Shown here: piece after piece, positions 1-64,000 of the stretch | How positions within the stretch are numbered: the first letter of the stretch is position 1 | How the letters are laid out: the number at the start of each line of letters is the position of its first letter | IMG/VR virus record: IMGVR_UViG_3300045971_000577 | Span: 186,001 to 250,000 of that record | Reading direction: 5' to 3' (one strand) | DNA length: 64,000 bases | Made by a program: the position numbers and the translations under genes | The notes under the pieces: model-generated | Databases searched by the model: none | Told to the model about the DNA's origin: nothing | Seen by the model: only the letters and a program-made list of their open reading frames with translations

Positions 1-192
1 TACACGCAACATCGTACGGAACTCGATCGGGCTGTAAGGCTCTAAAGAAGATTTTATTGTCCACACCTTTATGACATTTTATTGGGTTTTTGGACATGGG
101 TCCCGTATCCTTACAAGGACAAAAAGAATCACCAACGACTGTCAACTGTCTGACATGGTCGTACATATATACCTTATTTAGGTTTATATCCA

Positions 193-873
193 TTATTTGG
201 CTACCTTTTTGCAGTTATCAAAATGCCATCTTTGCATGGCGCCTTTTCCACCCGATTTATCACAATACGGGCATGTATTTATTATCTTCTTGCTACCCAA
301 TAAATGAGATGGCCGGCCCTTTAGCGAATTTGAGCTTCCTTTCTTGGGGCCTGGTTTTCCCTTCTCCTTTATCGGTTTTTCTTTCTTCATTCCTTTGTTC
401 CACGCGTCTTTACCGAACATGGGATTTTTATCTCCCTGTTTTGACTTGGAAATATTATCTCTATGAGTTTCACTTTTAGATATACCCTTACCAAAACCAG
501 CAAGCGTGTTGGATATCTTCTCTCTTGTTTCTGCAGTAACCACATAATTATCATTAGATCTACGGGTGACAGCCTGTTTCTTTCTTGACTCTGCCGATAC
601 TATACGTCCGGCACTTCCTTCGCCACCATCAGTCATATTTCGAAGGATGCCAGTGCCATTATCTTTCCGACCGTACCAGCGGATCATTCTGCGTTCAATA
701 GCAAACGCACCGAGTTCGGTAAGCTTTGTTTCAAGAAAGATTATTCTATTACGATCTTGCGGTACAGCTATACTATGATTTTTAGAGAATGCTCGGCTAT
801 CCTTCCCCTTACCTATGTGATAGGGTGAGAAATCCGCACGAAGATAAGCATAAACATAAAATTCTGTGTTCAT
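193..873 (-). CDS. GIY-YIG-like homing endonuclease with NUMOD3-type repeats
   Basis: N-terminal [15 protein letters not shown] and 'NMTDGGEG' motif; C-terminal 'ETREKIS' repeats; paralogue of 7376-7960. Confidence 0.8.
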
Positions 874-880
874 AATCTAT

Positions 881-914
881 TATTTATCACCCGCAGCGTG
901 TGTATCGATAAATA
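881..914. promoter_or_regulatory. Back-to-back late-promoter-like GATAAATA boxes (881-888 minus, 907-914 plus)
   Basis: GATAAATA lies a few nt upstream of each of the divergent ATGs at 873 and 920; resembles the T4 late promoter TATAAATA. Confidence 0.6.
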
Positions 915-919
915 TCATT

Positions 920-1291
920 ATGATAAAATTAGACGAAATTCAATCAAAGTTCCCCTTCCTTAGCGGGTTAAAGTGCCTTACTCACGAGTATATTGGCATC
1001 ATTCAGAACTCTGACGATAAAATTATAAGTTTCTACGATTATGAATCGATTAGGACGCCAGAAGAAAAGAAGCTCTTCTTAGAGTATGGCGAAATTTGGT
1101 GGTGGGAGAGTAATAGACTTCTGCCTATCAACATCTTTATGCAGGGCCAAATGGTCCCGTTTAGGTATTGTCTCAAGACAATGGTCAATAAAGATGTAGA
1201 GATTATGTTTGGTTCGGTAACAAGCCTAAACAACATAATGAAGAAGCGTATTAAGAAACGACAGATTCAGCTAGTAAGACGGCAGGACTAG
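920..1291 (+). CDS. Conserved hypothetical phage protein
   Basis: ORF; probable start MIKLDEIQ at 920, just after GATAAATA. Confidence 0.7.
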   Translation: MIKLDEIQSKFPFLSGLKCLTHEYIGIIQNSDDKIISFYDYESIRTPEEKKLFLEYGEIWWWESNRLLPINIFMQGQMVPFRYCLKTMVNKDVEIMFGSVTSLNNIMKKRIKKRQIQLVRRQD

Positions 1292-1460
1292 ATTCTTCAA
1301 ATTCAATACTGGCGTATTCAAATTGTGCGCCCATAAGACGAAAGATAACCAAGTCTGATTCGTCTACAGTTACATTTTCGCAGCCATTTGAATGATAGAG
1401 TTTGCGAACTCTATCAAAATCACATATTATGAAATTCTCTTTCACACATTTATAAGTCAT
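1251..1460 (-). CDS. Hypothetical protein
   Basis: ORF coupled (ATGA overlap) to the upstream polymerase-like gene. Confidence 0.55.
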   Translation of the reverse strand: MTYKCVKENFIICDFDRVRKLYHSNGCENVTVDESDLVIFRLMGAQFEYASIEFEESSPAVLLAESVVS

Positions 1461-2050
1461 TCTTGTGACATTTTCTCAACAAGTAGATTTAGGTGGACAA
1501 TAATGGCCAGAGAGTAGGATATAGAATGGCTTCTTTTGAAAAAGTAAGCATCATCGCCCTCGACCTTTACCCACACATCTTTGCGAATTCTATCCCAGTC
1601 ATGCCGCTGTAGGTATGCTTTTGCTGGGCGCATAATCGCCAAAATCATAGCTAAATCCTCGACCGACTTAGGCTTGTATCGCTGTAGTAGGTCGCTATGC
1701 CCTTTGAGGTGGAATAACTGGTCAGTTATCTCTTCGTATTCAAAGAAATCCCAAGGTGGTTCTTTATTTAGAAGGTCAAGTAGATGCTGCTCGCTCCTAA
1801 CACCTTCATACATGTTTACATTCAAGAAGTCAATCTTAAAATATCCATAATCCTTGGCAATACGGTGATCAATCGTAGAAATGTTTGTTACAGGATCGCG
1901 TGGAATATTCTGAAAATAGATAGCCGTATTATGCTTATCATATTTGTTATCAGCACGGTCAATGCGGCCAACAACATGCTCCAATCCTTGCAAGATTTTA
2001 TCTCTATTGTAGACGTCAAGATCAACGTCGGTGATTACCTTTTTAGACAT
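1457..2050 (-). CDS. Miniature DNA polymerase III alpha (DnaE)-like catalytic core
   Basis: TDVDLD (PDIDxD-like), GYFKIDFLN, LAMILAIMRP and FKRSHSISY match C-family polymerase motifs; only 197 aa. Confidence 0.7.
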   Translation of the reverse strand: MSKKVITDVDLDVYNRDKILQGLEHVVGRIDRADNKYDKHNTAIYFQNIPRDPVTNISTIDHRIAKDYGYFKIDFLNVNMYEGVRSEQHLLDLLNKEPPWDFFEYEEITDQLFHLKGHSDLLQRYKPKSVEDLAMILAIMRPAKAYLQRHDWDRIRKDVWVKVEGDDAYFFKRSHSISYSLAIIVHLNLLVEKMSQE

Positions 2051-2270
2051 CGTTTTCTTCTTTTTGTATCTTCTGTTCTACCAAAGTTTTGTATCGCGGG
2101 ATTCCAAATGTCAACGAAAATAGCATTGCTGCATCTTCGTTTTCGAAAGTTATTATGTGCCTATGCCAGTCCCATGAGAATTCATTATATAGGCTGTTAT
2201 TTCTGAGCCAATCATTTATTAGCTCCATTGGCACATTATCGGGAATTTTAAATGATACTGGTATAATCAT
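2043..2270 (-). CDS. Hypothetical protein
   Basis: ORF; '...FENEDAAMLFSLTF' tail shared with other small ORFs. Confidence 0.6.
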   Translation of the reverse strand: MIIPVSFKIPDNVPMELINDWLRNNSLYNEFSWDWHRHIITFENEDAAMLFSLTFGIPRYKTLVEQKIQKEENDV

Positions 2271-2334
2271 GCCGGCTACGGAATATAAGGTGCGTGGAAT
2301 ACGCCGATATCGTATATGATCTTCCCACGAAATC

Positions 2335-2553
2335 CTACTTTATACTGTGTTTTATCTCTTTTTGAAAAGCGAGCTTGAAGGCGATATAATCTTCTTCGTT
2401 TCGAAACTCATATGTTGTACTAGGTGCTCCACGACCATTGAACATGCCGCCAAGACCTGTGATTGCATGCATTACAGCACCATTGGTAGCAATCCAATGC
2501 ATAAGCTCGGTGTAAGTAATACGCCATTCGAGAATGTCAATAATCATCGTCAA
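2335..2553 (-). CDS. Hypothetical protein
   Basis: ORF; '...FRNEEDYIAFKLAF' tail. Confidence 0.6.
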   Translation of the reverse strand: MTMIIDILEWRITYTELMHWIATNGAVMHAITGLGGMFNGRGAPSTTYEFRNEEDYIAFKLAFQKEIKHSIK

Positions 2554-2728
2554 CCTTTATAGTGCGTCTCTCTGACTTATCAAATGTCAGCTTGAACATT
2601 AGAAAATCTTTAGAAGGGATGCTGAATTTTGTAATAGAAACTCTTCTTACAGGCACATTATTATTATGACACCAAAACATAAGCGATTGGTGCGAGATGT
2701 CCCAATACAATAGGTCAATAAGAGTCAT
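2537..2728 (-). CDS. Hypothetical protein
   Basis: ORF; '...KDFLMFKLTF' tail. Confidence 0.55.
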   Translation of the reverse strand: MTLIDLLYWDISHQSLMFWCHNNNVPVRRVSITKFSIPSKDFLMFKLTFDKSERRTIKVDDDY

Positions 2729-2933
2729 CTTCTTCTATTTCGTTTAGCATCTTCTGCCAATTTGAGTGATTACGTTCGAGGCATACTTTATTATCGCAAA
2801 GAGCGACACTTGTATCTCTAAACCAGTGTGTGGCAGGATTCGTACGACACATATCACACTTACCCTCTGGGCCACTCCATCCCTTCGTGATAGTTCCTGC
2901 TGTTCTGCCCTTTGTTCTATGAGTTTTGGTCAT
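2715..2933 (-). CDS. Small Cys-rich (Zn-binding-like) protein
   Basis: CxxC...C...C pattern; overlaps neighbouring genes. Confidence 0.5.
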   Translation of the reverse strand: MTKTHRTKGRTAGTITKGWSGPEGKCDMCRTNPATHWFRDTSVALCDNKVCLERNHSNWQKMLNEIEEDDSY

Positions 2934-3628
2934 AGTCCTGCCTGCTCCAAAATATTTCTTATATATTCTACATCATCCGGATTCTTCTTGAACTTTTTCA
3001 TCCAATATCCGGGATCGATGATAGTGCCTATCATCTTAGCATGGTCTTCATTGAATCGGTCCATTAGATCCCCGCCGTTCGCTGAAAGATATAACACCCA
3101 TGGGCTAATCTTACCTGTTCTTATAAAATGCGCGGCTTCGTTTGCTGATATAGTGTTAAAGAAATGGTTAAATGGCGAACCATTCTTTTCAGCCCACGCA
3201 ATTATTTCTACAATGCTACGATCGGTAGCACTGACCGCTGGTTCTTTCTTGACTAGGTCTTCGACGTATAGTTCGTATACGGAATCTTTTGTCCAGTCTT
3301 TTAGTTTGACGCCATTCTTGATAACGAATTCAATATATTGATCGATATGCACTGGCTTGAGCAGTGCAAGATGATTTCCAAACTTTACAAAGTCAATGTA
3401 ATACTGACTATTGATAAATTCGTCTAAGGTCTTTGGTTTCTTAGCGTTGGTAGAGATTGTATAAAATTTCTGGAATGTCAGAAATCCAATCCGTGGGCCT
3501 GCCGCATTTGCATCATTATGGCGCTGTTTCTTCACGCACATATGCGAGGTAAGAGTTTTTTCTTGGTGAAACTGTTTACCACAAAACTTGCATTGATGAT
3601 CTTGGAGCATTTTTTTCTTGGCTAACAA
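2930..3628 (-). CDS. Hypothetical protein with N-terminal C2H2 zinc finger
   Basis: CKFCGKQFHQEKTLTSHMC motif. Confidence 0.75.
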   Translation of the reverse strand: MLAKKKMLQDHQCKFCGKQFHQEKTLTSHMCVKKQRHNDANAAGPRIGFLTFQKFYTISTNAKKPKTLDEFINSQYYIDFVKFGNHLALLKPVHIDQYIEFVIKNGVKLKDWTKDSVYELYVEDLVKKEPAVSATDRSIVEIIAWAEKNGSPFNHFFNTISANEAAHFIRTGKISPWVLYLSANGGDLMDRFNEDHAKMIGTIIDPGYWMKKFKKNPDDVEYIRNILEQAGL

Positions 3629-3630
3629 TG

Positions 3631-4224
3631 TTAGGACCCTTTGAATATTTCCTTTATAGTTTTATCATCGTACCCATTGTCAATGAAAAACTGCTTCAGG
3701 TCATCCTGTGTATTTATTTGTATCAAAAGTTCAAGATCAGAATCCTTAAGTAAAGGAAAGAACGTCAATAATGCTTCCTCTAACCTGTTTTTTACAGCAC
3801 CCTTCGGCGGCTTCATAAACTTACGTTGTGGACTCTTTCCTGTTCCACACAATGCAAGCAACATCCACTGCAACTCTTTGTGCCCCTCGATGCCCAACGT
3901 CTTCTTCTGTACAAGACACGAGAAGTTATTATTGACGAAATCGTTGATGGAGAGCAAGTAATGCGGTTGTTCGCGATCAGATACAGCAGAAGTCATCCAG
4001 CGCATCAATAGCCAGGGCTCGATGCTTACCTTTTCTTCGGAAGTCATCTTACTGAAATAAAACTTATCTCTGCGATCTAAGGCTGGAAGAACTTGCCTGA
4101 ATAGATCAAGCTTATACGTCTTTGCCTTTGTATCTTCTTCGACCGCGTCAATATCAGGATTTAGATCGTGAAAACCTGCTAGCCAGTCGCCAACTTCATT
4201 ACTCAAAGAGTGCTCCAATATCAA
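3631..4224 (-). CDS. Putative clamp-loader small subunit-like (gp62-like) protein
   Basis: PWLLMRWMTS...HKELQWMLL resembles gp62-like proteins; replication context. Confidence 0.4.
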   Translation of the reverse strand: MILEHSLSNEVGDWLAGFHDLNPDIDAVEEDTKAKTYKLDLFRQVLPALDRRDKFYFSKMTSEEKVSIEPWLLMRWMTSAVSDREQPHYLLSINDFVNNNFSCLVQKKTLGIEGHKELQWMLLALCGTGKSPQRKFMKPPKGAVKNRLEEALLTFFPLLKDSDLELLIQINTQDDLKQFFIDNGYDDKTIKEIFKGS

Positions 4225-4702
4225 TAATGTCGGGAAGCTTGTTCACTTCCTTGACAAACAATACACAATTAGGGAACGGCTTATCTTCAACAGGAACCAC
4301 AAGAATATTGCCATTCTTCAGCTTCGGGAAATACCACTTCACTTCAGCGTACACATTTGTGATATTGATTTGTTGTGGTCTCGGAACCATATGACGCAAC
4401 GGATTGAATACCATTGTGTGAAATCCGCGATCATTCAAACTTGTTAGCGGCATCACTTCCAAATCGCTGTAGTCTTCGTCGCATACAAGGATGGACCAAT
4501 CTAGCGGCATTTGTACTTTCCATTCACCAATCTCAAGAACTACCGCTGGTGCATAAAAGCTTTCTAGGAAGATGAGCGGAATAAAGAAATAGTCAGGATT
4601 CTTTGGATCAGAATAATCTAAGACGCAATATCTAATGTCTTCGATTTCATTAGGTATCTTATCTAAATCATATGATTCGTTTGCGTTAGTTAAAATTTTG
4701 AT
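4199..4702 (-). CDS. Conserved hypothetical protein, probably ATC-initiated
   Basis: Frame stays open 64 codons upstream of ATG 4510, to ATC at 4702; GAGGTG Shine-Dalgarno (SD) 5 nt upstream; in-frame TGA further up. Confidence 0.6.
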   Translation of the reverse strand: MKILTNANESYDLDKIPNEIEDIRYCVLDYSDPKNPDYFFIPLIFLESFYAPAVVLEIGEWKVQMPLDWSILVCDEDYSDLEVMPLTSLNDRGFHTMVFNPLRHMVPRPQQINITNVYAEVKWYFPKLKNGNILVVPVEDKPFPNCVLFVKEVNKLPDIIDIGALFE

Positions 4703-4731
4703 TTTAGCACCTCAAAAAGGTAAATAGTTAT

Positions 4732-5562
4732 ATGACAATATTTATAAACAACAAATATACTAAATGGTATAATAACATTATCTCTACTGCTAAGTCAAGA
4801 ATTTCAACCGGATATGTAGAGGTACATCATATAATACCGAAGGCAGTGGGTGGTCTAAATTGTGATTCTAACCTGGTCAGACTAACTGCCAGAGAACATT
4901 TTATATGCCATTTATTATTGCCAAAGATGCTCGATAATCCATACAAGTCAAAAATGAGATTTGCATTATGGATGTTAACTAACGGTAAAAATTCATTTCA
5001 GCAAAGATATAAATGTAATTCAAAAATTTACGAAATTGTAAAGAAGGAATATGCAATAGCATCTTCGGAGTTACATAAAAATAAAATATTATCGCAGGAA
5101 ACCAAAGATAAAATTTCTAAGGCACACAAGGGTAAGAAATTATCAGAAGAACATAAAGAAAAAATAAATCCAAAAGGTAGAATTTTATCGCAAGAAACTA
5201 AAGATAAAATTTCAAATAGCAATAAAGGTAAAATCGGTATTATGACCGGTAAAACACATTCGCAAGAAACTAAAGATAAAATTTCAAATAGCAATAAAGG
5301 TAAGATAAGAGCTAAATTATCCGAAGAAAGAAAACTACAAATCTCTAAACAATTTTCCGGAACTACACAATCTGAAGAACACAAAACAAAGAGATTATCT
5401 TCAAGGCAATCAAACGGATATTATAAAAATGAGGCTGAGACAAAAGCAAAAATGTCAACAGCAGCAAAGAATCGACTAAAATACACATGTCATTGTGGGA
5501 AAGAATGCACTGCCGCTAATTATAAAAGATGGCACGGAGAAAAGTGTAAACTACCTAGTTAG
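4732..5562 (+). CDS. HNH homing endonuclease with NUMOD3 repeats
   Basis: EVHHIIPK..GG.N..SNLVRLTAREHFICHLLL; SQETKDKIS repeats; AT-rich; antisense to neighbours. Confidence 0.85.
   Translation: MTIFINNKYTKWYNNIISTAKSRISTGYVEVHHIIPKAVGGLNCDSNLVRLTAREHFICHLLLPKMLDNPYKSKMRFALWMLTNGKNSFQQRYKCNSKIYEIVKKEYAIASSELHKNKILSQETKDKISKAHKGKKLSEEHKEKINPKGRILSQETKDKISNSNKGKIGIMTGKTHSQETKDKISNSNKGKIRAKLSEERKLQISKQFSGTTQSEEHKTKRLSSRQSNGYYKNEAETKAKMSTAAKNRLKYTCHCGKECTAANYKRWHGEKCKLPS
5190..5303 (+). repeat. Internal ~42-bp direct repeats encoding NUMOD3 units
   Basis: gcaagaaactaaagataaaatttcaaatagcaataaaggtaa occurs twice, 72 bp apart. Confidence 0.8.
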
Positions 5563-5937
5563 TCCAATTTTCTTTCGGTGTTCTTGCCACCCTTTTTCCA
5601 TTTCTTCATTACTCTTTCGCATAACATATTGCCCAATGGGAATCATCTGCGGTTCTACCTTACAACGAATCAAAAAATCACACAACATATTTTCAAATCC
5701 AAGATGCTTGAAAGATAGTGATGTAATAGATAGTGCAGTATCTGAATTATCTTCATATGTAATTCTTGTATACTGTCTCCCTACAGTAATTTTCGATTCC
5801 TTACCCGGCGCAATAGCTTCTGCACGTTCCATTTCGAAGTAATATGGTTCAAACTTCAATACCAAACTATTTGCTTGAGCAAATATCTGAAGTAGTGGAA
5901 GATATCCCCACGATATTTGCGTATTAACAACGGTCAT
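5551..5937 (-). CDS. Hypothetical protein
   Basis: ORF coupled to the helicase stop (TAATG). Confidence 0.55.
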   Translation of the reverse strand: MTVVNTQISWGYLPLLQIFAQANSLVLKFEPYYFEMERAEAIAPGKESKITVGRQYTRITYEDNSDTALSITSLSFKHLGFENMLCDFLIRCKVEPQMIPIGQYVMRKSNEEMEKGWQEHRKKIGLTR

Positions 5938-7400
5938 TAGTAATTCACTTTCGTAATACTGTATGGATATTGTGCTTCTGCATAGAACTTCTTTCTCTTT
6001 GTAAGATGTCGCTTGGAGAATTTACAATTCGAACACACGTCATACACGTTCACAAAATCCTTATCTGGCGCAACTCTAATACCTCTACCAATACTCTGAA
6101 TGACACGCACAAAACTCTTGCCTGCTTCAAACAATACTAGATTATAGATACGAACGATATTGATACCAGTTGATGCTACACCATATGTAGCAATAATGAT
6201 TTTGCCGTCTACTTCCTGAACTTCTTTATACTCGGCCTTTCTATCTTTCGACTTCATCTTACCGGAAACGAAGATCGCGTCTGGTATAAGCGATTGTAAC
6301 TTTTCGCCAGTCTCAATGCGATCTACCAAAATGAGTGTGCTGCCGGATTCCGCCATGGCCCCAATCTGCTTCGCTAAGAACTTCAATCTAATTTGATTCG
6401 TTGTCAACCACTTTAATTCTGATTGATAGTTATCAAATGCAGCTTCACCTAAATCGTTTAGTTGCCACACATTCACATGTAATTGTGCAAGAATGCCCTT
6501 GTCTTGCAATTCTTTTGTGTTGATTTTTCCAAGCAACGGTCCGATACATGCAATAACTGCTGTCTTTTCGAGATCTTCTTCGGGCATTGTTCCTGTAAGG
6601 CCCCATCGAATTGGAGCATTAGCCAAATAGCTCGATAATAGCTTTCTCAATACATCGGCTTTCGCCTTGTGTACTTCGTCCACAATGACGCACACCACGT
6701 CGTCGAAGAAAACGTTTATATCTATTTCTAACTCTTCCTCTTTCGAACGCTTTGAAAGGCTTTCCAAACTTTGCCATGTGCAGATAGTATGTTTACGTTG
6801 ATAGTCTTTTCTGTCACCGAAGAATACACCTACATCTAGTCCAAGATTGATATAATCTTCTTCGGTTTGTGTAACTAGGTCTTTAGTTGGAACAATAACA
6901 ATAGTGCGTCCATACGGCTGAACTTTATGGCTAAGAATAGCCGTTATCAGCGTTTTTCCAGATCCCGTAGGAGCAATATTGATACCATTTAGATTCTCGA
7001 GGTACGAATTGATTACATCGAGTTGGTGATCCTTGATAACGATCGGTTGACCGGCAAGTGGATGACCTACTGGCCAACCAATATGCGAATAGCTATCTTC
7101 TTTTACTTTCTCAAATTCAAACGAATGTTCGAATCGATTATCGTCGATTTCAATTTCGTACCCTTGCGCCTGCACAATGGGTAGCATCTTATCGAGTAGG
7201 TTGATATAGCTGCGACCACCGATGTCTGCAAAGCTCATCATACCATTCCAGCGTCCCAACTTGTAACTTGGAGAGTATCTGGCTGCAGGGATAAAGAACT
7301 CCAACGATTCTACTAACTTACGCCGTGTTACCACATCGAGATCGTGAAAGCGAATATTCACTTCGTCTAATATTTCTAATCTTGCTTTTTGCATTGCCAT
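5937..7400 (-). CDS. uvsW: SF2 DNA helicase, UvsW-like
   Basis: [18 protein letters not shown] and QSIGRGIR motifs; next to UvsY/UvsX. Confidence 0.9.
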
Positions 7401-7960
7401 CTCTTTATTGCTGCTTGTCTTATTCGTTCACATTGTTCGGGAGTGCGGGGACCTAATTTCTTACCACTATTCCAGGAAGGTTTTCCTGTAGGTCCAGTTT
7501 TTACTCCGCTATTCCACGACGGCTCGCCGGTTTTTATTCCACTATTCCAAGCCTTCTTTCCGCTATTGGCCTTACTTACCGCCTCTTTTTCTTTATCGGT
7601 TCTTTTTCTACCATACATTCCGTTCTTCTCGCCCTTACGAAGTTCAGAGTTTTGTTTCTTCCATTCATTGGGCGCTTTCCAGCCGGAGGCACCTTCGCCA
7701 CCATCTGTACGATTTTCAAGTATACCTGTTCCTAAATCTTTTCTACCCCACCATGCTATCATTCTGCGCTCAATAGCAAATGCACCTAATTCAGTCAGAT
7801 TATTTTCCAATATGATATTAAGAGATCTATCTTTAGGCCGCTTTGTTCCATAATGTGTTTCCCATGCTCTGAACGCGGAGCCTTTGCCTATGTAATAAGG
7901 TGTTCCTGCCTTTGCTGTGGCAGAATCCTTATAACGAAGATAGGCGTAGACGTAGAACAT
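7376..7960 (-). CDS. GIY-YIG-like homing endonuclease
   Basis: [15 protein letters not shown] and NRTDGGEG; paralogue of 193-873; overlaps the uvsW start. Confidence 0.8.
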
Positions 7961-8262
7961 TATTTCAATTCATCTGCTAGATTTGCTAATAAATCAATTG
8001 CCTGACTTAATGCTGCTGGCTCTGTATGGCAGGCATCGCCCAAATGAGGATTACGTGGTTGTAATATTTCATCGATTTTATCTTTCGAAATTTCTTTTTC
8101 AATACCATATATTCCTAAATTATGAACAAAGTACACATAGGTCTTTGCTTCGACATCGAATACCAATGTCACCGGAAAAGATATATTCTTTATAATCAAA
8201 TTCATATTTTGCCTGCCCACGTTATGTTTATTATCGGCGATAGTTAGTGTTGCTGTTGACAT
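7960..8262 (-). CDS. Hypothetical protein
   Basis: Coupled ORF. Confidence 0.5.
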
Positions 8263-8453
8263 TACTGGCTACGAGACTCTTCGTCGAGTTTCCTCCATTT
8301 GGACAACGAGTTCAACGAATCTTTTAAAGATCCTGCAAGTTCAGCAGCCGCGTCGAGATCTCGTGATGTTATTGGTGACCTATTCAAAATCGATTCTATA
8401 GATTTGAATATCTCCAATGAACTACCGTAATCGGTTATATTTTTCAAAGACAT
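8262..8453 (-). CDS. Hypothetical protein
   Basis: Coupled ORF. Confidence 0.5.
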   Translation of the reverse strand: MSLKNITDYGSSLEIFKSIESILNRSPITSRDLDAAAELAGSLKDSLNSLSKWRKLDEESRSQ

Positions 8454-8454
8454 A

Positions 8455-8652
8455 TTATTTCCTTTTTAGAAGTTCTACCTCTTTTGCTATACTATCAATA
8501 ACTCGAAACAGTTCCTTGAAGTATGCTGTTAGTTCCTCTCGTTCCTTAGGTGGCAATGTTGCCATATCGGGTATTCTCTGAAGAACTGGTGTTAGTCTCA
8601 ATAGTTCCATTTTATCTCCTTTATATAGATGCATCGTCCAATCCGGCTGCAC
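8455..8652 (-). CDS. Hypothetical protein
   Basis: ORF; true start may be ATG near 8610 after GGAG. Confidence 0.45.
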   Translation of the reverse strand: MQPDWTMHLYKGDKMELLRLTPVLQRIPDMATLPPKEREELTAYFKELFRVIDSIAKEVELLKRK

Positions 8653-9082
8653 GCAATTTTATGATATGTCCAGTCATAAAGTTTTTCGCTTCTTGAGCCT
8701 TGGATATAGCTAAAAACTTATTTCTAAGTAAAGCCACTTCGTTGATAAGAAGTGTAGAATCCACGATTGTAGAAACACCGTCAACATATTTTTCCGCATC
8801 ACGCGAACTTAATGCCTTATTGTATGCTTCTAGAAATCGTTTGAATTCTATCGACCTATCTTTTCTTAGTTGTATATTTAGGTACTCGAGTATTGCTTCG
8901 ATCTCCTGTAGTTGTGCATATCTATGCTCAACCAAGCCGGGAAGTTCAGCCGCATGCCTTTCTAACGATTTCCCTTTTAGCGATAACTCTAAACGAGCTG
9001 TTTCCAGCTCTTGTTCGAAGTAGTCAATAAATGCGGGTACGTTAGAAAGATCATTTGTTACTTTGTAATACCAGTTACTCAT
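8621..9082 (-). CDS. uvsY: Recombination mediator UvsY-like
   Basis: Helical protein with YLEAYNKALSSRDAEKYVDG-like motif; between UvsX and UvsW. Confidence 0.7.
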   Translation of the reverse strand: MSNWYYKVTNDLSNVPAFIDYFEQELETARLELSLKGKSLERHAAELPGLVEHRYAQLQEIEAILEYLNIQLRKDRSIEFKRFLEAYNKALSSRDAEKYVDGVSTIVDSTLLINEVALLRNKFLAISKAQEAKNFMTGHIIKLRAAGLDDASI

Positions 9083-9218
9083 TCTCTTCTTTCGTGTCGG
9101 ATATACTTATAAGAGGGATATATGGACAATAGAAAAAGCCGACATCGAGCGGGGACGGAGGATATTTCAACCTCCTTACTATTTCCTCGGCTTCGGCGTC
9201 GGTGTTATCTTCGTTCAC
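9075..9218 (-). CDS. 47-aa mini protein with gp23 capsid-like GFFYCPYIPL motif
   Basis: Hand-translated GTG ORF MNEDNTDAEAEEIVRRLKYPPSPLDVGFFYCPYIPL...; overlaps both neighbours. Confidence 0.6.
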   Translation of the reverse strand: MNEDNTDAEAEEIVRRLKYPPSPLDVGFFYCPYIPLISISDTKEENE

Positions 9219-9523
9219 AAATTATGCACTCTTTTCACTGCTAGTTCCATTGCCTGTACCAGAAGTACAGCACGCTGGGTTCTCGACATCAATACTCTCT
9301 TTATCGCCATCGCACGAGGAGGGACACCTAGGTCTTCTGCCAGGGCCTTATGTACCAAGGTCAGATTTGCAGGTTCAGTTATCCAAGTTACGTAGTCGGC
9401 ACCCACAGTCGCATCTCTCATATTATCTCTGAACTGCTGGACTTGCGTCATGACTAACTGAACATCCTTGCTTTTGATAGTTTCGAGTAAGGTCTTCCCA
9501 AACTCAGCGCCAGACTGGCTCAT
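9215..9523 (-). CDS. Hypothetical protein
   Basis: Start MSQSGAEF at 9523 with GGAGG SD. Confidence 0.65.
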   Translation of the reverse strand: MSQSGAEFGKTLLETIKSKDVQLVMTQVQQFRDNMRDATVGADYVTWITEPANLTLVHKALAEDLGVPPRAMAIKRVLMSRTQRAVLLVQAMELAVKRVHNL

Positions 9524-9755
9524 CATCACCCTCCATATCGTCGTCATCTTCGTCCAATGGTTCGGCCAGGTGGCTTCTTGCTGCTGCGCGAAGTTCCTTG
9601 TCCAAATCTTCGTCCAGTAAGTCATCTTCGACGAGACCGAACTCGTCGAAAACAACCACAAGAATATCTGCCACTTCTAATCTCTCTTTTGGAGCAATGT
9701 GGGACTTAACTCTAGCCCATAGTTCCAATAAGAGTTCGTGATTGCTGTTTATCAT
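9504..9755 (-). CDS. Conserved acidic hypothetical protein
   Basis: ORF coupled to the RecA stop. Confidence 0.7.
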   Translation of the reverse strand: MINSNHELLLELWARVKSHIAPKERLEVADILVVVFDEFGLVEDDLLDEDLDKELRAAARSHLAEPLDEDDDDMEGDDEPVWR

Positions 9756-10840
9756 TATGCCTCCTCTGCCTTCTTTGTTTCATCGACTGGATCTGCAATG
9801 ACAACCTTGAAGTCATCATCTGTAAATTCGTCCATGATTACTCGCATCTTTGCTTCGTCATTCCATTCCTTGCGGAAATACTTCATGACTTCGCCTGTTA
9901 CCTTACTTGTGTAGGAATAACGATTTCCTTCCTTGACAAGTACACCGGACTTTTCGAACAAGTCAAACAAGCCAGAAACAGGATTCATACCAGTTTCCCA
10001 CGGAATGTCAATCTTGATTGTTTCGAAAGGCTTTGCGTAACGTGTTTTGACTACTTTGCAGGTTGCTTTGATACCGGTTACTTCAGTTACCTTGTTTCCG
10101 TCTTCGTCTTCCTTCAGTTTGTACTTCTTCATTGCAACAACGATACTCGATGCAAAGATGAAGCCACTACCGCCGGAAATCTTGTCGTCTGGGTCAAACA
10201 TATCCTGACTTGCATATGTATGGTTTGTTACAGCCATACCAATGTTCAAATCACCGAACATATTCACGCAATTCGATACAAGCGACTTGAGTTGCTTTGC
10301 CTTACGGCCCATATCGCCCTTCATGTCGCCAGCACTAAACTGGTTGATGTCGGTAGGAGTCAAAAGCATACCCAACGAGTCTACAATAAACAAAATCTTC
10401 GGACGTTGATCCTTTGGAAGATCTAGATAGTTTTCCTTGTATTCCTTGACAAAATCGTGAATAATCTTTGCCACTTCATCGATCATTGATGCACCAATGC
10501 GAAGCATCTTATCTTCGGATGTATCAACACCGAGATTCTTCAGCCAGCTTTCGTCAAGCGCATTTTCTGTGTCGATCATTACGACAAAGATACCCTGCTC
10601 TTGTGCAGCCTTTGCGATGTTACCGGAAACGATATAAGACTTGCCAGCGCCGGATTCGCCTGCAAATACTGTAACCTTACCCATTGGAATACCTTTGAAA
10701 AAGTCTCCACTGATAAGATAGTTCAATCCATAGGATCCTGTACTGATCCAAATATCAGGATCGTTAAATCCTGTCGAAATGCCTGTGATATTCTTAGTCA
10801 ATCCCTTTCTAAAACGGGATATATCAAATGCTTTTGCCAT
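9755..10840 (-). CDS. uvsX: RecA/UvsX recombinase
   Basis: GESGAGKS Walker A; IVDSLGML; NHTY; GGSGFIFASS. Confidence 0.93.
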   Translation of the reverse strand: MAKAFDISRFRKGLTKNITGISTGFNDPDIWISTGSYGLNYLISGDFFKGIPMGKVTVFAGESGAGKSYIVSGNIAKAAQEQGIFVVMIDTENALDESWLKNLGVDTSEDKMLRIGASMIDEVAKIIHDFVKEYKENYLDLPKDQRPKILFIVDSLGMLLTPTDINQFSAGDMKGDMGRKAKQLKSLVSNCVNMFGDLNIGMAVTNHTYASQDMFDPDDKISGGSGFIFASSIVVAMKKYKLKEDEDGNKVTEVTGIKATCKVVKTRYAKPFETIKIDIPWETGMNPVSGLFDLFEKSGVLVKEGNRYSYTSKVTGEVMKYFRKEWNDEAKMRVIMDEFTDDDFKVVIADPVDETKKAEEA

Positions 10841-11351
10841 TATTATTCCTTTTCATATAATCTAATATTTTCTCAAGTTCGTCGATAGACATATTAGATT
10901 TGAGTTTATTTGCTCGCCAGCTAATTATGAATACGTTTCCCGGCACATAACCTAATTCCGGTACAAGTTTGTCAATACTTGCCTTGCAGGGATCTCGTGT
11001 CTGCTTACCATCTTCACCTGTACTGCAAGCATAATTTAGTTTCACACCGAGCACTGGGCAAAATTCAGGTTTATGTAATTCTTCAAATGTAATAGAAAAC
11101 GGTATTCCATTTTTTATAGCAGATTGCCGTCTATGATGAAATTGTCTGAAGAATGTATTCTCGGGATTTCGATAATTATTTCTATCCGTAATCTGATGAA
11201 TTTCCTTAGCACACTGAATGCAGGTCTTTGTCGAAACTCTACGCTCGGCAATATGTCCATGCTTGCAGGGTTTACCCGTAAAGTATGTGGATTTACCCAA
11301 TAGTATTGCTTCTTCTCGGGCCGCATTCAGGCGATAAGGTCGTTTTATCAT
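10824..11351 (-). CDS. HNH-type homing endonuclease
   Basis: CKHGH..CIQC, CPVLG, SIDK..PELGYVPGNVFIISWRANKLK; likely start MIKRPY at 11351. Confidence 0.75.
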   Translation of the reverse strand: MIKRPYRLNAAREEAILLGKSTYFTGKPCKHGHIAERRVSTKTCIQCAKEIHQITDRNNYRNPENTFFRQFHHRRQSAIKNGIPFSITFEELHKPEFCPVLGVKLNYACSTGEDGKQTRDPCKASIDKLVPELGYVPGNVFIISWRANKLKSNMSIDELEKILDYMKRNNNGKSI

Positions 11352-11357
11352 AAACGT

Positions 11358-11377
11358 AAATGGGGATTTCTCCCCAT
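11358..11377 (-). terminator. Hairpin ATGGGGA-GAAA-TCCCCAT after gp32
   Basis: Perfect stem with GAAA tetraloop right after the stop. Confidence 0.5.
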
Positions 11378-11382
11378 TTATC

Positions 11383-12444
11383 TCATTTATTACGATTTCT
11401 GAGCATCGCAAGGATTTCTTGCGGTGTCTTACCGGCAGCTGGGGCTGCGGCTGTCGCTTCTTCCTTGACAACTGTCTTAGGAGCATCTGGTTCGAAAGGA
11501 GGATCTTCCGACTCAACTTCCTTTGTTAGCACTGGGGCAGCCTTCACAGGTGCTGGTGCTGGTGCTGCTGGACGCGGACTGGTTACCGAGGCGCGCTGAA
11601 CACGTTGACGTTCGCCACCATCTGCATCATCCTTAGAACCACTGTCGAAGCCGAATGGCTTGTAATGTTGGCTCCACAGCGATGGGTCATACAGTTCACC
11701 ATCCAACGATGCCTGGAACATATCGAAGATAATCGATAGTTGCTCAGGTGTAGGACGCTTTGGAAGATATGTAGACAAGTCTACCAAACCGTACTGGTCA
11801 ACAGCGGCTTGCATTTCTTCTGTGAGACTGGATTCCTTGCGTGCCCACTTCGATGTGCCGTAATCAGCAAAACCACCCTTGCTTGTCTTGTTGACAATAA
11901 AGTCGGTACCGTTGATGTAATCAACCGGGCTGTTTTCCATATCAGGATCCAACAATGCAGCCTTGATGATTGCAAAGATTTGTGGTCCGATAATGAACTT
12001 ACGGATTGGGTTTTCTGGCTTCTCAACTTCATTCAAGCCGTCTTGCTTCACGAAACCCTGCATGTAATAGGTACGCTTGCACCAATACTTACGGGCTGTG
12101 TCTTCAAGAGACTTATCCTTCCACCATGGACGTACTTCGTTCAAGATTGGGCAGGTCTTCGGACCGTCCCACATTTCGATACAAGGCACTTGTACTTCTA
12201 CAGGCTTGTTTTCGTCTTGACCCTTGATGCCAGGGAATGCTAGCTTGATGATTTGACGTTCAGCCCAGAAGAATGAATTATCTGGATTTGCGTCTGGCGC
12301 GAAACGGAGGATTGATGATGTACCTTCGGCGATGTTCCAATGTGCATAAGTTGCTTTATCGCCACCACTGAAATTGCCTCCACCGCCCTTACGGGATTCG
12401 ATGGCTTGTAGCTTTCTACGGATTTCTTCTAATGTTTTGCTCAT
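11383..12444 (-). CDS. Single-stranded DNA-binding protein, gp32-like
   Basis: LRFAPD..NSFFW, VPCIEMW..CPIL, GTDF..KTSKGGFADYGTSKW; low-complexity C-terminal tail. Confidence 0.88.
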   Translation of the reverse strand: MSKTLEEIRRKLQAIESRKGGGGNFSGGDKATYAHWNIAEGTSSILRFAPDANPDNSFFWAERQIIKLAFPGIKGQDENKPVEVQVPCIEMWDGPKTCPILNEVRPWWKDKSLEDTARKYWCKRTYYMQGFVKQDGLNEVEKPENPIRKFIIGPQIFAIIKAALLDPDMENSPVDYINGTDFIVNKTSKGGFADYGTSKWARKESSLTEEMQAAVDQYGLVDLSTYLPKRPTPEQLSIIFDMFQASLDGELYDPSLWSQHYKPFGFDSGSKDDADGGERQRVQRASVTSPRPAAPAPAPVKAAPVLTKEVESEDPPFEPDAPKTVVKEEATAAAPAAGKTPQEILAMLRNRNK

Positions 12445-12555
12445 GATTTTATTTCCTGCTTTAGTTTATATTGAACGCTATTATTCGAGCTGCGATCTAC
12501 TTGGGTCACGTTAGGCCCTTTCGCATCTTACCTGCTAAGGTCTTCGTATGCAGCT

Positions 12556-12584
12556 AGTGTACGAAAACCTTGTGTGTTTGTCAA
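12556..12584 (-). promoter_or_regulatory. Sigma70-type promoter upstream of gp32
   Basis: TTGACA-17-TACACT. Confidence 0.75.
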
Positions 12585-12591
12585 GAACTTC

Positions 12592-14265
12592 TTAGTAGAA
12601 GTTCAATATATATTTATCAAAAAATACTGACAAGTCAGTGGACTCTTTGATTTCTTTCTTAGCTACAGGTGCCTTTTCAACAATCTGTAGATTTTCAAGA
12701 ACTTGTGTAATAACTGCTTTTTCGAAATCGTTTACAATGCCTTCCTTGCAAAGCTTTGTACCAACCTTGTTGACAAATCCTGCAAGCTCTTCATTTTCAA
12801 CAATTCTTAGAGCAAGTTCATTCAATTTGAATCCTAAACGAGCATTTTCGCTTGCAAACTCAAACATCGGTGTAGTATTTATAGCCTCTCTGCGAATCAT
12901 GACAGGAATCGCGGCAGCCTCTTCAATACGCTTATGGAAGGTATCCTTCTCTTGAACCATTTGCTTGATGATAGGAAGCACGCCTTCGAACTTCTCGTCG
13001 AAGCGACGAATAGTGAATAGATCCTTTAGACCGGAAGTGTCATCTTCTGAAAGAGCTTCACGTTCAAATGTTTCAAGACGAGCCTTTACGGTCTCGTATG
13101 TCTTCGAGCCAGTTAGCTTACGGAGTTCGGTACGAATGGTCTCGATGTTCTCTTTCACTGTGTCCACAATGCTGGAGCTATCTTCGTTGATTAGTCTGTT
13201 TGTAGTTACATAGCGATTAAAAGATTGTAGCTTTAGAAGATTGCCAGTACTTTCAGCAATGTAAGCACCTACCTTGTCGCCCATTATACCGCCGTGTGCC
13301 ATATGTTGTGCCATTGCACGAGCACCCGGAAGATAGGTATGTGGGAAGCGGAAGCGTTCGCCGTTGCACTCAAGGAAAATCGCCGAAATTTGGCGAGAAC
13401 GCGCACCTCTAACATTCTCGTCTACAGGAGTCTTGTGACGGACAAGAAGACGAACGTTTTCCAAGGTTTGTTGCGAAGTACGAGCAGAACCGAACATCTT
13501 ACTAAAGCTTTCCATAATAGCCTCGTCAACTGCTGCACAATAGAATGGAGAACCATCTGCTGCATCTGTTTGTCCGTTTGTTGCGATCTTTCCATCCGTA
13601 ACTAGCTTGTTCAGTGCCTTTTGAACATCACCAAGGTGTGTTCCTTTGATATTCTTTACAAGACCGGATGCTGTAAACGTTCCACCTGTCTTTGTAATCA
13701 AGTGGACAATCTGCCCCATCAAATGACTATTCACTGCTGTATTTTCCATCACTGCACCTACCACTCTACATTGAGATTTATCTAAATTATGAAGTATTCC
13801 CTTATTGTCTTTAACAATGACACTGTTACCTATGAGTTTAGTAACTTCGCCCGAAATAATTCCAAATCGACCCGAGGAACATACTACGGATGTGCCTACT
13901 GATATATTTTCACTATTTTCCATCACCGCACCTTGCTGATTCTTTGCTTGATATGCGAAATGTTTTGGTTCGATTGCCTTACCAAAGACCTTTATCTTTG
14001 AGTTCATCATAAACTCGTCTGCCAATCTGCGGATATTCTTCTGCAGAGTCAACACGGTATTATCGACGGATGCACCCTTGCTGAACTCTACATTGTTACC
14101 TTCTTCGTCGATTGTTACCATTAGATTCGGATTAGCGACAAAGAAACGACGGCCTGCTTCGGGATCGGTCGTTTCTGCACCCTCGGCATCGAAAATCTTT
14201 ATCTGCAAACCATTACCTTTCAGCAATGAAAAGATTTTCCCAGCGAGTCCGTTTTTTTCTTCCAT
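12592..14265 (-). CDS. Conserved late protein with inserted KOW-like and winged-helix-like modules
   Basis: Follows the terminase and a GATAAATA box (14284-14291); modules bounded by GAVME repeats. Confidence 0.7.
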   Translation of the reverse strand: MEEKNGLAGKIFSLLKGNGLQIKIFDAEGAETTDPEAGRRFFVANPNLMVTIDEEGNNVEFSKGASVDNTVLTLQKNIRRLADEFMMNSKIKVFGKAIEPKHFAYQAKNQQGAVMENSENISVGTSVVCSSGRFGIISGEVTKLIGNSVIVKDNKGILHNLDKSQCRVVGAVMENTAVNSHLMGQIVHLITKTGGTFTASGLVKNIKGTHLGDVQKALNKLVTDGKIATNGQTDAADGSPFYCAAVDEAIMESFSKMFGSARTSQQTLENVRLLVRHKTPVDENVRGARSRQISAIFLECNGERFRFPHTYLPGARAMAQHMAHGGIMGDKVGAYIAESTGNLLKLQSFNRYVTTNRLINEDSSSIVDTVKENIETIRTELRKLTGSKTYETVKARLETFEREALSEDDTSGLKDLFTIRRFDEKFEGVLPIIKQMVQEKDTFHKRIEEAAAIPVMIRREAINTTPMFEFASENARLGFKLNELALRIVENEELAGFVNKVGTKLCKEGIVNDFEKAVITQVLENLQIVEKAPVAKKEIKESTDLSVFFDKYILNFY

Positions 14266-14301
14266 GATTAACTTCCTTTAGCTTATTTATCTTTATACGG
14301 G

Positions 14302-15876
14302 TCAGATGAACACAGGCATCGGTGCGTCGTATTGTGAATGTTCCCTATCAGCAATGTTGCTGTTGATAGCATTCTGAGATTTATCATCCCACGTAGATAT
14401 AAAGTCTGTCATTCGAACTGCAAGAATCATGGCCATAATCAAGTCGTCTGTTTGACCAATACGAGCTTCGAATGTATTCGCTCTGGATACGAAAACTTTC
14501 AACTCCGACAATAGACCTTTAGAGTTGATTTTCATTCTACCAGATTCAATCAAGAACTTCAATTTAGCGCATGCTTCGAGCTTGGATTTATTTGTTGTAA
14601 CGAATCCTGCTCTACGGCCGGTCTTACCTTGTAGTCTATTCTTAGGATCATGCAACATTGTGCCGGGAAAGTTTTCTTCGCCTGTGTCTCGAATAACAAC
14701 AAGAGCAGCTTCGCCAAGTGAATTACTTTCTACAGACCAGTAAATTTCAGGCTTACCTGCGTTGTGTAATTCTTCAAGAATGGTACGCATAGTGCGAACC
14801 TGATCTTCAATCACTGTTCTGTTACTACTCCATTCTGCAACCTGCACAAGTGTAGGAAGCTCTAATACCTGAATAGCTGCATTGTCGCCGCCCGTCCCCA
14901 TAGACGGGTCAAGAGAAACGACATATGTAAGATCAGGGTGAATAGGCGCATACCAGCGAACCTGTCCAGTCTTACGTATAGGTTGCCTTGATTCCAGCTG
15001 TGAGAGTTTGACAGCATTGATAAGTGTTTCCTCGAATGTAATGAACTGACATTCATGTTCGCGTAGGAAACGGTCTTCACCTAGTGCAGCACGTTCCGAA
15101 TCTGCCCAATCCTGGTTACGATCAGGATGCGATGACCATGTGGAAATATATGGTCTGAAACCGTTTTGTCCTATCTCTGTTTCGTTTCCGTTAGCATCAA
15201 CCAGCTTATTTGCACCAAACCATATATCAGCGAATTGATCTTCGTCAGTATTAGGGGTCGAAGTGATAATACACTTACCACCAGTGGATAGTGTAGGAGA
15301 TAGGGAAGTCCAAAACTCTTTAGCGATATTAGGTTCAACGAATGCAAATTCGTCAAGGTAAACTAACGACAAGGATAATCCACGACCTGTGTTTTCTGTT
15401 GTTGTTGTCGCTACGATACGTGACCCATTATCAAAGTCAACAGAGCGTTTATTGTAAGATTTCACACCTGCACGGATATGGTCAGGCACCGACTCATACG
15501 CATAACGCACTCTATGCATGATTTCCTGTGCGCCATCGTATTTGTTCGATGCAACCAGAATAGTTGCATCATTCACAAACATTGCATACCAAAGAAGGTA
15601 TCCTGCCGCAACTGTGGTTTTACCCATCTGACGGCTTACCATGTTTACCGACTTTCTGTAACTGTGATAAGTGTGTATTAGATCAATCTGAAAATCATAT
15701 AGCTGTAGCTTTTCTCTACCACGCATCGGGTGCTGAATGTACATAAAGTTAGTAATGAAATATTCCGGTCCAGTATCCGGATCCATACATTTGCGTAGTT
15801 CATCGATTTGTTCCTTTGTATAGGAAACCTTCGTATACGCACGTTTTACGAGTTTATCGTCTTGATAGATAGCCAT
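14302..15876 (-). CDS. Terminase large subunit (gp17-like)
   Basis: SRQMGKTT, YLDEFAF, ITSTPN, SLDPSMG, TDDLIMA. Confidence 0.95.
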   Translation of the reverse strand: MAIYQDDKLVKRAYTKVSYTKEQIDELRKCMDPDTGPEYFITNFMYIQHPMRGREKLQLYDFQIDLIHTYHSYRKSVNMVSRQMGKTTVAAGYLLWYAMFVNDATILVASNKYDGAQEIMHRVRYAYESVPDHIRAGVKSYNKRSVDFDNGSRIVATTTTENTGRGLSLSLVYLDEFAFVEPNIAKEFWTSLSPTLSTGGKCIITSTPNTDEDQFADIWFGANKLVDANGNETEIGQNGFRPYISTWSSHPDRNQDWADSERAALGEDRFLREHECQFITFEETLINAVKLSQLESRQPIRKTGQVRWYAPIHPDLTYVVSLDPSMGTGGDNAAIQVLELPTLVQVAEWSSNRTVIEDQVRTMRTILEELHNAGKPEIYWSVESNSLGEAALVVIRDTGEENFPGTMLHDPKNRLQGKTGRRAGFVTTNKSKLEACAKLKFLIESGRMKINSKGLLSELKVFVSRANTFEARIGQTDDLIMAMILAVRMTDFISTWDDKSQNAINSNIADREHSQYDAPMPVFI

Positions 15877-16352
15877 TAGTCCCAGTCCCTCTCAGGTTCA
15901 TCAAAGTCTTGCTCTGGCGGTTCTAGATTCTCTACCGCTTTTATGAATAACTTATTTATGTCGGCTGTATAGAAAGTCGGATTCAAAAGTTGTTTCAAAA
16001 CATGTGGATCCACATGTTGCTGTAGTACATAAAATTCAACTTCATCATTATCAACAACATATGATCCGTTCGGAGTGAATGTTACTGAAGTTACAGTAAT
16101 ATCACCAAAAGTAGCAGTTGTATAGGATGTGTAGGTTGGCTGATCTGTACCGTGATTCCAACCAGTCGGTTCTTCATCAGTTTCCCAACCAATTTCGGCA
16201 GTAGCAGTTACGTCGATCGAATAACCGATATCCATCGACTGACCGTTTTTAGATTGAACTTTTGCAGACATGCTGAGAGTTCCATCAAAATCAACGGATC
16301 TGCTATCAGCATATGCATTATCGTGATAATCCTGTAGTTGGACATCTGCCAC
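15876..16352 (-). CDS. Hypothetical protein; possible frameshift extension of 16363-17514
   Basis: GTG ORF; its frame is open upstream through the A10 run (KKLTESAL). Confidence 0.6.
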   Translation of the reverse strand: MADVQLQDYHDNAYADSRSVDFDGTLSMSAKVQSKNGQSMDIGYSIDVTATAEIGWETDEEPTGWNHGTDQPTYTSYTTATFGDITVTSVTFTPNGSYVVDNDEVEFYVLQQHVDPHVLKQLLNPTFYTADINKLFIKAVENLEPPEQDFDEPERDWD

Positions 16353-16362
16353 AAGGGCAGAT

Positions 16363-17514
16363 TCAGTTAACTTTTTTTTTTGGATCAGTGGATTCTTTCA
16401 AGAAGTCTCTGTAACCTAAGACAAGTTCCTTATGTACTTCTGCTACTTGCATTTTCTTTTGTTCGGGATTATCGCCTTGTCGTGCTCCAGATGGACCGAC
16501 TGCGGTGACAACTGGACTATCTGCACCATCTGGGAAGAAATCTTCGCCCTGTGCAACTTCAATATCGCTATATCCATTGTTTAGATCTTCTTCCATACCC
16601 TTATCAAACTTACGAGAATATGACGAACCTTGGACTCCGTTGCCTTCACCCTTAAGGATCATATCATATAGAAGCTTTACAACTGCCATTGTGTTTCTAG
16701 AACCCTCGAGTTGACGGATAAGATACTGTTTCTTAACGTCGGATGTGTTTGTTCCATTGATGATTTCTGCTGCGCGAGCTTTTGCTGTATCATGCGGCAT
16801 GCGTGCCATAGCATTAACTTCGGCAGGGTTGATCATGTCTGGTTTGGCTTCAAACATTCTGTCATCTTCATCACCCATGTCATCATCGGCGCCCATATCA
16901 CCCATACTATCTGGATTACCCATCTCGCCTTGGCGCATTGTATAGTCAGTGTAATCTTCGGCACCTATATTATCGTCGCCACCTTGACCAGTAACTACTT
17001 CGAGTTGTTTATCAAACACACGTTCAAAATCTGGATTATCTCCATAACCCGTCTGGCCTGCTACCATAGACATTAACTCTTCTCTGCTTGTGGCTGTGGG
17101 ATACATGTCACGGATAACACTGCCGATAAAATGGTCATCGTAGTCTGTCATTGTTTCCATTACGTCATCTTCGTCGATTTCGGCAGGGATTGCTATATCT
17201 TCCCTAACATCTTTCTTAGCGGCAATCTTTGATGTTGCCTTGGCTACATTTCCTGCACCTTTTTCGGCACGCTTGGTTAGCCAATCTGCTTCATCATCCC
17301 ATGCGGCGGCCTTTTTTGTATCACCGTGCTTCCTCTTGTCGGTGGCCATATCCTTAGCACCCTGAGCGTCACGCTGATCAGCATGCACATCTTTGCCACG
17401 TTCCTTAGAATATGACTTCAGCGTGTTTTTGCTAAGTTCGGTTAGAACAGGATTGATGCCAGGCACTGCCACAACACCCTCCATCAAGGAAATAAGTTCT
17501 CTCATACTTTTCAT
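16363..17514 (-). CDS. Acidic head-core/internal-protein-like modular protein
   Basis: MKSMRELISLMEG start; several xxE-bounded cassettes; ends at the A10G run. Confidence 0.65.
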   Translation of the reverse strand: MKSMRELISLMEGVVAVPGINPVLTELSKNTLKSYSKERGKDVHADQRDAQGAKDMATDKRKHGDTKKAAAWDDEADWLTKRAEKGAGNVAKATSKIAAKKDVREDIAIPAEIDEDDVMETMTDYDDHFIGSVIRDMYPTATSREELMSMVAGQTGYGDNPDFERVFDKQLEVVTGQGGDDNIGAEDYTDYTMRQGEMGNPDSMGDMGADDDMGDEDDRMFEAKPDMINPAEVNAMARMPHDTAKARAAEIINGTNTSDVKKQYLIRQLEGSRNTMAVVKLLYDMILKGEGNGVQGSSYSRKFDKGMEEDLNNGYSDIEVAQGEDFFPDGADSPVVTAVGPSGARQGDNPEQKKMQVAEVHKELVLGYRDFLKESTDPKKKVN

Positions 17515-18173
17515 AGCTTACCTACCTTCATTGGACTGGTTTTCTTTACGCGGCCGAAGAAACCAACATCGGCTGTTTTTAGATTTTTAGGATTATTGAA
17601 TCCGTCATACCCCTTAGGTAGGGTAGAATGATCAGTCGATGCATTAGGACTCAATGGGTTATTTACGGTAACAATTGGTCTTTCTTTACGGACTTGTTCA
17701 AGTTCCTTCAAGAATCCCGTTGTATATGCTTCTCCGTAAGGAACGGCTTCTCCGCCCTCGTAATCACTCCCGAGTTGTGTCTTGTACTTTGCTTTGAACT
17801 CTGGAGAATTTCTGTCTAGATACAAATCTGTTTCAATTTGTCTTGGGTCATTTTCAGAGTATACAGCTAGTTGACCTGGAGAAATTCCAAGATTGTTGCA
17901 TACATATGTTCTTAGGAAATCAAGCGAACCCGGATATCCAAGAACTAGATCGCAAATGAATACAGGTGTATTCTTAACATTTGGAAAATCAAGCGGACTT
18001 TCCTGAATAGGTGTTTTTCTAAATGACGATGCTGACTTTAGGTCATACTTCTTTAACGAAGTTTCCAAACTATCAACCATCGCATCTGTCATTTCGTTCA
18101 CAGCAAACTTCAAGACATACTTATATGCTGTCTTTGTTTCTGCAACGTATGATGTAAAAGATTTCTCTGCCAT
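17511..18173 (-). CDS. Conserved structural-region hypothetical protein
   Basis: Long ORF in the late cluster. Confidence 0.75.
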   Translation of the reverse strand: MAEKSFTSYVAETKTAYKYVLKFAVNEMTDAMVDSLETSLKKYDLKSASSFRKTPIQESPLDFPNVKNTPVFICDLVLGYPGSLDFLRTYVCNNLGISPGQLAVYSENDPRQIETDLYLDRNSPEFKAKYKTQLGSDYEGGEAVPYGEAYTTGFLKELEQVRKERPIVTVNNPLSPNASTDHSTLPKGYDGFNNPKNLKTADVGFFGRVKKTSPMKVGKL

Positions 18174-18193
18174 ATCTGACTCCAGTGTTAATG

Positions 18194-18697
18194 CTATTTA
18201 TCAGACTTTTCTGATTTACTGGACACAATATACTTGAGGAGTTCGTTGCGATCGAACTCGCCACCGCCTGCCATTTTTCTATCGCCGTTACCTTGATCAA
18301 TGTCAATTTGTTCTGAACGAACTTTCTTCAACTGCAAATCAATCATCTTTAACTTTCTTTCGGCCTTAGCATTCTTCGCGTCAAGTGCAGTCTTTAGCAT
18401 CTGTCCTGCCACTTCATAAATCTTGCCTGCATGCATATCCGGTACATTACCACCTAGCGCAATAAGATCGTCAAACGTGCGAACTGCCTTGGCTGCGATT
18501 TCATCCATTTCGGAATCATGTGAATCTAATCCCACAACGGTAGGTAGTGCAAAATCCACCTTTTCAGCAGTTGTAAGGGATGATAATATTCCTGTTGCTT
18601 CTAGCATAAGATCATCTCTGGATTTCATTGGTACAATTTCCTCTACTTCTGTTACAGAAGGAGGAAGATTGAAGAAATCTTCCATCGGCTTAGTCAT
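18194..18697 (-). CDS. Conserved coiled-coil hypothetical protein
   Basis: ORF upstream of the head/terminase cluster; small-terminase role possible but unproven. Confidence 0.7.
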   Translation of the reverse strand: MTKPMEDFFNLPPSVTEVEEIVPMKSRDDLMLEATGILSSLTTAEKVDFALPTVVGLDSHDSEMDEIAAKAVRTFDDLIALGGNVPDMHAGKIYEVAGQMLKTALDAKNAKAERKLKMIDLQLKKVRSEQIDIDQGNGDRKMAGGGEFDRNELLKYIVSSKSEKSDK

Positions 18698-18945
18698 TAT
18701 GCTTTCCTTTTATTTCTGTGATAGCTGACCAATTTAGAAAAAGAATCTATGATATCGGAAAATCCGGAATCGTTAATGTTATATTTACTCATAATTGTCG
18801 AAGATATTTCTAAGAGAGAATTAAATTCATTATCTGTCAGCATAACATTATTATCTATTACCGAATTTACCATAGATATAAATTCATTTCGCTCGTGTTC
18901 GAGATATCTGGTCGTAATACTAATTGTTATTTCGATTAGTCTCAT
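18697..18945 (-). CDS. Hypothetical protein (MRLIEI leader)
   Basis: AT-rich ORF. Confidence 0.55.
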   Translation of the reverse strand: MRLIEITISITTRYLEHERNEFISMVNSVIDNNVMLTDNEFNSLLEISSTIMSKYNINDSGFSDIIDSFSKLVSYHRNKRKA

Positions 18946-19078
18946 GCCTCTCTATTGCACCTTTTAGTATTTTGTTCATTTCTTTAAGACATTCGAGCTG
19001 GCCTTCTATTTTTTCCTGATGGGTTAATTCGGCTGATTCTTCAACTTTTTCTTGCGACTTATCATTTTTTTCAATCAT
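18920..19078 (-). CDS. 52-aa hypothetical protein
   Basis: Hand-translated MIEKNDKSQEKVEESAEL...; overlaps both neighbours. Confidence 0.5.
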   Translation of the reverse strand: MIEKNDKSQEKVEESAELTHQEKIEGQLECLKEMNKILKGAIERHETNRNNN

Positions 19079-19752
19079 AACATCAATCCTAATGTTTTCA
19101 AATATATAATTTTTTCTTGTTTTTCTTCATCTGTTGATAATCTTAAAAATGTCCATCCTTTATATGATTCTTTCTTTCCTTTACATAAATCTGACACATA
19201 TTCGAGTATCAAATTATATTTTTTACATTCGTGCAGTAAAGGGCCAAACTGTATCTCTTCTCCTGTGGGGGATTTTAGCCATGCATAAATTGTCCTACTT
19301 GTAGTTTTCATCACACCTGTCTGAGACAGAGAGCATTGCAATTTAGATTCCTCTTTATGAGCCTTACCCGACATTCCCGAAGATGTCTTACGTCCTAATA
19401 ATGATTTCCTTCGTTTATCATTAGATTCCTTGGTTTGTATAATCCCTGTTCTTGCTTCTATATTTTTTCGTTTAATCCATCCAAACATTTTATTATTTCT
19501 AATATTGTTTTTTGACATGCACAATGCACTCAGCGCATATACCAACTTCCGTTCAGTTGGGTATATTTTTACTAATAGTTGATGTGCTACAAAATGCTCT
19601 TCGGGTGTTAATTCTACCAAATTTATTTTAGAATTATTACCACCCAAACATTTAGGTATAATATGATGTTTTTCCTTATAACCTATTATCTGTCTATTTT
19701 TTGCCCTATTGATTAAATTATCGTAGTGTTGCTTATAATTCATCTCCATCAA
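19075..19752 (-). CDS. HNH homing endonuclease (NUMOD3-type)
   Basis: EKHHIIPKCLGG.N...NLVELTPEEHFVAHQLL. Confidence 0.85.
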   Translation of the reverse strand: MMEMNYKQHYDNLINRAKNRQIIGYKEKHHIIPKCLGGNNSKINLVELTPEEHFVAHQLLVKIYPTERKLVYALSALCMSKNNIRNNKMFGWIKRKNIEARTGIIQTKESNDKRRKSLLGRKTSSGMSGKAHKEESKLQCSLSQTGVMKTTSRTIYAWLKSPTGEEIQFGPLLHECKKYNLILEYVSDLCKGKKESYKGWTFLRLSTDEEKQEKIIYLKTLGLML

Positions 19753-19772
19753 CCCTAAAAGTCATATAGTAT

Positions 19773-20210
19773 TTATCCTTTACGCTTTGGATTATTGAAT
19801 ATATTCGATTCATTCATTACGCGAAATTGCATTCCGTGGTGTTTTGCAAATGCTTGAGCAGCATTCCACTTGAATGTGTTCAATGCTACTGCCGCCTTTG
19901 CTCGTGGACTTTTAGCTTCTTCCAGGAAAGTTTCTTTAGCTGGTTTGACTTCGATGATTTCTGTATGCTGTTTACCATCGGCGTCAAAGTATGTAACCAC
20001 AAAGTCCGGTATATACACGGTATATTTACCGGTAAACGGATTCTGGTACGGGATTTTCAGGGATTCGCTTGCCCAATGTACAATATTTGGATTTGTATCA
20101 AACATAACCATTACTTTCTGTTCCCAAGAGGAACGAAAGATTATAGGATATGTACCGGCATATTTGTCGGGATTTAGAGGTTTATACTGACCTTGGACAT
20201 AAGATTTCAT
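19773..20210 (-). CDS. Head completion nuclease (gp4-like, TnsA fold)
   Basis: FRSSWE, WASE..IPY, YIPDF, IEVKP. Confidence 0.88.
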   Translation of the reverse strand: MKSYVQGQYKPLNPDKYAGTYPIIFRSSWEQKVMVMFDTNPNIVHWASESLKIPYQNPFTGKYTVYIPDFVVTYFDADGKQHTEIIEVKPAKETFLEEAKSPRAKAAVALNTFKWNAAQAFAKHHGMQFRVMNESNIFNNPKRKG

Positions 20211-20684
20211 TTATGATCTTATTTCTCTAGCCTGTAGGCTGAATTTGTTGCTGGATGCGGTTACTATCCCTATTTGATTTCCTGGATCACGAAATACATT
20301 GAACGCCCTGTAAGCATCCTGAGTAAATAATATTTTACCATCAGTGGATACCTGCTCTAACAATGATTGTGTAGAAATACCTAATGTCGATGCTATATCG
20401 ATGCTAAGTCCGGCCATCGTATCTGCATACATAGATCCTGCACCGCGTGATAAAAAATAACATTTAGTGGAATCATAGGATGACGCACTATAACTTCCGA
20501 CTACACCTTCGCCTACTGCCGACTGGGATATATTTCCCGGATCAGGGAATACAGTTGTCCCAGTCGAATACTTATATGTATTTACGGGCCCGGTCCCGGA
20601 CGATTTTACAGTTCGTTGTGTGCCCAAATAAGTGAGCATCTGCGAACTAAATCGACCTATTGACGAAATATTCGAGTTAGCCAC
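20211..20684 (-). CDS. Hypothetical structural protein
   Basis: ORF in the tail cluster. Confidence 0.65.
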   Translation of the reverse strand: MANSNISSIGRFSSQMLTYLGTQRTVKSSGTGPVNTYKYSTGTTVFPDPGNISQSAVGEGVVGSYSASSYDSTKCYFLSRGAGSMYADTMAGLSIDIASTLGISTQSLLEQVSTDGKILFTQDAYRAFNVFRDPGNQIGIVTASSNKFSLQAREIRS

Positions 20685-21936
20685 TTGTGCCTCCCGATCT
20701 GTTTACATCAGTGTATTTTGTAGATGACTTTGCGGCAGAAGAGCCAAATGGTCTAGCCTGAACTACCGGTGCGGCGGGCGCATGATACGGTGTAGGAGAA
20801 ATATTTGCCATTCCATCTAAAACACTGGCACTAACCTTTCGTACACCTTTCGAAATGGCTGCGCCGGTAGCTGAAGTTATTGTTGACTGAACATTTTTAC
20901 CTATTCTTTGTAAAATAGGGTTGTCAGACTGAAGTAGAGGATTATTAGATTCAAGAAAATCATCTAATACTGAGTTAAAAGCTAGTGCAGGAAGTTCAAG
21001 AAACTCAGCATGGGAAAATGGTTCCAAACTAGAGTCGTTATTTTCTTCGCTGCCGCCGAGTTTCATATTCTGTATTGTATAGTACGCATATTCGTATTCG
21101 ATTGAAAACGTAAGCTCAAGAGTCTTATCGTCAGCCGCATAGTTCAATATGTCGTGAGTGAATGCCGCGATGCGTGGATTCACTAATGTTACTTGATTGA
21201 ACCTACCACCGTGAACCTGAAATATATCAATAGTCTGTATTAGATTCCTAATATTGCCGACTGCAGGTAAGTTGAATCCAAAGTTATGGTTGTCAAGTGT
21301 GTCGGATATTATATTGTTTATCAATGATTTACTGCCAGACGTATTTGTAGGCAGATCCTTACCAGTGGTGGATTTACCCTGAAATAGATTCTTGACTGAC
21401 GCTGGTAAACTTGCAATACTCGGATTCAACGAAGGCGTAAGGCTCTTTACAAGAGACTCGACTGAAAATGTTTTATTACCTTGTTGCGTTCGTTTTGGAT
21501 CATTTGCACCAGGTTCGGAACCATCCATGAAATAGTATCTGTAATACATATCCCAAAACTTCAGGGTCTTTCCATCTGCTACATCATGCAGAACCATTTT
21601 TACAGGTTCAAATCCAATCTTTGTCTGACTAAGTCTTTTTCTGTTATATTGATTGAGTGGAGTAGTTTCGATCTTCATCGATGGCATTTCTACTGATTTT
21701 ACAAGAGGAGCCACTTGAGCAAAATCAACACCATTGAAGTATTTAGATATAAACTCTTTTGCCGTACCGACATTATTCAGGTTGAATGCGACATAATACT
21801 CAAACGGAAATCTTGGTTGATTTCTGTAAAGACTACGTGCTTCTTGACTGAAGGTGTAAGAAGCACCGCGCGGGCTTTTCTCGTAATAGAAGCCCGCGCC
21901 CGTAAGCTCAGTAAATAGACCTGAAAAACTAGGCAT
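20677..21936 (-). CDS. Baseplate/tail-tube initiator-like protein (gp48/gp54-like)
   Basis: LVKSVEMPSMKI...PVKMVLHD tube-fold pattern; follows the tail tube gene. Confidence 0.6.
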   Translation of the reverse strand: MPSFSGLFTELTGAGFYYEKSPRGASYTFSQEARSLYRNQPRFPFEYYVAFNLNNVGTAKEFISKYFNGVDFAQVAPLVKSVEMPSMKIETTPLNQYNRKRLSQTKIGFEPVKMVLHDVADGKTLKFWDMYYRYYFMDGSEPGANDPKRTQQGNKTFSVESLVKSLTPSLNPSIASLPASVKNLFQGKSTTGKDLPTNTSGSKSLINNIISDTLDNHNFGFNLPAVGNIRNLIQTIDIFQVHGGRFNQVTLVNPRIAAFTHDILNYAADDKTLELTFSIEYEYAYYTIQNMKLGGSEENNDSSLEPFSHAEFLELPALAFNSVLDDFLESNNPLLQSDNPILQRIGKNVQSTITSATGAAISKGVRKVSASVLDGMANISPTPYHAPAAPVVQARPFGSSAAKSSTKYTDVNRSGGTSG

Positions 21937-21960
21937 TAAGCCACCTCCAAAAATTCAGGA

Positions 21961-22578
21961 TTAACCGAATGTAGTACCACCAGTTGGGCTGGCGATATTT
22001 GGATATGGGTCTCCACCAATTGTTGTTCCGTTGTTTGTATTTGGACCGGATACGTTTGTTGCGTTATCGAAGCTGATCGACAATGTTACTTCCTGTGGGT
22101 CACCACTTGAGTAGTCACCCTCACCATATGTAACGTTTTCAATCCAGCAGCCATCAAGGACCCACGACTCCAGTTGTTCGTTATTTGTACCGTCAAGCGA
22201 ATGAATTTCCATTGCGAACTTATAGTTGATACCAGCTACCGCGCTTGTCTGCTCGTAGTGGTTCATCTGTTTCTGTACTTGTGCGCCAACCGACGAAATT
22301 ACTGAGTTAGTAATATCATCGCGAAGCTTGATTTCAATTGCATCAAAAGCGGTACGTTTACCTTGAATCAATGCTACCGAGTTGTATGAATGAAGTTCAA
22401 CACGACCGAAGGCAATCTTCGGTCGTGTGCAGGTCATTACGTTCGCTGTCATTTCGCGAAGGCCATTGTTTTCACCGAAGTTTTGCCAAACTACTCTGAA
22501 GCGATACTTTTGCTTAGGATGCAGAATACCCAGTTTGTTTCCATCTAGTGGAACACCGAATTTCGCCAAATTTGCCAT
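21961..22578 (-). CDS. Tail tube protein (gp19-like)
   Basis: KYRFRV, TRPKI, LRDD, LSISFDNA; near the sheath gene. Confidence 0.85.
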   Translation of the reverse strand: MANLAKFGVPLDGNKLGILHPKQKYRFRVVWQNFGENNGLREMTANVMTCTRPKIAFGRVELHSYNSVALIQGKRTAFDAIEIKLRDDITNSVISSVGAQVQKQMNHYEQTSAVAGINYKFAMEIHSLDGTNNEQLESWVLDGCWIENVTYGEGDYSSGDPQEVTLSISFDNATNVSGPNTNNGTTIGGDPYPNIASPTGGTTFG

Positions 22579-22614
22579 CTCTATTTCTCCTGCTATAAAA
22601 GCTAATACTATTTA

Positions 22615-23250
22615 TCAAATGTCGGATAATTTTATTCGAGGGGTTATTCCCGCAAAGGAAGTGATTGCATACTTCTCTCCGATATCTATCGAGCATTCAT
22701 AGGGTAAGACACAGTAGCCCTTATCGCCCCATTTAGGTCCGAATGAATTTGCCAGTATCCAACCATTGTCTGTACTGCCTACTATCAGCGCGGCGTGGCC
22801 ATACATCAACCGGTTATCTGTGCCATTTATTGGTCTATATTCGCTCGGATTGTGTATAAACAACTCGCCCACACTCAGTCCTATAATTACATGTACATCT
22901 CTTTGCAAATAGTTATCAATATCTTCAACTTTTTCGTATGACTGCAATCTATGCTGGATACCGTCAAATACGGCTTCGCTGGACGGCTCGACATTTATCC
23001 TGCTCCTGTCAAAAGGCCACAGTTGATCGGAACATGCACCGTATTTCTCTAGGGCCAAAAACACATTCTTAAGCTGGCATTTTTCTAAGTGTAAAGATCC
23101 CTGTATTTTTCGTGCCATGTAATACACATAAAGATGCGAGAAGATATGTCGTTTTCCTGCTCTGTTAGCAAGAAGCTCTATAGCGTGCAGGCATGCGATC
23201 GGTGCGCAACAATCGACATTATCTTGACGTTTTAGCAAGAGTTCCATCAA
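22615..23250 (-). CDS. Papain-like (C1) cysteine peptidase
   Basis: Q..C (QDNVDCC), GHAALIVG and ILANSFGPKWGDKGY give an intact Cys-His-Asn triad. Confidence 0.85.
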   Translation of the reverse strand: MMELLLKRQDNVDCCAPIACLHAIELLANRAGKRHIFSHLYVYYMARKIQGSLHLEKCQLKNVFLALEKYGACSDQLWPFDRSRINVEPSSEAVFDGIQHRLQSYEKVEDIDNYLQRDVHVIIGLSVGELFIHNPSEYRPINGTDNRLMYGHAALIVGSTDNGWILANSFGPKWGDKGYCVLPYECSIDIGEKYAITSFAGITPRIKLSDI

Positions 23251-23265
23251 TTATTTAGTCAAAAA

Positions 23266-23287
23266 GATACCGCCCGGAGGCGGTATC
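23266..23287 (-). terminator. Terminator hairpin after the sheath gene
   Basis: GATACCGCC-CGGA-GGCGGTATC with adjacent T-run on the minus strand. Confidence 0.7.
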
Positions 23288-23302
23288 GAGAGTGACTAAC
23301 TC

Positions 23303-25849
23303 TTAGGTTAGGCTTGAACCAGTGTTCTTGATTCTGATTGGAATGTAGATGTATTCGATTGCCTTGACTGGTTGAATAGCAATATCAATCCAAAGTTCGT
23401 TTCTATCGATACGAGCTGGTGTGTTGTTCGACAAATCGCAAACAACCAAGAAGTCGTACAATCCGCGCAATGTGATTAGTTCTGATAGGAATCTATCGAA
23501 CGCATCCTTAACTGCGTTACGGGTTGTTGTATCGTTAGGTTCGAATAGAAACGGTGTCGACAACTGATTTAGCTGGTAGCGCAAGTAGTTTTCTAGACGA
23601 ACTACGTTGATACGGTCTGTGGCGCTAGAGTAGTTCTGACGTGTCTTTTGCCCGAAGATAACAATACCACCCTGCGGCATTATACGGATTGGATTAATAC
23701 CGTTTTGATACAGGATATCTCTCTGCCCTTCATTCAACTTGACTGCTACAAACTGCCCTTCGGCATTTACATAACCTACTGCACCTGCGTTGTTTACTAC
23801 GCCGCGTTGTAGACCGGCCGGAGCAAACCAAGGGTACGCAACCTGATCGTTGTAGGCAATGGTGCGGAGTGCCATATGCGATGGTGGCACAACTACATCA
23901 GTTCCATCAACATTTGTACTCAATCCACTTGGATACCATGCTGCAAAATACTTGCTTGCAGATACTAACCCATCTGGACCATTACCCAATGCTAGTGAGG
24001 AGTTGGCTGCCCAACTTTGCAGAGCAGTGCCGGTGGCAGCCAATGTAAACGGTGTGTCGCCGACAACAAATGCAGTGTTTCTGCGATCGTCGTTTAGTAC
24101 AAGCATTTCGTCAATTGCTTCAACATACCCCGGTGCAGTGATAAGGTTGAAATACAAATCTTCTGCACGAATATCTTCGTTAGAAGTAATAACTGCTTGG
24201 ATTGCACGAACAATACAAATATTCTGTGCTGCTGCGCCCATGTATGGACGACCTTCAGCATCGTTGCCCGAATCGCTAACCCAACGTCCCGTAGAACCGT
24301 CGTATGTGGATGCTGTTACGTTTTCAAACACATATGGTGATACCCAAACCTTGATGTTGTTTGTCGAATAACGAGTATTCCACAACATAAATCCCTTTGG
24401 ATATAGATCTGAATCAGGTGCATCAGCATCGAGATCAGGTGCTGTGCCGCCACCGTTGTTTTCGCCGCTATATGCGCCGGTGTGATACAGTGGATTTGGA
24501 CGTGCATCACGGAAGATGATACCGTGTGGTGTTGTTTGGTCTATGTTGCTAACAAGAACCCATGCAGATCCACTCCAGTAGTAAATTACTGGATATTCAG
24601 ATTGATCAGTGTCAATCCATACGTCATTTGCAGCTAATGTAGGAGCAGGAACGTTATCGCGTGGATCACCGGATTGTGTATACAATGTTGGCGAACCTGG
24701 TGTAACTGTCATTGTGCTAAATCCAGGCAAGTTGATATTCTGCCAGTGACCGGCACCGTCTGCAACCAAAATGTCGATTGTTGACAAACCATTTCCGTCG
24801 AGTCCGACTTCAGCGTTAAACCATAGTTGGCCGGTTACCGGACCTGCGGTTGGAACTGCGCCGGCACCTACCACTACAGTTAGCGGAGCCCACACACCTG
24901 CGGTATTTAGATTGATTCTAAATGAGTTAGCAGAAGCAGAAAGTCCTGTAATAACAGGCTCGATATAGATCTGGCCTAGAGAGCCTGCAGCATTCGAGCT
25001 GTAATATGTATCGGCAGCAGTGTTATCAACCAGGATAGGAGCCTCAACTTGAACAAACTTAGCAAGAGTTGCATCCATTCTGCGTAGAACAAGATTTGCA
25101 CCTTGTGCTGCGGATGTTGTCTTGATCCAGAACTTCTGTGTTGTCGCAATATTGGTAAGGTCCGGCCATACAGATTGAATTGTAACTGTCTGGCCAACTG
25201 TGCCGATTTGTACCCAAAGGCCTCCGGCTTTTATCCAGTAAGATAGGTTGCCTAATGCAGTCTGGAATACTACTGCATAATCGCCGTTGACACCGTCACC
25301 AACAGTCGGCTGGTTCGATACACCTGTTGCGAAGTTATATACAAAACCAACAGTTACCGGTACCCAAACTTCATTCGGAAATGTTCCAGACCGAACAAAT
25401 AAACCATAAGCAGATCCGTTTGGAAGTGCAGATTCATCAAACCAGTATGTTCCTACTGCTGCAGGACTAGTCGGCTGAATCGGGGTGGATTCGAGTTGCT
25501 TTGTATCAATATCAGCACGAATAAATCTACCTAGGTTAGAAATACCAAGATACGAGTAACCGGCCAATAGGCCGTATTCGTTTAGTGGGTAACCATTTAG
25601 AGATGTTCCGCTGACTTCGTAGAAAATAGGGTCGCCGAAAGTCTGTACAAGATCTCTCTGCGAAGTGATAGAATAAACCTTACCTGCATTTGCTTTGGTT
25701 GTTCCAGACGCTACAGCAAGACCAGATGGATCCAGTTTGTCTTGCTGAGTTGCAATAAAGATTAGAGGTACTGTACCCGGGCCGGCGCTGACGTTAATTG
25801 ATTGATCAATAACAGAAATACTTGTGCCAGGTGAAACTAATGTAGCCAT
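23303..25849 (-). CDS. Contractile tail sheath protein (gp18-like)
   Basis: MATLVSPG start; WFAPAG..RG, INPI, IFGQKT, DRINVVRL, IQPVKAIEYIYIP. Confidence 0.95.
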   Translation of the reverse strand: MATLVSPGTSISVIDQSINVSAGPGTVPLIFIATQQDKLDPSGLAVASGTTKANAGKVYSITSQRDLVQTFGDPIFYEVSGTSLNGYPLNEYGLLAGYSYLGISNLGRFIRADIDTKQLESTPIQPTSPAAVGTYWFDESALPNGSAYGLFVRSGTFPNEVWVPVTVGFVYNFATGVSNQPTVGDGVNGDYAVVFQTALGNLSYWIKAGGLWVQIGTVGQTVTIQSVWPDLTNIATTQKFWIKTTSAAQGANLVLRRMDATLAKFVQVEAPILVDNTAADTYYSSNAAGSLGQIYIEPVITGLSASANSFRINLNTAGVWAPLTVVVGAGAVPTAGPVTGQLWFNAEVGLDGNGLSTIDILVADGAGHWQNINLPGFSTMTVTPGSPTLYTQSGDPRDNVPAPTLAANDVWIDTDQSEYPVIYYWSGSAWVLVSNIDQTTPHGIIFRDARPNPLYHTGAYSGENNGGGTAPDLDADAPDSDLYPKGFMLWNTRYSTNNIKVWVSPYVFENVTASTYDGSTGRWVSDSGNDAEGRPYMGAAAQNICIVRAIQAVITSNEDIRAEDLYFNLITAPGYVEAIDEMLVLNDDRRNTAFVVGDTPFTLAATGTALQSWAANSSLALGNGPDGLVSASKYFAAWYPSGLSTNVDGTDVVVPPSHMALRTIAYNDQVAYPWFAPAGLQRGVVNNAGAVGYVNAEGQFVAVKLNEGQRDILYQNGINPIRIMPQGGIVIFGQKTRQNYSSATDRINVVRLENYLRYQLNQLSTPFLFEPNDTTTRNAVKDAFDRFLSELITLRGLYDFLVVCDLSNNTPARIDRNELWIDIAIQPVKAIEYIYIPIRIKNTGSSLT

Positions 25850-25963
25850 TGTGATGTAACTCCTATGAAGAATATGCTTCTTGTTATGAGTATTTATCAA
25901 TAAAGGCCTGTAACAGGTGCAAAAGAAACTCGGATATATATCCTGTTTATTCTACATCGGGTG

Positions 25964-26461
25964 TTATACTGGCCAATAACCCTGGAAGAGTACTCTTAGG
26001 TTTAAAATTCTGTACATTTGCCCGGTAGTTATAGTATTATCTGAAATTTCAAGATCAGAACCAGACCCGCTGACGCCCACGGTGCCAATTGCTTGCTGAT
26101 AAATTGTTCCTGCATCATTTCGTACATTCCAGATAAACCATGTTGCGGTACCAGTACCTGTTGCTGCAAGATATCCTGTAGAAATTACAACAGGATTTAC
26201 ATTTGACTGAACAATAAATGAACCGGATTCTACGGAATAATCAATCAATACATCTGTTATCGGAATTGTCACCAATGTAGGGGAAACGGGCATTGTTCCC
26301 TTCATGATAGTAATATAGCCGTGTGCATACGCGGGCAACGAAGATCCACTAGGTAGTAATCCGCACTGAGCAATGCTGGTTACCGAAAAACTACTGTTGT
26401 AATTTATTATTTCGGCAATATATGTGGTTAGCAAGCCCTGGCTTAATTCTAATGATGACAT
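25964..26461 (-). CDS. Putative virion protein; paralogue of the C-terminal domain of 26496-28004
   Basis: Shared QCGLLPSGS..AHGYITIM.G.MP and TIYQQAIGTVG motifs. Confidence 0.75.
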   Translation of the reverse strand: MSSLELSQGLLTTYIAEIINYNSSFSVTSIAQCGLLPSGSSLPAYAHGYITIMKGTMPVSPTLVTIPITDVLIDYSVESGSFIVQSNVNPVVISTGYLAATGTGTATWFIWNVRNDAGTIYQQAIGTVGVSGSGSDLEISDNTITTGQMYRILNLRVLFQGYWPV

Positions 26462-26495
26462 AATAGTTCCTTGTTTAGTCAGTTCTCAATAATAT

Positions 26496-28004
26496 TTACA
26501 GTTCAAATAAACTCGGGAAAGATAATCTGATATTCAATATTCTGTAGTAATTTCCCGATACAATATCTGTATCATTTATTTTGAGATCTGCAGTCGAATT
26601 AGACAATCCCACAGTACCTATTGCCTGCTGATATATTGTACCGGTATTGTTTCTTACACTCCATACAAACCAAGTAGCTGCACCGGTGGCAGTTGCAGGA
26701 ATGTACATAGTAGAAATTACAACTGGATTTTTATTTGCCTGCACATCGAATACTCCCGATTCTACCGAAAATTCTGCTAATACATCAACAGACGGAATAG
26801 AAATAAGATCTGGAGTCGCTGGCATTACGCCCTGCATGATGGTAATATAGCCGTGTGCATCGGTTGGTGCATCAGACCCCGAGGGTAGTAATCCACATTG
26901 AGAAATATTTGCTACAGAATGTGTGGCATTAAAATTTAAGATATCGACAAATAATTGATCTAATAATCCGTTGCTGAACTCAACAACATTGGTTGACTCA
27001 ACGAATAGGGACATTGATTTAGAATTTATCGATGTGTTGTTGGCTGCTGTTAGTGTAACCATAAAGTCGCCAGGAAGTGCATATGTATGCGTCGGTGACT
27101 CAAGCACAGACATATTTCCATCACCAAAACTCCACTGATAGCTCGTAGCATCAGTTGACAAATTTGTAAAGGTTACCAAACTATTCGCAGATATTGTTGC
27201 TGGCAAATATGCAAAATCTGATACAGCTACGGGCACACCTGTAACCACCACATCCGCTGTATATGCAATTATTGGAGAGGTGCCTCCGGTAAAATATGCA
27301 GTAACATACGGGTGAAATGTACCAGGTAATAGATAATCATGAGTAGGAACAAATGAAGCACTGGTTGTCCCGTCACCAAATGTCCAGAGTAGTGCATCTA
27401 AAAATCCAGTTTGAGATACTCTGTCAAATGTTACCGAGAGTGGCGCGTCACCTGTTGTTGGCGTTGCCGATACAGCAATAGCATTCGGTGCGGCTACGAC
27501 GACAGAGTGCGTTATACTTGTGGGAGTTGTTCCCGATTCCCAGGTGTTTGTTAGTTGAACAATAAATGTGCCACCCGTAACAAATGTGTATATGGGATTT
27601 TGTATATTACTTGTTCCACCATCACCAAAATCCCACTCCCAGGTCAGTGGCGAACCGGCACTTATCCCGGAGAAAGTAACCAATAATGGTGCTATTCCGC
27701 TCGAAGGTGTATATGTGAAGGCCGAGCTGTTAGCAGGTGCTGTTACTGTAATATTTGGATCATAGGTACCCGAATATAATGCTCCACTGACAAACTGTCC
27801 ACTGTACGATATTGTGTAGGTTCCACTTGTGTTGTATGAGTGTGTAGCTGGAGTGCCGGTAGTTGTGCCAGAACCGTCGCCCCAATCCCACATAACATCT
27901 AAAATAGCGCCGAATACGGCGGTCATTGTTGCATCCACAATGAGTGGACTACCACCTGTCGTGGGAGTTACTGATGGGATTGCTATTGGCGAGGAAGCTG
28001 GCAT
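26496..28004 (-). CDS. Multi-PKD-domain virion protein
   Basis: Four WDWGDG/WDFGDG/WTFGDG/WSFGDG PKD repeats. Confidence 0.88.
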   Translation of the reverse strand: MPASSPIAIPSVTPTTGGSPLIVDATMTAVFGAILDVMWDWGDGSGTTTGTPATHSYNTSGTYTISYSGQFVSGALYSGTYDPNITVTAPANSSAFTYTPSSGIAPLLVTFSGISAGSPLTWEWDFGDGGTSNIQNPIYTFVTGGTFIVQLTNTWESGTTPTSITHSVVVAAPNAIAVSATPTTGDAPLSVTFDRVSQTGFLDALLWTFGDGTTSASFVPTHDYLLPGTFHPYVTAYFTGGTSPIIAYTADVVVTGVPVAVSDFAYLPATISANSLVTFTNLSTDATSYQWSFGDGNMSVLESPTHTYALPGDFMVTLTAANNTSINSKSMSLFVESTNVVEFSNGLLDQLFVDILNFNATHSVANISQCGLLPSGSDAPTDAHGYITIMQGVMPATPDLISIPSVDVLAEFSVESGVFDVQANKNPVVISTMYIPATATGAATWFVWSVRNNTGTIYQQAIGTVGLSNSTADLKINDTDIVSGNYYRILNIRLSFPSLFEL

Positions 28005-28012
28005 GTGATTTC

Positions 28013-28393
28013 CTAAATATATTCATTACTTATGATTATGTATTCTTTTGTATAATCTATAGTAATTTCGTCTGTTTCTAATCCGTTTATGTCTCTGATA
28101 GCAATAATAAACACATCACCATTCTTTTTTATACACATGCACGCACTGGGATTATTGCTATGATTTGTCCATACCCCAAATTGTGTTCGTTTACCTGCTA
28201 TTGTCACGATCCCTATGACTTCTCCTGCAGAGATATTTACTGTAGCATGAATTCCTTTTCCGTGTATTTTAGATTCCTTCAAGATACAGTTTGTCAGTTC
28301 TATTTCTATCTGATCATCTATGCGATGGCTACGGGCTAAAAGATCCTGTTCGGTCACCCTGCAATATGCCAGTACTCTATCAAACTCCCTCAT
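28013..28393 (-). CDS. SET-domain protein (putative lysine methyltransferase)
   Basis: SKIHGKGIHA, TNHSNNP and EITIDY are SET signature motifs. Confidence 0.75.
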   Translation of the reverse strand: MREFDRVLAYCRVTEQDLLARSHRIDDQIEIELTNCILKESKIHGKGIHATVNISAGEVIGIVTIAGKRTQFGVWTNHSNNPSACMCIKKNGDVFIIAIRDINGLETDEITIDYTKEYIIISNEYI

Positions 28394-28394
28394 A

Positions 28395-28895
28395 TCATGA
28401 AGCAGTTATACTCGAATCTAGTAATGCCGTATTCGTTCCCAAAACCACAGATAGATTCGCCATTCGAATAATTCCTGACCCCGAGCCCAGTGATACATTA
28501 CCGACAATAAAATTAGAATTAGGCAATACAAGACCTTGTAGCGTTATTGGTGTAATATCTGTTGTCCAAATAATTCCCCAAGCCGCCGTTCCATTATTGT
28601 ATGCAACAACATCAGCTGGAGAATTTGCCATAGTTAGCATAACTCCGCTTCCCGGAATATCATATAACGGTTGGTTGTACTGCACACCTTGCCAATGAGC
28701 CAAATATGCCGTATTATACCCTGTCCAATTCGACGATATTGTTGCTGCCGCCGGCAGCACACCCGAAAAAATAGTTACAGAAACAGTTGCTGTACCATTA
28801 CCGATCTGAGTATTTCCACCGCTTCCTGCCATGGCATTTAGCAATCCTCTACCTATCATTAGGTTTCGTATATTCGAGTTAAAAAGTATTGTCAT
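28395..28895 (-). CDS. Putative virion protein
   Basis: Gly/Ser/Thr-rich; distant resemblance to 25964-26461. Confidence 0.65.
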   Translation of the reverse strand: MTILFNSNIRNLMIGRGLLNAMAGSGGNTQIGNGTATVSVTIFSGVLPAAATISSNWTGYNTAYLAHWQGVQYNQPLYDIPGSGVMLTMANSPADVVAYNNGTAAWGIIWTTDITPITLQGLVLPNSNFIVGNVSLGSGSGIIRMANLSVVLGTNTALLDSSITAS

Positions 28896-28907
28896 GATAT
28901 TCCTATA

Positions 28908-30557
28908 TTAGTTTGTGTTCAATGATATTAGTGGATATCCATTGCCGATTGCTGTGTACGAATACCCTATCTGCATACCATTCTTGAAAATAAATACTAT
29001 ATTGGCAAAGCCAGCATATGTTATTCCAATCACGTCACCGATAGAAAATGTACTGCTAGGTGATATAACTGTGGAACCAATTCCAAAAACTCGGCCATCG
29101 TCGATATAGAATACACTGCCGGTGGAAGCATTACCGAAATTTATATTAGGATCAAAATGGTTCGACGGTTGATCTACAAACATGCCAACTGCCAGGAGTG
29201 CCGAATGTTTATGGATTCCCGACTCCCAATAAAACTCCCAATATGCGTACGGGCTTGCCGCGTATGGTGCAGGTACTGTACCCAATACTGCAGATATTCC
29301 AGAATTAGCAAATGTCACTGTGGTGGCTGACGGGAAGGTTGCCAATGAATTTATATTGGACTGATCATAAACCCCTGTAACTGGACCGGAATTTACCGGG
29401 CCCGATGTGGAAACTGTTTCCATTGCTGCATCATATGCCGCAGAATATTGTATATCGGCATTCTCCGATCTAAATATTATAGTAGGAGTTGTCGATGGCA
29501 AAGCTGGTACACGAGTAATAGTTGTCTGCACCTGGGCAGATATAGACGGAGACGATACAATGTAATAGTCGCCGGCTGACGCCGTAGGACCTACAACAAT
29601 GTGAAAATAATATTGATAAGAATATCCGCTCGAATCAGGGAATGTCGAAAAATCAGAATATACTATCCATATTTTATCATCGGTTTTCATAGGTATATAA
29701 AAATTCAACACATTCTCTGTCGATGGTGGAACTCCACTAAACGACCTAGTCTGATATATAGGCAAAGGTTTTATCTGATATTGTGCATTTGCTGAATTTC
29801 CGGCGCCAACATAAAATGTACCATCGCCGGAATTTATTCCGCTGCCTGTTAGAACAATATTACTTGCCGTTCCACCGGAGGCCGGTGTAGTCTGATCAAT
29901 ACCGTCGGACACGCTGAACGGAGGTATGTCCGACAAATGACCTATAATGCCTATATCGCCGCCGAATCCATTACTTGCAGCAAAAGTACCATATCGTGTA
30001 TATTGATTAGATGCGAGTGCAAGTGTTACTGGAAATGGTGTTACATCGTCTGTAGAAAATACATTATTACCGAAACCTAGTGAAGTAGGTTCTGTTGTTA
30101 CATCGTTTGTAGAAAATACATTATTACCGAAACCTAGTGAAGTAGGTTCTGTTGTTTGATCTCCGATAAAATCTGTCGGGGGAATAACAACAATAAAGTC
30201 CATCTTTGTTACACTTCCGGATCCGGATGCATTCGTAGCAATCAATTTTACAGAATAAGTCCCGGGAGTTGTATACTGATATGTAGGATTCTGCAATGTA
30301 CTATCTATAGTACCGTCGTTATCGAAATCCCATTGCCACGATGTCGGACTTTCTGTCGAATAATCAGTGAATGCTACTGTTAGTGTATCGTATCCTGTCT
30401 GAGGTGTTGCAGTAAAATCGGCAACAGGTGCAGGAGTTGGTGTAGGTGCAACTATTACAGGACCCACTGACGGTGTCTGCGCCACCGTCAGTGGCGCAGT
30501 TCCACTATCTACCGTGATAATAACTATCGGTGCTTTGAATTGGCTATCGTCCGACAA
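28908..30557 (-). CDS. PKD-domain protein with SPRY-like C-terminus (fibre/adhesin-like)
   Basis: WQWDFDNDG..QNPTYQYTTPG PKD; YAYWEF..GDVIGI..IFKNG SPRY-like. Confidence 0.75.
   Translation of the reverse strand: MSDDSQFKAPIVIITVDSGTAPLTVAQTPSVGPVIVAPTPTPAPVADFTATPQTGYDTLTVAFTDYSTESPTSWQWDFDNDGTIDSTLQNPTYQYTTPGTYSVKLIATNASGSGSVTKMDFIVVIPPTDFIGDQTTEPTSLGFGNNVFSTNDVTTEPTSLGFGNNVFSTDDVTPFPVTLALASNQYTRYGTFAASNGFGGDIGIIGHLSDIPPFSVSDGIDQTTPASGGTASNIVLTGSGINSGDGTFYVGAGNSANAQYQIKPLPIYQTRSFSGVPPSTENVLNFYIPMKTDDKIWIVYSDFSTFPDSSGYSYQYYFHIVVGPTASAGDYYIVSSPSISAQVQTTITRVPALPSTTPTIIFRSENADIQYSAAYDAAMETVSTSGPVNSGPVTGVYDQSNINSLATFPSATTVTFANSGISAVLGTVPAPYAASPYAYWEFYWESGIHKHSALLAVGMFVDQPSNHFDPNINFGNASTGSVFYIDDGRVFGIGSTVISPSSTFSIGDVIGITYAGFANIVFIFKNGMQIGYSYTAIGNGYPLISLNTN
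30040..30153. repeat. 57-bp in-frame tandem duplication
   Basis: Two copies with 1 mismatch, encoding TTEPTSLGFGNNVFST(N/D)DV. Confidence 0.92.
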
Positions 30558-31185
30558 AGTGTAATAACTCCGAGATTTGAGATTGAAGGCTGTCTAAAGT
30601 ATCATTGTTATTTATCTCAAAATCTACTTTCGCACCTACCCAGGCCCACTCACTAAAGTGTGCGCTAGAATAAGTCTTTGTCATTGCATCTCTGGCTAGA
30701 GAATTTCCCTTGTTTGCAAGAATAGCTGTTTCATACCATACGGGTAAGGCACCGCGATTGATCTTTACAAGGATACCGCCTTGGTTCTTTATAAATTCAA
30801 TTTCGTTAGGGAAGCGAACATCGCTGATTACTACGCTCTGATCCGGATTCTTTCTAATACGATTTTCTACAGTATTGAACCATAGGTCTTGATTGAAGTG
30901 ATTTCTGAGTACGTCTGTACCCATAATCTGCAATGCGTATCGTGGGCTGAAGTTGGCAATACCTAATTTTGCAGACCACCATGGATCAACAATCTCGCGC
31001 CACTCTCTTGATTCTTTTGTGTCGCCTTCGAGCAAATGTCTAGGCCAACCGAAAATTGCTGCACATGCATCCTTCAAACTTGATGCTAAACTATCTTGTC
31101 TGAAGTTGTGTTCTTCTACCAGTCTTGAAGCTACTGTACCTTTACCGCTATTGATAAACCCAATAAGTCCGACTATCTTACTCAT
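30544..31185 (-). CDS. Deoxynucleoside monophosphate kinase (gp1-like)
   Basis: GLIGFINSGKGT, PRYALQIMGTD, ISDVRFPNE. Confidence 0.92.
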   Translation of the reverse strand: MSKIVGLIGFINSGKGTVASRLVEEHNFRQDSLASSLKDACAAIFGWPRHLLEGDTKESREWREIVDPWWSAKLGIANFSPRYALQIMGTDVLRNHFNQDLWFNTVENRIRKNPDQSVVISDVRFPNEIEFIKNQGGILVKINRGALPVWYETAILANKGNSLARDAMTKTYSSAHFSEWAWVGAKVDFEINNNDTLDSLQSQISELLHFVGR

Positions 31186-31254
31186 ACGAAACCCCTAAGC
31201 TATGTTGTCTACTGCTAGTTATGCAGAGACCGCTTAGGGGTTCGCGGTTTTTTG

Positions 31255-31548
31255 TTACGGGATTTGTTTCTTAATAATTTCCAAATTCTTCAAATATTTT
31301 CTTACTTTTAATCGTATATCGTTAATATCTCGATCAGGAAAAAATTTAATATTCAGAAATGTATTGATTCTAAGTTCGAGATCATTTATGTTATTCAATA
31401 TCGGTCTATGCCTTGCGGATCCCACATTTTTCTCTTTCATAAAACTGTGTGTTTCAATCACAAAATTATATTCAATGTCAAACTCTATATCTAAATTACT
31501 TAATTGTAGAATTAACAAATTTTGAGATTTTATTTCGTGTAATCTCAT
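31255..31548 (-). CDS. Hypothetical protein (MRLHEI leader)
   Basis: AT-rich ORF. Confidence 0.55.
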   Translation of the reverse strand: MRLHEIKSQNLLILQLSNLDIEFDIEYNFVIETHSFMKEKNVGSARHRPILNNINDLELRINTFLNIKFFPDRDINDIRLKVRKYLKNLEIIKKQIP

Positions 31549-31706
31549 TCTCCGAATTTCTCTTTAAGATCGGACAGAATTTTTTTCAGAGATTCCTGGT
31601 TTTTTTTTGATCCGTTAATTAACTCTTTCAATATAGCAAGCTGTTCTTCCTCACTAGGGTGAATTACAGGAGGATTCGTTAATTCGTTTATTTTCTTATT
31701 TTTCAT
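31545..31706 (-). CDS. 53-aa hypothetical protein
   Basis: Hand-translated MKNKKINELTNPP...KEKFGE; ATGA overlap with the next gene. Confidence 0.5.
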   Translation of the reverse strand: MKNKKINELTNPPVIHPSEEEQLAILKELINGSKKNQESLKKILSDLKEKFGE

Positions 31707-31746
31707 TAATTTATCGCTATCCTATTACAAATAGGTTTATTATAGG

Positions 31747-32499
31747 TTAGCCGATAATGAATCCATATCCATCGCCGGCAGTCACCATGTCAAGCAACTG
31801 TTTCTCCAACTTTTCTATCTCGACTTGTGCTTCTTGTTTCATAGTAGCACCGTTTAATGTAACATTTCCAGAGGGTCCTGGGAAACCTCCTGGAAACTTA
31901 TCTCTTGCCTCGCCCAACATGTATTTCGAATATGCTGTGGCATACGATCTCAACCAAGGACCTGTATATGGATCATTGATAAGATCATCTTCAGATTTTC
32001 TCGCAAAAACACGAACTGCAACTTCTTCGTCCGCAGTTGGTCGACGAATGATTGTCAACTTATGCGAATTTACGTCCCAGTTAAAGTTGTATTGACTTGC
32101 AAAAACACGTTCAGTTGTTTCAAGAAACTGATTGTAAAAATCCCAGGTAGCCAAGCCACCTGATCTGTTTGGCTGTAACAAATAAATATTGTAGAATGCA
32201 GCATCGACAGGGTCAAAATTAACACCACCGTTGGTATATGCACCGACACCACGACGGTATAGACGTCTTACCTCTTGCACTTCCTCAGGGAGTGTATATT
32301 CAACTATATCTCTTGTAATGTGTAGAAAAATATCTTTCTCGAGCAAAGCTCCATCAGATTGCTGACGCAATTTTTGAATACCGATAGTGATTGCCTGCGA
32401 TAGGTGTTCGACGTCAAGTTCAATATCGACCATTTGCCCACCGAGCCCAAGCTCGATTTGCTTCATGAGTAACGTTCTAGCAGTAACTTGTGCGGACAT
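31747..32499 (-). CDS. Neck protein (gp13-like)
   Basis: IELGLGG.MVDIEL, LGEARDKF..FPGP.G.VTLNG. Confidence 0.75.
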   Translation of the reverse strand: MSAQVTARTLLMKQIELGLGGQMVDIELDVEHLSQAITIGIQKLRQQSDGALLEKDIFLHITRDIVEYTLPEEVQEVRRLYRRGVGAYTNGGVNFDPVDAAFYNIYLLQPNRSGGLATWDFYNQFLETTERVFASQYNFNWDVNSHKLTIIRRPTADEEVAVRVFARKSEDDLINDPYTGPWLRSYATAYSKYMLGEARDKFPGGFPGPSGNVTLNGATMKQEAQVEIEKLEKQLLDMVTAGDGYGFIIG

Positions 32500-32532
32500 A
32501 GTGTATCAACTCCAGTGATACACTATTTATGA

Positions 32533-33009
32533 CTAGCCAGGTGGTTTGTAGGTACCGTTTATAAGTGATTTTCTTACGGTGCCGTTGCCGGCCAACTTAT
32601 TCATCTGCTCGATCCATTTAGTCGCGGTATCCAAATATATCGTTCTGGTCTCGTCATCTAAGAAATCATCTTCGGGAGTCTTAGGATAGATATACTTTTG
32701 ATATTTTTTCACAGACGCATCTAGTTCCAAATACTTCTGTTCGATGGTAGATAATGGCTTGGCTTCTGCCCTTGCTGCATCAGCAGCCTTCTTTTGCTGA
32801 TAATAGTCTTTATAGAGCCGAGAATAATCTTCTTTTGCCTTTCTTAATGCAGGACTTGAATCCCATACCTGCTGAAACGGATGACGACTTACTTCTGTGC
32901 CGTCTGGTTGATGAACAGTATACACCTTATTATCTATATCCAGTTCCCAATAAGGCTCACCGGGTTTATAATTCGGATTCTTGGATTCGATAAGGTTAGC
33001 AAGTTTCAC
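32533..33009 (-). CDS. Hypothetical late protein
   Basis: GTG start just after GATAAATA (33015-33022). Confidence 0.6.
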   Translation of the reverse strand: MKLANLIESKNPNYKPGEPYWELDIDNKVYTVHQPDGTEVSRHPFQQVWDSSPALRKAKEDYSRLYKDYYQQKKAADAARAEAKPLSTIEQKYLELDASVKKYQKYIYPKTPEDDFLDDETRTIYLDTATKWIEQMNKLAGNGTVRKSLINGTYKPPG

Positions 33010-33020
33010 GACTGTATTTA

Positions 33021-33491
33021 TCAATATTCTTCTGCTTCGTTCTTCCTATCAGCAAGCATCATAACTTTAGCATCATCCAACGCATTATGAATATCAAAAT
33101 CATTGTCCAGTATAATGTCTTCCTTGACAGGATCACAAATACTAATTCTAATGGGATATTCGAGCAAGTTGGCAGGCCATACTCCGGCATTGAGCAATGC
33201 TTTTAGATATGGCATATCCCATCCGGGGTTGTCACTAACAATGACACACTGTTCTTCCCTATCTTCAATCCAGTTGCCTAGTGCTAATGCACATTCGCTG
33301 AATGTCATTTTATGCGTATTCTTCAAAAACGGAATAACGTATAACTTGACAAAGGATGAACATTGTTCAAATTTGTAGGTATCCGTAAGTTCAGCGTAAA
33401 AGGAATCGCCGTTCTCATCCACCAAGGCAATACTGATTAGTTTTGCTTCTGGATGTGACTCCGTAAACTCCGTGTCAAGATAGAGTCTCAT
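33021..33491 (-). CDS. DEDD 3'-5' exonuclease (RNase AS/DUF5051-like)
   Basis: LYLDTEFT, ISIALV, WDMPYL, HNALDDA. Confidence 0.8.
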   Translation of the reverse strand: MRLYLDTEFTESHPEAKLISIALVDENGDSFYAELTDTYKFEQCSSFVKLYVIPFLKNTHKMTFSECALALGNWIEDREEQCVIVSDNPGWDMPYLKALLNAGVWPANLLEYPIRISICDPVKEDIILDNDFDIHNALDDAKVMMLADRKNEAEEY

Positions 33492-33678
33492 CTTTACCTT
33501 CTAATTGTTCCATCGACCATCCGTACGGGCGTAGACCACGATTTACCCAATCCCTGACGTCCTGGATAGTTACCGTGCCTTCTGCTATCATTGCTTCGTC
33601 ATAAAGATAGTCATATATGTATCTAGCCTCCATCCGCGTCAGCCCACGTAACCGATTGAATGTGTCTTCTTCTGTCAT
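33475..33678 (-). CDS. Hypothetical protein
   Basis: Coupled ORF starting MTEEDTFNRLR. Confidence 0.55.
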   Translation of the reverse strand: MTEEDTFNRLRGLTRMEARYIYDYLYDEAMIAEGTVTIQDVRDWVNRGLRPYGWSMEQLEGKDETLS

Positions 33679-34841
33679 GCTAAAATCTTCAAAATAACGA
33701 TGTCCTCATTCATGCGACCATTTGCTTTTATCTCGACAGCTTTGATGCCATCCATGAACGTTCTTAGCTGTACTTTGCCCGCCTTCTTGAACTCTGCAAG
33801 TTGCTCAACAGGCTTACGCAGGTTCTTAGACACGGATTTAGCCTCATTATAGCCAATTAGCGAGGCCCCCTTGACACTTAGCGGACCTTGCACGTCATCG
33901 GCAACGAATCTGGATATTTTGCGGGTTTTTGTGTTGAACGACCAGACTTCCTTAGCACCAAGTATTTGAGTAGGATTCAGACTCACAATACCCAAGGTAG
34001 AATCTTCCTTTTTGTACTTGAGTTTAGAAACAATCTTCTCTGTGGAGACTGGTTTCTTCTTGCGTGGGGCGCGAACTACCTTGGCTACTTCTTGCACCAT
34101 ATCGCAGGCAGAATAGAGATTGGTTAGTATAGAAAGTAGCTTTTTCATATCAACCTTGCTAAAGTTTGAATATGCTTCATTCAGATCTTTATCCTTACAT
34201 TCTACCACTCTCTCGTACTCGGCAATCCTTCTTTCGAAGATAAATCGCATATGTGGCATGTGGGCAGACTTTAGCTCATATGTTTTGAACAGATTTACGA
34301 AATCCTGCACGGTCTTTGGATTAGATTTTCGATCCATAACAAAGTCATCTAACCACCCCTCCACTTCCCCTGCAACCTCGTGTGCCTTTTCACGGAGACG
34401 GTCCTGAATTGTGATAACAACCTTATTAGTGTCGACAACAATGCTATCGCCTTTCTCTTTCGATTGGAGATATTCTTGTTGCTTTTTTTCCGCTGCAATC
34501 TTCGCTTCTTCTTCACAAATCATCTTCTCCGTTGCAGGCAGTAATCCATTCATAACGTCGTCGGGAATATCGGCATTATTATTTAGGATATACATATACT
34601 TACCAATAATGGCAAATCTATTTTCATGAATATCTTTTGCTCTGTCAAATAACGGACTCTCAATCTTCTTGAGATATTTCATTGTTTCTTTTCTTAATTC
34701 AAGTGCCGTAAGCTCATAATGAGCATACATCAATGCACCACGATAGCACGCGGAGAAATGTTTATTTGTTTTTACGGTGTTCGGAAAGTGCGGCTTGGGC
34801 CAACTAACGAATACACCTGATGTTCTTTTCTTACCAGCCAT
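33675..34841 (-). CDS. Conserved hypothetical phage protein
   Basis: 388-aa ORF. Confidence 0.8.
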   Translation of the reverse strand: MAGKKRTSGVFVSWPKPHFPNTVKTNKHFSACYRGALMYAHYELTALELRKETMKYLKKIESPLFDRAKDIHENRFAIIGKYMYILNNNADIPDDVMNGLLPATEKMICEEEAKIAAEKKQQEYLQSKEKGDSIVVDTNKVVITIQDRLREKAHEVAGEVEGWLDDFVMDRKSNPKTVQDFVNLFKTYELKSAHMPHMRFIFERRIAEYERVVECKDKDLNEAYSNFSKVDMKKLLSILTNLYSACDMVQEVAKVVRAPRKKKPVSTEKIVSKLKYKKEDSTLGIVSLNPTQILGAKEVWSFNTKTRKISRFVADDVQGPLSVKGASLIGYNEAKSVSKNLRKPVEQLAEFKKAGKVQLRTFMDGIKAVEIKANGRMNEDIVILKILA

Positions 34842-34941
34842 TGTAATATCCTCTTGGTACTTTAGCTATTTTAGCTTCGTACAAATAGAAAACGCAACTA
34901 ATCGTGGTTTAGTTGCGTCTTTTGGATATTTTGGGAAAGTT

Positions 34942-35136
34942 TTATTCTTCTTCGTCGAGCTTGCTTTTGTGCTTTTCGCCACGGGGCTGAGGATTACCCT
35001 TAGACGGTTTTCCACCCTTTTTATCAGCCTTGTGTTTGCCAGAACCGGTAGTTTGGGCATTCTTGGCTACGAAATTACGTGGTTGTGTAGCAGGCACCTT
35101 TGCTGGTTTTGCTTCAAAAAGTTCAAACAATCTCAT
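34942..35136 (-). CDS. Small basic late protein (MRLFELFEAK leader)
   Basis: GGAG SD; Lys-rich. Confidence 0.6.
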   Translation of the reverse strand: MRLFELFEAKPAKVPATQPRNFVAKNAQTTGSGKHKADKKGGKPSKGNPQPRGEKHKSKLDEEE

Positions 35137-35396
35137 GGCTGCTCCAAATAAAGATGTGTGAGAGTGGTAGCGAATCACTCTCACACGACGCCTGCCCTGG
35201 TGGGTTCCGTCAACAACGGTCCTAATGGTAGTTGTTATTCTTATTTATCAAAGAGCCTTCTGAAAATATCCTTTCAGGTTTGCGTTGAACACAGACACTT
35301 CGTAAAGCTAAAGTGCGTGCAAAGCCAAAAGATATTCCATAGGATTTGTCGATTTGGCAATCTTAGCCAAATACCAACTTCTCAATATTCCAGCAG

Positions 35397-35774
35397 TCAT
35401 GTTGATTTTTTCCTAAATGCTAAGTAGTTATCCATTAATGAGTGAATATTCTTTGTTCCCTCTGGATTCTTGCTGTGGACAGTATAACTGAAATCGTCAG
35501 GTATCAATCCGGTATCCAGATCATAATCGACCAACCATTTTGCAAAGTCCATGCCGGTTTTGCCGTCAGAATAATCTCCAGCGTAGTGCATCAAACCCAA
35601 ATCATGGTCAAAACTGATCACATTTGGTACGCCGTTCGATTTGACCCACTCGCAGGCTTCTGCAAAGGAACGAACAATCTGCCAGTCTGCACCCCAAAAC
35701 CCGCAGCCACCAATAAGGATCCAGGTTACGTCCTTTGGCACTCGTTCGTCGTCAAGGAATAGATATTTTTTCAT
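35397..35774 (-). CDS. Cyclic-phosphate-processing receiver-like domain protein
   Basis: LFLDDER.P, ISFDHDLG, KTGMDFAKWL, VHSKNP. Confidence 0.8.
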   Translation of the reverse strand: MKKYLFLDDERVPKDVTWILIGGCGFWGADWQIVRSFAEACEWVKSNGVPNVISFDHDLGLMHYAGDYSDGKTGMDFAKWLVDYDLDTGLIPDDFSYTVHSKNPEGTKNIHSLMDNYLAFRKKST

Positions 35775-35791
35775 AATGTATTGTAACAAGT

Positions 35792-35825
35792 AAAAATGGC
35801 AGTGGCAAGTCTCCCTACCACTGCC
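35792..35825 (-). terminator. Intrinsic terminator
   Basis: GGCAGTGG/CCACTGCC stem plus T5. Confidence 0.75.
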
Positions 35826-35828
35826 AAA

Positions 35829-36018
35829 TGTGTGTATCTAGGCACCCCACCTAAATTCCCCGTCCTGTGTTTCGGATCCTCCGCGGTTACATTCCCTCTG
35901 TAGAAGAAAGTGCCGCTCCGCCCTATATAGAAGCATGGATGCAGTCGACTGCATTTTATCCAGAGACTCTATGTTCAAACCACAGGTTCGCTAATCCGGC
36001 CCTACAAAGCCACACACA
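35829..36018 (-). ncRNA. Unidentified ~190-nt structured RNA candidate
   Basis: No credible ORF; ends pair (TGTGTGT/ACACACA); internal CCTGTG/CACAGG and ATGCAG/CTGCAT stems; followed by a terminator. Confidence 0.5.
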
Positions 36019-36025
36019 AACAACC

Positions 36026-36418
36026 TTATTTTATAACTTTCATTGTATAGTAAGCTTCGCATTGTAGCTTTGCAAGCGCAACCACCTTTTCCTCGTACGA
36101 AATTTCGTCCGCTCCAGGTTTCTTACCGTAAATCTTTGAAGCTATTCTATCGAAGTTATGCACCAAATCGTACAGGTTGTTCTGCACAATCTTAGCATAG
36201 GACTTACTCTGCTTCTTTACATAATCCTCGATGCACGCACTAACTTTCTCTTCTCTATCTACTATATCGATTAGTTTACCTGTTGGTATGATATATTGTT
36301 CTTCAAATATCTTATGAACTTCAAGAGGAGTGATTACTTCCGGTGGAAGCGGTTCAACACCCTTTGAAAAGACATTTGTTGCAACAAATAGTAGGAGAAA
36401 TATTAGTGTTCGCATCAC
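36026..36418 (-). CDS. Secreted/membrane hypothetical protein
   Basis: Signal-peptide-like N-terminus. Confidence 0.65.
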   Translation of the reverse strand: MMRTLIFLLLFVATNVFSKGVEPLPPEVITPLEVHKIFEEQYIIPTGKLIDIVDREEKVSACIEDYVKKQSKSYAKIVQNNLYDLVHNFDRIASKIYGKKPGADEISYEEKVVALAKLQCEAYYTMKVIK

Positions 36419-36422
36419 TTAA

Positions 36423-36444
36423 GAGAAGGCCTTTCGGCCTATCC
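36423..36444 (-). terminator. Hairpin after rIIB
   Basis: AGGCC-TTTC-GGCCT. Confidence 0.55.
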
Positions 36445-36445
36445 C

Positions 36446-37507
36446 TTAGACTTCTTCGTCAGTACCAGCCTTAACGATCTTCAGCTGGGCCTTCTTCTGG
36501 CGAATGTTCTTCTCGACTTGGGCTTCCGCTTCTTCATACGTCATGTTCTCGTATTCAACCCAATCAGAGTCACGAACACGAACCAGGTCGTACAACTGTT
36601 CGTCGGAATCAAGCGGCAGGTCGCCGAAACCATCATCGTCAAACAGTTCTTCAGGCGGTTCGTCAGCATCTTCATGCACAACATCTGCACCAGTAGCGAA
36701 CGGCCAGACAGCTTGCGGAGCCAGAACGTCACGTACCACGCGGGCTGCCTGGGCAGCATCCACATTACCAGCAACCACTTCGGCAAACGCCTGAGCGGCA
36801 TCGCCTTGAACTTCAGCAACCACTTCGTACTTCATGCAACGACCCTTGGCACCGTTGTAGTCAGTAGGAATGCTAACCACGTCAGCCGGGCTGATCTTCA
36901 GGATCATGACAGGCTGATCGCGACCACCGAAGTGACCCAGATAGCTTTCGCTGCAGAAGTGCAGACCGGTGGAGCAATGCGAATCAGGATCATCGTCAAC
37001 CAAGTTGCGATCCATCTCGACCACAGCACCGACATGGTTGCTGATAGAACCGGAGTGAATGTCCAGGTAGTCATTGCGAACACGCTTGAATGCCAAGAAA
37101 TAGCCGTCTTGCGTGATAGGCAGGTTGTTCTTTTCCAGGAAGCCGTAGACCTGGTCCACAGAACGCTTGGACGGGTTCTGCATCAGGTTTTCCATGAAGC
37201 GTGCCATCGAATCGACAGGCATACCGTCTTGGAACATTTCCAGCATACGTGCGGTCAGCGCGTTGTGGAACGGTTGACCCTTCCAGAGGATCTTGTTGCC
37301 GTCCAGGCTGATATTACCCTTGCCGAAGTTGATAAGTACCTTCTTGGGCGAAACGAGATCACGGAGTGAATCCCATTCCCTGTTCTTCAAGGCGTCCACG
37401 ATCTTGCCGTAGGCAATGTGGGTGTCCTTCGAGATTGTGTGGCTCTTGCCATCGATTACCAGGATGATGTTCTTACCCTGGATCAGATACGGAATCGCTT
37501 GTGTCAT
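36446..37507 (-). CDS. rIIB: rIIB-like protein
   Basis: GYFLAFKRV, VEMDRNLVDD, CSTGLHFCS, KISPADVVSIP, KGRCMKYEV. Confidence 0.9.
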   Translation of the reverse strand: MTQAIPYLIQGKNIILVIDGKSHTISKDTHIAYGKIVDALKNREWDSLRDLVSPKKVLINFGKGNISLDGNKILWKGQPFHNALTARMLEMFQDGMPVDSMARFMENLMQNPSKRSVDQVYGFLEKNNLPITQDGYFLAFKRVRNDYLDIHSGSISNHVGAVVEMDRNLVDDDPDSHCSTGLHFCSESYLGHFGGRDQPVMILKISPADVVSIPTDYNGAKGRCMKYEVVAEVQGDAAQAFAEVVAGNVDAAQAARVVRDVLAPQAVWPFATGADVVHEDADEPPEELFDDDGFGDLPLDSDEQLYDLVRVRDSDWVEYENMTYEEAEAQVEKNIRQKKAQLKIVKAGTDEEV

Positions 37508-37516
37508 GTTTTACCT

Positions 37517-39628
37517 TTACTGTTTGTCAATGAGTTTGATGTACTCTGCTACTTCTTTTTCATCCGCCTGATGCAAGTGCTTCAGAAGAGGATACTTTGC
37601 ATACAAAGCTGCCTTTGTATCGTTGATTTCTTTCTTGATTTTGTCTACCGTTACAGCCTTACCATACTGGCCGCACAATGTAACAAGTTGCGAAACATTA
37701 CCATTGGCACGCTTTACGCTACCATATTTAGCCATGTATTTGGCATAATCCGAGGTCGAATCGACCATCTTTGCAACATTTGCATTAGTATAAATGCGAG
37801 TGGTGTAATGGTCAAGCATTTCCGATGCAACCAGACCGATGATTTGCCTATCACCGACCTTGGCGGTTTCTTCGCGAATCTTTTCTTCGATCCACACCCA
37901 GTTATCCAGTTCAGCAATTTCGGCAGCACGGCTCTTTCGCACACCGTAGATTTCTACGTTGGCTAGCGATGAAATACCGCACTCGTCCATCAACGCCTTC
38001 AGATTATGGATGGGAAATGCGATACCTTCCTTATCTACTGGATCGTAGTTATTCAAAAGGACGTAGTAATACGTCACATTCTCGTCAATCTCGAAATCTG
38101 CAGGGTGGAATGTGTATGATGCAGAATACCCGCGGCGTGCGCACGCCTTTGGCCCCATCTTCATAATGCCTTGAGTGGACGTAGGCTTGGCCTTTTCGCG
38201 CTTTGTCAGCGTGCTGGCGTCAACAATGGTTGGCGGAGTGAACAGCTCGAGCATCAGTGCATCGAATGCTGCGCGTCTATCTTCCACAGTGGCGCCGTTA
38301 TGCGATACGCAAAACACGGTTGCCGTTGCATTGGTGCTGTTGTAATGGTATCGTGCTCGTGCAACGCAACCCGTTTTCAGATCGTTGAATACAAACACCA
38401 CATCCGTGTCTACCGCAATTTCGGTGTACTTGACATAACCACCGCCTGCAACATAATCGCTGCCTTCGCCGGTCTTGTAGGAACTACCGTGACGTGAAGC
38501 AAATGCCTTGATGTCGAATCCACGAGCCGCCAGGTCAGTTTCCTTGAACTTGAATGACTTTCTGCCATAATACGCCAGTGGATCATACAGTGGAAATTTC
38601 GTATCTGCAACATATTTCGCCACAGCAGCCTTGTACAGGTTTTCGTGTGCGCGTTGTTGCAAATACGCTGCGCGAAGCCAAAGATTCTCAATCTCATCTG
38701 CCTTGGTAGCAAGATGGATTGCAAGATTAGCATTCAATTCTTCCAGCTTCTTCTTGATGCTCTTCAGTGTCATCGGAACATAGCTCAGTTCTTCGCGTGA
38801 TGCTGCAAAATCCAGCTCACCAATACCAAACTCCAACGCAAGACCGCATTCGAGCAGATTAGAAAGTTGGCCGAAGTGTTTCTGCGGCTCGGGAATCTTG
38901 CCCAGCGGATAGGCAATGTTGCCCATGATTGCGACAGAGTGATAATTGTGTTCACGGGCATGTACGCCGGGAACAATGTCACGTTCCTTGAACACTTCCG
39001 GCTGTACCGTAAAGTGATCCACACCAATGATTGTGGGCTGCAACTTGAACCACTGGAATACTTCCTGCGATTCGTGCCTGAAGCTGTTGTAATCGTAGCG
39101 GTCGGTAACGCTGAACTTAACTTCGACGCCGTTTCCTTCGTCGGTAAGTTCTTCGCTCATTTCTGCAATGGACGGGACACCAACCTCGTTGATGAACGCA
39201 CTATAAATGCGGCGCGTGCCGTTCTTTATAGCGGTAACGGTAAAGTTTTCCGTGTAGCTGAATGGACTCTTCGAACCAAGTCCAAGTGCGCCAATGAACT
39301 CGTTGGAGTCAGTCTTGGTGGATTCGAAATAGGTGGTGTAAATATTGACAACCTGACTGCCATCAAGTCCGAGACCAAAGTCACGAACGGCAAACCAGGG
39401 TTCGAATTGTGTAGGAAGGTGTACTTCGAAAGGAATATCTGCCTTGCCGGCGCCGACGTGGCTGTCAACGGCGTTGCAGGAAAGTTCCCGGATAATGGCG
39501 CGGATCTTGTTTGAGTACAAGCCGTCCGAAAGAATTTTGAATGCTTTGGCGGAGTTGCGGATTCTGAATTCACCAGTAGTGCCCACGTTAGATAGGACTA
39601 CTTCATTGACTGCGACGTCTAGCTTCAT
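37517..39628 (-). CDS. rIIA: rIIA-like protein (GHKL ATPase fold)
   Basis: LYSNKIRAIIRELSCNAVDSH, RDFGLGL, GALGLGSKSPF; directly upstream of rIIB. Confidence 0.92.
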   Translation of the reverse strand: MKLDVAVNEVVLSNVGTTGEFRIRNSAKAFKILSDGLYSNKIRAIIRELSCNAVDSHVGAGKADIPFEVHLPTQFEPWFAVRDFGLGLDGSQVVNIYTTYFESTKTDSNEFIGALGLGSKSPFSYTENFTVTAIKNGTRRIYSAFINEVGVPSIAEMSEELTDEGNGVEVKFSVTDRYDYNSFRHESQEVFQWFKLQPTIIGVDHFTVQPEVFKERDIVPGVHAREHNYHSVAIMGNIAYPLGKIPEPQKHFGQLSNLLECGLALEFGIGELDFAASREELSYVPMTLKSIKKKLEELNANLAIHLATKADEIENLWLRAAYLQQRAHENLYKAAVAKYVADTKFPLYDPLAYYGRKSFKFKETDLAARGFDIKAFASRHGSSYKTGEGSDYVAGGGYVKYTEIAVDTDVVFVFNDLKTGCVARARYHYNSTNATATVFCVSHNGATVEDRRAAFDALMLELFTPPTIVDASTLTKREKAKPTSTQGIMKMGPKACARRGYSASYTFHPADFEIDENVTYYYVLLNNYDPVDKEGIAFPIHNLKALMDECGISSLANVEIYGVRKSRAAEIAELDNWVWIEEKIREETAKVGDRQIIGLVASEMLDHYTTRIYTNANVAKMVDSTSDYAKYMAKYGSVKRANGNVSQLVTLCGQYGKAVTVDKIKKEINDTKAALYAKYPLLKHLHQADEKEVAEYIKLIDKQ

Positions 39629-39664
39629 GTGTTGTTGTCTTTCTGTTGTAAGTAACGATCACTT

Positions 39665-39693
39665 ATTATGCAATACGCACCATTTGCCGTCAA
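39665..39693 (-). promoter_or_regulatory. Sigma70-type promoter for rIIA/rIIB
   Basis: TTGACG-17-CATAAT. Confidence 0.7.
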
Positions 39694-39781
39694 GTGGATA
39701 AATATGAGTTATATAAGGAATAGTTCCTTGTATGAATAATGTAGATCCTCGAAAGAGAGTAACTATTCTAAGGAGTATATC

Positions 39782-40165
39782 ATGGGAAAACCCATTCAAA
39801 AGAAGAATTTTGGTCCACTCGGCACAGCAGGTAGCCAAATCCGTGTAGCAGGTGCAAAATGGGCCGATGGCACAACTGCAACAGGTATGTATATTGTAAA
39901 GCAAACAGGCTCAAATGCCTATGTTGTCAGCAACGGTACAACAAAGACAGAAATTCTGTTCATGGTAAATGCTGACAACGTCGGTGATTTGCTTCCAGGT
40001 GAGTGCTATATTACAGCAACACCATTCGGCGGTCTAGCACTTCCATGCAAAAAGATTGCACAATATCGTGTTGACATTTTTGCTGCAGACGGTACAGTCG
40101 ATAGCTACAGCTGGTCGAATGTTCCTGCATCTGCACCAGGTCAAGCCGATCTCAACAGAGCATAA
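39782..40165 (+). CDS. Putative late virion protein
   Basis: GATAAATA (39697-39704), AGGAG SD, terminator at ~40181-40208. Confidence 0.75.
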   Translation: MGKPIQKKNFGPLGTAGSQIRVAGAKWADGTTATGMYIVKQTGSNAYVVSNGTTKTEILFMVNADNVGDLLPGECYITATPFGGLALPCKKIAQYRVDIFAADGTVDSYSWSNVPASAPGQADLNRA

Positions 40166-40287
40166 GAAGTTTTGCTCAGCAAAAAGCCGCTCTTGGAGCG
40201 GCTTTTTCATGTATGGCGTCTCTAAGAAGAATCCAACTTCTATCTTGACCTTAGGAGTGTCTTATTCTATGCATTGAACTATAGAGA

Positions 40288-40512
40288 CTATCTTTCTGCT
40301 TTTTCAAGTCTATCGTAGTAATCAGGAAACTCGTTCAAATGATCTAATGCAATTTCTTTAGCAAGGTTGAGATTACCTGTATGTTCTTGTTCAACCTTGA
40401 TACCCTTACGAAGCTGATTTGCGAGATCGTTATACGGAACTCCGTGCTTCTTTAGCACTTCCTGGAAGGAAGGGGTTTTCTTACCCATCATGTCGAATTC
40501 GTATAATCTCAT
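40288..40512 (-). CDS. DUF5661-like small protein (MRLYEF leader)
   Basis: GIKVEQEHT....AKEIALDHL.EFPDYYDRL. Confidence 0.75.
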   Translation of the reverse strand: MRLYEFDMMGKKTPSFQEVLKKHGVPYNDLANQLRKGIKVEQEHTGNLNLAKEIALDHLNEFPDYYDRLEKAER

Positions 40513-40520
40513 TTTGTCCC

Positions 40521-40610
40521 TGGAGGATGATTAAAGAATCGAACTTTCCCCGGCTCATCACCGAGGGGCAAACTTTCGAAATTTGTTAGCGCCCAGCGCA
40601 CCTATCATCC
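40521..40610 (-). tRNA. tRNA-Ser(CGA), atypical class II
   Basis: GGATGAT/ATCATCC acceptor, U73, CCA; loop TT-CGA-AA; long variable arm; 5-bp D stem; 4-bp T stem. Confidence 0.75.
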
Positions 40611-40620
40611 AAAATACTAT

Positions 40621-40785
40621 TTATCGACGTTCATCGTAATCGTGATCTCGGTCGTATAGGCTCTCCCTGTCCCACCTCTGTTTCTTCTCATCTAACACTG
40701 GTTCATTCTTCCTGAACTTGCGTAACCGATGCGAATCATCATTATCGTCATCATACTCGAAATCATCATACGAGCGTCTTTCCAT
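40621..40785 (-). CDS. 54-aa highly charged protein
   Basis: Hand-translated MERRSYDDFEYDDD...DERR. Confidence 0.5.
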   Translation of the reverse strand: MERRSYDDFEYDDDNDDSHRLRKFRKNEPVLDEKKQRWDRESLYDRDHDYDERR

Positions 40786-40789
40786 GATA

Positions 40790-41017
40790 TTATCCTAGTC
40801 TTTGTTTCAATCCGGAAAATCCACCGGGTAAATATTCATTATCAAGAAAAATCTGCGGTATTGATTTTACCTTTCCGCCGATTCGTTGTTCCATTTGTTC
40901 TAGATTATTTTCTGTGTCAATGTCGATGTATTCGTATTGTATTGCCTTACTTTCGCAAAGAGCAATAGCATTTTTACAAAATCCGCACCAAGGTGCACCA
41001 TATATATCTACTTTCAT
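40790..41017 (-). CDS. Glutaredoxin
   Basis: CGFC active site, SIPQIF, GGF. Confidence 0.9.
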   Translation of the reverse strand: MKVDIYGAPWCGFCKNAIALCESKAIQYEYIDIDTENNLEQMEQRIGGKVKSIPQIFLDNEYLPGGFSGLKQRLG

Positions 41018-41093
41018 AATAGTCTCCTGATTGAACTATTACTTATTATAACTACTACTGCAAATAAAAATATACAGAATCATCGATCTGCTG

Positions 41094-41306
41094 TCAATCA
41101 ATCACGCTCATAAACTCCAGCTTGCCGTCGGGATATTCAAAAAATCCTATAGTGGTTACACCGTGCCTATCGAACGGAACTTCCTTTGGAAGCTCGGTAA
41201 TTTTTACCACGAGCACATTCTTTCGATATGTTTCTGTGATCTTGATAATATCGCCCTTGATGCCGTTGAAGGAGAATCTACTACCTTCCCTGAAAAATGA
41301 TGCCAT
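41094..41306 (-). CDS. Hypothetical protein
   Basis: ORF after tRNA-Arg. Confidence 0.6.
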   Translation of the reverse strand: MASFFREGSRFSFNGIKGDIIKITETYRKNVLVVKITELPKEVPFDRHGVTTIGFFEYPDGKLEFMSVID

Positions 41307-41325
41307 ACTTGCCTTTTGTTATTAT

Positions 41326-41400
41326 TGGTGCCCCTGCCAGGAGTTAAACCTGGACCGCATTCTTCGGAGGAATGCATGATATTCATTTCACCACAGGGAC
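41326..41400 (-). tRNA. tRNA-Arg(CCG)
   Basis: Cloverleaf, loop CT-CCG-AA, CCA; atypical T-loop TTTAACT. Confidence 0.85.
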
Positions 41401-41402
41401 AG

Positions 41403-41476
41403 TGGTGCTGGTTGACCGGATTGAACGGTCGTCCCCACGTTACGAGGGTGGGATATTGCCACTATACTAAACCAGC
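41403..41476 (-). tRNA. tRNA-Thr(CGT)
   Basis: Cloverleaf, loop CT-CGT-AA, CCA; C-C mismatch at 31:39. Confidence 0.85.
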
Positions 41477-41479
41477 GTT

Positions 41480-41728
41480 TTAGTCTCCCTTTGCGAAGAC
41501 TATCGTATCGAGATCGATTACATCTTTATTTACCGATTCTCTCATTCGTTCGATTGACTTTAGGAGCTCCTCAATTGTTTCACCGGATGGCCCCACCGAA
41601 TTTTCGGTTGTCGCATTGATTTCGCCCTTACTGTTGTAATAAACCTCGTGTATTGCAAGGTTTACTTCCTCATCTTGTGTTCCTTTGCTGTAAGTGGTCT
41701 TACAGACACGATAGTTCCAATGAGACAT
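41480..41728 (-). CDS. Hypothetical protein
   Basis: MSHWNYRV...IHEVYY ORF. Confidence 0.7.
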   Translation of the reverse strand: MSHWNYRVCKTTYSKGTQDEEVNLAIHEVYYNSKGEINATTENSVGPSGETIEELLKSIERMRESVNKDVIDLDTIVFAKGD

Positions 41729-41729
41729 A

Positions 41730-42203
41730 TCAATACCTTATTTTAGATTCATCGTATTCAAAACAGTAAACTAATCCGTTACCATATTGATTGTTGTATG
41801 TTGTCGTTCCGCACATGTCGGAATCTTTGTAGAAATACATTCTATCGTTATGCATGAATATCAGCATAAGGAAATCAAGCTTCAGTATCTGCACTGCCTT
41901 CTGATAATCTGTAAACTTCTTATCAACTGTGAAGCATTGTTTGCCACAAGCTGGGTAAATTGCAGACTTTACCTTTACGTCCACCCCGTAATTGCCCTTG
42001 CTTGTATTCTTGTTGTATACCGCAAAATCTGGCAAAACTACACGGCCTTCCGTACCCTTTAGGCGCGGGCCGTGACCTTTGCCGTGTACCTGATAACGCA
42101 TGTCCTGAACGTAGCTATTATGTCTTTCAAGATATGGAAGTACAATATCTTCACCTGCGGTACCTATGGCAAGTTTTTCTTCAAAGTCATCGTCTGATTT
42201 CAT
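41730..42203 (-). CDS. Hypothetical, PD-(D/E)xK-like nuclease
   Basis: LPDF...VDVK motif. Confidence 0.45.
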   Translation of the reverse strand: MKSDDDFEEKLAIGTAGEDIVLPYLERHNSYVQDMRYQVHGKGHGPRLKGTEGRVVLPDFAVYNKNTSKGNYGVDVKVKSAIYPACGKQCFTVDKKFTDYQKAVQILKLDFLMLIFMHNDRMYFYKDSDMCGTTTYNNQYGNGLVYCFEYDESKIRY

Positions 42204-42663
42204 CTCTCACCTGCATAAGAACTTCGCCGAGCCAATTTGTGCCATTCCATAGAGCAGGGTTTGTTGCACGTGGGTCATCTACTGACATCCCAATGCCCCA
42301 AATCTTATCTGTAGGGCTTGCTTCTACAATAATGGTGTCTTCTGTGTCGAGTAATGTTGTCAGGCAGTATGTATCTTGCATGAACTTTGATACAAGTCCT
42401 TCAACCATAATGGGTTTGCATTTAGCATCCCACACGCTCTTCACAAATCCGCGAACTTCTCTTCCAAGAAACTTCTGATTACGTGGATGACCTTGCTGCA
42501 TAATCATATCAGCAACATCGTAATCCGTGAACATCATTGCTTTCATCCGCATCATATACTGTTCAGAACAGTTATACTCATGTCCATTGTGAACAAATGG
42601 ACACATATACCAGTTAGAAAACGGATGGGACGAACTATAAAAGAAAGTAAACTCGGCAGTCAT
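42187..42663 (-). CDS. NADAR (YbiA-like) protein
   Basis: PFSNWY, SEQYMM..KA, KFLGREV, VEASPTDKIWGIG, NWLGEVLMQVR. Confidence 0.9.
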   Translation of the reverse strand: MTAEFTFFYSSSHPFSNWYMCPFVHNGHEYNCSEQYMMRMKAMMFTDYDVADMIMQQGHPRNQKFLGREVRGFVKSVWDAKCKPIMVEGLVSKFMQDTYCLTTLLDTEDTIIVEASPTDKIWGIGMSVDDPRATNPALWNGTNWLGEVLMQVRDEIRR

Positions 42664-42683
42664 TGGTTGCTTTCGAAGTGTGT

Positions 42684-42757
42684 TGGTACCCCCGGAAAGA
42701 TTCGAACTTTCGCGATGCAAGTTTAGAAGACTCGCCGCCTAATCCATAGGCGGGGGT
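42684..42757 (-). tRNA. tRNA-Arg(TCT)
   Basis: ACCCCCG/CGGGGGT acceptor, loop CT-TCT-AA, TTCGAAT, CCA. Confidence 0.8.
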
Positions 42758-42763
42758 GATGTT

Positions 42764-42838
42764 TGGTAGGACGTAAAGGAGTTGAACCTTTCACCTCAAT
42801 CTTGTCACGATTGCAATCTACCGCTGATATAACGTCCC
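42764..42838 (-). tRNA. tRNA-Val(GAC)
   Basis: Cloverleaf, loop GT-GAC-AA (unusual G32), CCA. Confidence 0.85.
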
Positions 42839-42840
42839 AA

Positions 42841-43071
42841 TTATTTTACTGGTGTAATTTGATGATTTGCTTTTATTCTGTCGTGAAAGTATTTACCCTT
42901 TGATGGAGTTTTATTCCATTGGTCAAATACTGCACGAGTAATTCCTAAGATAGAATAGGCTTTTCCGTTGGATAAACGCATCGTCAACTTCTTGTTTGGA
43001 CGATTATATATCAATTCGCTTATCCAGGTCGAAGTTACCTTCTTCTCTGTTAGAAACTCATCTGCTCTCAT
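42841..43071 (-). CDS. KTSC domain protein (MRADEF leader)
   Basis: VTSTWI...YN...SKGKYFHDRIK. Confidence 0.8.
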   Translation of the reverse strand: MRADEFLTEKKVTSTWISELIYNRPNKKLTMRLSNGKAYSILGITRAVFDQWNKTPSKGKYFHDRIKANHQITPVK

Positions 43072-43119
43072 TCTTTACACTCGCAAGTATATTATTTATC
43101 TCTGCGATTGTCAAGTGGT

Positions 43120-43524
43120 TTACTCGATGGTGCGTCTAATCCATCCTGGCAAGAAGCTCTTACCGGCAGCCGGTTGATCTTCTATCACTGGTTCTACCGT
43201 AACTTCGGGAACAATGTTAGGTGCAATATCTACGATAGTTTCAGGAACAGGTGGTGCAGGAACAACTGCCGATACAATCGTCGGCATATCTTCGGGTTTC
43301 ACAAAGGCCAACATTCCTGCGGCTGCTTCCATAATCTCTAGCGGAGTAGGATATGGTGGAAATGGCGGGTGCGGCAATATTCTGTGTTCGTTGACCCAGG
43401 CAATGTGCCTATCGATCAACCAAGTGTTATGTTCGGTGGCGCGTCTATACTTATATTCTTCGTTTAGCATTTCGCTTGCCAGCTTCAAAACTTCGAATCT
43501 GTGATTTACATTATCGGGTGTCAT
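43120..43524 (-). CDS. Pro-rich hypothetical protein
   Basis: Start MTPDNV coupled by TAATG; RFEVLKLASEML motif. Confidence 0.65.
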   Translation of the reverse strand: MTPDNVNHRFEVLKLASEMLNEEYKYRRATEHNTWLIDRHIAWVNEHRILPHPPFPPYPTPLEIMEAAAGMLAFVKPEDMPTIVSAVVPAPPVPETIVDIAPNIVPEVTVEPVIEDQPAAGKSFLPGWIRRTIE

Positions 43525-43718
43525 TATATTCTTCCAAGTGCGGCTATTGCAGCCATAGGTAGTGGCATCGACGCCGACATTATAACCTGCAATAGTATTG
43601 CATTCTGAAAGCAATACGAATGATGGTGTGGTCGTGCTATAGATAGATAAAGTTGATATCTAGTATCGGAACAATACTGTCTATGTCTATGAATATGCCC
43701 GTGTTCAAATCTATACAT
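43524..43718 (-). CDS. His/Arg-rich small protein
   Basis: GGAG SD; coupled to the next gene. Confidence 0.5.
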   Translation of the reverse strand: MYRFEHGHIHRHRQYCSDTRYQLYLSIARPHHHSYCFQNAILLQVIMSASMPLPMAAIAALGRI

Positions 43719-43790
43719 ACGTTCTCCAAAAAAAGGAAAGGCCCTTTAGTGACCTTTCCTTGCCTTACACATCAACGGACCTACTTAGTA

Positions 43791-44384
43791 TTATGTTGGG
43801 TAGGTTGCAGTCACTGGAGGACCGTATGTAACGGTTCCCTCACAATGTCCACGGTGACCATGATTGCGGTCATGGAATTTCGATGCCAATAGTTCTTGGC
43901 GAAGTTCATCCACTGTGGTTGAGTTCATCAATGCGCGAGTTTGATTTCCATCAGCAACGATTTGCTGACCAATCAATGCCTGACCAAGTGCTGCTGCGGC
44001 TGCTGTCTTTGCACCTTCAAGGGCTGTCGCTGCCTGGCCTGTTAGGGCTGCTGAATTGATAGCTGCTAGGGTGTTTGCAAACTGCATGTCTGTACCAGCC
44101 TTTAGGGCTGCTAGTGCTGTTGCATTTGCAAAGGATTGTGCTTGCGATGCGATGAAGTATGCTGTGTCTTGAGCAACAACACGGTCAGCTTCAGAACCTG
44201 TACGGTCTGAATTTGCCCATCCTGCTGTCTTAACTGCATCAACAACTGATCCAGCTTCTGATGCGTTTTCACGACGAATGTTTGCGCCGATCTGTTCTGC
44301 TTCTCTACGAATGTCAGCTTGTCCCATCAATAGTTGACTTACGTCAAGTTGACCGGTTACTGTACCTGTTACGATATCTGCCAT
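43791..44384 (-). CDS. Ala-rich hypothetical protein
   Basis: AAGGAAAA SD; biased codon usage; DGNQTRALMN motif. Confidence 0.8.
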   Translation of the reverse strand: MADIVTGTVTGQLDVSQLLMGQADIRREAEQIGANIRRENASEAGSVVDAVKTAGWANSDRTGSEADRVVAQDTAYFIASQAQSFANATALAALKAGTDMQFANTLAAINSAALTGQAATALEGAKTAAAAALGQALIGQQIVADGNQTRALMNSTTVDELRQELLASKFHDRNHGHRGHCEGTVTYGPPVTATYPT

Positions 44385-44500
44385 ATTATGGTTTTCCTTA
44401 TAAGTAGCTACGGAAGAACCTATTTCTTTTTGTAGCTACTATTACTTACAGTGATATGAGGCTAAAGAAACCACGCGCTAGTATATGATACACTCCAGTA

Positions 44501-45172
44501 TTATGCTTTTAGGGATGAACTTGCTGCTAATGCAAGTTGGGTACGGTTTCTAACACCATACTCTTTCAAGATTGCACTCATGTGAATCTTTACTGTACTT
44601 TCGGATATCTTCAGGGCACTTGCTATCTTCTTGTTTGACAATCCACGATTGCATACAAGCGATAATACTTGATTTTGACGAGTGGTAAGGTGTATACCTG
44701 CAGCGCGGGTTGGCTTTATTTCAATCACAGAACTACCTGCTACATCACGTGGCCAGTGGCTGTGTCCTTGTAGAAGTCTTCTTAGAGCCACCACTGCTGG
44801 CTCATATCCGTATCTAGATACTGCGGGGACTACACCCATTAGTTCGGTACCTTGCATTGCTTTGATAAATGTATGATTGCATGGTTCTGATAAGACTACC
44901 GCCATATGCATTTTTGTAGAGAACGAAATACATCTATGCATTGTAGAAATCATGCCAACTATTTCATTTATGGTTATTTCTTTATCGCATAATGCACCTG
45001 CATCTACCAAAATTAGTAACGGTGTCATATCGAGAAGAGAAATCATGCCAATCCTAGTTATGAGTAATGCCCACGAAGTGCATACCTCAATTGTAGATCC
45101 TATGTCATTTTCGAGACGAAGTATTAGAGACTGATCGATAATCGATGGATCTGCGTGAAAATATACTATCAT
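44501..45172 (-). CDS. LuxR/NarL-type transcription regulator with degenerate receiver domain
   Basis: LTTRQNQVL...GLSNKKIA..LKISESTVKIHMSAIL..YGVRNRTQL. Confidence 0.85.
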   Translation of the reverse strand: MIVYFHADPSIIDQSLILRLENDIGSTIEVCTSWALLITRIGMISLLDMTPLLILVDAGALCDKEITINEIVGMISTMHRCISFSTKMHMAVVLSEPCNHTFIKAMQGTELMGVVPAVSRYGYEPAVVALRRLLQGHSHWPRDVAGSSVIEIKPTRAAGIHLTTRQNQVLSLVCNRGLSNKKIASALKISESTVKIHMSAILKEYGVRNRTQLALAASSSLKA

Positions 45173-45304
45173 TTTTACCCTCCGGGTACTATACTATTAC
45201 TTACTTGATATACGAACGTCATAATAGCCATTATAGTGGTAGTAATACTTCATGTGTACGGTATCGCACACTCTGTGGGCTACCGTACATAAGGAACGGC
45301 CAAT

Positions 45305-45331
45305 AAAAAAGGGCCCTTCGGGGCCCTTTTT
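45305..45331. terminator. Bidirectional terminator
   Basis: A6-GGGCCC-TTCG-GGCCC-T5. Confidence 0.8.
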
Positions 45332-45346
45332 GTACTGAAATCTGTA

Positions 45347-45823
45347 TCATTCTTTATGCGTTATGTATTCGACAAACCTATATCTATGATTATCATCACT
45401 TGATGATGTCTCACTACTTATCCTCCACAGTGCGGAATCGATGTTCGGAAAGAACGTGTCTGCTTCGCACTCGATATCAACGTGAGTTATTACCAGCTTA
45501 TCAGCGAATTCGATAGTTTGTGCATAAACAGATGCACCACCTATAACCACAATCTCGGGATAGCAGTGTTCAATGGATAATGCGTCCTTGACGCTTTTTG
45601 CACGAATTGCTGCGCCGTGCAGATCTTGAGTGGAAATTACTATACACTTTCGTCCAGGCAGTGGCTTACGCCCAATGCTCGTGAAAGTATTATGACCCAT
45701 GATAACAACCTTTCCCAGGGTGTATTTTTTGAAGTGCTTTAGATCCTCTGGAATATGCCACAGAAGTTTATTTCCTAAGCCGATCTCGTTATTTCGGCCT
45801 ATTGCTGCAATCAGTGTTATCAT
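45347..45823 (-). CDS. folA: Dihydrofolate reductase
   Basis: IG.GNKLLWHIPEDLKHFK, IMGHNT, PLPGR, IGGASVY, DTFFP. Confidence 0.95.
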   Translation of the reverse strand: MITLIAAIGRNNEIGLGNKLLWHIPEDLKHFKKYTLGKVVIMGHNTFTSIGRKPLPGRKCIVISTQDLHGAAIRAKSVKDALSIEHCYPEIVVIGGASVYAQTIEFADKLVITHVDIECEADTFFPNIDSALWRISSETSSSDDNHRYRFVEYITHKE

Positions 45824-46110
45824 TTTGGTGGATGGAGAATATCTTCGCAGGCTGATCTAAGCTGTGTTAGTGGAGCCTTTAGTTCTTTAAGCTTCTCTGA
45901 AGCCATTGTAGTTATTATTGCTGCCGATTCCATCGGACCATGTGTGTTGCGTATAGCATCACATTCCATCTGCAATAATCTGAGACCATTTCTATTCTCG
46001 ATTGGTGCTTTTAGAATTTGTTGTTCTAGAAGGTCTTTACGACGACGCTCGAACTCAACCGGGTCGGTTTCGTAAAGTTTAGCCCATTCATCAAAAGAAA
46101 AATCGTCCAT
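45820..46110 (-). CDS. DUF3135-like protein
   Basis: FSFDEWAKLYETDPVEFE. Confidence 0.7.
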   Translation of the reverse strand: MDDFSFDEWAKLYETDPVEFERRRKDLLEQQILKAPIENRNGLRLLQMECDAIRNTHGPMESAAIITTMASEKLKELKAPLTQLRSACEDILHPPK

Positions 46111-46120
46111 TCAAATCTTA

Positions 46121-46212
46121 TGGTAGGAGCGTAGGGAATCGGACCCTATCGAGAACACCTATCTAGTGCTAAGAGGCTTATAAGACCTCCCTGACTGCCA
46201 AGTCTCGCTCCC
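46121..46212 (-). tRNA. Class-II-type tRNA with UAU anticodon (Ile-like)
   Basis: GGGAGCG/CGCTCCT acceptor, A73, CCA; loop CT-TAT-AA; 24-nt variable region; T-loop TCCGATT. Confidence 0.7.
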
Positions 46213-46218
46213 AAATTC

Positions 46219-46341
46219 TTATTTCTTTGCTTTGAATGCTGCCCATTTTGCTTCAACAAAAGACTGAAATGCTTTTGCCCAAAATGGTTGTGGGAAATTC
46301 CAACCTACAAATGCACCAAGTGCGATCCATACTAATGTCAT
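46219..46341 (-). CDS. 40-aa membrane protein
   Basis: Hand-translated MTLVWIALGAFVGWNFPQPFWAK...; AGGAG SD. Confidence 0.6.
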   Translation of the reverse strand: MTLVWIALGAFVGWNFPQPFWAKAFQSFVEAKWAAFKAKK

Positions 46342-46369
46342 GTCAGTTACTCCTGTGAGTAACTATTTA

Positions 46370-46642
46370 TCATTTAGTTGCTTTGGCCTTACCTATTTCT
46401 ATTTGGAACTCAAGTCTGTCTCTCTTCAGAAACTCGTTGTATTCGTCGCCAGTGATCTGTCTAAATCTGCCTTCTTCCGACCATTCGTCATAAGGGCGAT
46501 GCCAGGTCTTGTATTCGAAGGGATAGACATGATGATATACAACCCACTTGGTGTTATCTACTGTGCTTTCTGAAATATCAAGCACATGATATAAACCACC
46601 ATAACGGTGTTGGTAGTATACGCCTACTTTTGGAGTTGCCAT
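46370..46642 (-). CDS. DUF1653 domain protein
   Basis: YYQHRYGGLY.V...VVY...WHRPYDEW. Confidence 0.75.
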   Translation of the reverse strand: MATPKVGVYYQHRYGGLYHVLDISESTVDNTKWVVYHHVYPFEYKTWHRPYDEWSEEGRFRQITGDEYNEFLKRDRLEFQIEIGKAKATK

Positions 46643-46649
46643 TTTTGTT

Positions 46650-46723
46650 TGGAGCGGGATAGGAGAATCGAACTCCTTTGACTAGCTTGGAAGGCTAGGA
46701 CACAACCAATATGCCAATCCCGC
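46650..46723 (-). tRNA. tRNA-Gly(TCC)
   Basis: GCGGGAT/ATCCCGC, loop CT-TCC-AA, U73, CCA. Confidence 0.92.
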
Positions 46724-46847
46724 ATTTGTTAGATATGTGACCCCATGATCTAAATCCGCACTTCCCATAAGCCGGAGACCAGAGGGGGCATCTACCCCTC
46801 ACGCAGATACTATTTTATACTTGGTGGCGTATCTGCGGAGTAAATTC

Positions 46848-47084
46848 TTACGCTGTTATTCGATTTGCCTGTGCAGTGCGAATTTCTTCTGCTTGCTTCA
46901 TCAAGAAGCGACCAAGCTGCTCGAGTTGAACCGGAGTCATATAGACTTCGTTGGTACCACGAACATTTTCAGGAACGATATGACGCTCAATGTTCATGTA
47001 AACCAGTTCCGAATATTGATCGCTTTCGCGAACAGAAACATCCGTAACCAACATACCTGCCTGTTCAATTCTGTAAACTGCCAT
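46848..47084 (-). CDS. Hypothetical protein
   Basis: AAGGAAG SD before MAVYRIEQ. Confidence 0.6.
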   Translation of the reverse strand: MAVYRIEQAGMLVTDVSVRESDQYSELVYMNIERHIVPENVRGTNEVYMTPVQLEQLGRFLMKQAEEIRTAQANRITA

Positions 47085-47098
47085 GTTACTTCCTTTGT

Positions 47099-47515
47099 TC
47101 AAAAACTCTTGCCTTCGGCATATCTTTCTCTACGTGAATGGCGACCGTTACCTTTATTTCTGCCTTTATAAGTTGGTGTATAACTATGGCAGTTTGGACA
47201 AAGTAACTCCACATTGTCTTCGTGATCGTTTGCGCTATTCCCGTCTTTATGTTCTAACTCGAGATTTATGGGTTTGCCCATCCATTCTGTATTCTTGCAA
47301 TGGTTACATGTACCATTCTGTTTTTCAAATAAATATCTCTTCAACCAGGGTGCCGAGCCTGTGCCACTTTTTGCATTGTGTGTAATCTTCCATTCTGCAA
47401 TCTTTAGATTGTACTGAAAGTCTACCTGACACCTAGTGGAACAATATTTATTTTTCTTTCTATGCTTATCGTATTTACATTCCTGTAAACAAGATAAACA
47501 TTTGTATGTAGTCAT
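47099..47515 (-). CDS. HNH endonuclease (Zn-ribbon type)
   Basis: KYCSTRC; LELEHKDGN..N...NVELLCPNCH. Confidence 0.88.
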   Translation of the reverse strand: MTTYKCLSCLQECKYDKHRKKNKYCSTRCQVDFQYNLKIAEWKITHNAKSGTGSAPWLKRYLFEKQNGTCNHCKNTEWMGKPINLELEHKDGNSANDHEDNVELLCPNCHSYTPTYKGRNKGNGRHSRRERYAEGKSF

Positions 47516-47519
47516 TTGT

Positions 47520-47593
47520 TGGTGCCCCCACACAGAATCGAACTGCGAATTGATGATTACAAGTCAACTGTTATGCCATTTAACTATGAGGGC
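47520..47593 (-). tRNA. tRNA-Thr(TGT)
   Basis: Cloverleaf, loop CT-TGT-AA, CCA. Confidence 0.9.
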
Positions 47594-47659
47594 GAATTTA
47601 TTATGCTGTGTATTTATGATCTTAGTATAGCATGCCTTCAAACTTTGATCAACCGCGCC

Positions 47660-48487
47660 TTAGTTGATTGCACAAACTTCAGCCTTTGCAGCCTTAGCAC
47701 TCTTTGTGGCAGAGGGCCAGATCTTGTCGGCGTATTTGACGGATTTTGGCACGGGAAATACGATACCAGTCTCTTTTTGCACTTGAGCAAGGCTAGATAA
47801 GAACTTGGTCAAACTACCAGATGCAGCTTCGTGGTTAAATCTGAATACCATTGCTTCGTTTGTTTGCGTGTCGATGATAATCTTGTAGAAGCCGTTAGGC
47901 ACAGTTACCAAGTTTGCACCCATTGTCTTATCTTGCTTCTGGTTATAAATCGGCCCAGCATAGATAAGCAAGGTGTGCGAACGGTTGATTGCCCAAGCAC
48001 GAGTTTGGTCTTCGAGCTTTTTCCAAATGCCACGGTTGAATTGCGGCAGTTGTGGAGTCATGTTGCTTAGGATAAAGCTTTCTCTTGCTGCTTCTGGATT
48101 CCAGCTCATATCTGCACTGTTGGCAATGTGGCCTGTATCGTATCCGGACTTGGCATAATCCTTTAGTTCGGCACGCTTATCAGCTGGCAACGAACGGTCG
48201 GACTTGAACACAGACATTCTCTTTTCGCAGCCAGTTGCATTTTCCGGCTTCAATGTGTAAGACACCCACTGCGGAATCTTTGCCTTGTTATCGTGCTCGA
48301 GCAGATATGCTTTACGACAGATAACGGCTGTGTCATGTTTCTTGACAACAGGCTGACCATACGGAATTTGGGCAACACATTGTTCGATTGGAAGTGGCGG
48401 ATCCTGTGACTGGGCTGCTGCCGACACAGAGAATGCGAATAGAATTGAATATGCGATTTGTTTGATCATAAAAATGCCTATGTGCAA
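47660..48487 (-). CDS. Secreted DNA/RNA non-specific endonuclease (NucA/EndoG family)
   Basis: Signal peptide; GYDTGHIA, ESFILSNMTPQLPQFNRGIW. Confidence 0.9.
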   Translation of the reverse strand: MHIGIFMIKQIAYSILFAFSVSAAAQSQDPPLPIEQCVAQIPYGQPVVKKHDTAVICRKAYLLEHDNKAKIPQWVSYTLKPENATGCEKRMSVFKSDRSLPADKRAELKDYAKSGYDTGHIANSADMSWNPEAARESFILSNMTPQLPQFNRGIWKKLEDQTRAWAINRSHTLLIYAGPIYNQKQDKTMGANLVTVPNGFYKIIIDTQTNEAMVFRFNHEAASGSLTKFLSSLAQVQKETGIVFPVPKSVKYADKIWPSATKSAKAAKAEVCAIN

Positions 48488-48533
48488 GTAATGTACTTAC
48501 TTATCACACAGGCGTCAAGTGGCTAAAAATGTC

Positions 48534-48608
48534 TGGAGCGGGATATCGGTCTCGAACCGATGGCCTAAACTTTGGCAAAGTTTCGCTCTACCCCTGAGCT
48601 AATCCCGC
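48534..48608 (-). tRNA. tRNA-Gly(GCC)
   Basis: Cloverleaf, loop TT-GCC-AA, CCA. Confidence 0.92.
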
Positions 48609-48622
48609 AGTGTTCTATTTAT

Positions 48623-49018
48623 CTAGTATAGCGGCAAACCTAATGATTTGCGACCTCTACCTTTGTTAGCTGCACCTAAAAACTCTGTCTGATAATGGCA
48701 GTTTGGGCATAGTAGTCTTAGATTTGTTGGATGATCATTACTCGAATCACCATTTGTGTGATCTACGTGCAATGTGAGTGGCTTACCTAACCATTCTGTA
48801 ACACCACATTCAGGTATTTCACATTTGTATCCACGAACTTCAGCAATATAAGTTCTTGCTGTAGGACGATCTATTCGTGTGAGCTTTCCAGCCCAAAAAT
48901 CTTCTCGATGTTGTTTAGCTTTCGATTGTGAAGCACATTTCACACTACAATACTTGTTGTTACTTTGATAACTCCATTTACATTCTTTATTACAAAATCC
49001 ACAGGTATATGTTTTCAT
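48623..49018 (-). CDS. HNH endonuclease (Zn-ribbon type)
   Basis: KYCSVKC; LHVDHTNGD..N...NLRLLCPNCH. Confidence 0.88.
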   Translation of the reverse strand: MKTYTCGFCNKECKWSYQSNNKYCSVKCASQSKAKQHREDFWAGKLTRIDRPTARTYIAEVRGYKCEIPECGVTEWLGKPLTLHVDHTNGDSSNDHPTNLRLLCPNCHYQTEFLGAANKGRGRKSLGLPLY

Positions 49019-49068
49019 GGTAGAGTTCCCCTTATGGTATTTATCACTCTACCTTGCAAAAAGTCATA

Positions 49069-49092
49069 GATAAAGGGCCGAAGCCCCTTATC
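49069..49092 (-). terminator. Hairpin after the Ro60-like gene
   Basis: Plus-strand AAGGG-CCGAAG-CCCCTT inverted repeat just past the stop. Confidence 0.6.
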
Positions 49093-49105
49093 GTCTTACG
49101 ACCTC

Positions 49106-50527
49106 TTAGAAGTCGTACTTTTGAACCATGACGGTTTCAAGCATGATGCTGATTGGAGTCATTTCCTTACCACCCAGCACGCTCTTCACAATGCTTGGCG
49201 AGAAGCCAGATACCAACGCAGCACCGACCTTGTTGTAGGTCACAGGGCTGTTTCCGGCGCGACCGTTCAAGTTCCAGAACACAACTTGCGGGACCTTGTA
49301 GCCAGCCGCAGCGTATTCCTTCTCAATGAACTCCATCGCAGAAACGCTAACCGCAGCGCCACCGCCATAACGGCCACCAGTTGTGCCTGCTGTTACACAA
49401 GCATCAAACTCCATGTCCGAAAGGATAAGCACCTTGGTAGGCATTTCCTTCTGATCAACCTTACCCTTCACGGCCGCACCAAGAATCAGCTTGAATACTG
49501 CTGCAAGGTCGGTGTTCATTGCCCAATCCGAACGGTTCATCGCGTCGTAACGCTGACCCAAGTCACCTGTCAACTTAACCATCGATGGCGAGCCACTGAA
49601 GGTTACAAAGGTGTCCTTGAATACACCGCCCATACGCTCGGAAACGTACAAACCCAACGACACTGCAACATCCAGAGCAGTTACGCTACCAGACACTTCA
49701 GAACTCATCGAACCCGATACGTCAACGACCGGCATGATGTTCTCGTCCGAACCTTCCAAGTAGTTAGGCAGAGCCTTCCACTGTTCGATCGAAACGGTAC
49801 GATCACCGGACTTCAACGAACGGATAACGTCGTATGGGTACGACACGCTCGCGTTGATCTTGGTTTCACCAGCCACCAGTGCAGCCTTGTAAGCACCGTA
49901 TCCCGAAGGATCGTGCTTCAAGAATGCCTTCTGGTAACGACCAGCAGCAACCGAAGGAACGTGAGGGTATGTGATACCTGTCCACTCCTGCGCACACATC
50001 TTCTGCTCGACAGTGTTGGACAAGCCAACTACGAGCTTACGATATTCCTTGGGAGTTAGACGCAAGTAGGAGCGAATCTTGTTCGCTTCCGCGCCCTGAC
50101 GAGGCATCCACTTTGCGCACAAACCGTCCTTCACGTCGTTCAACGCAAAAGCGATCATACGCAGAGCTTCACGCTCCAATGTGGTACCAAAAGTCAGCAA
50201 AACGTCGTCCCAGCGACCCAGTTCCGGAACCTTCACCAACAGGCGCGAAGCCAATACGGGTTCAGTCTTCAGAACATAGGAGAACAACTTACGGAATGTT
50301 TCACGCTCACCAGCACCACCACGTGCATCACGTGCCCACTGAAGGACGCGGATTGCGACTTCGCTGTCTTCTGCCAAGGCAGCAGCGAAAGTAGAAGTGA
50401 TGTCCTTACCACGGCTTGCGCCAGCAAGGAAGAAGAGGTCCACGTTCTTGTTCAACGAGGATGCGTTTGTAACTGCGCCGTTAGTTGTGGTTGCGCTCGA
50501 GTTTACTGCTTCAAATAGTGTTGTCAT
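49106..50527 (-). CDS. DUF2828-type TROVE-like + vWA protein (Ro60-like)
   Basis: TTNGA, WARD.RGGAGER, GRWDD, AKWMPR; vWA MIDAS VVDVSGSM; VLILSDMEFD, VVFWNL, VSGFSP; start MTTLF at 50527. Confidence 0.85.
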   Translation of the reverse strand: MTTLFEAVNSSATTTNGAVTNASSLNKNVDLFFLAGASRGKDITSTFAAALAEDSEVAIRVLQWARDARGGAGERETFRKLFSYVLKTEPVLASRLLVKVPELGRWDDVLLTFGTTLEREALRMIAFALNDVKDGLCAKWMPRQGAEANKIRSYLRLTPKEYRKLVVGLSNTVEQKMCAQEWTGITYPHVPSVAAGRYQKAFLKHDPSGYGAYKAALVAGETKINASVSYPYDVIRSLKSGDRTVSIEQWKALPNYLEGSDENIMPVVDVSGSMSSEVSGSVTALDVAVSLGLYVSERMGGVFKDTFVTFSGSPSMVKLTGDLGQRYDAMNRSDWAMNTDLAAVFKLILGAAVKGKVDQKEMPTKVLILSDMEFDACVTAGTTGGRYGGGAAVSVSAMEFIEKEYAAAGYKVPQVVFWNLNGRAGNSPVTYNKVGAALVSGFSPSIVKSVLGGKEMTPISIMLETVMVQKYDF

Positions 50528-50544
50528 AGTGTTTTCCTTTATCA

Positions 50545-50656
50545 GAATCATTTTTTATACTGTTGCCTATACCAATTCGGCTACCTTGCTGTTACCAACA
50601 AGGGTGGGACTCGAACCCACAACTCACAGTTGCTTAGTTAATTGCGGAACTGATTC
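50545..50656 (-). ncRNA. Y-RNA-like unit A (YrlA-like circularly permuted tRNA domain)
   Basis: GAATCA/TGATTC closing stem + CCGCAA; T-arm GTGGG-TTCGAGT-CCCAC; loop-closed 7-bp acceptor; then D-arm. Confidence 0.75.
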
Positions 50657-50670
50657 ATTAGAATGAAATC

Positions 50671-50779
50671 AAGATTATTGTTTTACGTTGACCTGTGTGC
50701 TGCCGTTACACTAAGCTACTCCGGAGTCGAACCGGTCCCCTGGTTTGGATTGTAAGTTTTTGGTTGCTGTAATAATCTT
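50671..50779 (-). ncRNA. Y-RNA-like unit B (permuted tRNA-like, reduced acceptor)
   Basis: AAGATTATT/AATAATCTT stem + ACAGCAA; CCGG-TTCGACT-CCGG T-arm precedes the GTG..CAC D-arm. Confidence 0.7.
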
Positions 50780-50793
50780 TTAGAAATAAATCA

Positions 50794-50899
50794 GATTCGG
50801 CGTGGCGAGTTTTTGCTTTCCCCTCCAGAAAGGTTCTTAGTTAATACCCTTTCGGGTGGTTGCTAATATGCTATATTTTAGTTGTTGCTGAAACGAATC
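50794..50899 (-). ncRNA. Y-RNA-like unit C (no tRNA domain)
   Basis: GATTCG/CGAATC stem + TTTCAGCAA; internal ACCC-GAAA-GGGT hairpin. Confidence 0.6.
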
Positions 50900-50928
50900 G
50901 TTAGTAATGTTGTTGCAAGTCTCGTAGT

Positions 50929-51312
50929 TTACAAGTTCTTTAGCGACATGTCAATGACTTCGGTTGTAAAGTGCGAAGTAGGACTACCTACACCCGGATC
51001 AACTAAAATATCGACACCGATCATAATATTTTTACTGTCTTCGTCCGATTGGAGATCAAACATTAGATAATATCCACCCGTGCCAGTAAATGAAAGCCAT
51101 GCATCTGGCATTCTGACTTTTGTATTACGTTCCTTAATGATGGTGTTTGCATTTGCACATGCATATCGTACCATATCGGTATGAATCAAATACAATACAT
51201 CATGCACCGATATCGGTGCAGACGGCCATTTCCTGACTGCCGGGTTATTATCCCAAATATAGGAGGCTGCTGCATGAAGTGATACAAGATTGTAGCAGAG
51301 TTCAATTTTCAT
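50929..51312 (-). CDS. Hypothetical protein within the RNA array
   Basis: Start MKIELC at 51312. Confidence 0.6.
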   Translation of the reverse strand: MKIELCYNLVSLHAAASYIWDNNPAVRKWPSAPISVHDVLYLIHTDMVRYACANANTIIKERNTKVRMPDAWLSFTGTGGYYLMFDLQSDEDSKNIMIGVDILVDPGVGSPTSHFTTEVIDMSLKNL

Positions 51313-51335
51313 TATGATGTGGTTTAGATAAGACA

Positions 51336-51556
51336 GCGTGGTGTAAGGGACCTGTAGAGTCAATATCTTACCGTAGCTCGATATGTTATATACATGCTAT
51401 CGGGCCTTACCCCGAGATCGAACCTTTTACATCGTCCGAGGATGTTTGTTAGTTCTTATACAGGGTTCATTGCCTAATCATACAAAAAGGCTCCGCCTGT
51501 GTCGAGTGCTAACTACAATACCGCCTTGCAGCGATGATTATTTGCTGTATCCACGC
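51336..51556 (-). ncRNA. Y-RNA-like unit D (~220 nt)
   Basis: GCGTGG/CCACGC stem + ATACAGCAA; internal ACATC/GATGT hairpin and GGTTCGA. Confidence 0.55.
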
Positions 51557-51578
51557 CTTAAAATATACTACAAGCTGT

Positions 51579-51607
51579 ATTATGCAGTAGTTCTATTTAC
51601 CTGTCAA
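51579..51607 (-). promoter_or_regulatory. Sigma70-type promoter heading the Y-RNA/Ro60-like operon
   Basis: TTGACA-17-CATAAT about 22 nt upstream of unit D. Confidence 0.7.
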
Positions 51608-51624
51608 CCTGCGGCTTGCCGGTT

Positions 51625-52416
51625 TTATAGGTCAGAATTAGTAGATTTTTGGTAGGCAAGCTCTTTATTGATAAAATCAACTGCTCTTTTCATCAATCGC
51701 TTATAATCTCGTGAACGTTCTTTTTCCGGAAAGAGGTCAGATATCTTATGAAGAGCCAGTGCTCTCCTCAATGTAGTCATTGCATGTGTTTGCATCGAAT
51801 CAGCAGGCATATCTTTCATCGCAGCCCTCTCAATTGCAAGTGTAACCGAATGAAGGACTTGGGCGAACCGTGCGTTGATTTCTGCAGGTTCGGCACGATA
51901 CGCTAAATTACCCATATACGGATCATCTATGCGGTGTTGTTTCTTTCTCGGAGTTCTGTATGTGTCCGAACTACTTGCCTTTCCACTGGATTTCAAATCA
52001 TCCAGTGCGTGCCTAAGCTCGTGTACGATGGTCGATTTGATTGTGTTCGATGTTATAAAATCTGCATTTAGATAAATTGCCGGAACAGTATTATCCCATA
52101 ATCCGAGTGTATGTCTAATATTCTCTGGATCATCGTCGACATAGTTCTTTCCTGCCTGTTCGGCTGCTGCCTTTCTCGACGCCTTGATTTTTGCACGCAA
52201 GGCATCGCCCTGCAGCAGGACTATGGAAATATCTTCTATTCCCTCAAGCGGCGTGGTGCAGAAGTCGTCTATCTTACCCACGTCTAATGGTTCGGCGTTA
52301 TCTGGATCGATATAATCAGCATACTTCTGTATGTGCTTATAAACGGCGGAAGACAGGGAAATAATCGCCCTGTCTTCTTCTGTAGTTTCGATAATGAATA
52401 GTTCTAGTAGCTTCAT
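51625..52416 (-). CDS. HExxH metallopeptidase-like late protein (MKLLELF leader)
   Basis: IVHELRHALD; AEINARFAQ; GATAAATA at 52435-52442. Confidence 0.65.
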   Translation of the reverse strand: MKLLELFIIETTEEDRAIISLSSAVYKHIQKYADYIDPDNAEPLDVGKIDDFCTTPLEGIEDISIVLLQGDALRAKIKASRKAAAEQAGKNYVDDDPENIRHTLGLWDNTVPAIYLNADFITSNTIKSTIVHELRHALDDLKSSGKASSSDTYRTPRKKQHRIDDPYMGNLAYRAEPAEINARFAQVLHSVTLAIERAAMKDMPADSMQTHAMTTLRRALALHKISDLFPEKERSRDYKRLMKRAVDFINKELAYQKSTNSDL

Positions 52417-52447
52417 AGCGTATCCTGGATACGCTATTTATCTTATT

Positions 52448-52810
52448 TCACGGTACCGCATGACCTCTCAAGATATCGAACTCAGACGGTCTGAGACCAG
52501 CCGCGATCATAATGTCCATACGCTCTTGGTCGGTTTTGGTTTTCCATTCCATAATGTTGTCAATGCCACCATATGCTTTACGTGGTACGTGATGCATAAA
52601 CCATTTTGATATATCACGGAAAGATGCAACAGTCAACGCCGGATGGGCGCGGCAGGATGCATTCATGAAGTTGTTGCACAACACCGCCATTCCGAAACTA
52701 CCGGGATCAATGCCATAGGCAAGGTAATTCCAGAATGATTCTTTCATTTCTTCGGGCACATTTGGAAAATGCTCAAATGTGGCGTCGAACTGTGGGTGCA
52801 TTGTTCTCAT
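52448..52810 (-). CDS. Hypothetical protein
   Basis: AGGA SD; ORF. Confidence 0.7.
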   Translation of the reverse strand: MRTMHPQFDATFEHFPNVPEEMKESFWNYLAYGIDPGSFGMAVLCNNFMNASCRAHPALTVASFRDISKWFMHHVPRKAYGGIDNIMEWKTKTDQERMDIMIAAGLRPSEFDILRGHAVP

Positions 52811-52861
52811 ATTATTCCTGTATAAACTGGCCTATAAGCTATTATAATGATAAATAAAATT

Positions 52862-53680
52862 ATGTCAATACCCTACACATATCTAATCGGCTGGTCAGAC
52901 CATAATCTATGGTACTATGGAGTACGATATGCAAAGACATGCAATCCAAATGATTTATGGGTAACATATTTTACCAGTTCTAAGAAAGTAAGAGAATATA
53001 GAGAACAGTTCGGAGAACCAAATATAAGGCAAATAAGAAAAGTATTTTCAACTACAAAATCTGCCAAAGTGTGGGAAGATAAGGTATTAGCAAGATTGAA
53101 AGTTTGTAATAATCCAAAATGGATAAACCAATCAAATAACTACTCATTTGCATCAGTCGATAAATCGTGGAACGATGGATTAACAAAAAACACCGATAAC
53201 AGATTACAGAATATATCAAATAAAATTTCTGCTAAACGAAAAGAAAAATACTGGAAATCCGGTGATTACATTCGATCAACCGATCAAGTCATTAAAAATC
53301 GTATGTTTCAAATAACAAGAAATAATCCAAATTTTATATTTGAAACATACGATCTATTTGCCGAATATTGTAATAAAGAATATGTGTCAGGTAAGTCTAT
53401 AACAGATATATCAAAATCGGTAAATGTCGGTATGGTTACAGTAAAACTTGCCATTGAACATCAGACCGGTGATATGCCGATAATCGATCAATCATGGTCA
53501 AAACTTAAGAAGAACAACCCGGAATTACCATTCGACGATTATAAAGATTTATGCGACTATCTATACTCGGAAATATTAATAAAAGGTCGAAAAAGATTTC
53601 ATCTTCGGAAAGAACTTAATATTTCCGAAGATGCTATAAGAAGAGCTATTCGTGTCTCAGAAGCCACTCGTTGTTTATGA
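52862..53680 (+). CDS. GIY-YIG (Seg-like) homing endonuclease
   Basis: PYTYLIGW..HNLWYYGVRY...YFTSSK; AT-rich; overlaps the ligase 3' end convergently. Confidence 0.8.
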   Translation: MSIPYTYLIGWSDHNLWYYGVRYAKTCNPNDLWVTYFTSSKKVREYREQFGEPNIRQIRKVFSTTKSAKVWEDKVLARLKVCNNPKWINQSNNYSFASVDKSWNDGLTKNTDNRLQNISNKISAKRKEKYWKSGDYIRSTDQVIKNRMFQITRNNPNFIFETYDLFAEYCNKEYVSGKSITDISKSVNVGMVTVKLAIEHQTGDMPIIDQSWSKLKKNNPELPFDDYKDLCDYLYSEILIKGRKRFHLRKELNISEDAIRRAIRVSEATRCL

Positions 53681-54722
53681 CCTTAAATGAAAATTTACCG
53701 TCTATTCTCTTAAAGACCAATCCTTCTCTAATCAGCGAGTTGATAGATGGTCCTTTAGCATAGTTCAATAATCCATCGACACCGTAAATTCTTAAATCTT
53801 CTAAAGATTCAGACATAGCAATAACCGGTACATGTTCGACCATATTTTTATCGAGGCCTAATTCGTGTAATCTGTATACTACTTCATGCCGCTGATGCGG
53901 AGCAAGATAACATGCATTATCAATATCATAAATGTCAAATATGTGCAATTTATGCGATGTAAAGCCCTCTTTGTTACCCTGTATACCGGGCCCTTGCAAC
54001 TCGCCCTGTACAGCGAAATTTTCGCCTAATTCCCGCAAAGCGTCACGCAAGCCTGAGTCAATAAACATGAGCACAAGGCTATTAAACGCATTGCTGTCAT
54101 CAGTTTTCAGTTCCCAGTTTCTGCCGCACACGCCTTCAAAGCCGCTACGGAAGAAACCAGTAAACGAAGTACCATCCACTTTCATGGTAATCTCGTAACG
54201 AGAATCTTCATTCTCGACGAAAATATCATGCACAATGTTTTGGCAACGTTCCTGATCTGTCCTCTGAATGAAGCTAGGGAAGTTTCCACGAATCTGCCCA
54301 GCAAGTTCTGTAGGAACAGGAGGTTCGTATTTCTGCACACCAAGCAGGTCAGTTACATCATCACCCTCGTGAAGAGGACAAGCATGTTCGGCATTGAAGA
54401 ATGTATAGGACCATTCTGTTGCAAGTGTGTCCGAAATAGGAATCAGCAAGCCCTGCGAAACTTGGCCACGCAGTTTTACTGTTTTCAGTCTGAAACCTTC
54501 TTGCTCACCCATTCTCTTGAATGAGCTTTTACGCAGGAATTCAAACTCTTCACGGATAGGCAAGAAACTGTCAATTTCAAAGTAGACGCAAAGATCGCCT
54601 ACAGCGAATTCACCTTTCTTGACAACAACTTTCCAGCCGTCAACAGTTGCTACCTCGATAGCGTCTGCTTCAGGAATAGGGTTCAGTTCTAGAATTTTTC
54701 TGATTGTTGCTAGGTGTCTCAT
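53646..54722 (-). CDS. RNA ligase (DRB0094/Rnl2-like family)
   Basis: LATIRKI..LNPIPEADAIE, VYFEIDSFLP, KLRGQVSQGL, TMKVDGTS (KxDG), QGELQGPGIQGN, REGLVFK, SFKVINN. Confidence 0.9.
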   Translation of the reverse strand: MRHLATIRKILELNPIPEADAIEVATVDGWKVVVKKGEFAVGDLCVYFEIDSFLPIREEFEFLRKSSFKRMGEQEGFRLKTVKLRGQVSQGLLIPISDTLATEWSYTFFNAEHACPLHEGDDVTDLLGVQKYEPPVPTELAGQIRGNFPSFIQRTDQERCQNIVHDIFVENEDSRYEITMKVDGTSFTGFFRSGFEGVCGRNWELKTDDSNAFNSLVLMFIDSGLRDALRELGENFAVQGELQGPGIQGNKEGFTSHKLHIFDIYDIDNACYLAPHQRHEVVYRLHELGLDKNMVEHVPVIAMSESLEDLRIYGVDGLLNYAKGPSINSLIREGLVFKRIDGKFSFKVINNEWLLRHE

Positions 54723-54735
54723 TACGTGACTCATT

Positions 54736-55188
54736 TTAGTATCCTCTCTCTGCTCGTTGTCCCGGTGTCATATTACACCACTCTTCGTGTTCTGGATTTT
54801 TCGGATGATGTTTAGTAGGTGTCTTTACAATTTCAGAAAACGCCAATCTAAACATCATCGCACTCTGTTCATTTTCAAAGTGAAATCTTAACCAGCTATT
54901 GCCTACTTCGTAGCTGTGATCCCAATCTTTGATTGTTTTGTGCCAATACCATCTATAATCATTCTTCAGTATATCAAATATCACAGTTTCCTGAAGATTG
55001 AGTTCAATCCATTTACGGACTCGAATTCTTATTTTATTATTAATATTGTCGCTGTGTATCGCCACACAATAAGGAAAATTCGAACTAGGCCATTCGTACA
55101 TATATCGACGACCTTCGTGGGAATAATATGCATCCTCGAAAAACCAAGGTGCATCATCGATGTCGTTTTTATAAAGTAGTCGGCCCAT
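54736..55188 (-). CDS. Hypothetical protein
   Basis: ORF; '...FENEQSAMMFRLAF' tail. Confidence 0.7.
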   Translation of the reverse strand: MGRLLYKNDIDDAPWFFEDAYYSHEGRRYMYEWPSSNFPYCVAIHSDNINNKIRIRVRKWIELNLQETVIFDILKNDYRWYWHKTIKDWDHSYEVGNSWLRFHFENEQSAMMFRLAFSEIVKTPTKHHPKNPEHEEWCNMTPGQRAERGY

Positions 55189-55193
55189 AGCGT

Positions 55194-55223
55194 AGTATAA
55201 AAGACGACACCGCCCTGTGTCAA
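55194..55223 (-). promoter_or_regulatory. Sigma70-type promoter overlapped by an inverted repeat
   Basis: TTGACA-18-TATACT; GACACCGCC...GGCGGTGTC flanks the -35 box. Confidence 0.65.
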
Positions 55224-55475
55224 GGCGGTGTCGGTTTAAGCAGGATGATCGTAAATGGTTATTTTATTGTCTGGTCGATATACTGAATTTACCCCGACCA
55301 TATCACTAATCGCTAGTGCTCGATTCTACTCTTGTGTCTGCTGTAGACCGCGTATCGGCTTCTGCCGTATATCTATTCCGTCGGTGTGCGATATTTCTAC
55401 CGCATGTGCCTTACGAGCCACCTTCTATAGCTTTGAGCGTATTATTGGATTGCTGTAATCATCCTAAAAATGTAT

Positions 55476-56408
55476 TTACTTCTTCTTAGCAGGTGCAGGT
55501 GCAGCAACCTGCATGGTCGGCAGTTCGTACCACGGCAACACACCGCGATCCGATTCCTCAACCGATTGCCAGTTCGGAGAACCTTCGTCCTTCAGTTGCG
55601 GCAGAGCCTTGTAGAAGCATGCGCGAAGGTGAGCTTGTGCCTTTACCTTGGCTTCAGTGCTGTACTTGCGTGTCATCAGCGTGGCCAGAGGAGCCAGTGT
55701 CTTCACCGGACCAGAAGTCATGCCCTTGTAGCTGATGTTGGCCGGGCGATAGACCGTCGAAACACGGGCAGCGATCGCATCGCCGATCGGCACAATCTTG
55801 TACTGTGCAGGATTCAGTTTCTCGATGTTGGGCAGTGGTGCTGCGCCGACGAAAACTGCGGCAGCAATCTCACCACTGTTCAACGCAGCGATAACCTGGT
55901 CACCCTTGTCGAACGGAATAACCTCGAATCCACCCTGGCCCTGGCCTTGTAGGATTCGAGCAGTGAACACGCCCCCGCCGGCAGCACCAACCTTGTAGCC
56001 GGCCGTATCCTGCAAACTATTGAAGTTCACAGTCATGACATAGTTCTTCTTGGTTTTGGATTCACGCAGCATCAGCACGTGGATCGGTTCTGGATAAAGC
56101 GCAACCAGCGTCTGGAAACGTGCATAGCTGGGATCGGCCATCGAGTTCGCAAGGAACACGTCGGAGTGCATGAATGCAGCCTGAGCCTTGTTATTCACAA
56201 GTGAATCCAAGTTACCGGGGGCGCCACCAGTCACACCGTGTGCAGGCTGGACGGTGAAGTTGTCATCCGAACAGGCGCCGATGATTTCACCGAGCATCTT
56301 GGCATAGGTTCCACTGGAACTATCTGCGGCAACAACAATCTTGCTATCTTGTGCCATGCTAACCGCGGAAATCGCAGCCAGGGCAATGGCAGTAAGGAAT
56401 TTCTTCAT
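55476..56408 (-). CDS. TAXI-family TRAP-like periplasmic solute-binding protein
   Basis: Signal peptide; SGTY, GG..GNL..L....A.AAFMHSDV, LYPEPIHVL, GAAGGG. Confidence 0.75.
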   Translation of the reverse strand: MKKFLTAIALAAISAVSMAQDSKIVVAADSSSGTYAKMLGEIIGACSDDNFTVQPAHGVTGGAPGNLDSLVNNKAQAAFMHSDVFLANSMADPSYARFQTLVALYPEPIHVLMLRESKTKKNYVMTVNFNSLQDTAGYKVGAAGGGVFTARILQGQGQGGFEVIPFDKGDQVIAALNSGEIAAAVFVGAAPLPNIEKLNPAQYKIVPIGDAIAARVSTVYRPANISYKGMTSGPVKTLAPLATLMTRKYSTEAKVKAQAHLRACFYKALPQLKDEGSPNWQSVEESDRGVLPWYELPTMQVAAPAPAKKK

Positions 56409-56434
56409 ATGTTTCTTTCTATGTGTAAAGTTGA

Positions 56435-56563
56435 TTAGGGAATCGAAAGACCGGATGAACTATTTGAACTCGGAGCAGAATGCGGATGTTCGTCGCCGAA
56501 CAACACAAACAATGCCCCCAAGACCACGGCAAGTAAAAGCATCCCGATGATGCGTGATTTCAT
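56435..56563 (-). CDS. 42-aa single-TM membrane protein
   Basis: Hand-translated MKSRIIGMLLLAVVLGALFVLFG...; coupled to the upstream stop. Confidence 0.6.
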   Translation of the reverse strand: MKSRIIGMLLLAVVLGALFVLFGDEHPHSAPSSNSSSGLSIP

Positions 56564-57379
56564 TTAGCGACTCACTTTCTGTGTTTGGCGAACTTGTGCC
56601 ATGTCAATGACAACAGGTTCGCTGTGACCTAATTGTGCAACAGACGTGGTCGGCTTGTCAGCCTCATCCACGTCGAGTGCGGCAGCAACTTCAAGTTGAG
56701 CGAACGCCATATTCATGGATTCGAATACTGCGTCACACGCGGTGTCAGCCTTCAGCTTCTCGAATGCATCACCAGTATCCATGCCAGCAGCACGATTTGC
56801 TTCGATTGCGTCCTTGGACATTTCGTAGTACGCCTTCATTTCTTCAAGCTTGTTGTCGCCATCTTCGAGCGATTGCTGTGCTTCGGCCAAAGCCTTCTTC
56901 TTGCGTTCGACCAAATCAGTCATGCGTGCAAGTTGGGCCTCGAATTCAGGAGCGCGGGCCGGATACTTCTTCTTGAAGTTATCGACCTTTGTAGAAAAAT
57001 TCGATCGAGCAGTGATTGCCTGCGTCACAGATGCCTTGAATTCTTGGAATGCGCCCTTCTTTGCAATCAGCAACGCTGTGAGCGTTTCGATTGGATTTTC
57101 TGCGGCGGCGCCCGTGACTGCCTTGATGTGTGCAACCTTCTCTGCATCGATAAGACGATACTTCCAGTTTGCAATCTTCAGGGAGAATACAGGTGCAAGA
57201 GCTACGATCGTAGCACCCACAGCGGCTGCCACTGCCAATCCTACCACGCCACCGATTGCAATGAATACGAACGGTGCTGCCACAAGGCCTGCAACGCCCA
57301 TACTCACAGCAGTGAGTGCAGTCTTCATCTTGTCGCGTTTGGCGACTACCTCTGCTTGATTTACCACTTGATTTTCCAC
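56564..57379 (-). CDS. Membrane-anchored coiled-coil protein (PspA-like architecture)
   Basis: Two N-terminal hydrophobic helices, then a long coiled coil. Confidence 0.7.
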   Translation of the reverse strand: MENQVVNQAEVVAKRDKMKTALTAVSMGVAGLVAAPFVFIAIGGVVGLAVAAAVGATIVALAPVFSLKIANWKYRLIDAEKVAHIKAVTGAAAENPIETLTALLIAKKGAFQEFKASVTQAITARSNFSTKVDNFKKKYPARAPEFEAQLARMTDLVERKKKALAEAQQSLEDGDNKLEEMKAYYEMSKDAIEANRAAGMDTGDAFEKLKADTACDAVFESMNMAFAQLEVAAALDVDEADKPTTSVAQLGHSEPVVIDMAQVRQTQKVSR

Positions 57380-57409
57380 GTTGTGTCCTTTCTGTGTAAA
57401 CACGTATGC

Positions 57410-57438
57410 ACTATATATTAGCTTGCGTGCATGTGCAA
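57410..57438 (-). promoter_or_regulatory. Sigma70-type promoter with spacer palindrome
   Basis: TTGCAC-17-TATAGT; GCTTGC-N8-GCAAGC. Confidence 0.6.
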
Positions 57439-57445
57439 GCGATTT

Positions 57446-57530
57446 TGGTACCCCAACCCGGACTCGAACCGGGATGCTCTTCAGCGGGGGATTTTGAGTC
57501 CCCTGTGTCTACCTATTCCACCATCAGGGC
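57446..57530 (-). tRNA. tRNA-Leu(CAA)
   Basis: Class II cloverleaf, loop CT-CAA-AA, CCA. Confidence 0.93.
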
Positions 57531-57881
57531 TTTCTTTGCGTTTTTATTACCAGCACGACCTTGCTTGGTTCGGGCAACTTCCTCACCGTACTTTTCTACG
57601 GACTTTTCCCAACAGGTTTTGAAATTTCCTGTTGCTTTCATGTCTTCGATATTTTCCTTCCGTGTACCCCAATACAAGTGTTGAGGATTTGAGCAACCAC
57701 CGTTGTGGCAGGCATGACACAAATCTACCATTCTATACGGAATATTCGTATCGAGATAATGTGCCAATAGACCTTTGAACATTGTACTATTACCACCACG
57801 TTCCATACACGGTGATTCTAAGTCAAGATGTTTCTGCCTCTCCTCTTTCGAGCGGGTAATATATTCTTCCATCAACACCAT
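57513..57881 (-). CDS. HNH-like endonuclease
   Basis: DLCHACHNGGCSNPQHLYWGTRKENIED; stop lies inside tRNA-Leu. Confidence 0.75.
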   Translation of the reverse strand: MVLMEEYITRSKEERQKHLDLESPCMERGGNSTMFKGLLAHYLDTNIPYRMVDLCHACHNGGCSNPQHLYWGTRKENIEDMKATGNFKTCWEKSVEKYGEEVARTKQGRAGNKNAKKALMVE

Positions 57882-57882
57882 A

Positions 57883-58120
57883 TTATTTCTTTGGTTGTTT
57901 ATCCAACCAGAATTTGTACGTCTTTCTAATTTCCTTGTTTGCCACATAGATAAGCAACGCAAATGGTGGCGAACCTAGCACAACAAGAAACAACACACCG
58001 ATCATCCATGAGTTAAGGAATGCGACGACTGTGGCAAGTCCAAAAACTATGAGGTAGATTACCAATGCTAACGCATTTTCACCCTGACCTAACCACCACG
58101 AAACAAACTCAATAAACTTC
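57883..58120 (-). CDS. Membrane protein
   Basis: Two TM helices. Confidence 0.6.
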
Positions 58121-58129
58121 ATGTTCTCT

Positions 58130-58537
58130 TCAGAATAGAGGCAAATCACCGGTAATCTTATCAATCAGCTCAGGACTGTCCGGACCAATGCCAACAGCAG
58201 TAAGTGTAGGCACTCCGTCAAATTCTGTCAAGCCGGCGTCGCGTATAAGTGATACTGCAAGGCCGGCCTTTCGTGCAGCATCATACACTGCAATCAATTC
58301 TACATCATCATTCACATAAACCGTGACTTTCTTGAATCTTCCGGTGATCCAAGATGCGACAAAAGGATTACCTAAAGGAATCACAAACTCATTCTTTATC
58401 GAATCAAATCGACCAATACCGAGAATCGCTCCCATACTAGCGTGCGCCGCTTGGGCACAATATTTCCCGGTACGCATGTTGCGCGCCTTAGGAAACTTCT
58501 TCATCACTAATACTTGTTTCGATTCCATTACATCCAC
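58130..58537 (-). CDS. Peptidyl-tRNA hydrolase 2 (Pth2-like)
   Basis: KQVLVM, GKYCAQAAHA, KKVTV, IRDAGLTEF...TAVGIGP. Confidence 0.92.
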   Translation of the reverse strand: MDVMESKQVLVMKKFPKARNMRTGKYCAQAAHASMGAILGIGRFDSIKNEFVIPLGNPFVASWITGRFKKVTVYVNDDVELIAVYDAARKAGLAVSLIRDAGLTEFDGVPTLTAVGIGPDSPELIDKITGDLPLF

Positions 58538-58779
58538 TTTATTCTAAATGCCAGATAGTCTTCTTCTGTTTCAAACTCGATATAATCAATTTCTTGATCA
58601 TAATCATCTTCGGGAACCATTACTGCATTGTAAGCGGCCAATCCATCGGCTAATGCTTTGTTGCGAATGTCTGTATCGTGACTTAGTCCAGATATGCCCT
58701 TACACACGGTAATGACAAAGTTTCGCCACCATCTGGGACAGCTGTCGAAACTTTGCCAATCGGTGAAGTCAATCTTCAC
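58528..58779 (-). CDS. Hypothetical protein
   Basis: '...FETEEDYLAFRIKW' tail. Confidence 0.6.
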   Translation of the reverse strand: MKIDFTDWQSFDSCPRWWRNFVITVCKGISGLSHDTDIRNKALADGLAAYNAVMVPEDDYDQEIDYIEFETEEDYLAFRIKWM

Positions 58780-58789
58780 CTTGCTCGCC

Positions 58790-59365
58790 TTACTTCAGGG
58801 CAGACACAGCCGCATCATAGATGCGATGGTATACGCCACGGAAGAACTTGGTCACCAACGACTGGATGAAGTTGATGATGTCACCGGTGATGTTTTCCAC
58901 CATGCTAAACGGCCAGATCAGAATCCAGGCGGTGATGGTAGGCAACATGGCCTTCGGGTGCAGACGTTCAATCGCACGTTCACGATAGCTCTTGTCCAAG
59001 CCCTTGTTTTCTTCAACAACCTTTGCAGCGTGGCGCTTGTATCGCCAGAAGCTCCAGACCAGGCCGATGATCACGTATGCAACTGCACCGATGGCGATTG
59101 TCATAAGCGATACGCTGAAGAAGAAATAGGCTGTCGCAGCAGCAACCAACGCAGTGAATACAGACCAACCACGTGCGCCATTGTGTTCGAACAAGATGCC
59201 CAAAACAAACAGGACGATCAGGGCAGGCCATGAAAGCATGAGACCGGCTGCGAAGCCAGCAACTGCTGCAAAAAAGCCAGGAGATGCAACCGCAGCGGTA
59301 GCGGCACTTGCAGCACTCGACGCGGCAGCGGATGCCGCAAGTGCGATAGATACGGGTTCAGTCAT
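58790..59365 (-). CDS. Multi-pass membrane protein
   Basis: Several hydrophobic segments; promoter TTGACC-17-TATAGT at 59415-59443. Confidence 0.75.
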   Translation of the reverse strand: MTEPVSIALAASAAASSAASAATAAVASPGFFAAVAGFAAGLMLSWPALIVLFVLGILFEHNGARGWSVFTALVAAATAYFFFSVSLMTIAIGAVAYVIIGLVWSFWRYKRHAAKVVEENKGLDKSYRERAIERLHPKAMLPTITAWILIWPFSMVENITGDIINFIQSLVTKFFRGVYHRIYDAAVSALK

Positions 59366-59443
59366 AGTCGTCTTTCTGTGTTAGTAGGAGTAAAAGCACG
59401 CCTACTGCCCACTAACTATATGCTAGCAGGCTGTGTAGGTCAA

Positions 59444-59809
59444 TCAGAATGTGCCTGATTTGTACATTGCGTTTGACACAGTGAAGTTACGCTTCCAGTC
59501 CCACTCGTCAAGAACGAGCTGGTTGAATACGTCTTCTTCGACTTCGATGATTTCTTCCACCGACAGTTCAAGCATGCGAATGGCGCGTGCATAGCTGGTC
59601 TCATATGATTGAGGTGCAGACGGCAATGGCTTGATCTTCTTGAATTCGACCAGGTCAGCTGTCTTAGCAAACGACAGGTTGGCCTTGGCAGTTTGGAGAA
59701 CGAGTGTCTTGTAGTCAGCTACCGCTTCAATAAATTCAGCCATGTGCTTTTCCTTGTTTTCTCGGACGATTGCCAAGAGTTCAAGGCGGTTCATTTTGAT
59801 AGAGTTCAT
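59444..59809 (-). CDS. Conserved hypothetical protein
   Basis: YARAIRMLELSV...FNQLVLDEWDW. Confidence 0.75.
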   Translation of the reverse strand: MNSIKMNRLELLAIVRENKEKHMAEFIEAVADYKTLVLQTAKANLSFAKTADLVEFKKIKPLPSAPQSYETSYARAIRMLELSVEEIIEVEEDVFNQLVLDEWDWKRNFTVSNAMYKSGTF

Positions 59810-59849
59810 TACATTCCTTCGATTGTTTAGCATGATGTTTTATTTAGGT

Positions 59850-59942
59850 TGGAGGACGGGTGGGAAATCGAATCCCCGGCAGCTTCCGCTACTCCACTTA
59901 CTTTCCAAGTAAGGCTTGCATCCCAGGCAAGATACCGCGTCC
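59850..59942 (-). tRNA. tRNA with GGA (Ser) anticodon, 8/4 fold with bulged nucleotide
   Basis: GGACG[C]GGT/ACCCGTCC, GGGA/TCCC T stem, CTTGC/GCAAG D stem, long variable arm, U73, CCA. Confidence 0.75.
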
Positions 59943-59950
59943 AAAATTGA

Positions 59951-59979
59951 AGTATACACGAACGTGTATACAATGTCAA
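59951..59979 (-). promoter_or_regulatory. Sigma70 promoter with perfect palindrome, upstream of the 8/4 tRNA
   Basis: TTGACA-17-TATACT; GTATACACG-AA-CGTGTATAC. Confidence 0.75.
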
Positions 59980-60557
59980 TGATTTCTAACTGGCGACGAA
60001 ACGTCATCCGCAATATCACGGATAATCATTTCGATTAGTGCGCGGTTATCTTCAGTAGGTTGCTTACTAAGCAATACGCTCACATATCCGTTGAATTCGA
60101 CCCCAGACACAGGAACTGCGACAGAGCAAACCGATACCACATTAGGGCTAGGTGCAAATGTAAATCCATTTGTTTTATTGTAGGGGTCGCAATTAAATTC
60201 GTGATTGATCAAACGAACCAGTCTCTGGTTTAGCATATCGTCATCTCTAACGAACAATGACCTTTTATCGTTTATTATTCTTGTTGAAAAATAATCATCA
60301 TATAATCTTTTCACATCAGGATCAGTAATATACATATAAGATAACTGCCTTGTGTTGGTCTGTATATCGGCATGTATAACAATAATACCAACGAAATCTG
60401 GTATTTTTTTAGAATCCCTGTGTATATGTTCTATCGTGTTAACGTTAGTAAGAATAATAGATGGTTTTTCCACATATTTTGATATACCATACCCCACGAC
60501 ACCTAATAGACATAGTGCCATTAGCGATTCAATCACGTATTTTATAGTATTTTTCAT
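59976..60557 (-). CDS. T4 holin T-like TM + periplasmic GAF-like protein (paralogue 2)
   Basis: One TM segment; NHEFNC..VCSVAVP...NGYVSV. Confidence 0.45.
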   Translation of the reverse strand: MKNTIKYVIESLMALCLLGVVGYGISKYVEKPSIILTNVNTIEHIHRDSKKIPDFVGIIVIHADIQTNTRQLSYMYITDPDVKRLYDDYFSTRIINDKRSLFVRDDDMLNQRLVRLINHEFNCDPYNKTNGFTFAPSPNVVSVCSVAVPVSGVEFNGYVSVLLSKQPTEDNRALIEMIIRDIADDVSSPVRNH

Positions 60558-60558
60558 G

Positions 60559-60807
60559 CTACCCCAATAACGCTGCTACTAATATGTATTCCTCTACCAT
60601 TTTTATATCTATGTTGATTTTTACCAAAAGTGCATCTGTGGCAGAATATCTACCACGTCGGGCTGATATTTCAGCCCTCGACAAGTCCCTAATCGAAGAT
60701 GATATATTCTCAATCATCTTCGTTATATCTCTGCTGTGTACTAATCCTCTAGCCCGGTGCCTGAGTGTGTTTTCTAATTTGTTCCATTCTAAAGAGTTGC
60801 CGATCAC
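60559..60807 (-). CDS. Hypothetical protein
   Basis: Coupled ORF. Confidence 0.65.
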   Translation of the reverse strand: MIGNSLEWNKLENTLRHRARGLVHSRDITKMIENISSSIRDLSRAEISARRGRYSATDALLVKINIDIKMVEEYILVAALLG

Positions 60808-61460
60808 CTAAGTTCCTTCTCAAAGACAATAGTTGAAAGATGTTTTACTAAAACACGTAGTTGATCTACTTCGTCTACCGTCGGAGTACGCTTTAGAAAA
60901 ACGTGAACTGATCCAATAAACTTACCATAATACGGCGGAATTCCACTGGAACATACATGCACCGCATACTTAGCAGCCTCCGGCATCTCTGTCGCGAGGC
61001 CGGTAGATGTATATGAGTTACATACAAACTCACCATTTATCAAATCAACTATGAGTCGATTTTGAGCTATACTCTGTGTGAATACAGGCAACTCCATATC
61101 TTGTAATGAGTATTTTGCAAATATTTCTTTCATGTCTTTATCATATGCTTCTAGGAATACGATATACTTTGAATTCTTCCGAAAGTTCACGACATTAACC
61201 GAAACCCCGGCCACTATGTCGGACTTAGATGCACTCGCATTGATTTCCTTTATCGTGCTCGGGGATAGTTGCCTGAAGGCAGGCGGGTGTGAATCAAGTT
61301 TATCTTTTTTCACATAATCGAATATTTGATCACGTGCGCTAAAAGCACTCCATGCAACTGATATGATTAAAATAAGTGCGATTAGCTGAGTTAGTTTTAT
61401 CCAACTAAGCTTTGCTAGAAACTGCTGCAGAATACCTACATTTTCACCGAAATCACTCAT
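60804..61460 (-). CDS. T4 holin T-like TM + periplasmic GAF-like protein (paralogue 1)
   Basis: GATAAATA at 61498-61505; one TM segment; NGEFVC..VCSSGIPP..GKFIGSV. Confidence 0.5.
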   Translation of the reverse strand: MSDFGENVGILQQFLAKLSWIKLTQLIALILIISVAWSAFSARDQIFDYVKKDKLDSHPPAFRQLSPSTIKEINASASKSDIVAGVSVNVVNFRKNSKYIVFLEAYDKDMKEIFAKYSLQDMELPVFTQSIAQNRLIVDLINGEFVCNSYTSTGLATEMPEAAKYAVHVCSSGIPPYYGKFIGSVHVFLKRTPTVDEVDQLRVLVKHLSTIVFEKELR

Positions 61461-61563
61461 ATGTTCCTTTGCTATGCATATAGCCTGTGCAAGCAAATAT
61501 TTATCAGTGAAACTACTAAAGTAGTAGTAGGGTTATATTAAATCCTTGTCAATGGAAGGGATT

Positions 61564-61650
61564 TGGTGCGGCTGAGAGGACTCGAACCTCCACTCCCTTA
61601 CGGGAACAAGCACCTCAAGCTTGCGCGTCTACCAATTCCGCCACAGCCGC
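61564..61650 (-). tRNA. tRNA-Leu(GAG)
   Basis: Class II cloverleaf, CCA. Confidence 0.93.
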
Positions 61651-61706
61651 AGAGGTTCGAGCAGTTATACGCATGCTCAGGCCATAAGGCCTTTCGGCCT
61701 ATTGAT

Positions 61707-61784
61707 TGGTTGCGAGCGGTAGGATTCGAACCTACGATCTCCAGCTTATGAGACTGGCGGGATACCGGACTTCCCCACGCCGCG
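61707..61784 (-). tRNA. tRNA-Met(CAT), initiator-like
   Basis: C1:A72 mismatch, loop CT-CAT-AA, extra U in the acceptor 3' strand. Confidence 0.85.
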
Positions 61785-61949
61785 ATTGTCTTGGATATAT
61801 TTCGTATATATCAACGGGATAGATGTCTCGTATATCAACGGCTTATTCACAGCTTCAAGATCTTGATCAGATTACATGACATTATCCAAGGTTAAAAAGT
61901 AATGGTAGAATGTATACCAACAGTGCTGTTAACACTATCATAATAAAAC

Positions 61950-62023
61950 TGGTTGCGGAGCCTCGGAATCGAACCGGCCCTCAAGGTTATGAGCCTCGCG
62001 TGCTGCCATCACACTCGCCCGCC
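61950..62023 (-). tRNA. tRNA(CAT), initiator-like, imperfect T stem
   Basis: G1:A72 mismatch, loop CT-CAT-AA, CCA. Confidence 0.65.
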
Positions 62024-62232
62024 AAAATCTTTGCACTCAATACCCGGGTTAGTACCGAAGTGACTTCTAACAATACAACTGTGCCTTTCTGTAGCTTACT
62101 AAACTCTATGCCTTCTGTGCGAGGATATAGATTGTAAACATTTCCATTCTGTACTTTTGCAAGTGCGATGTTTCCGTTTGGATGAACATCCACAACTTTA
62201 CCTTCTACAAAGAATGGTATTTCACGTGCCAT
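62011..62232 (-). CDS. Small OB-fold-like hypothetical protein
   Basis: MAREIPFFVEGKVVDV... after GATAAATA; the ORF (to 61987) runs into the tRNA, so its 3' end is uncertain. Confidence 0.4.
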
Positions 62233-62247
62233 CCTTTATTTATCTTA

Positions 62248-62323
62248 TGGTGCCCTTTGTCAGAATTGAACTGACCTTTCATCTATACCAAAGATGCGTG
62301 TTCGCCAATGTCACTAAAAGGGC
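62248..62323 (-). tRNA. tRNA-Thr(GGT)
   Basis: Cloverleaf, loop TT-GGT-AT, CCA. Confidence 0.88.
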
Positions 62324-62532
62324 TAAAGAGAATAGACATATAGAATTATTTTTATAATTCTATAATAAGGTCCAGGGGATATATCATTATTTATAATATA
62401 ATTGCCTGCGACATATTCTATGAAAAATGTCGGTAAAAATAGTTAACAATTAAAAACTATTAAAGGTTTGCTGTCAATATAGTAATAGACACGGCGCTTT
62501 CGCCATAACAAACATACCAACAAAAACGGTAC

Positions 62533-62748
62533 TTAGTCCGGTGCTACAGCGCCTCTTGGTTTGCCCTTGGCGGAACTGTCGTGGTCTTTCGACTTCAGTG
62601 CTGCACGGCGCGCCGATTCTTCACACAACTGAGCATCAATCATCCCGCGCAGCCATGCACCTCGTTCGTGTGCATCCTTGAATTTGGTCAAGGTCAGCAT
62701 GGTTTTAAGTTGCGGCTTCATACGGAAATTCTTATCAGGTGTCATCAT
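62533..62748 (-). CDS. Hypothetical protein
   Basis: Coupled ORF. Confidence 0.65.
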   Translation of the reverse strand: MMTPDKNFRMKPQLKTMLTLTKFKDAHERGAWLRGMIDAQLCEESARRAALKSKDHDSSAKGKPRGAVAPD

Positions 62749-63101
62749 TGTGATTCTTTCTTTTCTGCTTGAATGCGTTGATTTATATGTTTTCTAACCG
62801 AACCTACTTGCTCTGTCAATGCACGGGTTTTCTTCTCCGATGCATCTTGCCTCTTATTGAGTGCAACTATAGCATTGTTTACCGCGTTTAGTCTACCGGT
62901 ATTATTTTCTGAAACGTTGACTGATCTTACAACATTTTCTTTGTAGTGAACTGTAATGGTTTCTGCCACAACGTCCCACACTACATCGTTTACCTTGAAG
63001 TATTCGTCGTCAAACATTAAAGAATCGCCAACACGTGGAATGTGGTTAGCAGTTCCTGCATTGTATATATTACCGTAATCGTCTTCGTATATTAGTTTCA
63101 T
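62745..63101 (-). CDS. Hypothetical protein
   Basis: ORF after tRNA-Asn. Confidence 0.7.
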   Translation of the reverse strand: MKLIYEDDYGNIYNAGTANHIPRVGDSLMFDDEYFKVNDVVWDVVAETITVHYKENVVRSVNVSENNTGRLNAVNNAIVALNKRQDASEKKTRALTEQVGSVRKHINQRIQAEKKESQ

Positions 63102-63108
63102 TTTATAT

Positions 63109-63183
63109 TGGCTCCCCAGGATGGGATCGAACCACCGACCACTCGATTAACAGTCGAGGGCTCTGCCGCTGAGCTACTAGGGA
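63109..63183 (-). tRNA. tRNA-Asn(GTT)
   Basis: TCCCTAG/CTGGGGA, loop CT-GTT-AA, G73, CCA. Confidence 0.93.
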
Positions 63184-63190
63184 ATATTCT

Positions 63191-63589
63191 TTATCTATTT
63201 ATGCTTCTACTGCCTCGACCATTTCCTTTATTCTTAGCAGTAAATGTATCAGTCTGGCTATGGCAGTTTGGACAAAGTAATCTAACATTATCCGGTTTAT
63301 CATTACTTGCATCTCCGTCGATGTGGTCTAACTGTAACATCAATGGTTTCCCATTATGCTCGCCTTTATTCCCACAATCAACGCAAATATTTCCGTAAAG
63401 ATATTTCAATACCCGTTTCAGGGTTGGTCTCTCTTTTATTTCACCCTTAAGAAATCTCGGTATAGTTACTTCTTTTAGTTTATATTCCGACTGGCATTCT
63501 CTACTACAATATTTGTTAGGATTGGTAGTGGTGGTAGAATGCAAGATAGGACGAGAGTTACCGCAGTTTATACAAACTATACATTTCAT
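63191..63589 (-). CDS. HNH endonuclease (Zn-ribbon type)
   Basis: KYCSREC; LQLDHIDGD..N...NVRLLCPNCH. Confidence 0.88.
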   Translation of the reverse strand: MKCIVCINCGNSRPILHSTTTTNPNKYCSRECQSEYKLKEVTIPRFLKGEIKERPTLKRVLKYLYGNICVDCGNKGEHNGKPLMLQLDHIDGDASNDKPDNVRLLCPNCHSQTDTFTAKNKGNGRGSRSINR

Positions 63590-63594
63590 GTTAT

Positions 63595-63668
63595 TGGTGG
63601 ACCTGGGGAGAATCGAACTCCCATAAATAGCTTGCAAAGCTACCGTAATCCCATTATACTACAGGCCC
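63595..63668 (-). tRNA. tRNA-Ala(TGC)
   Basis: G3:U70 pair, loop TT-TGC-AA, CCA. Confidence 0.92.
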
Positions 63669-63718
63669 AATATTCTTACTGTTCTCACAGTGTACTTATT
63701 TATCTCTCGTAAGTCAAG

Positions 63719-63916
63719 TCACAATATCTCTTCGGTTTTGAGATTGAAGTGTTCCATTTTGGACAGTGCAATCCAATGATGTGCTTCTTCCCAGTTGGAC
63801 ATATCCACTGCACTACGAACACTCATCTTATTGGGGATTTCCCAATAACCAAACTTCTCAGTAATCTCAAGTTCTTTAAATGGCACACGTTTCAAATCGA
63901 TGTAGCGAAGTTTCAT
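63719..63916 (-). CDS. Hypothetical protein
   Basis: ORF with GGGGAG SD. Confidence 0.5.
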   Translation of the reverse strand: MKLRYIDLKRVPFKELEITEKFGYWEIPNKMSVRSAVDMSNWEEAHHWIALSKMEHFNLKTEEIL

Positions 63917-64000
63917 TGAAGAATCATCTCCCCAAACACAACCACCGAGGAATCCAAAGTTACAATACTGTGTCCCTTTGCAACCTACAGAAAGTCCTTC

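What the first reader, a model, noticed from the sequence alone, without database searches (positions are those of the whole stretch)
50545..50779. Two circularly permuted tRNA mimics (units A and B) inside the array
Unit A reads 5'->3': ACTGT, GAGTT, T-arm GTGGG-TTCGAGT-CCCAC, a 7-bp acceptor CCTTGTT/AGCAAGG closed by a GGTAAC loop, TA, D-arm GCC-GAATTGGTATA-GGC, A, ACAGT. This is a tRNA with the T-arm before the D-arm, a sealed acceptor end, and the anticodon stem opened into the closing stem. Unit B has the same order (CCGG-TTCGACT-CCGG, then GTG-TAACGGCAG-CAC), but its acceptor is reduced to AG-TAG-CT. Established: YrlA Y RNAs have this permuted layout. Inference: uncharged elbow mimics could act as decoys for host anticodon nucleases, tRNA sensors or modification enzymes. 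A has a Leu-type D-arm and B a different one, which suggests separate captures of tRNA genes.
Basis: partly seen in the sequence, partly recalled or inferred. Interest (0 to 1): 0.8.

Follow-up and report, generated by a model that had tools for sequence, protein, structure and literature searches.

The report
Phage Y-like RNAs with tRNA elbows
The two permuted tRNA look-alikes are real: they are the variable heads of two small RNAs that share a conserved stem and lie just upstream of a phage gene for a Ro60-like ring protein, an apparently undescribed variant of the known Ro60/Y-RNA particle.

Summary
Units A (50545-50656) and B (50673-50777), on the minus strand, each have a T-arm followed by a D-arm, closed by an anticodon-like stem. 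A also has a sealed acceptor hairpin.

Each unit sits inside a conserved outer "handle": AAAG-stem-nnC(A/C)GCAA ... stem'-CUGA. The gene 18 nt downstream (49106-50527) has a predicted Ro60 fold, although Pfam calls it DUF2828/DUF7788, not TROVE.

A covariance model built from 18 such units found 87 matches in 438 kb of related phage loci, all on the gene's strand. All four helices covary, U8 and A14 are invariant, and the 15-48 Levitt pair covaries.

The window holds five handle-bearing units (E, D, C, B, A). The same unit occurs next to the homologous gene in Felix O1, Bas63, Citrobacter phage Ci1 and mycobacteriophage Rumpelstiltskin. A preprint reports that the Bas63 homologue (gp130) counters the Ppl defence system.

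Best reading: these are Y-RNA-like partners of a divergent phage Ro60. They are not members of Rfam YrlA (27.8 bits against a threshold of 69; the GNCGAA motif is absent). RNA-protein binding and the function of the tRNA-like heads are inferred, not shown. The decoy idea remains untested.

The parts
50542..50659 (-). Unit A, a Y-like RNA of about 112 nt. Handle GAATCA 50656-50651 pairs with TGATTC 50550-50545. Motif CCGCAA 50647-50642. Closing stem ACTGT/ACAGT. T-arm 50620-50604. Acceptor hairpin 50603-50584 sealed by a GUAA tetraloop. U8-A9. D-arm 50581-50565.
   Evidence: Sequence; MFE fold; Rfam YrlA partial match, 27.8 bits; family model R1, 71.9 bits; covariation across the family.
50669..50781 (-). 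Unit B, a Y-like RNA of about 105 nt. Handle GATTATT 50777-50771 pairs with AATAATC 50679-50673. Motif ACAGCAA 50770-50764. Closing stem ACCAG/CAGGT with an A/A mismatch. T-arm 50735-50721. No acceptor stem (7-nt linker AGTAGCT). D-arm 50711-50697.
   Evidence: Sequence; R1, 83.3 bits. The same acceptor-less design occurs in L004, L006, L007, L008, L011, L012 and L020.
50791..50902 (-). Unit C. Same handle (GATTCG 50899-50894 pairs with CGAATC 50799-50794; CAGCAA 50890-50885) around a non-tRNA module containing GAACCUUUCUGGAGGGGAAAGCAAAAACUCGCC.
   Evidence: Descriptor scan; R1 matches through the handle, 22.5 bits, E 0.004; the module is conserved in L002, L005-L008, L019 and L021; no Rfam family.
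51336..51556 (-). Unit D. Handle GCGTGG/CCACGC with ACAGCAA around a 200-nt module with conserved blocks GGUAAGGC and GUCCCUUACA.
   Evidence: aligned with L005, L011, L016, L019, L020; no Rfam match.
55243..55464 (-). Unit E. Handle GGATGATT/GATCATCC with ACAGCAA around a 200-nt module. A terminator-like hairpin follows at 55233-55205.
   Evidence: aligned with L015, L019, L021; no Rfam match.
49106..50527 (-). Gene for a Ro60-like protein of 473 aa (Pfam DUF2828 + DUF7788; PHROG 850 'RNA-binding protein'). The Shine-Dalgarno sequence AAGGA 50539-50535 lies directly after the 3' strand of unit A's handle.
   Evidence: Pfam; PHROGs; AlphaFold2 model, pLDDT 79; the top 10 Foldseek PDB matches are all full-length Ro60/TROVE structures; invariant MIDAS residues D269, S271, S273, T339, D371.
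50926..50954 (-). Promoter-like site TTGACA-17-TAAACT about 25 nt upstream of unit C. It is the probable start of a C-B-A-gene transcript.
   Evidence: Consensus scan only. A TTGACA...TAAACT site lies at the same place in L007, L008, L011 and L018. Not evidence of function.
49069..49092 (-). Terminator-like hairpin after the Ro60-like gene.

Best explanation
Units A and B are the variable heads of two tandem Y-RNA-like noncoding RNAs. Each RNA has a common handle made by pairing its 5' and 3' ends: AAAG, then a 6-9 bp stem of free sequence, then nnC(A/C)GCAA on the 5' side, and the complementary strand followed by CUGA on the 3' side. The handle carries a module that folds like the elbow of a tRNA.

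Inferred steps:
1. The handle is the binding site for the Ro60-like ring protein encoded 18 nt downstream.
2. Units C, B and A and the gene are transcribed together.
3. The tRNA-like head presents a tRNA elbow to a protein that recognises tRNAs. Unit A adds a sealed acceptor stem. The effect would be either to tether that protein to the ring or to occupy it.
4. Because the last handle abuts the ribosome-binding site, the protein probably also represses its own translation.
5. By analogy with the 43%-identical Bas63 gp130, the particle probably serves phage counter-defence.

Shown here: the RNA structure and its conservation, its strand-specific linkage to the gene across distant phages, and the predicted fold of the protein.
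For: RNA structure:
- 29 units aligned to model R1 are 91.7% paired, against 63.7% in shuffles and at most 42.5% when the partners are slid. The covariation score is 0.69 against 0.19.
- Per helix: handle 98.3% paired, T-arm 96.6%, D-arm 94.5%, closing stem 76.3%.
- U8 and A14 are present in 28 of 28 units. The Levitt pair 15-48 switches between A-U (13) and G-C (6).
- Acceptor hairpins differ in sequence but all pair, and most end in GNRA or UUCG tetraloops.

Linkage to the gene:
- All 87 R1 matches at E <= 0.1 in 438 kb lie on the gene's strand.
- A strict handle descriptor gives 68 hits upstream on the gene strand, 1 on the opposite strand and 0 in shuffled sequence.
- The last handle ends 13-28 nt before the start codon in many loci.

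Protein:
- The Foldseek top 10 are all full-length Ro60 structures, E 1.6e-9 to 4e-5, TM 0.43-0.60. The next matches cover only the vWA domain.
- A profile search weakly hits the phiLo TROVE protein.

Reach:
- The same unit lies next to the homologous gene in Rumpelstiltskin, Felix O1a, Ci1 and Bas63 at 46.7-49.7 bits.

Precedent:
- YrlA RNAs lie beside Ro60 in bacteria and phages (PMC4201824).
- Thermus phage phiLo Ro60 binds two upstream Y-like RNAs (PMC12135203).
- Bas63 gp130 is described as Ro60-like and as countering Ppl (PMC11482910). It is 43% identical to the window protein.
Against: - No binding, transcription or processing data exist for any of these RNAs.
- The handle motif C(A/C)GCAA is not the GNCGAA/CGAA motif that Ro60 proteins are reported to contact. 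The handle-protein contact therefore rests on co-occurrence only.
- About a third of the related loci show no unit within 3 kb, and Listeria phage LP-124 shows none. The partnership may not be obligatory, or the motif may have diverged.
- The alignment used for the pair counts was fitted to the model.
- Single-sequence folding is not exceptional for unit B (z -0.08) and only modest for unit A (z -1.90).
- The promoter scan found no more sites than the shuffles did.
Confidence: 0.62

Rival explanations
1. The units are free-standing tRNA decoys. They would act without the Ro60-like protein, soaking up host enzymes or defence nucleases that recognise the tRNA elbow. The handle would only stabilise the RNA or mark its processing sites.
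For: - tRNA tertiary positions are kept.
- Modules in other loci carry anticodon stem-loops with the sequence UAAUCA, which AriB of PARIS cleaves in tRNA-Lys and tRNA-Thr.
- The phage carries many tRNAs and an RNA ligase nearby.
Against: - It does not explain why the invariant handle motif travels with this one protein family from actinobacterial to enterobacterial phages.
- It does not explain why non-tRNA modules (C, D, E) use the same handle.
- It does not explain why the last handle sits on the gene's ribosome-binding site.
- A and B have no anticodon loop, so they cannot bait nucleases that read the anticodon.
Confidence: 0.17
2. The units are cis-acting parts of the mRNA leader. They would be an autoregulatory operator for the protein plus tRNA-like punctuation that RNase P or RNase Z cuts to process the transcript. 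They would have no function in trans.
For: - The last handle lies 13-28 nt from the start codon with the Shine-Dalgarno sequence between them. Many loci have only a minimal handle hairpin in the 5' UTR.
- M. smegmatis YrlA, which has a 7-bp acceptor stem, is cut by RNase P (PMC4201824). Unit A has a 7-8 bp acceptor stem.
Against: - In Felix O1, Bas63, Ci1, Rumpelstiltskin and several metagenomic loci the units lie downstream of the gene, up to about 1.5 kb from its end (about 1 kb in Felix O1 and Bas63), or stand alone (unit E).
- Up to six units occur in a row in L032: five found by the descriptor plus L032:1722-1850 found by R1.
- Acceptor-less elbows such as unit B are poor RNase P substrates.
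- Autoregulation is compatible with the main explanation and is not an alternative to it.
Confidence: 0.15
3. The units are decayed tRNA genes, or the junction of two adjacent tRNA genes (the T-arm of one followed by the D-arm of the next), with no function of their own.
For: - They lie in a tRNA-rich region.
- The Rfam tRNA model gives a weak chimeric match, 17.7 bits, joining B's D-arm to A's T-arm.
- Model R1 does give one such false positive, at a tRNA-Leu/tRNA-Gln junction in Bas63.
Against: - No anticodon arm or outer acceptor halves flank either unit.
- The acceptor strands pair with each other and are capped by a tetraloop.
- The stem that joins the 5' side of the T-arm to the 3' side of the D-arm covaries.
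- The units are conserved with compensatory changes across loci whose proteins are only 31-84% identical to the window protein.
Confidence: 0.03

Closest known systems
YrlA Y RNAs of bacteria and mycobacteriophages (Rfam RF02553; Chen et al. 2014, PMC4201824)
   Same: - The tRNA-like domain has the order variable loop, T-arm, acceptor-like stem-loop, D-arm.
- U8, A14 and T-loop nucleotides are conserved, and the Levitt pair covaries.
- The 5' and 3' ends pair in a stem.
- The RNA is encoded on the same strand, next to a gene for a Ro60-fold protein, often in several copies.
   Different: - The score is far below the family threshold (27.8 against 69 bits), and only the tRNA-like part aligns.
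- The GNCGAAN0-1G motif is replaced by C(A/C)GCAA.
- The partner protein is DUF2828/DUF7788, not a Pfam TROVE protein.
- Some units lack the acceptor entirely (unit B).
- The same handle also carries non-tRNA modules.
Thermus phage phiLo Ro60 with Yrl1/Yrl2 (Hu et al. 2025, PMC12135203; PDB 9kop, 9l5y)
   Same: - A phage-encoded Ro60-fold protein with two Y-like RNAs just upstream of its gene.
- It is the closest structural match to the model here (E 1.6e-9).
   Different: - Sequence identity is 17-18% in the structural alignment.
- The phiLo RNAs are described as stem-bulge-stem with a CGAA motif.
- The reported partner is host PNPase. No partner is known here.
Bas63 gp130 (PhageMaP preprint, PMC11482910)
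   Same: - It is a homologue of the window protein (43% identity over the full length).
- It lies at the head of a tRNA array.
- It is reported to be Ro60-like and to counter the Ppl defence system.
- The authors guessed that some neighbouring tRNA genes are Y RNAs.
   Different: - The preprint defines no RNA.
- The unit found here in Bas63 (L087:16780-16909) is not one of the annotated tRNAs. It lies where the record has two small opposite-strand ORFs.
Circularly permuted tRNA genes of the red alga Cyanidioschyzon merolae (from my own knowledge; not checked in a paper here)
   Same: - The 3' half (T-arm and acceptor 3' strand) precedes the 5' half (acceptor 5' strand and D-arm).
- Some relatives (L032, L048, L080) even encode A-CCA after the acceptor 3' strand.
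   Different: - There is no anticodon arm. The break is filled by a protein-associated handle.
- Nothing suggests that the units mature into a decoding tRNA.

Membership tests
YrlA (Rfam RF02553) | Scores at or above the curated gathering threshold of the family model (69 bits). | tested here: not met
   Unit A scores 27.8 bits over model positions 23-85 of 114. Unit B is not reported at E <= 10.
YrlA (Rfam RF02553) | tRNA-like domain ordered T-arm, acceptor-like stem-loop, D-arm, with conserved tRNA tertiary nucleotides. | tested here: met
   U8 and A14 are present in 28 of 28 units, and the Levitt pair covaries. Unit B lacks the acceptor stem-loop.
YrlA (Rfam RF02553) | GNCGAAN0-1G motif near the 5' end, the proposed Ro60 contact (PMC4201824). 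| tested here: not met
   The 5' strand carries CCGCAA (unit A) or CAGCAA (unit B). The family consensus is C(A/C)GCA(A/U).
YrlA (Rfam RF02553) | Encoded within 4 kb of, and on the same strand as, a TROVE-domain Ro60 orthologue. | tested here: inconclusive
   The adjacent gene on the same strand has a predicted Ro60 fold. Pfam assigns DUF2828/DUF7788 and reports no TROVE match at E <= 0.01.
Y RNA in the broad sense (partner of Ro60) | About 80-130 nt, with the 5' and 3' ends paired in a stem and a variable internal module. | tested here: met
   Units A, B and C are 105-112 nt with a covarying terminal stem. The true RNA ends are unknown.
Y RNA in the broad sense (partner of Ro60) | Physically bound by the Ro60 protein. 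| not testable with these tools
   Only co-location and co-conservation are shown.
Ro60 / TROVE protein family | Ring of HEAT-like repeats closed by a vWA domain with a MIDAS site. | tested here: met
   AlphaFold2 model with pLDDT 79 and pTM 0.75. Full-length Foldseek matches to ten Ro60/TROVE chains from six entries (9kop, 9l5y, 2nvo, 1yvr, 1yvp, 2i91, 9nep, 9nf8). Invariant D269-x-S271-x-S273, T339 and D371. This is a prediction, not a solved structure.
Ro60 / TROVE protein family | Recognised by the Pfam TROVE sequence model. | tested here: not met
   No TROVE hit at E <= 0.01. Only a weak profile hit to the phiLo TROVE protein in the MIDAS region, E 0.0019.
Functional or permuted tRNA gene | Complete cloverleaf including an anticodon arm. 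| tested here: not met
   There is no anticodon loop. ARAGORN and the Rfam tRNA model at threshold make no call.

The most novel reading that the evidence does not exclude
A widespread phage ribonucleoprotein platform. A Ro60-like ring protein, found in 710 GenBank phage records from Felix O1 to jumbo phages, would hold a set of small RNAs by one universal handle. It would display interchangeable tRNA parts as baits that sense, sponge or block host defence systems, Ppl and tRNA-cleaving nucleases among them. The parts seen are sealed elbows, acceptor-less elbows, open acceptors with an encoded CCA, and bare anticodon stem-loops that match the PARIS AriB cleavage site.
Probability: 0.25. Interest if true: 0.9.

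Novelty: new variant of a known kind. Interest (0 to 1): 0.72.

Why it matters
Ro60 with Y RNA is a conserved but poorly understood particle, and what the tRNA-like domain of bacterial Y RNAs does is an open question.

This family offers a tractable route to that question:
- The protein is common in cultured model phages such as Felix O1, the BASEL phage Bas63, KVP40-like Vibrio phages, Listeria, Staphylococcus and Mycobacterium phages.
- One homologue already has a reported counter-defence phenotype.
- The RNAs identified here give defined sequences to delete, mutate and pull down.

The variety of modules on one handle suggests the RNA head sets the target. That can be tested directly.

The result also corrects annotation. 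These units are currently unannotated, called pseudo-tRNAs, or covered by small spurious ORFs.

Tried and rejected
- Nucleotide search of 49000-52500 against GenBank phages found nothing. The window matches only its own IMG/VR contig, of 369 kb.
- Sequence search of the protein against PDB found only repeat-protein noise. A profile search gave a weak TROVE hit. Structure prediction was needed to see the Ro60 fold.
- My first two handle descriptors were too loose and gave as many hits on the control strand as on the gene strand. A relaxed version was also noisy, 293 hits against 88. Only the strict descriptor and the covariance model are used as evidence.
- I considered a split tRNA: B's D-arm plus A's T-arm around a 67-nt insert, which the Rfam tRNA model scores at 17.7 bits. 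I rejected it because the would-be acceptor strands, AGTAGCT and CCTTGTT, do not pair.
- I considered a box C/D or kink-turn reading of the AAAG/CUGA base of the handle. There is no UGAUGA box, so I did not pursue it.
- Full-text searches for DUF2828, for Ro-like phage proteins and for YrlA in phages found no description of these RNAs. The supplementary tables of Chen et al. 2014 and the 2020 Ro60 review were not held, so I could not check whether any phage of this family was in their list.

Full report
**Observation.**
Unit A reads ACTGT, GAGTT, then the T-arm GTGGG/TTCGAGT/CCCAC. The acceptor strands CCTTGTT and AGCAAGG follow, then TA, the D-arm GCC/GAATTGGTATA/GGC, A, and ACAGT. Unit B reads CCGG/TTCGACT/CCGG, AGTAGCT, TA, the D-arm GTGT/AACGGCA/GCAC, A, and CAGGT. 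Folding unit A alone returns this structure, with the acceptor drawn as 8 bp closed by a GUAA tetraloop. ARAGORN finds 14 tRNAs in the window and Rfam finds 12 at threshold, but neither calls one here. At a relaxed threshold Rfam's YrlA model aligns unit A over its tRNA-like part only (27.8 bits, E 0.0016, threshold 69). The tRNA model gives a weak chimera of B's D-arm and A's T-arm.

The ORF that starts 18 nt after unit A (49106-50527, minus strand, 473 aa) matches Pfam DUF2828 and DUF7788, with a weak vWA signal and no TROVE match. PHROGs places it in family 850, 'RNA-binding protein'. Sequence search of PDB was uninformative. A profile of 32 homologues touched the Thermus phage phiLo TROVE protein only weakly. 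An AlphaFold2 model from that alignment has pLDDT 79 and pTM 0.75. Its ten best Foldseek matches in PDB are all full-length Ro60 structures: phiLo, Deinococcus Rsr, Xenopus and human. They have E 1.6e-9 to 4e-5 and TM 0.43-0.60. Everything below them matches only the vWA domain. The MIDAS residues D269, S271, S273, T339 and D371 are invariant in the 32 homologues. The protein is therefore a divergent Ro60-fold protein. This rests on a predicted structure.

I compared the upstream regions of 80 related viral loci (L001 is the window's own contig, 369 kb). Every unit is enclosed by a further stem with conserved flanks. On the 5' side this is (A/U)(A/U)A-G, a 6-9 bp stem, then 0-3 nt and (A/C)C(A/C)GCA(A/U). 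On the 3' side it is the complementary strand ending in C, followed by U(U)G(A/U). The stem sequence changes freely while the pairing is kept, for example GATTCG/CGAATC, GGCTAA/TTAGCC, GGTTCCT/AGGAACC and GGGCAA/TTGCCC. A strict descriptor of this handle hits 68 times in the 1.2 kb upstream of the gene on the gene's strand. It hits once on the opposite strand and never in shuffled sequence. It also gives 30 hits downstream on the gene's strand and none opposite.

The window holds five such units on the minus strand:
- E, 55464-55243
- D, 51556-51336
- C, 50899-50794
- B, 50777-50673
- A, 50656-50545

C, D and E carry modules that are not tRNA-like. These modules are conserved in other loci and match no Rfam family.

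**Comparative test of the tRNA-like units.**
I aligned 18 units, wrote a structure with four helices (handle, closing stem, T-arm, D-arm) and built covariance model R1. In 438 kb from 55 sources, searched on both strands, R1 found 87 matches at E <= 0.1, all on the gene's strand. In the 64-kb window it found only unit B (83.3 bits) and unit A (71.9 bits).

On the 29 best matches, the pair counts are as follows:
- 91.7% of cells pair, against 63.7% in shuffles and at most 42.5% when the partners are slid.
- The covariation score is 0.69 against 0.19.
- 16 of 20 pairs show changes on both sides.
- Per helix, the handle is 98.3% paired, the T-arm 96.6%, the D-arm 94.5% and the closing stem 76.3%. 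The closing stem has a recurrent central mismatch.

The alignment was fitted to the model, which favours the structure, but the margin is large. U8 and A14 are present in 28 of 28 units, and the T-loop is nearly always UUCGANU. The tertiary Levitt pair 15-48 switches between A-U (13 units) and G-C (6 units). Chen et al. used the same argument for YrlA.

Acceptor regions fall into three designs:
- Hairpins of varied sequence sealed by GNRA or UUCG tetraloops: window A, L005, L009, L013, L014, L022, L076.
- No acceptor at all: window B, L004, L006-L008, L011, L012, L020.
- An open type with A-CCA encoded after the 3' strand and a spacer before the 5' strand: L032, L048, L080.

**Reach.**
The protein family is found in 710 GenBank phage records. 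These include Felix O1-like, KVP40-like, Aeromonas, Listeria, Staphylococcus, Enterococcus and Campylobacter phages. They also include Mycobacterium phages, where it is annotated 'Ro-like RNA binding protein'. R1 finds one unit downstream of the gene in each of these cultured phages:
- Mycobacteriophage Rumpelstiltskin, 48.1 bits
- Felix O1a, 47.8 bits
- Citrobacter phage Ci1, 46.7 bits, overlapping a feature annotated as a pseudo-tRNA
- The BASEL phage Bas63, 49.7 bits at L087:16780-16909. This lies inside the tRNA array, where the record has two small opposite-strand ORFs.

ACAGCAA is kept in all of them, although their proteins are only 31-43% identical to the window protein. Listeria phage LP-124 shows no unit, and about a third of the metagenomic loci show none within 3 kb.

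**Comparison with what is known.**
- YrlA RNAs next to TROVE-type Ro60 genes are described in 254 bacteria and 22 phages. They have the same T / acceptor-like / D order and a GNCGAAN0-1G motif taken to be the Ro60 contact (PMC4201824).
- Thermus phage phiLo Ro60 binds two upstream Y-like RNAs through a CGAA motif and engages host PNPase (PMC12135203).
- TROVE proteins with a tRNA-like partner are mentioned for jumbo phages (PMC7824862).
- A preprint reports that Bas63 gp130 resembles Ro60 in structure and counters the Ppl defence system. It guesses that some adjacent tRNA genes are Y RNAs (PMC11482910). gp130 is 43% identical to the window protein over its full length.

I found no description of the handle, of these units, or of any RNA partner for the DUF2828-type protein. 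Two sources that could have settled this were not held.

**Membership.**
The units work like YrlA, but they fail two of its defining tests: the family score and the GNCGAA motif. Their partner protein is not a sequence-recognisable TROVE protein. I file them as a new variant of the Ro60/Y-RNA kind, not as YrlA.

**Mechanism.**
Shown:
- The RNA structures are conserved and covary.
- They are linked, strand-specifically, to a gene for a protein with a predicted Ro60 fold across distant phages.
- The last handle sits 13-28 nt before the start codon, with the Shine-Dalgarno sequence between them.

Inferred:
- The handle binds the protein.
- The tRNA-like head engages a protein that recognises tRNAs.
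- The protein represses its own mRNA through the last handle.
- The particle acts in counter-defence, as reported for Bas63 gp130.

A promoter-like TTGACA-17-TAAACT lies before unit C, and a terminator-like hairpin lies after the gene. These fit a C-B-A-gene transcript, but they are consensus matches only.

**Rivals.**
- Protein-independent decoys. This does not explain the shared handle or its fidelity to one protein family.
- A purely cis-acting leader with processing signals. This is contradicted by units that lie downstream of the gene or stand alone.
- tRNA debris or tandem tRNA junctions. This is contradicted by the covariation and by the self-paired, capped acceptor.

The two D-arm types differ, but each is old and shared among distant phages. 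Neither unit resembles the window's own tRNAs beyond generic 8-mers.

**A lead outside the window.**
In other loci the same handle carries bare anticodon stem-loops. L032:2443-2504 has UUUGA-CUUUUAA-UCAAA (Lys UUU). L078 and L080 have UUUGA-CUUGUAA-UCAAA (Thr UGU). L060 has CCAA-CUGUAAA-UUGG (Tyr GUA). The first two contain U36-A-A-U-C-A41, the site at which the PARIS nuclease AriB cuts E. coli tRNA-Lys and tRNA-Thr (PMC12409363). This fits a bait function for the heads but proves nothing.

Noticed in passing
window 50791-50902 (-), 51336-51556 (-), 55243-55464 (-): Three more RNAs (units C, D, E) carry the same handle around modules that are not tRNA-like. Each module type is conserved in other phage loci and has no Rfam family. 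Unit E is followed by a strong terminator-like hairpin at 55233-55205.
   Followed up: partly
L032:2443-2504, L078:2763-2836, L080:2771-2843, L060:2761-2815, L032:2006-2101: In related loci the handle carries bare anticodon stem-loops (Lys UUU, Thr UGU, Tyr GUA). In one case it carries a whole tRNA body in normal order with the acceptor stem replaced by the handle. The Lys and Thr loops contain UAAUCA, the reported AriB (PARIS) cleavage site.
   Followed up: partly
L032:1526-1655, L032:2119-2253, L048:2490-2629, L080:4529-4665: Some permuted units encode a discriminator A plus CCA right after the acceptor 3' strand, then a 10-16 nt spacer before the 5' strand. This looks as if the acceptor is meant to be opened by tRNA end-processing enzymes. 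Unit A in the window is instead sealed by a GUAA tetraloop.
   Followed up: no
L087:16780-16909 (Bas63, MZ501086), L081:4961-5089 (Felix O1a), L082:4440-4635 (Citrobacter phage Ci1): In cultured phages the unit is unannotated, covered by two small opposite-strand hypothetical ORFs (bas63_0137 and bas63_0138), or called 'tRNA-Pseudo-AAC'. These look like annotation errors.
   Followed up: partly
window 47660-48487 (-), 48623-49018 (-), 53646-54734 (-): Near the Ro60-like gene are a DNA/RNA non-specific endonuclease, a weak sub-threshold HNH endonuclease match and an RNA ligase (PHA02142 OB-fold plus RNA_ligase domain). Listeria phage LP-124 has an RtcB-like ligase near its homologue. The neighbourhood is typical of RNA damage and repair genes.
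   Followed up: no
window 50929-51363 (-): An ORF of up to 144 aa with no Pfam or PHROG match lies between units D and C. Its end overlaps the promoter-like site in front of unit C.
   Followed up: no
window 46121-46212 (-), 40217-40288 (-), 40521-40610 (-): The tRNA callers disagree. ARAGORN calls a 92-nt tRNA-Ile(UAU) and a tRNA-Ser(CGA) that Rfam does not report at threshold. Rfam calls a tRNA at 40217-40288 that ARAGORN misses. Most of the phage tRNA genes encode their CCA end.
   Followed up: no
L087:19602-19731: Model R1 gives a 26.6-bit match at the junction of two adjacent tRNA genes (Leu and Gln) in Bas63. Tandem tRNAs are a source of false positives for any permuted-tRNA model, as Chen et al. 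2014 warned.
   Followed up: yes

What the first reader, a model, noticed from the sequence alone, without database searches (positions are those of the whole stretch)
51336..51556. Double-length unit D: a ~220-nt member with an uncharacterised internal domain
It has the same closing-stem + ACAGCAA head as units A-C but about 200 nt of interior, including an ACATC-CTCGGAC-GATGT hairpin, a GGTTCGA T-loop-like word and CGGG..CCCG pairing. It is the first element after the promoter, and a protein gene separates it from the other units. It may carry a different effector module (inference).
Basis: partly seen in the sequence, partly recalled or inferred. Interest (0 to 1): 0.6.

Follow-up and report, generated by a model that had tools for sequence, protein, structure and literature searches.

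The report
Large Y-RNA-like phage noncoding RNA
The flagged 220-nt stretch is a real, conserved, pseudoknotted noncoding RNA of a jumbo phage. It shares a closing stem and an ACAGCAA "handle" with smaller tRNA-like RNAs next to a Ro60-like ring-protein gene, so it is most likely an oversized new kind of Y RNA.

Summary
Window 51557-51335 (minus strand) encodes an RNA of about 223 nt. Its ends pair in a 7-bp closing stem, followed by ACAGCAA. A near-consensus sigma-70-type promoter lies about 20 nt upstream.

I found 32 distinct homologues, 124-272 nt long, in related uncultured jumbo-phage contigs. Six helices, two of them pseudoknots, are 96% paired across 31 sequences. Fourteen of 29 pairs show compensatory changes, and no shuffle reached these values.

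The "T-loop-like" GGUUCGA is more likely the 3' strand of an H-type pseudoknot with the P4 loop. The P5 loop GUAAGG pairs with CCUUAC in the 3' tail. The extra length comes from a GNRA hairpin plus K-turn-like arm(s).

No Rfam family matches. The downstream 481-aa DUF2828/DUF7788 protein folds like Ro60/TROVE. Neighbouring units B and C are tRNA-like (C draws a sub-threshold YrlA match) and carry the same handle. In loci fetched by the RNA alone, the Ro-like gene follows on the same strand wherever the flank is long enough.

Best reading: a new, large Y-RNA-like partner of a phage Ro60-like protein with a novel effector domain. Binding and expression are untested.

The parts
51579..51607 (-). 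Sigma-70-type promoter of unit D (TTGACA, 17 nt, CATAAT)
   Evidence: 11 of 12 matches. The same TTGAC-N17-TATAAT lies about 20 nt before the closing stem in all homologues with upstream flank.
51335..51557 (-). Unit D RNA, from closing-stem 5' strand to closing-stem 3' strand (223 nt; U-rich tail GUCUU runs to 51330)
   Evidence: CM R2 hit of 99.2 bits on the 3' half. 32 distinct homologues.
51551..51557 (-). P1, 5' strand of the closing stem (GGCGUGG)
   Evidence: Pairs with 51341-51335. 100% paired in 31 sequences; 3 of 7 pairs have compensatory changes.
51335..51341 (-). P1, 3' strand of the closing stem (CCACGCU), followed by GUCUU
   Evidence: The 3' consensus in homologues is ...CACUCU-GUUUU.
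51542..51548 (-). Head motif ACAGCAA, shared by units A-E; proposed contact for the Ro-like protein (inference)
   Evidence: Nearly invariant in 31 homologues. The same motif sits beside a hairpin stem in two odd 'tRNAs' of Cronobacter phage S13.
51520..51535 (-). P2 hairpin with GNRA tetraloop (AUCGCU-GCAA-GGCGGU)
   Evidence: A GNRA-capped hairpin stands at this place in 25 of 32 homologues by a strict test. Five more have 3-bp or GUAAAA-loop versions by eye. 3 of 4 pairs covary in A1.
51460..51500 (-). P3 arm with a K-turn-like motif (NC helix ACAGG/CCUGU; GGA; C helix GCCU/AGGC; bulge AAU; GA)
   Evidence: The strict motif occurs in 20 of 32 homologues against 1.9 +/- 1.4 in shuffles. The window's copy has a C.C mismatch and fails the strict test, so it is tentative here.
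51429..51445 (-).
   Evidence: 95.5% paired; 3 of 5 pairs have compensatory changes.
51416..51428 (-). J4/5, AAAAGGUUCGAUC. Its GUUC (51423-51420) probably pairs with GGAC of the P4 loop (pseudoknot PK-A), with the A-rich stretch as loop 3
   Evidence: 88.7-90.3% paired by column. By eye the pairing holds with a 1-nt register shift in most of the divergent group: GAGC:GUUC in L015, GAAC:GUUC in L100, GGAC:GUCC in L098 and L115; L004 and L014 keep only 3 bp. Covariation is weak; tentative.
51400..51415 (-).
   Evidence: 96.1% paired; 4 of 5 pairs have compensatory changes.
51350..51397 (-). P6, a variable two-part hairpin, expanded in the window; the inner hairpin has a UACG loop
   Evidence: Per-sequence folds give the same outer helix in almost all homologues. 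Its C-G closing pair becomes U-A in L122, L015 and L004/L102.
51343..51348 (-). 3' strand of pseudoknot PK-B (CCUUAC), pairs with the P5 loop GUAAGG (51410-51405)
   Evidence: 100% paired in 31-33 sequences. Two compensatory pairs: GUUAGG with CCUGAC, and GCAAGG with CCUUGC.
50929..51312 (-). 127-aa ORF between D and unit A; no family match; not conserved at this place in relatives
50926..50954 (-). Second promoter (TTGACA, 17 nt, TAAACT), ahead of unit A
   Evidence: The same promoter follows D directly in L002, L007, L013 and L018.
50793..50900 (-). Unit A: closing stem GAUUCG/CGAAUC, head UCAGCAA; its interior is conserved and not tRNA-like
   Evidence: 97% identity over 34 nt to unit A of L013.
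50671..50779 (-). Unit B: closing stem AAGAUUAUU/AAUAAUCUU, head ACAGCAA; interior with a T arm and a D-arm-like hairpin
50545..50656 (-). Unit C: closing stem GAAUCA/UGAUUC, head CCGCAA; YrlA-like core with T arm, acceptor-like stem and D arm
   Evidence: Rfam YrlA at 27.8 bits, E = 0.002, below the gathering score of 69. Unit C counterparts score 41.9 bits (L012) and 35.8 (L005), and a handle-region RNA of L027 scores 40.1.
49106..50551 (-). 481-aa Ro60-like protein (DUF2828 + DUF7788/vWA)
   Evidence: Pfam. phrog_850 'RNA-binding protein'. The AF2 model (pLDDT 78.7) has Ro60/TROVE structures as its top 13 Foldseek matches, full length, E from 1e-9 to 3e-5.
55242..55465 (-). Unit E: a second large (224 nt) RNA with the same handle (AGGAUGAU/AUCAUCCU, head UACAGCAA), followed by a strong terminator at 55232-55198
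   Evidence: Homologues lie between D and A in L014, L015 and L016.

Best explanation
Unit D is a stand-alone structured noncoding RNA of about 225 nt, transcribed from its own sigma-70-type promoter. It belongs to a set of at least five RNAs in this phage (A-E) built on one plan. The plan is a closing stem formed by the 5' and 3' ends, a single-stranded (A/U)U(A/U)C(A/C)GCAA head next to the stem, a 3' ...UCU-G(U/A)UUU end, and an interchangeable interior. By analogy with Y RNAs, I infer that stem plus head is the binding site for the phage's Ro60-like ring protein, encoded 0.8 kb downstream. I also infer that the interior is an effector or tether module.

D's interior is not tRNA-like. It contains a GNRA-capped hairpin, one or two K-turn-like arms, an H-type pseudoknot (P4 loop with GUUC of J4/5), and a second pseudoknot in which the P5 loop GUAAGG pairs with CCUUAC of the 3' tail. 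As a result the last 20 nt or so pair in turn with P6, the P5 loop and the 5' end.

Shown: the RNA family, its secondary structure, its promoter, its fixed position upstream of the Ro-like gene, and the Ro60-like fold of that protein. Inferred: transcription and stability in vivo, binding to the Ro-like protein, and what the interior recruits. Candidates are host PNPase or another RNase, or phage RNA-repair enzymes acting on the neighbouring tRNAs.
For: Structure: 96.1% paired, 14 of 29 pairs compensatory, 0 of 500 shuffles as high. P1 and PK-B are 100% paired.

Family: CM R2 finds 14 copies in viral contigs and 26 more in metagenome contigs; 32 full-length sequences are distinct.

Promoter: and the conserved TTGAC-N17-TATAAT.

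Not coding: spacings between conserved blocks are spread over all three residues mod 3, and lengths run from 124 to 272 nt.

Shared handle: the arm+head+tail pattern occurs 57 times on the Ro strand and 2 times on the opposite strand in the 17 close loci, and 85 against 23 in all 80 loci. Arm sequences differ between units but stay complementary.

Partner: the protein's model matches Ro60/TROVE structures over its full length.

Association: in loci fetched with a D-derived DNA pattern, a Ro-like gene lies 191-2060 nt downstream on the same strand in 21 of 26. The other 5 have only 481-1636 nt of downstream DNA.

Context: unit C and its counterparts draw repeated sub-threshold YrlA matches to the tRNA-like core only. 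In distant phages the head motif piles up in the 500 nt just before (17) and just after (16) the Ro-like gene, against 1-7 per other bin. In Cronobacter phage S13 the same stem+head replaces the anticodon arm of two tRNA-shaped RNAs next to the gene.

Precedent: Y RNA-like RNAs encoded next to phage and bacterial Ro60 bind it and tether PNPase (PMC4201824; PMC12135203).
Against: The head (ACAGCAA) differs from the motif implicated in Ro60 binding (GNCGAAN0-1G, or CGAA). The protein is a divergent DUF2828-type relative: 13-18% identity to solved Ro60 structures and TM 0.38-0.58. Close relatives L011 and L017, and all phages with about 50%-identical proteins, have the Ro-like gene but no D, so D is dispensable for the protein. 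Loci L002-L081 were fetched around the Ro gene, so only the metagenome set tests the association independently. Covariation for PK-A is weak. The window's own K-turn fails the strict test.
Confidence: 0.6

Rival explanations
1. D is a structured noncoding RNA with a function of its own, such as a decoy, a scaffold or a ribozyme. On this view the shared closing stem, head and U-rich tail are a common processing, termination or stability cassette of this phage's small-RNA and tRNA island, not a Ro-binding site.
For: Units sit head-to-tail among tRNA genes and often begin right after a tRNA 3' end or another unit's ...CUGUUUU. The conserved 5' AGA, 3' UCU and G(U/A)UUU could be RNase or terminator signals. 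Some Ro-like genes lack D. The head differs from known Ro60-binding motifs (PMC4201824).
Against: The head motif is concentrated immediately beside the Ro-like gene in distant phages too. In phage S13 it occurs inside a tRNA-shaped RNA, where it cannot be an end-processing signal. D is always upstream of the Ro-like gene where the flank allows. The plan of a stem from the ends, a conserved single-stranded motif and a variable interior is that of Y RNAs.
Confidence: 0.2
2. D is a tRNA-related mimic or decoy. Its P4 hairpin imitates an anticodon arm (5-bp stem; 7-nt loop C-U-NGG-A-C, with U at the position of U33 and a purine at the position of 37). Its GGUUCGA imitates a T loop. It would divert a host anticodon nuclease or a tRNA-modifying enzyme.
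For: The loop signature in the window and most homologues fits Y32-U33-NNN-R37. It lies in a tRNA island with an RNA ligase gene. Neighbouring units B and C are tRNA-like.
Against: ARAGORN and Rfam tRNA find nothing here. No T stem can form around GGUUCGA. The divergent group has loops ACGGGCA, ACGAGCA and ACGGACA without U33, and has GUCCAAAA in place of GGUUCGA. The conserved GGAC of the loop is complementary to GUUC in J4/5 in nearly all sequences, which would bury the 'anticodon'.
Confidence: 0.08
3. D is a cis-acting leader (riboswitch or attenuator) that controls the downstream 127-aa ORF.
For: It lies between a promoter and an ORF that starts 23 nt after the closing stem.
Against: In L002, L007, L013 and L018 D is followed by another promoter and unit A, with no ORF. 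In other relatives the downstream genes differ and lie 0.3-2 kb away. D ends in the same handle and U-rich tail as the free-standing units. No Rfam riboswitch matches.
Confidence: 0.05
4. The region is protein-coding: the 90-aa plus-strand ORF 51383-51655, or a minus-strand frame.
For: the ORF listing shows a 90-aa ATG ORF on the plus strand. Several homologues are open over much of their length in some frame.
Against: Distances between conserved blocks are spread over all residues mod 3. Homologues range from 124 to 272 nt through loss or gain of whole hairpins. Substitutions are compensatory in helices. The ORF would run through the promoter.
Confidence: 0.02

Closest known systems
Bacterial and phage YrlA-type Y RNAs (Rfam RF02553; Chen et al. 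2014, PMC4201824)
   Same: Encoded next to a Ro60-type gene on the same strand. The 5' and 3' ends form a stem. A short conserved single-stranded motif lies near the 5' end. Several paralogous RNAs per genome share the handle. Units B and C beside D carry a YrlA-like T-arm/D-arm core.
   Different: D is about twice as long (223 nt; family 124-272, against 80-130). It has no tRNA-like core and gives no YrlA match even at E < 10. Its motif is ACAGCAA(A)C, not GNCGAAN0-1G. Its interior has two pseudoknots and K-turn-like arms. The protein partner is a DUF2828-type relative, not an annotated TROVE protein.
Yrl1/Yrl2 of Thermus phage phiLo with phage Ro60 (PMC12135203; PDB 9KOP, 9L5Y)
   Same: A phage-encoded Ro60-like ring with several Y-like RNAs just upstream of its gene, built as stem, bulge and stem. 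That protein is the best structural match of the window's protein.
   Different: The phiLo RNAs were defined by a CGAA motif and are small stem-bulge-stem RNAs. Binding and PNPase recruitment were shown there and are only inferred here.
Metazoan Y RNAs and Deinococcus Yrn1
   Same: Modular logic: a conserved Ro-binding stem made by the RNA's ends, a variable effector loop that gates or tethers partners, and a U-rich 3' end.
   Different: Different binding motif (GGUCCGA bulged helix). There is no evidence of common descent. Their interiors are loops rather than a folded multi-helix domain.
H-type pseudoknots and K-turn-containing structured RNAs (general motifs)
   Same: P4 with PK-A has H-type geometry: 5-bp stem 1, 3-nt loop 1, 4-bp stem 2, A-rich loop 3. 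The insertion arms follow the K-turn pattern GGA | C helix | 3-nt bulge | GA | NC helix.
   Different: These are building blocks, not a family. No known RNA class combines them in this order, and Rfam 15 gives no match.

Membership tests
Y RNA / YrlA class | Encoded adjacent to a Ro60 (TROVE + vWA) gene | tested here: met
   D lies 785 nt upstream of a gene whose model matches Ro60 structures. The gene is 191-2060 nt downstream on the same strand in 21 of 26 independently fetched loci, and the other 5 are too short.
Y RNA / YrlA class | The 5' and 3' ends pair into a stem | tested here: met
   P1 is 7 bp, 100% paired in 31 sequences, with 3 pairs showing compensatory changes.
Y RNA / YrlA class | Ro-binding motif GNCGAAN0-1G (bacteria) or GGUCCGA (animals) near the 5' end | tested here: not met
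   The conserved 5' motif is (A/U)U(A/U)CAGCAA(A)C. It occupies the same position but has a different sequence.
Y RNA / YrlA class | Length 80-130 nt | tested here: not met
   223 nt in the window; 124-272 nt in the family.
Y RNA / YrlA class | tRNA-like T-arm and D-arm domain (YrlA) | tested here: not met
   No YrlA or tRNA match in 51330-51560 at E < 10. No T stem is possible. Units B and C do have the domain.
Y RNA / YrlA class | Physically bound by the Ro60 protein | not testable with these tools
   Needs EMSA or RIP. Complex prediction does not take RNA.
tRNA / tmRNA | Cloverleaf with acceptor, D, anticodon and T arms | tested here: not met
   ARAGORN and Rfam find 14 and 12 tRNAs in the window, none here.
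Any Rfam 15 family | Covariance-model match | tested here: not met
   No match at the gathering score or at E < 10. None on the homologues in L002, L005, L012 and L016 at E < 0.05.
Cis-regulatory leader / riboswitch | A conserved downstream gene under its control | tested here: not met
   The downstream element varies: an ORF, or directly the next promoter plus unit A.
Expressed stable RNA | A discrete transcript with defined ends | not testable with these tools
Only the promoter and the conserved U-rich end speak for it.

The most novel reading that the evidence does not exclude
'Closing stem + UACAGCAA' may be the recognition code of a phage-wide ribonucleoprotein system built on DUF2828-type Ro60-like rings, a protein with matches in 710 cultured phage records. 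D, and its sibling E, would then be a previously unseen class of large, pseudoknotted Y RNAs. Their folded interior would dock a second machine onto the ring, such as host PNPase or another RNase, or the phage's RNA ligase and repair enzymes, to process or protect the phage's tRNA set during infection. The interior could even be catalytic.
Probability: 0.3. Interest if true: 0.8.

Novelty: new variant of a known kind. Interest (0 to 1): 0.64.

Why it matters
Y RNAs are known as small RNAs (80-130 nt) whose loops tether partners to Ro60. A 220-270-nt member would widen what a Y RNA can be. Its independently folded domain has two pseudoknots, K-turn-like arms and GNRA loops, and it sits on a new handle motif. 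It would also tie the uncharacterised DUF2828 phage proteins to an RNA partner. The shared handle gives a simple, testable binding code. The protein occurs in cultured Escherichia, Salmonella, Vibrio, Listeria and Staphylococcus phages, where related handle-bearing RNAs can be sought and tested at the bench.

Tried and rejected
1. A pseudoknot between the P4 loop GGAC and GUCC of the 3' tail. It scores about as well by column (88.7%). It clashes with the P6 outer helix, whose closing pair covaries from C-G to U-A, and with the sixth pair of PK-B. I prefer pairing with GUUC in J4/5.

2. GGUUCGA as a T loop. No T stem can form, and the word changes to GUCCAAAA in divergent homologues while keeping complementarity to the P4 loop.

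3. Pairing of the head with the segment after P5. This appears in the window's MFE fold but is not conserved; that segment forms P6 in all homologues.

4. Model R1 was built with the structure shifted by one column. It was discarded and replaced by R2.

5. blastn of the 1.2-kb region against cultured phages gave no match.

There are therefore no read evidence and no read-laying run.

7. A plain count of the head motif on the two strands is only weakly skewed (45 against 31, and 67 against 54). The signal lies in its position next to the Ro-like gene and in the full arm+head+tail pattern.

8. Pfam, PHROGs and NCBIfam gave nothing for the 127-aa, 263-aa and 120-aa neighbours.

9. CM R2 finds no D-type interior in phages whose Ro-like protein is about 50% identical.

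Full report
**Setting.** The window is bases 186001-250000 of a 369-kb virus record with direct terminal repeats, that is, a jumbo phage. Its minus strand carries 14 tRNA genes, an RNA ligase gene (53646-54734), a non-specific endonuclease, homing-endonuclease-like genes and DHFR. The finding lies on the minus strand.

**Observation.** Read 5' to 3' on the minus strand, the order is as follows:
- A TTGACA-17-CATAAT promoter at 51607-51579 (11 of 12 matches).
- About 20 nt later, GGCGUGG (51557-51551).
- ACAGCAA (51548-51542).
- About 200 nt of interior.
- CCACGCU (51341-51335), which pairs with the first word, then GUCUU.
- 23 nt later, the ATG of a 127-aa ORF (51312-50929).

The hairpin ACAUC-CUCGGAC-GAUGU (51445-51429), the word GGUUCGA (within 51428-51416) and UCGGG...CCCGA (51415-51400) are all present. 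The single sequence does not fold better than shuffles (z = -1.31), so significance had to come from comparison.

**Homologues.** I used the downstream 481-aa protein to fetch 80 related viral loci. nhmmer and blastn found D-like sequence in 11 of them. A covariance model of the 3' half was then built (R2); a first model, R1, was mis-specified by one column and discarded. R2 found 14 copies, including a divergent group in L004, L008, L014 and L015. It found none in phages whose protein is only about 50% identical. A metagenome scan with an 18-nt pattern from D's 3' tail gave 41 loci, 26 of them with new R2 hits. In total there are 32 distinct full-length RNAs of 124-272 nt. Each has TTGAC-N17-TATAAT about 20 nt upstream where flank is available.

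**Structure.** On the 31-sequence full-length alignment A6, six helices are 96.1% paired. Fourteen of 29 pairs show compensatory changes. No shuffle in 500 reached the observed values, and slid controls gave 35-48% pairing. Smaller sets agree. The elements, with window coordinates, are:
- **P1**, the closing stem. It is 100% paired, with G-C/A-U, A-U/C-G/U-A and G-C/A-U exchanges.
- **The head**, which appears single-stranded.
- **P2**, a hairpin capped by GNRA. It is GCAA in the window and GAAA in most homologues (25 of 32 by a strict test). Its stem is different in almost every lineage.
- **P3**, one or two arms that follow the K-turn pattern GGA | C helix | 3-nt bulge | GA | NC helix. The strict pattern occurs in 20 of 32 sequences against 1.9 +/- 1.4 in shuffles. 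The window's copy has a C.C mismatch and is only K-turn-like.
Three of its 5 pairs covary.
- **J4/5**, which holds GGUUCGA.
Four of its 5 pairs covary, and its loop GUAAGG is nearly invariant.
- **P6**, a variable two-part hairpin.
- **The 3' tail**, C-CCUUAC-A followed by the P1 3' strand.

**Two pseudoknots.** PK-B pairs the P5 loop GUAAGG with CCUUAC of the tail. It is paired in every sequence and changes in step: GUUAGG with CCUGAC, and GCAAGG with CCUUGC.

For GGAC in the P4 loop there are two candidate partners. One is GUCC in the tail, 88.7% paired. The other is GUUC in J4/5, 90.3% paired. The tail option collides with P6, whose closing C-G pair becomes U-A in L122, L015 and L004/L102, and with the sixth pair of PK-B. 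The J4/5 option also holds in most of the divergent group after a one-nucleotide register shift: GAGC:GUUC, GAAC:GUUC and GGGC:GUCC. It gives a textbook H-type geometry with an A-rich loop 3. I therefore read the "T-loop-like" word as a pseudoknot strand, with modest confidence.

**Where the double length comes from.** L006 lacks P2 and P3 altogether (124 nt) and L103 lacks P3 (157 nt). The extra length is therefore an inserted P2-P3 domain on a core of about 125 nt.

**Not coding, not a known RNA.** Spacings between conserved blocks fall in all three classes mod 3. Rfam 15 gives no match at the gathering score or at E < 10, and none on four homologues. ARAGORN finds nothing here.

**The common handle.** Units A (50900-50793), B (50779-50671) and C (50656-50545) follow a second promoter at 50954-50926. 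Like D, each has a closing stem of unit-specific but complementary sequence, then 1-4 nt and C(A/C)GCAA, and ends in ...UCU-G(A/U)UUU. A scan for this composite pattern finds 57 instances on the Ro-gene strand and 2 on the other strand in the 17 close loci. Over all 80 loci the counts are 85 and 23.

Units B and C contain T-arm and D-arm hairpins. Unit C and its counterparts in L012 and L005, plus a handle-region RNA in L027, draw sub-threshold matches to the tRNA-like core of Rfam YrlA (27.8-41.9 bits). They do not match the ends of that model. A fifth unit, E (55465-55242, 224 nt), has the same handle and a strong terminator.

**The protein.** The 481-aa product of 50551-49106 matches DUF2828, DUF7788 and vWA and phrog_850 "RNA-binding protein". 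Its AlphaFold model (pLDDT 78.7) has Ro60/TROVE structures as its 13 best Foldseek matches over its full length. These include Thermus phage phiLo Ro60, Deinococcus Rsr, and Xenopus and human Ro60 (E from 1e-9 to 3e-5).

**Association.** In the loci fetched by D's own sequence, the Ro-like gene lies 191-2060 nt downstream on the same strand in 21 of 26. The five exceptions end 481-1636 nt after D. In distant phages the head motif on the gene's strand piles up in the 500 nt before (17) and after (16) the gene, against 1-7 per other bin. In Cronobacter phage S13, two "tRNAs" annotated at 121 and 113 nt, right after the gene, are tRNA-shaped RNAs. Their anticodon arm is replaced by a hairpin followed by UAUUCAGCA, the same stem+head in another topology.

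**Interpretation.** Published work shows that Y RNA-like RNAs encoded beside bacterial and phage Ro60 genes bind the ring through a stem plus a short 5' motif. That work also shows that they use their interior to mimic tRNA or to tether PNPase (PMC4201824; PMC12135203). Jumbo phages are known to carry TROVE proteins (PMC7824862). I found no paper on DUF2828 proteins in phages.

D fits the Y-RNA plan in position, end-pairing and modularity. It fails the class's motif, size and tRNA-likeness criteria. I therefore file it as a new variant: a large Y-RNA-like RNA whose handle probably binds the Ro60-like protein and whose pseudoknotted interior is a distinct effector domain. The main rival, at about 0.2, is that the handle is a processing or stability cassette and D acts independently of the ring protein.

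**Limits.** The 80 viral loci were selected through the protein. Covariation counts treat related sequences as independent. PK-A and the window's K-turn are tentative. D is absent from some close relatives (L011, L017), so it is an accessory partner at most.

Noticed in passing
window 55242-55465 (-), terminator 55198-55232 (-): A second large (224 nt) RNA, 'unit E', has the same handle (AGGAUGAU/AUCAUCCU + UACAGCAA). It lies in the 287-nt gap after the 310-aa ORF and is followed by a strong intrinsic terminator. Homologues lie at L015:3173-3406, L014:3431-3672 and L016:1522-1749, between D and A. Its interior is unrelated to D's.
   Followed up: partly
L137 (Cronobacter phage S13, NC_028773) 4414-4534 and 4544-4656: Two features annotated tRNA-Ser (121 nt) and tRNA-OTHER (113 nt) lie right after the Ro-like gene. 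They have acceptor, D and T arms, but the anticodon arm is replaced by a hairpin plus UAUUCAGCA. They are probably Y-like RNAs misannotated as tRNAs.
   Followed up: partly
window 49106-50551 (-): The DUF2828-type Ro60-like protein has tblastn matches (all below 60% identity) in 710 cultured phage records: Escherichia 120, Mycobacterium 95, Salmonella 77, Vibrio 56, Listeria 54, Staphylococcus 42, Campylobacter 40. Most are annotated 'hypothetical protein' or 'RNA-binding protein'.
   Followed up: partly
L004:5888-5968 and 6853-6963; L008:6359-6439 and 6950-7061; L013:5874-5954; L014:6753-6848: Further handle-bearing units of 81-112 nt lie downstream of the Ro-like gene among the tRNA genes of relatives. 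One type has head CUGCCU; another has a T-arm interior. blastn found no counterpart in the window.
   Followed up: partly
window 51625-52416 (-): The 263-aa ORF directly upstream of D is conserved at that place in many relatives. It contains an HELRH (HExxH) motif, seen by eye. The ESM Atlas gives only weak SprT-like / peptidase-MA structural neighbours (TM 0.39-0.40), so it may be a zincin-like metallopeptidase.
   Followed up: partly
window 52847-53680 (+): A 277-aa ORF on the opposite strand has an N-terminus that looks like a GIY-YIG/Seg-type homing endonuclease by eye. Pfam gives no match.
   Followed up: no
L059 (IMGVR_UViG_638277085_000001, 244,834 bp) 607-853; L078:3489-3727; L072:7326-7538: Distant phages also carry large (213-247 nt) handle-bearing RNAs with unrelated interiors near the Ro-like gene, often starting right after a tRNA 3' end.
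   Followed up: no
upstream of D in most homologues: The stretch between the -10 box and the closing stem (for example TATAATAAGACTTGTTATATACAA) is conserved and partly palindromic. It could be an operator or a 5' leader hairpin.
   Followed up: no
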